Assembly (NCBI GenBank): GCA_037379345.1
Contig: CM074511.1
Location: 64,982,862-65,046,861 of the forward strand
DNA from: Perna viridis
Lineage: Eukaryota
Reading direction: 5' to 3'
DNA length: 64,000 nucleotides
Made by a program: the position numbers and the translations under genes. The notes under the pieces were generated by a model that searched no databases, had not been told where the DNA came from, and was given only the letters and a program-made list of their open reading frames with translations. Positions 1 through 64,000 of the stretch are shown in pieces. Positions within the stretch are counted from its first letter, which is position 1; every line of letters starts with the position of its first letter.

Positions 1-391
1 TCAGTTGTAGAATACTACATTCACCTTGTTTTTTTATCAGTCGTCGAGTACTAAGTTCATCCTGTTTATTGATCAGTCGTCGAGTACTAAGTTCACCCTG
101 TTTATTGATCAGTTGTAGAATACTACATTCACCTTGTTCATTGATCTGTGGTTGAATACATTCACCTTGTTTATTGATCAGTCGTTGAATACTACATTCA
201 CCTTGTTTATTGATCAGTCGTTGAATACTACATTCACCTTGTTCATTGATCTGTGGTTGAATACATTCACCTTGTTTATTGATCAGTCATTGAATACTAC
301 ATTCACCTTGTTTATTGATCAGTTGTTGAATACTTTCACCTTGTTTATTTTTCAGTTGTTGAATACTACATTCACCTTGTTTATTGATCAG
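1..391. repeat. 36-bp minisatellite (TTGAATACTACATTCACCTTGTTTATTGATCAGTCG, with 33-bp variants), truncated by the window start
   Basis: Direct tandem copies are visible; this explains the repetitive ORF 134..394 (LNTTFTLFIDQS)n. Confidence 0.9.
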
Positions 392-1156
392 TAGCAATCT
401 TAAGTAAAGAGGTGATTAAAGGCTGTAAGTGAATTACACACTGGTGCAACACCCAGTACATAGGTACCATTCTGATCCTTCCATTGTTTTTGGCAGTTTG
501 AGGGTGTTAGTATGGATATATGGTATACTATTAATAGGAGAATTAATTGGAGGAAGTGAATTACCAAAATATAACCATGAGTGCCAAAGAACACATAGAT
601 TTAACAAGTGTTTGGAACTTGTTCTGCTAGTTAAATACTTATGCATTCTTGACACAAGTAATTATATTTTGGTTATTTATGATAACCAGTTGATTATCCT
701 ATTTATTACATAGATTTCTTCCATTATTCATTCTTATTTCCAACATGAATTTAATATTTTGTGAATGGTGTATTGATATTCATTTTTGGAGGAGAAAGTC
801 TGTTGAGAGTGAAATTATTAAATTTATTTCTCGGTGTGAATTATTCAAAAATTTTTTCTCTGGGAACATTCAGTAAATCACTGCTATCTATATAATGAAA
901 GCCAGTCACTACTTATAAAGACCCACACAGTCTAAATTTTGGGTGTACATACAATGTAGGAATTACCTTATCTGTCTGTCCTTCCTTCCATATGTCCATT
1001 TATCTCCTCTAAAACTAGTCCCTGGAATTTAAGTTTTAGATAGATTGGGCAGCATAGAAGATGTACATGAAGGAAAGTACATGTAATTATTGCCCGATGC
1101 CAACAAAGGAAGGTTATTTTCTTTTGTTTAGGATATAATCATTTGCTGTGTTGTAG

Positions 1157-1699
1157 GTATAACTAAATGGATTCATGGGTGGAAAAGAAATGGGTGGAAG
1201 CTGAGTACAGGGCAGCCTGTTGTTAACAGAGATGATTTTGAAGAACTGGATTCAAATCTACGTGGAATAAATATTCAATGGGTTTGTTATGATATAATAT
1301 ATTTAAGTTTCCGTTTTACTAACAGTTTTTGCTCAATTAACTTCTTATTAACGCATAATTTGGTTATACTCTTTTTAAACATGTAAAAGACACCATTTAT
1401 TGTGTTTTAAAATCTCGTTAAAAATACTGAAGTGTCAATGAGTAGGTGGATATCAAAGCGGGGAAATCCATTGACAAACATGTTTAAAAACATAAACTGG
1501 CAAGAATAAACAAAAGGAAAGACACAAACTACACTAAGTGTGGAGCAACATGAATCCCACCAAAATCCATTTTGTTTCATTATTAATTTGTCAGGTTTTT
1601 TGTTTAAAGGTGCATGTCAGAGGCCACAGAGGTATAGAAGGAAATGAAGCAGCAGATAGGTTAGCCAACATGGGAGCTGTTAAACCACCTATCAAATGA
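1157..1699 (+). CDS. RNASEH1: Ribonuclease H1, last two coding exons (1157..1281, 1610..1699); upstream exons not identified in the window
   Basis: AG/GT-bounded exons translate to (G)ITKWIHGWKRNGWKLSTGQPVVNRDDFEELDSNLRGINIQW and VHVRGHRGIEGNEAADRLANMGAVKPPIK*. These carry the WKxNGW and WxHVxGH-x-G-x-xGNExAD motifs of eukaryotic RNase H1. AATAAA at 2262. Confidence 0.9.
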
Positions 1700-3265
1700 C
1701 CATTTGTGAAAAGCTTCAGTTCACCTGATGTGGTAATCTACTTGGATAACTGTCCATTAAGGGTTAACATAGATGTATAGTATTGGAGAACAGATGTAAA
1801 GTCGTGGTTTGATGAGAGAGGTAGTATCTTACAATGTTTTGAAAGGTTTGAACATTGGTTTTGTTACATTGAAGGAATATCAGATGGTAAACTATCTAAG
1901 GTTACGGTGCACTGGATCTCCAGTCATTATTACGTGCACGATCATTAATGAAAGAGTTCAAAGATTTCTGAATACTAATGTATATTTTACAGCTTATATG
2001 ACTCAGAGGTATTTTATGTGACCAAATTGTCAACTGCTTGGTGCTAACAACAGACTTTTGAAGCTGATTGATTTATACATAATTTCTTAATGGAATCTCA
2101 GAAATCATAATTTTTCGAAGTGAAACTTACTATTTTGACTCTCATAATTGAAAATAATGTGAATGTTCAATGTATGAATTAGAGTATGTCAAACAGGGGT
2201 TCATTTGAATAACTTTTTATTATTTTCATGTGTTTATGTGCCAAACTGTAAGATAAGATTTAATAAAAATTATTCTTCTTTTATCTTATCATTTGAAAAT
2301 AAAATGTACAGCCACAAAGACCCATACTTAACTGGTGCTAGAAAAATGTCTTTACCTTGGTCCCATTGTGAGAATGGTGGGGAGACTGTAAATGCCATTG
2401 AAAAAAAAGATATGGACATCATCTGTTCGTCAACACAGATTTTACACATAACACACTTTTAGTGCTAACAAAGAATAAAATAACATCACTCTGTTTTTGT
2501 ATGAATAAAGTCCTATAACTCAAACGAAAAAGCAGAAATTTAAAACAATCATATGTGAGCTCACATCAATAGAAAGAAGTAATTCACCAAAGTTTTACAA
2601 ATCATGGTGGTACCATATTTTAGTTATCGTGGGAAGTGTGGGCAGACAGGCATAAAAGAAGAAATACAGATGAATGAAATATCAACTTTATTGCGCAAAA
2701 TAGCTTGAAAAATTACAATGGGAATCATTCTAACAATATTTAAAATCATAAAGGCTTAAATTGATAACAATCTTTGTACTGAAAGAAATAAATGAACTCA
2801 AATTAAAGAGTTGTTGATTCTGATAATTGTTGTTATTTACCATTTAACTATGTGCTGATATGCATATAAGTTTGATAAATTTGTTACAAGTGTAATGAAG
2901 ATAATGGTTGAGTTTGTGAGTATTATTGGACCCATAACAAAAATACAAAAAGTAAGCACCAACAAATAAATGATATTTAAAAAACTCATAACTTACTATT
3001 AAAAACCATATTTTTCAAACTTCTCAGCATTATTTATTATTGTACATAATGACATCTACACTTTTGATTAACAAATCAATCAATTCACTTTCTATAACTT
3101 GCATAGTTGAGACTAGCTTATAATAACAAACATAAATTTGAATGATTATCTTCAAACTTCCTTTAGGAAATATTGAAAACATTAAGAGGGAGTCAAATTC
3201 CCCCCATTCAAACTAAATATGACCCGTAAATTGAATAAAATAAGCGGAAGCCCCAAAATCAATAT

Positions 3266-3661
3266 AAAATGACCTATCCTTGGTGAACAAGTAAGATAAA
3301 ACAAGTAAGATAAAATGACCTATCCTTGGTGAACAAGTAAGATAAAATGACCTATCCTTGGTGAACAAGTAAGATAAAATGACCTATCCTTAGTAAACAA
3401 TTAAGATAAAATGACCTATCCTTGGTGAACAAGTAAGGTAAAATGACCTATCCTTGGTGAACAAGTAAGATAAAATGACCTATCCGTGGTGAACAAGTAA
3501 GGTAAAATAACTTATCTGTGGTGAACAAGTAAGGTCAAATGACCTATCCGTGGTGAACAAGTAAGATAAAATGACCTATCTGTGGTGAACAAGTAAGATA
3601 AAATGACCTATCAGTGGTGAACAAGTAAGATAAAATGACCTATCAATGGTGAACAAGTAAG
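3266..3661. repeat. 32-bp minisatellite (GACCTATCCTTGGTGAACAAGTAAGATAAAAT), ~12 copies
   Basis: Direct tandem copies with a 32-bp period (e.g. 3317, 3349). Confidence 0.9.
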
Positions 3662-3971
3662 TTTGAACTTTACTTTTCACATTAATTTCTAATTTCACTT
3701 AAATCTACTGTGCAAACTTAAATACAAATTTAAACTGGAATTACAACATAATAACTAAAGAGAAATATGTAATGAACCAATCAAATCTATAAGAAGAAAA
3801 TTCTCAATTATAATAAACATGATAAACGTAGACTAGTGATTGACTTTTAATTTTTAATTTTTGTTTTACTTGTACCAAATACATTTCTATTTACTCCATG
3901 ATCATTCATTAATTAGATCAGCAACACTAATTAACACCTGTGAACTTGTGTACAGTTTTTTCACACTTTGA

Positions 3972-4170
3972 GTTTACCCTACTGTTGCACCTGGTCCTTG
4001 CTCCCCGTTTTAGTGGAGTCCGAGTTGCTCATTTACATTTGTTACTTTGTATGTGTTAATTTATGTTACTTATGTTCTATGTTGTGTTTGTTTTCCATGT
4101 CTGGTCTTTGTCCCTGGATTACATTCTTATGATATCCGCTAGAATCTTGGTTTCCATGGTTACTCTTTCT
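3972..4170 (+). mobile_element. 3'-end remnant of a Penelope-like retroelement family
   Basis: Similar (TTACCCTAC..GCACCTG..TTTAGTGGAGTCCGAGTTGCTCATTT..CATGTCTGGTCTTTGTC..) to the sequence downstream of the PLE RT at 19367..19570 and to 48244..48460. Confidence 0.65.
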
Positions 4171-5158
4171 AACAAATTATATTTTCATTAGTGAATGAGT
4201 AAAGAACAAGACACATTTAAACAAATAAACAAAAAATTAGGATTTACATGTATACTATAAAAATATTTATGCAAGATATATCTAAACAAACAAAAAAATG
4301 AACATGTACATGTATACTATAAAAACATTCAGGCAAGATTTATTGCAACCAACAAAACTTGAGCATTTATACTTCAGAACAACACTTTATATAAACAGCA
4401 CACAAACAGTACTGTCAGATAAAATTTTAACATTTATTCCTTAAATAAAACAATTACTCAACTCCATAACACATTCAATATTACTAATGACATGTGTAAC
4501 ATTACTGACATAAAAAACAGAAACAAGTAAATAACATATAATATGAAATAATAGCATAAAACTGGCAAAATATTCACAAAATATACATAAAAAATTGTTC
4601 AGAAATAAGAATTTTAGCTTTCAACTTGCATTACAAATTGCTAATATCACTGGAAGTTGGTATTAACTTTTCTTTGTCTAACAAACTTTGATTTATGGGA
4701 TAATGGGTTTCAATATCTCTGCTATTCTCAAATGTGAAAATTTTTTTGGATTAAAGTTAAATTGTCTTGTTCAACTCTATTCCATAGGCCGCCTTCAGAT
4801 GCCTCTCAAGCTAATGATCACATCTTTCAGTTGAACATAACAATTTACTACAGAAACATTCCTTAAAGAACTTTAAAATAATCACTTAAAGTTATTATGA
4901 ATAGAAGTTTCCTACTCTGAATTTTTGATACTTTAACCATGCATTTACTAATACATGTACATTGTACTAAGTTTTAACTGACAGAATACCTCAGTACATT
5001 TTCTAAAGCTGTATCTCCCATGACATTTTCCACTTAAAAGTTTTAGGTAATGTGTAACAAATTCACCGTTTTGCAATTTAAAAAAAAATTTTGATTATTT
5101 TTTTAAATTTTGAAAGTATGTATCACAGAACATTGGCGTTTAAGGTAACTTGTTCATT

Positions 5159-8100
5159 TTAAAAGTCTTCATCACTACTGTTTCCATGGTTACCCCCACC
5201 ATCTTGTTTGTCTCTATATCTGGATCTTAATCTGTTCAGCTCAGCCAGCTCATTCTGAAAATGATATAAATAGAACACATGTACATAAAGTAATAATTAT
5301 GTTCCCCAAATGCAGTCAGTGTGCCTCCTAAAAAAACGGTCAAACCAACTGGAACCAAACTTGGCACAAAAAATAACCATATGCAGATGTGCAATCACCA
5401 TCTAAATTTTCAAACATGGCCACTGTTTAAAGACAACAAAAATCATTAAAAAAAAGAAAAAAATCATAGAGACTTGATATTTGGTTAAATAATACGTCGC
5501 CACAAAAGCTTTCAGTCAGCCATATTGAAATTTAAAAAATGGCTAGCATTCCAAGATGGCCACATGTCAAAAGTTAAAAAAAAAATTAATACTAGTTTAA
5601 TTTGATTTGTAATTAACCTTCGGATAAACTGACTCCCTTTGGATGACATAGGTTATTTTGTACAAACTTATTTGATACATTGTATTGCAATGTCAGTTAT
5701 GTCTATTGTGGAGTCTGTAGTTTGAATAATACCAAACTAGATTAAGAATAAAATCTTAACTTGGAATGGAATCAAACCATTAAGACTGCTCTTAGCTTCT
5801 GACTAAGATTTGCTAGTAAAACTTAATTTGGACTATAAACACTCGTTTATTATCCACTACCTGGCCTATGAAGTGCAAACTGTCCTAAAGTTGGTTATAT
5901 TCCATTACTTCGTAAAAATACTTTAAAATCTTTTTAATCCACATTCTAAGTCTGAAGTAGCTACTATGTCTAGAAAATGACTATAAATAGCCATGAAAAG
6001 TAGCAATAAAATAGACCAATAATTCTGGTAAAATTAATAAATATTTCCTACTGAATGTTCAGCCACAAGCAGAATTTCTTACCTTTACAAGTTGAAGGTG
6101 ATATTGTCGTCTGGTACTTATAGACCTCATTGGGAAAGGATTGATCCAGTTAAATGCCAGCTATAAAATGAAAGAAGATTATGTACAACTATCAAAGAAC
6201 TGAAATATGCATTCATTAAAATAATTTTAATGTTTAAAATGATTATTTGATTGTATTTTGTTTTAAATATTTAACTACTGAATTTCATCATGGTTTGAAA
6301 AATAAGTTCCATTTTTAAACTTTAACATAACATCATAACTAAAAAACTGTGTGTCACAAGGTGCAGCTTGATGTGATTGCAGATATTGAACCCTGAACAG
6401 CTGAGGCAAATATAGACACACAATTCAAATTTGATACAGCTGTGAATTTTGACTGCAGTTAGACATTAGGATAAGAAATTGACCAGAATCAAAGTGGCCC
6501 CTTTCAGACCCTTAGTTCCTAAATGGTTTAGTAACAACCTCCAATATCTATCTCAACTGTCCTATGGGGGTCTGGCACCTTGTGCCACACTTTCATAGAG
6601 TTCATTCACTTTTAGTCAAGTTATCATCCAGAAAACTGACGAATGCTTGTTTTTAGCCCTTGGCATCTCATTCCTAAATGGTACAAGTTTTTCACCCCTG
6701 ATATTAGCCCCAGTCTAAACTTCATTGTACAGAATGTCAAGGAACAATATCATAAACATACTGAAGTTACATGTTTAAATTCTATGAAATGTTTGTCCAT
6801 AATTCCAAAACTGTTTTGATCGTCATCCTCAAAATCAACTAACTAGCACTTAAGTAATTGCATGAAAATCAAGTGGATGACAATGACACAAATGATGACA
6901 TATGATGGCAAATCTTTTTGCTGTCTTATAAAAATCAACTAAATAGAAGTGCACAATACTTAAAAACACTAAGTCTGGAGTAGAACAGTAATGATATATA
7001 TATAGTAATAGATCATAACTTAAACCATAGAATTACAATATGTATAATGTAGTACTTACTATCATAGTTATACACTAGTACATTTGTTATGATTCAACAT
7101 ATTCATTCTTGTTTCTAATGTACATGTGTTATATTTATGCATTTATATCATATGAACAGACTTAATTTCATTACTTAGAAAATACATGTCTTTTCTTTAC
7201 CAAGAAACTCACATGACAAATCTGTCTTGGGTCGTTCATTTTCTCTCCAAGTACTCTCATGAAATGGTTAAGTTGTAAAGTTGACTCTTGATGTAGAATT
7301 CTTTCCTCTACATGCTTAAAGAAGGCTACAGCAAACCTGAACAGCACCTGGTTAACATTTGATAAAAGATAATTAATTCTCAAACTATTTTTTTAGATTC
7401 TCAATAAGCAGAACAATATGATCACTAGAATAATTATTCACTTACTATTTTCTGAGTATAGTAGGAAGAGATTATTCAAACTTTTATTAAATAACATGGG
7501 TTGTGATAATTTAGAAAATTCAATACTATTAAGTGGTTGAGTTTGTTTTTATTTTCAATAAAATGGGTGGTAGGGTCTTTAAAAAGTGCCATCACAAGGG
7601 GAGGGGGTAGTATTTTCTGGAACAGTCCTGAGTTAGATTGAATAACATATAATAATGTAATATATTAATTATTTATTGAATAAAGATAAAATAAGTAAAA
7701 TGCTATGTTTGATACTAGTTTGTATTTGGATTCAAAATTATCAAAAACAGGAGTGTCACAATTAAAACAAGATGTTGCAAGTTTATGTGGTGTTAAGAAT
7801 ACCCCAACTCAACTATTTCTGTCAAAGTGGGTTTTATGGTAAACTGGAAGTAAATATGTGAGGAATCTAAAAGGAGAGACACGATTCAAGTCATCATATA
7901 AAAGCAAAATACCAAATATCTAAGCATTCCTTCCAATAGAAGATGAGAAATCTGTAAAAGAAAAGTGTAATGGATGAATTTGCAATATAGCTCAGTATAA
8001 TAAAAATAGCTGAAGATACCTACCTTACTACCTTCATAAAGAAATGTATCCCATATCCTCAGGAATGTATTTGTTGGAATGTTGTCTATAAATATGGTAA

Positions 8101-11100
8101 GGAACCAGTTGAATGTAAACAAGGAAATGTCAACCTCAAGCTGTTCAAAGTGGGCATACAGTCTTGGTAACTTTTCATGGAGCAGGTCTTTCAAAACTCT
8201 CTGTTAATAAAATGAAAGAATGTATTAAACTCTACAATGGTATCATCTCTGTTATAGCTCTCTTTTGTTATAAAGAAATATATTATAAAAACAATCTTAA
8301 TGAAAAACTCTTTCAGTTATCAACGCATTATTTTTAATACACATGATCAACCAACTCAAATACAACCAAAACAATATTGTTGAATGTGAAATACATATAG
8401 TGGTTAAAAATAAATGAATCAATATTCTCATTATCATTGTTATGGTAATTTAAGGATAGAGGCACCATCAAAAGAGATGAAGGAGGATCTGGGAATCAAG
8501 AAGCAATATTAAGATGACATACACACCAAAAACTAAACAGTATTGGAAGCCCTTGACATATGTTGGTTTGAGAAAGTGCCTGTGATTTCTGGTATAATAT
8601 AAACTAACCTGATCCACCTGAGCTGCCAGTAGAGATTTACTATAGTAATCTGTGGGCATGATGAAATCTACAATGGCTACCAAGCACCAGAAAGCTTCCT
8701 CCTCTGGTAGAAACAATAAGGTAATTGCTGCTAGTCTGTTCAGACCCTGAAAAATAATGTGTTTTAAGTATACTTTTGTGTACATTATACACCAGGCTTG
8801 CTAAATAAGACTAATAGGACCTACATAACAACAATCAATGTTTATCGATTATCGATATGCAAAATTTACACTGTACCATACTGTACCAGATAGCCAATGA
8901 CAGAATTATGTACAATGGCAACCATTTTTACTGTATTAGATTGTGACAAAACTTACCTGACATAGCCAATGACAGGATTATGTACTATGACAGCAATATT
9001 TACTGTACAAGACTGTGACAGGACTTACCTGACAATAGCCAACGACAAGATTTTGTATAATGACAGCCATTTTTACTGTATTAGACTGTGAGAGGACTTA
9101 CCTGACAATAGCCAAAGATAGGATTATGTACAATACAGCAGTTTTTACTGTATAAGACTGTGACAGGACTTACCTGACAATAGCCCGTGTTTGTTTGTTT
9201 GTTTGTTGGGGTTTAATGTCCGAGCAGCAATATTTCAGCAATATTCAGACAATGAACATGAAATGGATGATAAAATGAACATGAAATGAAAAAAAAAAAA
9301 GGATGGGTCACAAGGATAATAGGGTCGACAAATTTTGATTGCCACTGGAAAAAGGGGGATGGGTAAGGTTGGGCAATTTAGCCTCCTGTGGCGGAGCGCA
9401 AAGGTTCCTACTCCTATCGAATACCACAGCAGGGTTCTTTAACGTGCGAGGAACGTGGCATCTTTCCCAACACGGTGCACCACTATGGTTTGCGGTCAGG
9501 TTTTCCGTATTATAGCCTGACAATCCCAGCATTCCACCACCTGGGGCACACATCCAGTTGCTCTGTGGGCAGAGCGCCTAGCCCCCGGCTAGGTTTCTGA
9601 GCACTATTTAGTCGCCTTTTACAACAAGCTTAGCGCTGCTGCAGGCCTATTCTTTTAACACCCGGACCTGCATGGGTACAATAGCCCGTGACAGGATAAT
9701 GTACAATGAAGTCATTTACACTGCATAAGACTGTGAAAGGACTAACCCGACAATATCCAATGACAGGATTATGTACAATGCAGCCGTTTTTATTGTATAA
9801 GTCTGTGACAGGACTAACCTGACAATAGCCAATGACAGCCATTTTTACTGCACAAGATTGACAGGACTTACCTGACAATAGCAAATGACAGGATTATGTA
9901 CAATGCATCCATTTTTACTGCATGAAATTGTGACATGACTTACCTGACAATAGCAAATGACAGGATTATGTACAATGCAGACATTTTTACTGCATAAGAT
10001 TGTGATAGGACTTACCTGACAATACCCAATGATAGGATTATGTACACTGTAAGCCAACAACACTTGTCGTAGTTGTTCTATCCCTTTACTTTCTATGCTC
10101 TCGAAATGTCTGTTGTTTGGTAAGGTTCTTAATAGATCAAGTTCTATCTGAAAAGTCAAATGAAAAATTAATTCTTACTGCTATTTCTGTGTAAATGATG
10201 CATAAACTCATCTTTAATGTTGTTGCTATTATCAAACAAAAGCAAAAAATTATAGAATGGCATTTCCTAAATATTTCTTTACCATTAGACCATAACAGTT
10301 TCGTTAAAATTTGCTGAAGAATGTTGATTCACAGGTGATAAAAAAATTATAAAATAAAACCTTGACCTTAAAATTAACAGGGTTAAAATTTTTCAAGGAC
10401 TAGTTCATTAAAGCTGCATTAGCTGTCATTTTTGTAAAAAAATTTCTGTTGAAATATGCCTTAATTCTACTAAATTGTACTTTTCCTATAAAATTTCATT
10501 CATATCCACAAATGAAATGTGTTAAATACATGAAATAGGTGTCTATATATTTATTGTCTTGCAAGACAAAAAATCGACCTAGATAAATTTGTATGCATGT
10601 GACTTCTGGTGACCTTAATTCACGCCTGTGCTGTAAGGGTTGCTTTTTCAAAAACAAATCTGATTGTAAAGCGAAAGTGGTTAATCAATGGCAAGAAAGA
10701 CCATTGGACTCGAGCCGTAAACGAAAACAGTTCAAGTATAATGCAAGGATCCTTTTGAAATTTACGTCTTGTGATATAATGTGGCACAAATATGGTCAGT
10801 AACTGTCATTATTTATTTGATAACTAATCAAGAAATAGATATCCGTAGTGTATCCGTTATTGTTATTTTTTTTTCAAAGTTTACAAGTTTAAAGTATTTT
10901 TAACCTGGGTTAATGTCCTGTTGGCAATCTTTGGAAGTAATGGCGAAAAATAATTAGATCTGAGCTATCGATCTTCTTTGATTGAAAAAAACATTTTTAC
11001 AATATTCTGTAGGTATTTTCGACATTTATTGCTTCAACTGCATTACTACAAACTTATTTCATTTTATCAGCTTTTTTCAGTAGAATCAAAACTGAACAAA

Positions 11101-14100
11101 TTTGGCAGCTAATGCTGCTTTAAAGATATTCGTTTTTCAAGTGTTGTTTAGGATGTTAAAGATGGAATAGCATTACTACCATAATTGGTGAGGGATAATA
11201 AAGGATTTCCTTTTTAAATGTAACATATTTCACTAACAAAAACATTTTGTTAAGAAGTAACCTTTCATATCGATTACATTTTCCCATACCTGTTTTGATT
11301 CGGGACTGAGTGATGTGCCTTTAGTTTTCTGAGATAATTCTTTATAGTAATGAGGTCCAAGTTTATCTCTTATTTCTCCGACATAAAAATTTACACAACT
11401 ACAACAAGAAAGACCGGCTGTAGTAAGATTGAAATGAAAGTATGACCATTAACACAAGCATTACAATAGGGTATGATCATTAACACAAGCATTACAATAG
11501 CATTAATGCATGCCCTTTTCCATATTGGTCCCGTAACATGCCTGAGGTATTAATAATGTCCTCGGATGGCTGTAATGGCCCTCGTGCAAAAAAAATGAGA
11601 TTTGAATGCACATTTTGTCTTTGAAAAATCACTAAAACACGAAAGTCACCTTTTTTCTTTAGCATTTCTGTATAGAACAGTATGTGCTCCCGCTTCGAGA
11701 TTTCATTTTTGTTGCCTTTTTCCAAAAATCCCCCCCCCCAAATGGTAAATTTAAAGCTCAAGATTAAACATAACTAATAATTAAATGTACTTAGCCCCAG
11801 CACCATCTTTCAGCAACTTTAAATATCTTAATCTAATTAATTGAATTATTAGGCTAGTCTTAATTAAAGTTATCACTTATTTTGTATGTACGCCATTTTG
11901 ATTTAGTTCATAATGGCCCCGTATTGATGCCCTGTTTTGAAATTCATAATGCATGGCTGTGATTTTGTAATGACCGGCTGTAGGAATTTCCGGTTCGTAA
12001 TGATCAGTTGTCAAAATTTTTGGTTCATAAAGGATTGTCATTTCTATATATATTGTAGTACGTTGGTTAATAAAATAGGGTTTGACAGAATATTCTATGT
12101 AGTGTACAAGTTTAGGTATAATTATTTTCTTTTCAAAATCACTAAAGTGTGGCAAGTTGATACAAAATATGAATAATTGCAAACTCTAAAATATTGGGGA
12201 AAACAATAAATAAAAATCTAATACCCTTATTATAATTAGTTATAACAATCATTTTTTAGCCTACCCTTTCCATATCTGTTCCCTATATTCACTTGGAACT
12301 CCCATTCGAACCAATGCTTTCAAATCAGATGAACGAGTCAGTGTTTTTTTACCCAAACCAACCATATAATTTTCCCATTTCACACTACATGACTGGATTT
12401 CTTCTGCATCCTAAAAACAAGAAAAAAAACTTTATATCACTTTTTGTACATGTGTTTGTGTATGTATTCCATGGCATACATACCTAATCATTAAGGTGGA
12501 AGACTAGAAGGCAAATACTTTATAAGAAAATCAAAGATGTTTTTTTTTTAAAGGGAGATAAGTCTTGAACTCTTGAAATTTAGAAAAAAAAAACACAACA
12601 ACAAAATGGTAATATTTTCTTTAAAAAGTCCATGCATATATTTACAAGAAACAGAGGCATAAGAAAGTTGAAAGAATCTTTAAAAAATTTTGCATGATTA
12701 TGTTACTGTTTAAAACAATAAACCAATACATCATTTATAAGCTTAAAACAGTAAATTCTGCAATTAGTTTGTGCATTACTTATTGCAATTTTGTAATTTT
12801 AGAATTTTGAGAAACATTACCCATCAATTATGTTAAAAGTTCCATTACATAAGTTTTAATCAATGTGATTTTAAGTCAGTTTAATTTTTCACAATAAAAA
12901 AAGCATCAAAATGATATTAGGATTCACAGAATTACTTCACTTTCTTTAATAGTCCTTTTTCTTATTTATGGAATGCATGCCATTATAGCAAGTTTTTGAA
13001 GGGACTTAACCATCCAACATACGGTGACCTGGGGGACAAAGAAGTACAGTAAACATATCTTTTAATAATTTAATTTCAGAACGAACTCTATTTCTGACTG
13101 GATAAAAAATTTTGTCCATTATCTCATAGACCAAATTTTGTACATGACTGTGACATCATCAAACTTTTTGAAGGGTGTACTTGTTGAATTTTGATACTAA
13201 AATCAAATTATAAGGAATGACAGTCTATTTGGAATAACCTCAATGCCTGTGGTTAACACTCGAAAATAATCTGCTACACAGGTTATTTAGTGTGCACCAC
13301 AGGATTAAAGTTATTTCTTCACAGACCGAAAAGATATAACAGTCATTCCTTAAGAAACTTCAGTTAGTACCTGAATATGTTATAATAAATAATTTAAAAG
13401 TAACAAAGTACTTACCATGCCTTAAAAAAAAATCTTTTTTTTTTTTTGTAATTTGAAGTCTCTGCTGTCCAAAGTCAAAGTCAGAAACATGGAAAAGGGC
13501 TACTGGTATTAGAATTACCTTTAATTTAGCTTGAACTTCCTCAGAATGTCTTCCCATCTGTTCCGCCTTGATAGATAATGGATCTATCTCCTCTTCATCT
13601 TCACCATATTTTTTAATAAACCCATATCTGTCATATTCTTGACCACTACAGTAGAAAAAATGTGAACATCACTACAAACTAGAATTACTTTGAGCATAGA
13701 TCACAAAAGGATATCCCCAATAGGTATACACACATATAATCTCTAAACTTTAAACCCAAAACTAATTCAAATCAAATTGTAAGTACATTGTATTTGCTAT
13801 ATACAGAATCAATACCTCACTGTTGTTAAGGGCAAAGTGTAAGTAAACTACAACAAATACCAAGCCCATTCAGATTTTAATACCAAAAGAGATTGTCTGC
13901 AATGACAATACCTAATAATCATTACTAATTTAATTTTTGTAAATACAAAATCGGTACCCTCTACTAATTCTCTGAGTTAATGGCAAAGTCTCTGCTATGC
14001 TACTGGAAATCCCAATTTTGTTCAGATCAAATGGCATTACCTAATAATCATTCTGAGAAAAGTTAAAAATATCAATCAAACCATTCAGGGGAAGTTGATA

Positions 14101-41420: not shown

Positions 41421-44238
41421 GTATTGATTATATATACATTGCATTTGGTCTTCAATCGAATATTGTCTACCAACGAGCCAAGTTTCAAAGGAAATGAGCA
41501 GATACCAGTATGTTAGATACACTGTTTTATCCTGCAACTACGGGTTTTCTATACAAATACAGTGTGTCGAATAAACAATTGCTGTATTGTCTAAATCGTT
41601 TTGCGATTCTTATACAAATAATAATTTTACGTGGTTTCATGGTGTAGGAAATAAAATAATCTTTCTAATGATACCAAATTAGTAGTACGGAGTGACACGT
41701 AACGAATTAAATTTGCTCGATATAATCAGTACAAAAGACAAGTCAGTATTTACAGGAAATCACAACTTTGTGAAGAAAATTCGGTTTCAACCAAACTAAC
41801 TACAATTATACTATCTAAATCAAAAATACCATGCTTAAAACAGATCGGAACCCGGGAGTCGAAGGCATCTTAAAAACTACAGCTATATAATAGCTACAGG
41901 GGTTTCCGAGATCAAACGAAGGTGTACTATGGACATCGTTTTTTCAGGTTTGTTCTTGGCAAAAAAATTATGAAAGATTTATGAAAGGTTTAAATGTTAT
42001 TGCTTAAAATTTGCCTTTTCCTACCAGCATGGATCCCGATATAGATAAACAAAAAATAATACACAAATCAATGCTATGTAGACGCTTATTAGGGGGGACA
42101 TTTTCTGATCTTGAAATTCATAAATCATGTAACACTGACAGAATTAAAGTGAACTTTACACAATTTTAAAAAAAATCAAATCATACATTTATGTTGGGCG
42201 TTCCAAATTTAAGTACACTCGTGAAACAATTAAGAAAGTGCAATGACCAATAACTATATACTTTAGAAAAGTATTAGTATACGTAAATCTCAATGCACTA
42301 ACTAAACCTTCAATGGAGATTGTTTTAGTATTGGTTATTAGTTTAAAACCTGTAGTCAAAGCAAAGTCATGCGGAACTTGTTCTTGTTTCAAAGTTTACA
42401 GAGGGAAAGAGTGAATGCTTAGCGACAGTAACGTTGAATTCATGTGATTTTTGTGATTTTAGTCATTTTCACATTTTAGCCAAGTAAGTAAATATTTGTC
42501 ATTATTTTTAGAACCTGTTGAAAAATCAAGAGATATTATCATAAATTTATATAGCAGATTTTATCACGTATTGATTTAAATTTTAATCAAATATGTTTAA
42601 AGAGCTGACTGCCTTATTTTTAGATTTTAAATCATCGAATATGATAAAAGATCAGTATAATAACAGTTAACATAATATCAGTATTAACAAGGCTGATGAC
42701 CGTAAAGTAGTCTACGTTAACATAATATTATCAGTAAAAGGACATTTTACTGTTGGGTTGTTGTCTCATGAGCTATTTCTTCAGAGGCGGATTCAGAATT
42801 TTTAAAGGGGTTCATTTTCTAGTTTTTGTCTAAATTTTGCACATTTTTTAGTTCCTTAAAAGGGGAGGGGACTTCAAACCTCCGCACCCCACCCCATGAA
42901 TCAACAACTGTTCCTTTTCCATTATGTATCAGCATTCAGTTCCATCATAAACGTAGGTTAAATGTATTAGTGATAGTCAGTGGCCTATTTTCCCTACTAG
43001 TGTTTTGTTGAAAACTATATTGAATATATACGCAAATGTACCAAGGCTATTTTTCGAACTGCACCTTAACTGCTCGATCGCCGAACAATAGATTTTCTGC
43101 GCCAATGATTAGAATGAATTCTATAGCTAAGCTAGTACACTAAACAAGAAAAGGAATTGTCACATCGTTCGAATTTCTTTTTACGTTATTAACTAATTTA
43201 TGAAAGGTTTAAATGTTATTGTTTAAAATCATATTGTGAGAAAACTAATAACATTGTATTTTCTTCTTTGTTTGTCAGCGCCCGGTGTAGTTTTCACTGA
43301 TCCATTTACTAAAAGCAGACAATTTCATATCATGTTTTTTTTTTCAACTTTGTCACCTATTCTTTGTACTGTATTCAGGTCGATCCCAGTTTTAACTTTT
43401 TAGGAAACAATATTTGATGGATATCAAACAAGCGACTTATCCGTTTCTCCATTTATGTAGTTCAGCTTTAGTCGCATATTTCGATTACGTTTTTCAACGA
43501 ATGGTTTAATCGTGTATTTTCTCTAATTATTTTAGAAAATGGACCGAAATATTGTATTTCGATAAAATCAAAATCAAGTTCCTTCCTGGCTGAGCCTCAA
43601 AGATGTTTATACAGGACTTTATCCACTTTAAAATATAAAAGCATCCTGTAAGTATATTAGTCCAGATTCTCAATTTGTTCTAATTCAGCATTACGACATT
43701 GATTTATTGATCATGTAATTTTTCAAAGGAGACATAAAGCAGAAATCATAATTTTATAATTCTTCAAAAATCAGAAGGATATAATACAATCCAATCATAG
43801 TACTTTCAGTTCTGTTTTCTACTGCACATGTAATGTACTACCTTCGTTTTTCTTCGTATATAAACAACAAAGATTCACAAAAAAAAAACGGTTATGATGA
43901 AACCAACAAATGCATGTACAAAAACATTAAATCTTAATTCAAATAAGTAATAACTTCCAGACTTCATCAAGTATGATTTGACACATCTTAAAGTAAGCTC
44001 CGATAGGCCTTGATAACAAAAGTAATAAAATTCAGGTAACAGGCTACTATAGCCAGTCCCAAATCAATGTGGAAGCCTTTCGTAGCACTGATAAGGGGGG
44101 AATATTTTGGTTGGTTTCTATTGCAAGCATATTGCGGCCTTAGCTTCTTGAAAAACATCGTAGATAAACAACGGAAGGATGATAATTCTTCAAAATCAAA
44201 CTAATAAGCAAAAAATGACACAAAATAATGACACAAAA

Positions 44239-44393
44239 ACCTATCAATGACCAACATCTCCTGACTGTGGGCAGGGACAGACCTATCAATGATCAACATC
44301 TGACTGTGGGCAGGGACAGACCTATCAAAGACCATCTCCTGACTGTTGGCAGGGACATACCTATCAATGACCAACATCTCCTGACTGTGGGCA
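44239..44393. repeat. ~39-bp tandem repeat, 4 copies
   Basis: ACCTATCAATGACCAACATCTCCTGACTGTGGGCAGGGACAG-type units. Confidence 0.85.
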
Positions 44394-45936
44394 CGAAATC
44401 GGCGGTTAGATTAAACTAGTTTCATCTCCCGTTAATTATAATGTAAGGTAAAAAAATATCTAAAACAACTCGTTTATTTGAATAAACATACCATAAAATT
44501 CACTCAGTAATAAACCCAATTCTCACTACGAAATACCTCAACACACACGATATAAACAAAATGAGATATCCACTTAAAGAATGCTAGCAGTTACTGAAAG
44601 TTAACTCAGAACATTAGAAACAATCGGTCATTATAAGTGGACAAGATTTGGAGAAGTAACAGGGACTGTATTCGGTCATACACCATTCCGCTAACAGGGA
44701 CTGTATTCGGTCATACACCTTTCCGTACTTATGAAAGTTAATAGGTAAACTAACACTCGTTTAAAAATGGATATCCGGGCAGCTCTGCAAAATAATATTA
44801 AGTAAATCGAAAGACATGCGAGTGTATTAAATAATTACAATAAAGAGAACGTCGAAAGTAATCATACTAACTTGCTTTAATGATAAAAAAACAAAAACAA
44901 AACTAGAGATGAAAAGGTTTATCCAATTCATGTTTCAAATTAACTGTGAAAAAAATCATTTTGGATCTTAATATCCCGTAGTTAAAAAATTACTTATGCT
45001 TCGGTAAATGTTAGAGTTGCTTCGGTCATTTAAACTGTTCAGCAAATAATGTGCTTTTTAAAGTCGTATTTGTACATTGAAACTTATATAAACAAATTTA
45101 ACTTGGTACATATTCGCAAAAGAAGTTCAATTAGTCGATAACTTAAGTTAGATATTGTGTATCAGTTGTAACTCTTTTCTATTGAAACATCAACATGAAG
45201 GATAATTTAAGTCTCAGACTGACCTTACATGTAAAATGCGATTTTAGAACAGGTAAGGTTTTATATCATAAATACAAATTTTATTTGTCTTGTTTTTGTA
45301 AGTGCGTGTACCATTTATGTCCCTCGTTTGTATTATTTTCAAAATTTAACAGGGCAACAACTGTCAACCAAGAGTTCATGCTTAATGTACATACAAGTAT
45401 GTTATGTTTGACACTTTTCATTTTGATAAAGAAACTGTTTGATCTTACAAGACATCAGTAAACACATGTACAGGACTCATGCCACACCTTTTGTCTAATA
45501 TTTGAAGAAAACCCATCAATTACTGAATAGCAACAAAAAAATCACTTTTGACGATAGATAGCGTTATTTTATTCTTCTCTTCAAAAACTAAAACTAGCCC
45601 ATTAAAAACAAACTAGATCTAGTAATCATTGAAGATGCCAGAACGTAATAAGAGCTCGTTTTAATTAGATTAACCAAGACTGCTGTTCACTACCAAAAGT
45701 ACGTAGTCCATTTTCTTTGGCTCTTCTCAAGCATTCTGTGTTCAAAATGTTTAAGAGTTCAAATAAGGGTAGGGAAGAATATTACGAGACGAAAGTACAC
45801 AAATACAAGTACATGTAGTTAATTTAATAGTATTTTCAAAGGAACCGTTTTAGTATAATAAAAATCTCTCGTTCCTTTTAGGGTGTGGCAAAATGGAAAC
45901 GATAATTTCGAGGAAAATGATTATGACTATGTAGAA

Positions 45937-47703
45937 ATGTCAGAGAGGCCTTCGATCAGCAATGCCAACGCGTGGTTGGGACCGAGAAGCACAACTCAAA
46001 TTAGGACAGACTATCATTCGAGCAGACCTCTTTCGTCAAAGAAGAGAGTAGTTCATTTGCCAAATACCATACCAGGAACAAAATATACCGAATACACATT
46101 TGGCAATTCCAATTCAGGAAATTCAAAAGGGCCTATATTGTTCGATAGTCCGCATGTAGCCAGAGTATCTAGTCATCCAGGAGTAACATTTCCAAAACTA
46201 CAAGGGACTCATATTTCAAGCGCTAAATCCAATGAAAACAAACACTCTGCAAAAGAAAAGACAGTGCCGTCAACCCCTTTAGAAAAGCTAAGGATAGAAA
46301 ATAGACAAAACACGTCTGAAAGTATTATAAATAGGATTCTTACCCATGCCGAGCGATGCCGAACACGTGACACTATCAGAAAAGGATCTCCACGGACAGG
46401 TTTGACAAATGATAACTGCTTCGACTACATTGTCATCAAGTCCTTCACCAACAAAAAAGCAGAAATGCGCCACGCAATTAATAAAATAATACTAAGTAGC
46501 AAGAAGAAAGCACCGCTGCCAATATCTCCGCATTTATCAGAAAATATATTAAGACAAGCCTCTCCATATTCACGAACAACTTGCTCATCACGGGGTACTG
46601 ACAGTTCATCTGGGCGCCAATCCGCTAAACAGGAGCGAAGAGTATTTGCAAATAGCGCTTTATCAAAGTATGACTCATGTAATAGCTTGAATAGTTTCCA
46701 CAGGCACAATAGTAGTCTGAAAAACTGTTACAACAGCGATCGGCATGGATTTTCAGATTCGGCTAACAGCAATTGTAGAAAGACTGACAGAAGTAAATCA
46801 GGAACAAACAATAGTCTTAAACAAAAAGATCGGTCATTCACACAGCCGATTTTACCGAAACTCATTACTGGAAACCCGTCCTGTATGTTCAGATTGAACG
46901 GCCCGATTTTGCTAAGTGCTCCACATGGTCTCAAAATTTGGCGCGGTGGAACAGACGGTCGCAGGAGAAGAATTCACTATCGCGAGATTTATGTCACTGA
47001 AATAGTCATAAAATTAGCTATGGAAATTAACAAATACGCGGGATATCCAGCAAGTTTTATTATATGGGACAGAAAAGTAGCTATGCCAGCGGATTTCAGA
47101 AACTTAGATCCTAATTATTTGACAGAAAAACAATTCCCACAATCACCTTGGCACGAAGCGCTAGAACGGTTTAAAGCACATGGACAGGACAATAAAATGC
47201 CGATACTACATATAGATGTTCATGGAAAGAAAGACAGGAAAAATAATATGGACATTGATGCTGGTTTTCGTGCAATGGAAACGCGTTGGCCAGACAAGAA
47301 GTTCGTTGAAGGATTTAAGGAAACCACACATAAAGCATTCACGAAAGTGTTCAGTGACCCATCTTATGAAAAACGAGGGATGAAGTATGCCATAAATGTC
47401 GATCCCCTTTTATGTGGAGATTGGGGTGGGGATTTATACACGATGACTTGCCAGTCTGTTTGTTTAGGGGTGCCGTCATTTCAATTGGAAATTCCACGAA
47501 CAGTAAGAGCTCGTTTAGTTGAAGACGATGACTTTACTTCAAAGTTTGCTAAAGCAATAATAGATATATACGCAATATGTATACAGAAAGACGCAAAGCT
47601 ACCTTCTGTGAAGGGCAGCGATGTATCGTCAAATACTTTCCTTCAGAAAATTTACAACGACCATCTAAAAATCGAAAAAGCATTTCCAGAAAAGCAGATA
47701 TAA
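45937..47703 (+). CDS. Uncharacterised protein: Ser/Arg-rich N-terminus + C-terminal zinc hydrolase domain (N-formylglutamate amidohydrolase / poly-gamma-glutamate hydrolase-like)
   Basis: 1.8-kb uninterrupted ORF behind an acceptor at 45881 (TTCCTTTTAG); first in-frame ATG 45937. Motifs ILLSAPHG, RE, LHIDVHG, FQLEI match the PH...E...DxH...QxE pattern of this fold. Probable upstream exon ending at 45252 (AG|GTAAGG). Family assignment is motif-based. Confidence 0.7.
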   Translation: MSERPSISNANAWLGPRSTTQIRTDYHSSRPLSSKKRVVHLPNTIPGTKYTEYTFGNSNSGNSKGPILFDSPHVARVSSHPGVTFPKLQGTHISSAKSNENKHSAKEKTVPSTPLEKLRIENRQNTSESIINRILTHAERCRTRDTIRKGSPRTGLTNDNCFDYIVIKSFTNKKAEMRHAINKIILSSKKKAPLPISPHLSENILRQASPYSRTTCSSRGTDSSSGRQSAKQERRVFANSALSKYDSCNSLNSFHRHNSSLKNCYNSDRHGFSDSANSNCRKTDRSKSGTNNSLKQKDRSFTQPILPKLITGNPSCMFRLNGPILLSAPHGLKIWRGGTDGRRRRIHYREIYVTEIVIKLAMEINKYAGYPASFIIWDRKVAMPADFRNLDPNYLTEKQFPQSPWHEALERFKAHGQDNKMPILHIDVHGKKDRKNNMDIDAGFRAMETRWPDKKFVEGFKETTHKAFTKVFSDPSYEKRGMKYAINVDPLLCGDWGGDLYTMTCQSVCLGVPSFQLEIPRTVRARLVEDDDFTSKFAKAIIDIYAICIQKDAKLPSVKGSDVSSNTFLQKIYNDHLKIEKAFPEKQI

Positions 47704-48243
47704 AAACTCATTGTATAATTATTCTTGTTGTATAAGGCAATTCATAATTAGTTATCGCAAGTTGGTAAAGACTGAGAAACCTACATTGTTTGTGTGCCTA
47801 GATAAGCATGAAAATAACTACTTCAAAAATGATGAAACTGAAAACAAATTGATGGCTTTTACAAGTGAATCGAGGTCAAGGAATAACATTTATAAGAAAA
47901 AAATAATAACTTTTCTTAATCCAAATGCCTGTGTGTGTATCAACAACTGAAACTCTTCCGACATATGACTAAATAAAAACTACATCTCTTAGAATAAAAA
48001 TACATCTCAATTTGAGTATTTCGGCATTTTCTCAACTCCTTCCTCAACTGAAATTCCAGCATTGAGAACCCCGCGATTTGGTGAAAATCTTAATTTGAGA
48101 TGTTTTAGATATGATAACTAAACAGGGCGGGTCTGATATCTTTAAAAATGGGTTACGGTAAAAAAAAAAGCGGTTTCTTGCTATCGTTTGTCACTTTTGT
48201 CCAAATTTTGCTCTTACCAACAGAAGAAAAGGTTCAAACCTCA

Positions 48244-48460
48244 GGAAAGAGTAATCAAGGGAACCAAGATTCTAGCGGAAATCAAAAGAATGTAATCCAG
48301 GGACAAAGACTAGACATGGAAAACAGACAAACACAACAGAGAACACAAAATAACTAGAATAATACAAACAAAGTAACAAAAGTAAATGAGCAACTCGGAC
48401 TCCACTAAAAACTGGGAGCATGGACCACGTGCACCGGTAGGGTAAGCTTCCTCTGCTTTA
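48244..48460 (-). mobile_element. 3'-end remnant of the same Penelope-like family
   Basis: Similar to 19367..19570 (CTCCACTAAAAACTGGGAGCATG..GCACCGGTAGGGTAAGC on the + strand). Confidence 0.7.
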
Positions 48461-50077
48461 ACCCTCAACCTATATCTGGACATTGTAAAACCGACGCCCA
48501 AAATCATGAAAACAATGTTCAGCAAAATAGGGCTTATATATGAGTAAATAGCAAATTATCGTCTAGTGCCGGTCTTTACAAAGCACATAATTAACTTCAT
48601 ACAAAAACACGCATGTACATTGTATGTATTCTTTCTAAATGAACAATTTCGTAAAATGTCAAATAAATGATTTTAATAAATATTTAACATGCAATGTCAC
48701 TGCCATGCTTAACAAAGGTAAACAAAAGGCGATGGCATCTACATGTATGAACACCCAAGTTACTATGAAATACAGTAAAATCTTATTAAAATAATAAAAT
48801 TTTATTAAGGCCATGTAATTCTCATCCAACCTTCACAAAAAATATGGGGAGGGTGGGAGAATTTTTATTTTTTATTTCTTACTAGATATTTGCTAGCCTA
48901 ATATTAATTCGTTGACATATACATGTAGATATGTTCTAAATCCATAGCCACACCAGTTTCAGAGAAAAACATCGTTTTGTCATTAAGAAATGAAAGATTT
49001 GTGTGTTATAGCATCTCAATACTAGAAACTAATGCAAAGAAAATCTTGATTTTGAAATTCCCACCCCAAATGAGGACTGGCACCTTGCAGTAAAATTTAT
49101 ACGAGACCCATTCATTTTCACTCAAGTTAAAGTTAAAGTCATAACCCCAAAGTCAATCTCACCCTTCCTTTGGTTCCTGGCCCCCTTTTTTGGCCCCTAA
49201 TTTCTAAAATGTTCGTATTTATCCCTAAAACCAATACCATTGTGGCATAAAATATCAAAGACATTCCTATACATTTACTGGAGTTATATAGTTAAATTAA
49301 ATGCATTTTGTGGTTCTTAATTCTAAAATGGTTGGGGTCATAACCCCAAAAATCAATACAAACCTTCCTTTTGTAGTTTGAAACATTGTCTTAAAATTCT
49401 ATTACAATTAACCACTAATATTCAAGTAATTGCATCAAGTATATAACACACACGACAACATGGATGACAACAACGAATTCAGCATCATACCATTATATCA
49501 CTACAAATTTTTTGTGGTCCTATAAAACATGCAGGAATTTCTAGGAAAGCTACAAGCTGTCCTTACTTCAATGCAACATCCAGTTCATGATTCAAGCTTT
49601 TTTGTAGTCCCAGTTGTGCATTGACTTTATACACATGATTTCTTTTGGTTTATGTTTACAGCTCTATTTCTTCTGTTTTATTTGAATTTTTAACTTGCTG
49701 AAAATGAGATTTGACTTTCATATGTTTTTTTTTTCATTAAAAGTAACAGTTGTAACATATCCATATATTATCATAATTGAAGGATACTATACCCATATAA
49801 ATAGGGAACGACATCTAACAAACAGTTTTTTACCTGTATGTAAATGTATAATGTTGGACTAATTTTCTATAACAAAGTTTATCATTTGCACGAAATTAAC
49901 AAAATTTTTCAACAAAAGGGGATATCCAATCCCATAACCCTACCCCACCCCCCATTGAATCTGCCACTGAAGTCAATTGTCACAGTCTTACTGTCCATAA
50001 TGCTACAACACTAGTTCCTTTCATATCAATTCATATTGAATACAATGTATTTACAAATAGTACATATACTGTAAGCA

Positions 50078-53000
50078 TCAAGATGATAAAGATTTCAAAA
50101 ACTCTTCAGCTTTTTCAGTTGACCATCCAAACATTAAAGGAGATTTCACAGTCTGTATATATTTTGTCAAAAAGTCTTTTCCAATTGCTTTAGCATCAAA
50201 GTCATTAGCAGTTCGATCTGCCTTTTCACAATACCAGTAGCACATTTCACCAGCATACATCATGCCTAATAGGTGTGTGTCACTGTATATTCCTGAAAAT
50301 AATCGGTATCACACATTATACATGTACACGTAAATTTTAGTTATTTTGGGTATAATAAAATGTGATGCATATTAAATGATAATACTGAAATAGCAATATA
50401 AATAACAGTATTTAATATTAATTCAAACATTTCATATTTTTAGGATTGTTTCAAATTTCACAAATAATGCAAGTAAACTGCCACAAACCAGGTTATTTCA
50501 TATAGGCAGTTAAAAAGTTTTAAAACATTCTTCTATAATTTAATTTCAAATGGATTCGCCCCGTGCAGGTCCGGGTGTTAAAAGAATAGGCCTGCAGCAG
50601 CGCTAAGCTTGTCGTATAAGGCGACTAAATAGTGCTCAGAAACCTAGCCGGGGGCTAGGCGCTCTGCCCACAGAGCAACTGGGATGTGTGCCCCAGGTGG
50701 TGGAATGGGGTACCCCTGGCATGTTACATGCTGGGGTTGTCAGGCTATAATACGGAAAACCTGACCGCAAACCATAGTGGTGCACTGTGTTGGGAAAGAT
50801 GCCACGTTCCTCGCACGTTAAAGAACCCTGCTGTGGTATTCGATAGGAGTAGGAACTACTGCGCTCCGCCACAGGAGGCTAAATTGCCCGACCTTACCCA
50901 TCCCTTCCTTTTTCTAGTGGCAATCAAAATTTGTCGACCTTACTGTCCTTGTGTCCCATCCCATTTTTCATTTCATCATTTCATGTTCATTTTATCAACC
51001 ATTTCATGATCATCGTCTGAATATAGCTGAAATATTGCTGCTCGGACGTTAAACCCCAACAATCAATCAATCAATCAAATGGATTCCAATTCAAATATCA
51101 ATTATTGATCTGTAATGAAGACATTGTTTTGTTTAGGATTATTTGAAATGCAGAGTGTGGACTAGTCAACGTTAATGATGTCACAAAGCAAAGTTGGCTG
51201 GCATGAAGAAAACTAATCAATCAGAAAGCTTGTTACAAATCAAACTGAATTATACATGTACAATGTATTTGCATAACTGAATGTTCACATGATTTAAAAT
51301 TATCTAATATAAACATCTCAAAGATCAAACTTAGTAAGCAAGAGCCACTGATTTTAAATAATATGCACATGAGATATGTAAGACAATAGAAACACTTTTA
51401 CATCATTGGAATATTTACATATGATTGTCTATAACTTCACTGAGATAAAGGAAACCTTGGAAAGTTTAAATATTTGTTGATTCAGCATAAAAACAAAGAA
51501 TCAGTCTTTACTTAATGAGTAGAAAAAATAATTTTACATCAAAATAAAACATCAACTATACACAAGTGAAACAATGTAACCATTGACCTACCCATATTAG
51601 CTAACCATCTACCTACCAATATTAGCTACAATAACCATTGACCTACTCATATTAGCTAACCACTGACCTACCCATATTATCTACAATAACCATTGACCTA
51701 CCCATATTATCTACAATAACCACTGACCTACTCATATTAGCTACAATAACCATTGACCTACTCATATTAGCTAACCATTTACCTACCCATATTAGCTACA
51801 ATAACCATTGACCTACCCATATTAGCTACAATAACCATTGACCTACTCATATTAGCTACAATAACCACTGAGCAACCCATATTAGCTACAATAACCATTG
51901 ACCTACTCATATTATCTACAATAACCATTGACCTACCCATATTAGCTACAATTACCATTGACCTACCCATATTATCTACAATAACCATTAACCTACCCAT
52001 ATTAGCTACAATTACCATTGACCTACCCATATTAGCTAACCATTTACCTACCCATATTAGCTACAATAACCATTGACCTACCCATATTAGCTAACCATTT
52101 ACCTACCCATATTAGCTACAATAACCATTGACCTACCCATTTATCTACAATAACCATTGACCTACTCATATTAGCTACAATAACCTCTGAGCAACCCATA
52201 TTAGCTACAATAACCATTGACCTACTCATATTAGCTAACCATCTACCTACCCATATTAGCTACAATAACCATTGACCTACCCATATTATCTACAATAACC
52301 ACTGACCTACTCATATTAGCTACAATAACCATTGACCTACCCATATTAGCTACAATAACCATTGACCTACCCATATTAGCTACAATAACCATTGACCTAC
52401 TCATATTAGCTACAATAACCACTGAGCAACCCATATTAGCTACAATAACCATTGACCTACTCATATTAGCTAACCATTGACCTACCCATATTAGCTACAA
52501 TAACCATTGACCTACCCATATTATCTACAATAACCACTGACCTACTCATATTAGCTACAATAACCACTGAGCAACCCATATTAGCTACAATAACCATTGA
52601 CCTACTCATATTAGCTAACCATTGACCTACCCATATTAGCTACAATAACCATTGACCTACCCATATTATCTACAATAACCACTGACCTACTCATATTAGC
52701 TACAATAACCACTGAGCAACCCATATTAGCTACAATAACCATTGACCTACTCATATTAGCTAACCATTGACCTACCCATATTAGCTACAATAACCATTGA
52801 CCTACCCATATTATCTACAATAACCACTGACCTACTCATATTAGCTACAATAACCACTGAGCAACCCATATTAGCTACAATAACCATTGACCTACTCATA
52901 TTAGCTAACCATCTACCTACCCATATTAGCTACAAGCTTGTTACAAATCAAACTGAATTATACATGTACAATGTATTTGCATAACTGAATGTTCACATGA

Positions 53001-56000
53001 TTTAAAATTATCTAATATAAACATCTCAAAGATCAAACTTAGTAAGCAAGAGCCACTGATTTTAAATAATATGCACATGAGATATGTAAGACAATAGAAA
53101 CACTTTTACATCATTGGAATATTTACATATGATTGTCTATAACTTCACTGAGATAAAGGAAACCTTGGAAAGTTTAAATATTTGTTGATTCAGCATAAAA
53201 ACAAAGAATCAGTCTTTACTTAATGAGTAGAAAAAATAATTTTACATCAAAATAAAACATCAACTATACACAAGTGAAACAATGTAACCATTGACCTACC
53301 CATATTAGCTAACCATCTACCTACCAATATTAGCTACAATAACCATTGACCTACTCATATTAGCTAACCACTGACCTACCCATATTATCTACAATAACCA
53401 TTGACCTACCCATATTATCTACAATAACCACTGACCTACTCATATTAGCTACAATAACCATTGACCTACTCATATTAGCTAACCATTTACCTACCCATAT
53501 TAGCTACAATAACCATTGACCTACCCATATTAGCTACAATAACCATTGACCTACTCATATTAGCTACAATAACCACTGAGCAACCCATATTAGCTACAAT
53601 AACCATTGACCTACTCATATTATCTACAATAACCATTGACCTACCCATATTAGCTACAATTACCATTGACCTACCCATATTATCTACAATAACCATTAAC
53701 CTACCCATATTAGCTACAATTACCATTGACCTACCCATATTAGCTAACCATTTACCTACCCATATTAGCTACAATAACCATTGACCTACCCATATTAGCT
53801 AACCATTTACCTACCCATATTAGCTACAATAACCATTGACCTACCCATTTATCTACAATAACCATTGACCTACTCATATTAGCTACAATAACCTCTGAGC
53901 AACCCATATTAGCTACAATAACCATTGACCTACTCATATTAGCTAACCATCTACCTACCCATATTAGCTACAATAACCATTGACCTACCCATATTATCTA
54001 CAATAACCACTGACCTACTCATATTAGCTACAATAACCATTGACCTACCCATATTAGCTACAATAACCATTGACCTACCCATATTAGCTACAATAACCAT
54101 TGACCTACTCATATTAGCTACAATAACCACTGAGCAACCCATATTAGCTACAATAACCATTGACCTACTCATATTAGCTAACCATTGACCTACCCATATT
54201 AGCTACAATAACCATTGACCTACCCATATTATCTACAATAACCACTGACCTACTCATATTAGCTACAATAACCACTGAGCAACCCATATTAGCTACAATA
54301 ACCATTGACCTACTCATATTAGCTAACCATTGACCTACCCATATTAGCTACAATAACCATTGACCTACCCATATTATCTACAATAACCACTGACCTACTC
54401 ATATTAGCTACAATAACCACTGAGCAACCCATATTAGCTACAATAACCATTGACCTACTCATATTAGCTAACCATTGACCTACCCATATTAGCTACAATA
54501 ACCATTGACCTACCCATATTATCTACAATAACCACTGACCTACTCATATTAGCTACAATAACCACTGAGCAACCCATATTAGCTACAATAACCATTGACC
54601 TACTCATATTAGCTAACCATCTACCTACCCATATTAGCTACAATAACCATTGACCTACCCATATTAGCTACAATAACCATTGACCTACTCATATTAGCTA
54701 CAATAACCATTGACCTACCCATATTATCTACAATAACCACTGACCTACTCATATTAGCTACAATAACCACTGAGCAACCCATATTAGCTACAATAACCAT
54801 TGACCTACTCATATTAGCTAACCATCTACCTACCCATATTAGCTACAATAACCATTGACCTACCCATATTAGCTACAATAACCATTGACCTACTCATATT
54901 AGCTACAATAACCATTGACCTACCCATATTATCTACAATAACCACTGACCTACTCATATTAGCTACAATAACCACTGAGCAACCCATATTAGCTACAATA
55001 ACCATTGACCTACTCATATTAGCTAACCATCTACCTACCCATATTAGCTACAATAACCATTGACCTACCCATATTATCTACAATAACCACTGATCTACAC
55101 ATATTAGCTACAATAACCATTGACCTACCCATTTTAGCTACAAAATGTACAATAACCATTGACCTACCCATATTAGCTAAGTCTACAACAGTTTGTTCTC
55201 CTTCCCAATTGATATTACTATTGCGAACCATTGACCTACCAATGTTAGCTACAATAACCACTGACCTACCCATATAAGCTTACCACTTACATACCCATAT
55301 TAGCTCCAATAACCACTGACTTACCCATTTTACCTACCCATATTAACTACAATAACCACTGACCTACCCATATTAACTAACCATTTACCTACCCATATTA
55401 GCTACAATAACCACTGAGCAACCCATATTAGCTACAATAACCATTGACCTACCCAGTTTAGCTACAAAATGTACAATAACCATTGACCTACCCATATTAG
55501 CTACAATAACCATTGACCTACCCATATTAGCTAAGTCCACAACAGTTTGTTCTCCTTCCCATTTGATATTACTATTGCGAACTGACAACATCTGCTGCAG
55601 AAGCTGGATGCCTTGTTTCACATCCTATGAATATTTAATCAGTTTTTTTTAAAGTAAGTAAAAACTAACTCATGTCTGTCATTTACTTTTTATGAATATG
55701 TTTATTCAACAAAAACACAAATCTGATAATATATTCTCTCACATTTCTACTTAATATGATTTTCATAAATGTATCACATTTTTTTTATGCCCATACATTT
55801 AATAAACAATAAACAAATCTTTTCTGAAAGAGCTTGGAAGTATTAACAAAGTCTGAAGTTATCAGCCATATACATGTACTGCTTGAAGATGAAGAACACA
55901 TTTTCACTTGTATTGTTAGACTGAAAAGTCAGAGAATTTCTGATTTATTTAATTTTTTCATAATTTACAAGCACAATATAGGCTAGAATAATTTGCTTGC

Positions 56001-59000
56001 AAGCATTCCTATAGAATTCTCAATACAATCTCAACATAGTTTACAGTACATTTGACTTATATAGTACATTATACCCCAAGTCCCTTTTTTCAAACTTAAA
56101 GAAACCTTGCAACAAGACAAACAGACAAAAAATAGTAAAAAAAAACTTTCAGCCATACAAAGAGAGACAGCTGAACAGTGAGATAGATGGGAAGAGAGAC
56201 ATACGGACAGAGAGACAGATGATAAGAAACAGATGGGCAAAGAGACCGATGACCAGCGACAGATGGACAGTGGTATGCTATAATATGGTAAATCAGAGGA
56301 TGGTCATAGAATTAAAGTATAATTAATTGGAAAGAGTGAATAAGTAAAATATGATCATGAGTGTGCAAGAATGCCAAGATTTAATGAGTGACATCAAATA
56401 AAATGAACGTCACATCAGAAAAGTGTTGCGATGTTTTGAATAGAGAATGTCCTAGAGACAAATAACAAAATTTATTTCATACATGTATGTGAATTATTGA
56501 AATTTATTACACAAGGAACATTTGATAATTCATTAATATCTATTTCATATAATAATTTTCTAAATATTTACCTCAAAAAATTCATCATTAATTTCTTTTT
56601 TCCTTCCATCATTTTCATGTATCATATTACATAACATGTACAACAGTGCACCCTTTCTCCAGTAAACACATTCTACAATTTCATGGCCTAGAGTTTCAAT
56701 TATCTGTAATAAAACATATATTGATTTAAGAACTTTAGTGAGCCAACATATGTACAGGTATCAAATTCTAATCAATCACAATGTAATTGAAGAACAAAAT
56801 TTCCCCAAGCTTTGAAGTATCTAACCACATTTATGAAGCTAAAAAACCCTAAATAATTATTGTTCATAAGCTACTACTTTTATGATTTTCATGAATTGGT
56901 TGTATCACTAATTCATAAATCAGATTCCCAAAATATCTTTTAAACTCTCCACTTAAAATTAAAATGCTCATACAAAATTCACAAAATAAAAACCTCATTC
57001 AGTAAAGAAATTTGGATTAAGAATGAAATAAATACTGTGTACAAAAGTAACATCTCAGTAAATAGGAAAAGGCAATATATGGCACTGCTTCCTGACTCAC
57101 TATATATAACTCTGCTAGTTTATAAGCTGTGCTATATAGGATGTAAAAAATTGACCAGACATGAGAACTTCTCATAACAAATCTTCGAAGCTATGTCTGT
57201 TGTACTGTATTAATTTGCATACAAATGTGGAGTTGAGTACTTAGTATGTCAGATGAGTTAAGCTTGGAAACATCAAAAATACCTCTATGCAGGAGATAGG
57301 ACACATGAACAGATGCATTGACAGATGGGTCAAAATCTTTCATTCCTAGTAATCATTTTACTATTTTTTGCACCATTTTTAGCAATAAACCACAGAGGGC
57401 AAATTCAGAAACTTATAAAAATGTATGATGTTTCTAAGCTATCATTTGCTTATCTCTGCCTAATCTTTACACAAACTAACAAAAGAAGGGTTCACAATCA
57501 CCAGAACCATTCCCAGGATCTTCCACTAGACTAACTTACAGATATGCTTGGTAAATATCTATTCTTCAATTCTTCTATTGTGTCAATCCAAACTGAAAAG
57601 CATTAATTATGGTTTTATGAATGTGGAAATAATTAATTTCAATCACTTTTCTCGCATGAAAATGTAAGTAAATAAATTGTTAAAAAGCTAACAAAATGAA
57701 TAACCAAAATTTATGTTTAAATTTATATGTATGTTTAAATTTTTTCACTCATCTTGCAATAGATAAAAAACAATGAACTGATATTATCCCCAATAATAAA
57801 ACCATTAAATTCATTTTTCACTGATTTATATTTACACTAAAAAAAAATCATTCTCTTCCAAATATTAATTTAAAGAGTAGGGGAGATAACTATCTATATA
57901 TATTTTGTTATCTTGGCCTATTTTTAGAGTTCAACCTAAATAAGATTTATGAAGATGTATTAAAAAAAAAACAGTAACAGTAAATATACTTACAAAAAAT
58001 TTCATGTACCCTGTCCTTGGATGATGCTTCAGGAAATTCCTGTTCCACAAGCTTACATTCATCACTGTATGTGAAATCCAATACAATCTGAAATGAATGA
58101 CCCCAAAATCATCCAATCAATATCCAGTTTAAAGGTTAATTAACAAGTTTAAAATAAAATGAAACCATATAATGTAGATATTGATAAATTGCAAAATTAT
58201 CAGAAAAAAGACTCATATTTATTTTTGCTTTGATGAGGACAGCAAATGTATCATTATTTTCTAACAGTTATCTGAATCTTTCCATGAGTTTTGAAAAAAA
58301 AAGAGTGAACTGAACTGATCATGTGATTCTTAGCGACCTTGAATCATCTCATGAATAAACTAAATGTTTTAGTAGATTAAAGACTACACAACTCGCTACA
58401 AACAATATATCTTATTCATGCAGATTGGTTGAGAAACAGGTCAAATAGCTTAATAAGAGTGTTTCTAGAATTCATTTATCTCTTATTACGGATGGTTACA
58501 TGCATATGTTGCATGGAATAAGAAAATGCATTTAATTCATTATAAAGACCAAAATATTGTTTGAGAGATCTGGTGATTCAATAAGCAATCATTCATTAAA
58601 ACATGCATACTGTTGATAGTGATTTTATATCACAGTAAAATCTATATAACAAATCCCCTTGAAGCCTGACAAGTTTCATTGATCAAGTGACTGATTTTCT
58701 CAGGCTTCAATTCATAAAAACAGATGTGAACAGATTTTTCAAAATGTTTCATTTTTACACATTTCCAGTTTAATTAGTTTAATCAGTTGTTACCTGTGCA
58801 TACAATTTTAACTGCTCTTTTACTTCATCATCTGTGACATTTTGAGAATTTTCAAGTATATTACTGCTGCAGGAACATTTATCTCTGACCTGCTTCAATA
58901 TTGGATCATCTACAATAAACCATAAATCAGAAACATTTTAATTCAGAATCTGATACATACAGCAAATGTTGCACTGGTAATAGTATATGTGTGGCTCATG

Positions 59001-61248
59001 TTTTGTATGGAATTTATTAAAGAATGTAGGATTCAACAGACAACAATTGAGAGAGACTGACAACTCTTATTCACGTGATGCAAATTATATTTTTCTTATA
59101 CCGATATATGCAAATTGTTTAATAAATAATATTAAAATTTAAATAGATGTAACATTAAAAACAAAGAATTTAAGCTTTATCAGAAGAATCTGCTATAATT
59201 GCACATTTTAGTGTCTAAATATTGTCATATATTTTTAATGTTACAAATTTTCTATATCAAGGCCAAAAGTCAATGTTATATTTTACTCAAAATGTCTTTT
59301 TACTCCTTGTTGAAATTGTACATTTGTAATTTTTTAAGCATATGGTTAATAAAAAAGAATATAGAATATATCTATATAAAAATAGACTATCCTGTGCGTT
59401 GAAAAAATAATGCAACTACAAGTTAATTGAGTGTATCAAAGTCTCACAATTCAGTTCCATGTACTGTATAAAAAATTACCATAAAAATAAAGAATTTTTG
59501 TCAATTTACATTAAATATTTATACTTTAAAAAAAAAATATCAAAGAACTAAGAAGTCTTAACCACATGTATGACTTGTACTATTGGATACTTTATTTTTC
59601 TGCTTAACACCCTTATGTAGTTTATTGCCCACTAGTTTACACAAAACGTACCTGTGTTAGACATGTAACAAAAAGATGATTCAATCAACATATGATAACC
59701 AAGGAATTCTCACCATGCAATTTAACTCATTTTCTACAAATGTATTAATTAATCAATATGGACTAGGTAGCACTGGAAATTTATCAGCAATGATAATTGA
59801 TTATTTTTTTTTGTTAATGCCTAATTTTCTTAATCGCAAGACTTCTCATCATACCTTGACTACAAGTGTACAAACAATACATCTACTGCGCTATATCAAG
59901 GATTTTTATAGTAGAATATATGATATGCTATGTCTCTATATTGTGTTATTTGACACTATAACCTTGGTTCCCTTTATTACTATTTTGCAATGTCTTATTA
60001 TGACATCTGATGGATATATTGATGTTGAATGTGAGTGCCCCTGCAGGACCATGATTGGATTTCAATAAAATTTGAATTTAGTTGTTTTGACTATCATTGC
60101 AAAACTCACATGAACATGACAACCAACCCCTAAGGGATTATGTTAGTAGCTGCTGCGAGCAATAATCCAAGTGTTGGGGATAAAAAAAACTTAATATACA
60201 CTGACACTGTACCTCTTATTTTTCTATTATGAAAATCCTTGATCCAAAAACAAAAAAATCAGAGTAGGTACTACATATTGTACTAGCTGATGGGCTGCCA
60301 GTGAACAAAAGCAAGAATTTTAATAGTACAAGAAGAAGAACTGTTTTTTCACCAATAAAGGGCCCATAAAAGGGCATGATTACAATACATTTTTTTTTTA
60401 CATACAACAGTTTTGATTTTACAGATATAATAACATATAATATCAACAGTTAATTTACAAACTAAATAATTGTCACATTTTTTAAGCTTTTACTTGCATT
60501 CTGAGTAATACATCATAGTAATCAGCACATAGTGTTTAGTTATCATACTGGCACACCTCAGTTTCATTTACAAAATTGGATTATGATAATGGAGATTATA
60601 ATTATGATCATCAAATTATTATATGAATAAAGAATGTAAATGTATATTCACTTAAGGGCATATCTATTTGCAATAGTGATAATAATGAAAAAAAAAAATA
60701 AATAAATAAATGCCGTGGACATAATTCTCACTAGAAGCCTCCTTGTGCCCAGTGCAGAGAAGCAAGTCTTTTGAGTTGCTTCAAGACAAAGGACACCAAG
60801 GGACGGTGCTCTAGGCTTCAATTATGAAAATTAAGGATCAAATTTGCATATATTGGGCTTTTAATTACCCAAAATTCTTACATTACATATTACAATATAA
60901 GCAGAAAAAGATATGGGAAGATATTAATGATAGACAAAAAAAAATAATAATAAATAACATATACACATGTAGTCTACTATAAAAATCTTTGGCAAATCGA
61001 AATTACTATGGCAAATATAACCATATGTCGATTTGAAAAGACATTATGTACTAGCCAACTATTACTTGTGGCACACTTGTCTATCAAGCCCTTTTGTCTT
61101 TTCTCATTTTAAAAATTATCTAGCTCCCTCTTAATTTCACCAAGAAAAAAAATTAAGATATAGGAGCATTTCATTTACCGCTAGATGTTAAAGTCTTTTC
61201 ACATAGCTGTCTAATTTGGAGAAGCTTTTCCCCAATAGTAGAAGACAT
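50078..61248 (-). CDS. RIMOC1: RAB7A-interacting MON1-CCZ1 complex subunit 1 (C5orf51 homolog), 7 exons, ~260 aa
   Basis: Phase-consistent exons 61179..61248, 58794..58909, 57994..58087, 57540..57592, 56572..56703, 55522..55624, 50078..50292. Motifs LYAQIVLDFTY..KLVEQEFPE, ECVYWRKGALLYM and GIYSDTHLLGMMYAGEMCYW match C5orf51/RIMOC1 as I recall it. Confidence 0.88.
50558..51074 (+). mobile_element. Full-length SINE-like retroposon, copy 2, (AATC)n tail, 12-bp target-site duplication
   Basis: TSD TCAAATGGATTC at 50546..50557 and 51075..51086; tail GGACGTTAAACCCCAAC(AATC)n. Confidence 0.9.
51226..54641. repeat. 1708-bp direct tandem duplication (unique intron DNA + minisatellite)
   Basis: The sequence starting AAGCTTGTTACAAATC at 51226 recurs at 52934; identical ORFs are offset by 1708 (51779/53487, 52243/53951). 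Confidence 0.9.
51578..55533 (-). repeat. 30-bp minisatellite built from the RIMOC1 exon-6 donor site (two blocks)
   Basis: Unit TTATTGTAGCTAATATGG|GTAGGTCAATGG (minus), with 25-bp variants; continuous with the true exon end at 55522. Confidence 0.92.
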
Positions 61249-61442
61249 CCTTGCTTTGGTGATATCAGCTGATTACTCCCCTTTGACACGGAAAAATATT
61301 GTTCACCGTAATTGTGTCATTGTAAAGATTATTTTTTCACCAATGAAAATTTTCCCATTTCGATAACTAAGTGCGAGACTGTTTTGTTTTTGTTTACAAC
61401 GTGGAGGACACACATATTGAACTTTGCTAAACCAGTAGCCCA
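61249..61442. promoter_or_regulatory. Probable bidirectional promoter between RIMOC1 and the IQ-motif gene
   Basis: Only 194 bp separate the two divergent ATGs; CCAAT near 61340 and a forkhead-type TGTTTAC near 61391. Confidence 0.6.
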
Positions 61443-64000
61443 ATGCCTCCTAAAAAGGCACCAGTAACAAGACCCCCAGTGAAAGCTCCGGCTAAGCCTC
61501 CTGTCATAAAAGGGGCACCTGCTGCTGCAAAAGGTCCTGCAGCAAAGAAAGGCCCTGGTCCTGCAGTTGGTAATTAAATACCACTTGAAACATTTTTTGA
61601 AGAAAAAACGTCAATGTTTGTGAACACTATTTCATATGCTATAGAAGATAGTTTCATCTTTCATGTGATAGAATGAAACCTGCTTATACACCAGTTTTTA
61701 AATATATGTGTTTAATATGTGATAGATTAAATCTGAATCACTTCTGTAACGCCATAATAAATACATTACATGTGTATGTATCTGCGTGCCACATGATAAA
61801 TTGAAATCTCATTTGATAGGACTTATTCACAGATCTTTTGCTGATTCAAAAAAATTATGTTGTTCTTGGTTGCAAATCCACATATTTTTCTGAAACATTA
61901 CACAGGAGTATAGTGTGCTACACAGAAAAGCAGTTTTGTGACATGCTTGATTTCCTCATTGATAACATATTTGTCACATTTGGAGGAGCTGTTTTTCAAC
62001 AACAAGTTGGCATTCCAATAGGCACTAACTGTGCTCCTCTCCTAGCTGATTTGTTCATATGTTAATATGAGGCTGAATTTCTCCAGAATCTCAAAATACA
62101 AATGTATTACAGATGCTACATCACATACAGATATATTAATGATTAACAATCCTTCGTTTGCAGTGATTTTCCAATCATTTTTGCCATTGATGGAAGACTT
62201 TTCAGAATGATGAAAATAATCAGGTCTCATTTCGTCACTTGCAATCTTTGAAAGTACAAAAAAACTTGAAGAGCTGTAAGCCCATGCTATTTGAATTGTC
62301 TGGAAGACATGCTTGCATTATAGTGAAAAATGTACTTTATTCATGGGCAATGTACATTTAAGTTTTATTTATTGTCTTTACACAGTGCTGTAAATCACAG
62401 ATGGATGCAAATACTACTTTAAAAAATATACCATTAAAATAGTCATCATTTTCTCATGGGAAAATGACTAAAGCTTTCAAAATCCTGGAAAAAACCCTGG
62501 CTCCTAGACTAATTTGGGATGTGAACTTATGTTCTGCATTTCAGGTTTCATGTCTGTCTCTAATTAATAAATACTGGATATGAAAATAAACATTCAAAAA
62601 CCTAGCGTTGTTTGAGACTTGGACTTCTTGAAGAATTTGAAAATTTAAGCTGGCTTTGGAAGCTTTATCTTACTTTTCTAGGTAGCTTCCTAGCTGTAAT
62701 GAACTTAAACATAATATTTTTACGAGACAGGTGAGGCCAGAAACCCTTCCAAAGTAGCCTTGCAGCTGCTGTGTCTGATCTAATCCTGATTCCTCCAAAC
62801 CCTGCAACCCTCCTCAATTCAAAAATCATTTAAAATGCAGTACATTGTACTGCAAATCTAAATTTTTGTATGGCACATTGTTCTGTCACCCAACCCGACA
62901 TATCAACATTCAGTTAAAAAGAAGAGGGTTGCAGGATCTGAGGAAATTCAAACTAGGTCCAGTCAAATTTGGATCCCACTTTCCTCATATTCTGTTATGA
63001 AGTCAAGTTAAAAGAATGTTTCTAGAGTTCACATAGCTGTATCCCTTTTTTCTGCCATCTTGCAGATTTTTTAGGTATCAGGTCCTTAATTTTTATTTTA
63101 TCATTTTTGAACTTCCTTACCATTTACTAGAAGCTTCATTCAGGAGCATCATAAAAAAATATGAGGAGCAAACTTCTTAATCATGTCAGAATAACTAAGA
63201 TCATAAAAATATTTATGCTGTCTTAGGCCGCTACCATTTTGGTTTGATTGTTTTTTTGAAAGACATTATATTAAAATACTTCATCGGACAGCCCAATTTT
63301 TCAGAAACTGACACAAAATTAAATGCTCTGTGACCAGCTTGAAAAAAAACATCTATTTTAAATTATTGACATGGTTTTTTACACAATCATTTACTATACC
63401 TCATGTACATTTACTAAGAAGATAGTGATCATGCTGTTGGTGCATTCATCTATTTGTTTGTCTGTCGTCAGTTCTATTCTACATCTTGTCTAAGACTCCT
63501 GTATGGACTACAATGAAACTTTTACACATTCTTTATCTCATGATGCCATTAAGCATCTTTTATTTTGATTTTTCCATCTGAATGACTTTAGGAGTTCACT
63601 CTTGTCTTACAACATAAATTAAAAATTTTACAGATCTAAGCTATTTTGTTATTTCATACTGTTTGTTGTCATGTGCAAGTAAGTGCATGTTGGACATTAA
63701 TTCTTGTTTAGTTTGATTTGGCTTTTCTGGTGATTCTTTTTTATTGAACTGCTTATTTGTATTGGACAACTTATTATCTATATTTTTTTGTGATAATCAT
63801 TCTGTAAATAAGTGTAGTTTTATATTAAAACTATGGTTATATTTTAGGTGCCAAGAAAGGTGGACCTGCACCTGCAAAGGGAACACCTAAACCTGCAAAC
63901 AAACCCAAAGAAAAGGTCTGGACTAAACAAGATGATGCAGCAAGAACTATACAGACTAAATTCAGACAGTTTAGGGCAAAGAAAGTTCTACAGAAAAAAA
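61443..64000 (+). CDS. IQANK1: IQ-motif protein, 5' part (exons 61443..61569 and 63848..>64000), probably IQ motif and ankyrin repeat-containing protein 1
   Basis: MPPKKAPVTRPPVKAPAKPP.. Pro/Ala/Lys-rich leader spliced in phase to ..EKVWTKQDDAARTIQTKFRQFRAKKVLQKK (IQxxxRxxxxK motif). Ankyrin repeats lie outside the window, so the symbol is tentative. Confidence 0.6.
61838..62165 (+). mobile_element. Penelope-like RT fragment in intron 1 of the IQ gene
   Basis: MLDFLIDNIFVTFGGAVFQQQVGIPIGTNCAPLLADLF matches the PLE RT motif (Q..GIPMGTNCAP.LADLF); disrupted downstream. Confidence 0.8.

Follow-up and report, generated by a model that had tools for sequence, protein, structure and literature searches.

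The window, a 64,000-nt stretch of contig CM074511.1 of the mussel Perna viridis (GenBank assembly GCA_037379345.1), contains the RIMOC1 gene on the minus strand. Spliced RNA contigs resolve seven exons, so the segment 55522..55624 is exon 6. Exon 5 (E 3.8e-12) and exon 7 (E 4.9e-14) match the Pfam family RIMC1 (PF17716), exons 6 and 2 gave no match in the same Pfam search, and the best named homologue is a RIMOC1-like protein of Mytilus californianus (66% identity). The gene and exon names proposed by a sequence-only reading of the same DNA are therefore correct. A high-copy element lies at 50558-51078. The gene features are as follows.

56572..61262, minus strand: exons 1 to 5, with CT..AC-ended joints in three runs; approximate positions 61180-61262, 58794-58909, 57994-58087, 57540-57592 and 56572-56703
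55522..55624, minus strand: exon 6, 103 nt, ending in phase 1 (RNA contigs X11, X13 and X20, and translation)
55516..55524, minus strand: authentic exon-6 donor TGG|GTAGGT, intron base 1 at 55521; the sole donor seen in use (RNA contigs)
50078..50292, minus strand: coding part of exon 7 up to the stop (Pfam match and RNA contigs)

Intron 6 (55521-50293, 5,229 nt) begins with GTAGGT and is mostly occupied by a minus-strand tandem array that spans 51578-55533. Our own parse gives 123 donor-like unit starts and TRF gives 122 copies with a period of 30, in agreement with an earlier estimate of 120 or more. The array covers 3,944 nt of the intron, or 3,591 nt when a unique insert is excluded, and thus fills most of it, as had been proposed. 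Its first unit was expected exactly at the exon-6 boundary. The array does begin at the donor, but it starts 12 nt inside the exon, at 55533, and not at 55624. Each unit joins 12-13 nt of the exon-6 end to 12-18 nt of the intron start, and the 30-nt unit comprises approximately 12 + 18 nt. GTAGGT opens 105 of the 123 unit starts, and the 64 sites counted with the complete donor motif have the same PWM score as the authentic donor (4.1). The segments comprise 91 of 30 nt, 24 of 25 nt, two of 39 nt, two of 29 nt, one each of 13 and 72 nt, one of 379 nt that carries unique DNA, and a terminal one of 32 nt. An acceptor-like TGTAG, which was said to precede the donor in every unit, ends 9 nt before the next donor in 93 of the 123 segments and is missing at that place from the remainder. 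A 145-nt higher-order repeat runs through the interior of the array, and the units that adjoin exon 6 are mixed and more diverged than those of the interior. The array is built from the following parts.

53287..55533, minus strand: block 1, 30-nt units with approximately every fifth one of 25 nt (TRF and parse)
55166..55228, minus strand: the final ~60 nt of exon 6, copied a second time within the array at 97% identity
52934..53286, no strand: unique intron of ~350 nt, moved into the array by segmental duplication
51578..52933, minus strand: block 2, which reproduces the distal part of block 1 exactly; its last unit passes into unique intron
51226..54643, no strand: exact tandem duplication in which 51226-52935 equals 52934-54643 (1,710 nt, offset 1,708, 2-nt junction overlap)

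The repeat is confined to this locus. A search of the whole assembly (723 Mb, 46 contigs) for the unit with up to two mismatches returned 73 matches, all of them inside the RIMOC1 array, which indicates that the unit was born at the exon-6 donor and rejects a dispersed satellite or a transposon as its source. Gene finders can be misled by arrays of splice-donor copies; a simple home-made caller predicted 19 false exons in this one.

Donor-spanning arrays are not restricted to RIMOC1. They were also found in a TBC gene within the window and in a neighbouring RNase H1-like gene (L022), and each of these three neighbouring genes carries one. The sequence-only reading had proposed a recurring process that amplifies exon-intron junctions and prefers periods divisible by three. 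Recurrence was examined in a blind sample of 1.8 Mb, which consisted of 200 kb beside the window and 12 preset 100-kb blocks (1.4 Mb) and 0.4 Mb near chromosome ends. Periods divisible by three are not favoured: they account for 61 of 180 pooled arrays with a period of 10-200 and at least three copies (P=0.87; 40/111 in the 1.4 Mb and 21/69 at chromosome ends), and for 7-9 of the 33 donor-motif arrays described below, with periods taken by hand. Positions were compared with home-made exon calls for the 157 arrays away from the stretch edges, with a null drawn within the same 100-kb block. At three thresholds, 10, 6 and 4 arrays were of donor type versus 6.3, 4.0 and 2.6 under the null; P ranged from 0.09, for 10 versus 6.3, to 0.25, and none of these differences is significant. 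Arrays of acceptor type numbered 3, 1 and 0 versus 6.4, 4.4 and 2.9, a borderline deficit (lower-tail P 0.06-0.11). An ab initio exon test on the first 1.4 Mb showed no enrichment (4/100 vs 3.6; 1 vs 2.8; 9 vs 9.2), and the sample from chromosome ends gave 4 of 57 donor-type arrays against 1.2 expected (P=0.04 at one of two thresholds). The caller found the TBC control and missed both the RNase H1-like case and RIMOC1 exon 6, whose acceptor has a score of only 0.6; because exon 6 itself was missed, the power of this test is low. By eye, seven arrays of donor type (L022, L063, L140, L231, L232, L236 and L240) and one of acceptor type (L016) appear genuine. Pfam supports L063 and L232, and L022 weakly. 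In three sets of candidate exons that adjoin arrays, Pfam gave one strong match among 16 together with a weak RNase H match, 4 of 13 at E<1e-6, and 1 of 4; short exons often go unmatched in this test.

A genome-wide motif test gave a larger contrast. Three exact copies of the donor motif CAGGTAAG at 30-60-nt spacing yield 287 matches, compared with 77 for the backwards motif and 119, 126, 112 and 43 for four further controls; the controls with 119 and 112 matches have equal composition and an equal sample count (33 each). A second donor motif gives 271 matches versus 128 for its control. When distinct arrays were counted by hand over C1 to C4:35.35 Mb, CAGGTAAG had 33 and the controls 17 and 14 (P=0.002). 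The first of these 33 arrays, the 13 with loci, were inspected. An exon-like stretch ends at the first copy in 10 of the 13. Among single copies of the motif the figure is 8 of 45 (P=1.5e-4), and among random places it is 59 of 791. Strong Pfam matches were obtained for four of the 13. The acceptor motif TTTTCAGG occurs 4.7 times more often and forms 28 arrays over the same C1 to C4:35.35 Mb. None of the eight TTTTCAGG arrays inspected is followed by an exon; this result alone shows no depletion, because the single-copy background is just 21 of 196.

Donor-spanning arrays are thus common in the mussel genome, probably with some excess over controls. The size of the excess differs by approach: approximately 1.5-fold and non-significant in the blind sample, approximately two-fold in motif counts, with the motif test implying more at true donors. 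The proposed recurrence is therefore supported, by the TBC gene, by the RNase H1-like gene and by 10 of the 13 inspected CAGGTAAG arrays; for a process that targets donors, the motif counts are approximately twice those of controls, but the blind sample gives no significant support.

These data bear on the possibility that donors are a mutational hotspot, at which the 5´ splice site sequence, or pausing of transcription or of the spliceosome, would seed tandem duplications above the level of other intronic DNA, the RIMOC1 array still being silent. The motif counts, the distinct arrays, the exons that precede them and the three neighbouring genes all point in this direction, as does a donor PWM score of at least 5 in 18 of 88 consensus units versus 10.3 +/- 2.6 in shuffled ones. 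At a score of at least 6.5, however, the last excess shrinks to 3 versus 2.1. The non-significant local null argues against a hotspot, as do the single array of this kind among 376 called exons and the flat distance profile of array ends around those exons, in which array starts show no peak at the donor. Moreover, the motif test could equally reflect arrays that favour gene bodies in general, and both approaches fit either bias alike. We therefore hold the hotspot only tentatively, as a possible but doubtful explanation. The stronger proposal, which we consider unlikely, is that the genome holds hundreds to low thousands of donor-copying minisatellites, clearly more than acceptor-copying ones, because duplications arise at donors several times as often as elsewhere in introns and because acceptor copies are purged. 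If true, it would amount to a genome-wide footprint of 5´-to-3´ splice-site choice on repeat evolution and would provide a natural library for donor scanning outside mammals.

The array is real, but it is split by the exact 1,710-nt duplication and its ~350 nt of unique intron, which had gone unseen. This duplication explains 47 of the 123 starts, and 76 remain if it is counted once. One reading is that the assembly wrote the segment twice and that the true allele holds approximately 76 units, which would suit the zero mismatches across 1,710 nt and the breaks of the X1 DNA contigs (51242-51244), which lie off the junction at 51226. The junction, however, lies in unique sequence with only a 2-nt overlap and no gap, and the X1 contig depth over the duplicated unique part (168.6, compared with 83-119 for six other long contigs) fits one duplicated allele and weakly supports a real duplication. 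In a DNA run from another sample (X3), the sequence breaks off 13 nt past the start of the intron, which is what a repeat at the donor would cause; the array as such is therefore probably not an artefact. We judge the partial artefact to be rather improbable. The X1 depth and one loose end in X11 hint at copy-number variation between alleles or cells.

The commonest unit length is a multiple of three, as had been claimed for the unit as a whole, but the 25-nt units among the 30-nt units shift the frame, and relative to the first donor the 123 starts fall into three frames as 47/40/36. Of the downstream starts, just four are in frame with no stop before them (+30, +69, +99 and +129 nt). The nearest units are thus open with the exon, as predicted, but the start at +99 (55422) is degenerate, with the dead variant GTTGCT, and a stop in unit 5 rejects a long in-frame ladder; at most 10, 23 or 43 residues could be added. 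The candidate region is as follows.

55385..55521, minus strand: the first four units, read through in frame as far as TAA; the donors at 55491, 55452 and 55392 are candidate alternatives, none of them seen in use

In spliced contigs from three of three studies (X11, X13 and X20), exon 6 leaves at the first donor and joins exon 7 directly. These runs carry no RNA label on record and were treated as RNA by guess, but their contigs do skip introns with CT..AC ends; X12, with figures close to those of X13, did not count as an independent study. All three runs share a loose end at 55521 that reads into exon 7, and in each run one unbranched contig crosses all upstream RIMOC1 junctions. In the 884-nt contig of X11, exon 6 occupies record positions 479-581 and exon 7 positions 580-884; in the 920-nt contig of X13, the positions are 480-582 and 581-920. 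The exon-6 and exon-7 records of these contigs, paired by length and depth, are contiguous and leave no space for an insert. Rare variants drop out of assembled contigs, and first-donor use is therefore a statement about the main mRNA. X13 shows extra depth on the first array units (36.4, from five contigs that each fit two places), which, spread over approximately 120 copies, would not exceed the X13 intronic background of 2-3.

The nearest copies could nevertheless yield minor isoforms with 10, 23 or 43 additional residues, or a 9-nt micro-exon. The three candidate donors score as high as the real donor, are in frame and are free of stops. The acceptor-like site of the unit has a score of 3.7, which exceeds that of the real exon-6 acceptor, and its sequence is near that of the real exon-2 acceptor. 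Human 6-16 and CBS offer a precedent, since splicing there does use the nearest pseudo-donors (PMC1557585). Against this, a single unbranched contig covers the junction in all three studies, none of the loose ends listed for X11, X13 and X20 lies at 55491, 55452 or 55392, and no insert at the exon 6/exon 7 junction is present in four full-length homologues, a fifth having no exon 6 sequence. Such isoforms are therefore improbable. Recursive or micro-exon splicing would use internal AG|GT sites and would show itself in intermediates, in lariats or in inserts of 9 nt. The main mRNA in assembled contigs has no 9-nt insert; splicing intermediates are of a kind that contigs cannot display. Neither a new intron nor a new exon was found in the duplicated segment, since exon 6 joins exon 7 directly and the homologues are colinear. 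The isoform ladders, micro-exons, recursive splicing and intron gain that had been suggested as outcomes thus receive no support.

The most probable explanation, which we hold with considerable confidence, is a locus-specific minisatellite that straddles the RIMOC1 exon-6 donor, of which assembled mRNAs use the first donor only; an origin by slippage and neutrality are both likely. Two TTA triplets, read from the exon end and the terminal unit, would flank the donor 25 nt apart, and a first slip between them would produce a unit of exactly 25 nt. Later slippage and unequal exchange may have generated the 30-nt variant, the 145-nt higher-order repeat and the 1.7-kb block duplication. The array copies would remain silent if the mussel spliceosome, as we assume from human F7, picks the most upstream of identical donors. 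A duplicated donor would cost little, because the first copy is the original, and such arrays could persist and grow. With a duplicated acceptor, the copies come before the original, which may make the duplication more costly; this fits the borderline acceptor deficit, yet acceptor-type arrays exist (BflGb6; L016). Some observations weigh against parts of this explanation. Uniform slippage would predict fewer donor arrays than the motif tests show. Within 129 nt of the authentic donor there are three further strong donors in frame, and the scanning rule comes from mammalian cells and not from molluscs.

The genome-level pattern might matter, since donor-type arrays are common and acceptor-type arrays seem scarcer; no genome-wide count of the two types in a mollusc was found in the open literature, subscription papers lying outside the scope of this search. 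The RIMOC1 array itself is of little consequence: it is silent and intronic, belongs to a kind of repeat already described and exceeds in size the published examples compared here. As far as assembled transcripts show, it carries the first-donor rule of human F7 over to a mollusc.

The closest known system is the 37-bp VNTR in intron 7 of human F7. According to the available text, its first monomer spans the exon/intron boundary, pseudo-donors follow and only the upstream donor is used; oriented scanning was shown with 50 constructs, and donor-spanning minisatellites also occur in human 6-16, CBS, lamin B2 and PDGF (PMC1557585). RIMOC1 shares the boundary-spanning first monomer, the identical pseudo-donors and the use of the upstream donor, and the donors themselves are alike (UGG/gugggu in F7, TGG|GTAGGT in RIMOC1). 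It differs in copy number, with 5-9 copies in F7 and up to ~25 in related human arrays as far as that text goes versus 123, and in its mixed unit lengths, higher-order repeat and block duplication. A second parallel is provided by the 'mirage' minisatellites of amphioxus, which the accessible parts of two reports describe in Adh3, the globins BflGb6 and BflGb9, troponin C and PGBD5, with units of 10-160 bp, no reported effect on normal splicing and a distribution thought to be general in that genome (PMC3087553, PMC3902484). In both cases the exon-intron boundary is duplicated in tandem, with diverged boundary units and a homogeneous interior; the RIMOC1 array differs in its host, a mollusc and not a cephalochordate, and in its far more numerous copies. 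In the amphioxus globins both boundaries are duplicated (PMC3087553, available text), whereas donor-type arrays exceed acceptor-type arrays in the mussel samples. The Rogers model of intron gain by tandem genomic duplication (PMC3443670) and the ITR-driven intron modifications of human paralogs (PMC2812944), as far as these sources were available, likewise multiply AG/GT signals; in the Rogers model exonic sequence is duplicated and a new intron is made, whereas in RIMOC1 an existing donor is copied into an existing intron. The RIMOC1 array has the features of a splice-boundary minisatellite, with a tandem unit, an authentic boundary, a repeated signal, a main mRNA spliced at the authentic site and confinement to one locus; although large, it is an unremarkable representative of repeats already known in human and lancelet genes.

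Splice-donor arrays, in which a tandem repeat copies the exon end and the donor into the following intron, were observed in three neighbouring genes: an RNase H1-like gene, a TBC-domain gene and RIMOC1. The two arrays outside RIMOC1 are as follows.

L022:7684-8347 (sampled genome stretch, array ~2 kb before the window): RNase H1-like donor array, 51-nt unit in 13 copies, exon end and donor copied.
Window 8890-10046, minus strand: TBC-domain gene donor array, 72-nt unit, nine donor-like sites.

The exon beside the 51-nt array gives a weak Pfam match to RNase_H (E 0.025), and the 72-nt array is interrupted by an insert of ~490 nt. Neither of two other arrays (window 14299-14482 and 17147-17887) covers the TBC-gene donor that precedes it, their starts being offset downstream from these sites by 57 and 75 nt; in the wider sample, array starts formed no peak near donors. 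Minisatellites number 17 per 100 kb at 1–3 Mb from contig starts (L203-L242) versus 8 in the first sample (L003-L142), an approximately twofold difference.

At window 55464, one contig of X11, a run guessed to be RNA, departs from the RIMOC1 array with a 23-nt unit variant that was not seen in the assembled array and perhaps represents a different allele or a different locus. The exon-5 segment is absent from two RIMOC1 homologues (P0001 and P0003), which suggests that other mussels may express an exon-5-skipped isoform; no such form was seen among the contigs of this species.

Intron 6 of RIMOC1 also carries an interspersed element, and a LINE-like region and two intronless open frames lie elsewhere in the window.

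50558-51078: interspersed element of very high copy number, in RIMOC1 intron 6.
29540-32490, minus strand: LINE-like region with a disrupted reverse transcriptase, as judged by eye.
45862-47703, plus strand: intronless open frame of 613 aa.
21826-23863, minus strand: intronless open frame of ~680 codons, nested within a TBC-gene intron.

The contig depth of the intron 6 element sums to ~8 million in the DNA run X1, and the element, which is SINE-like, is plentiful in the guessed-RNA runs too. By eye, the insert in the TBC-gene array resembles this element in reverse orientation. A Pfam search with the 613-aa frame returned no match. The ~680-codon frame is a candidate alpha-L-iduronidase.
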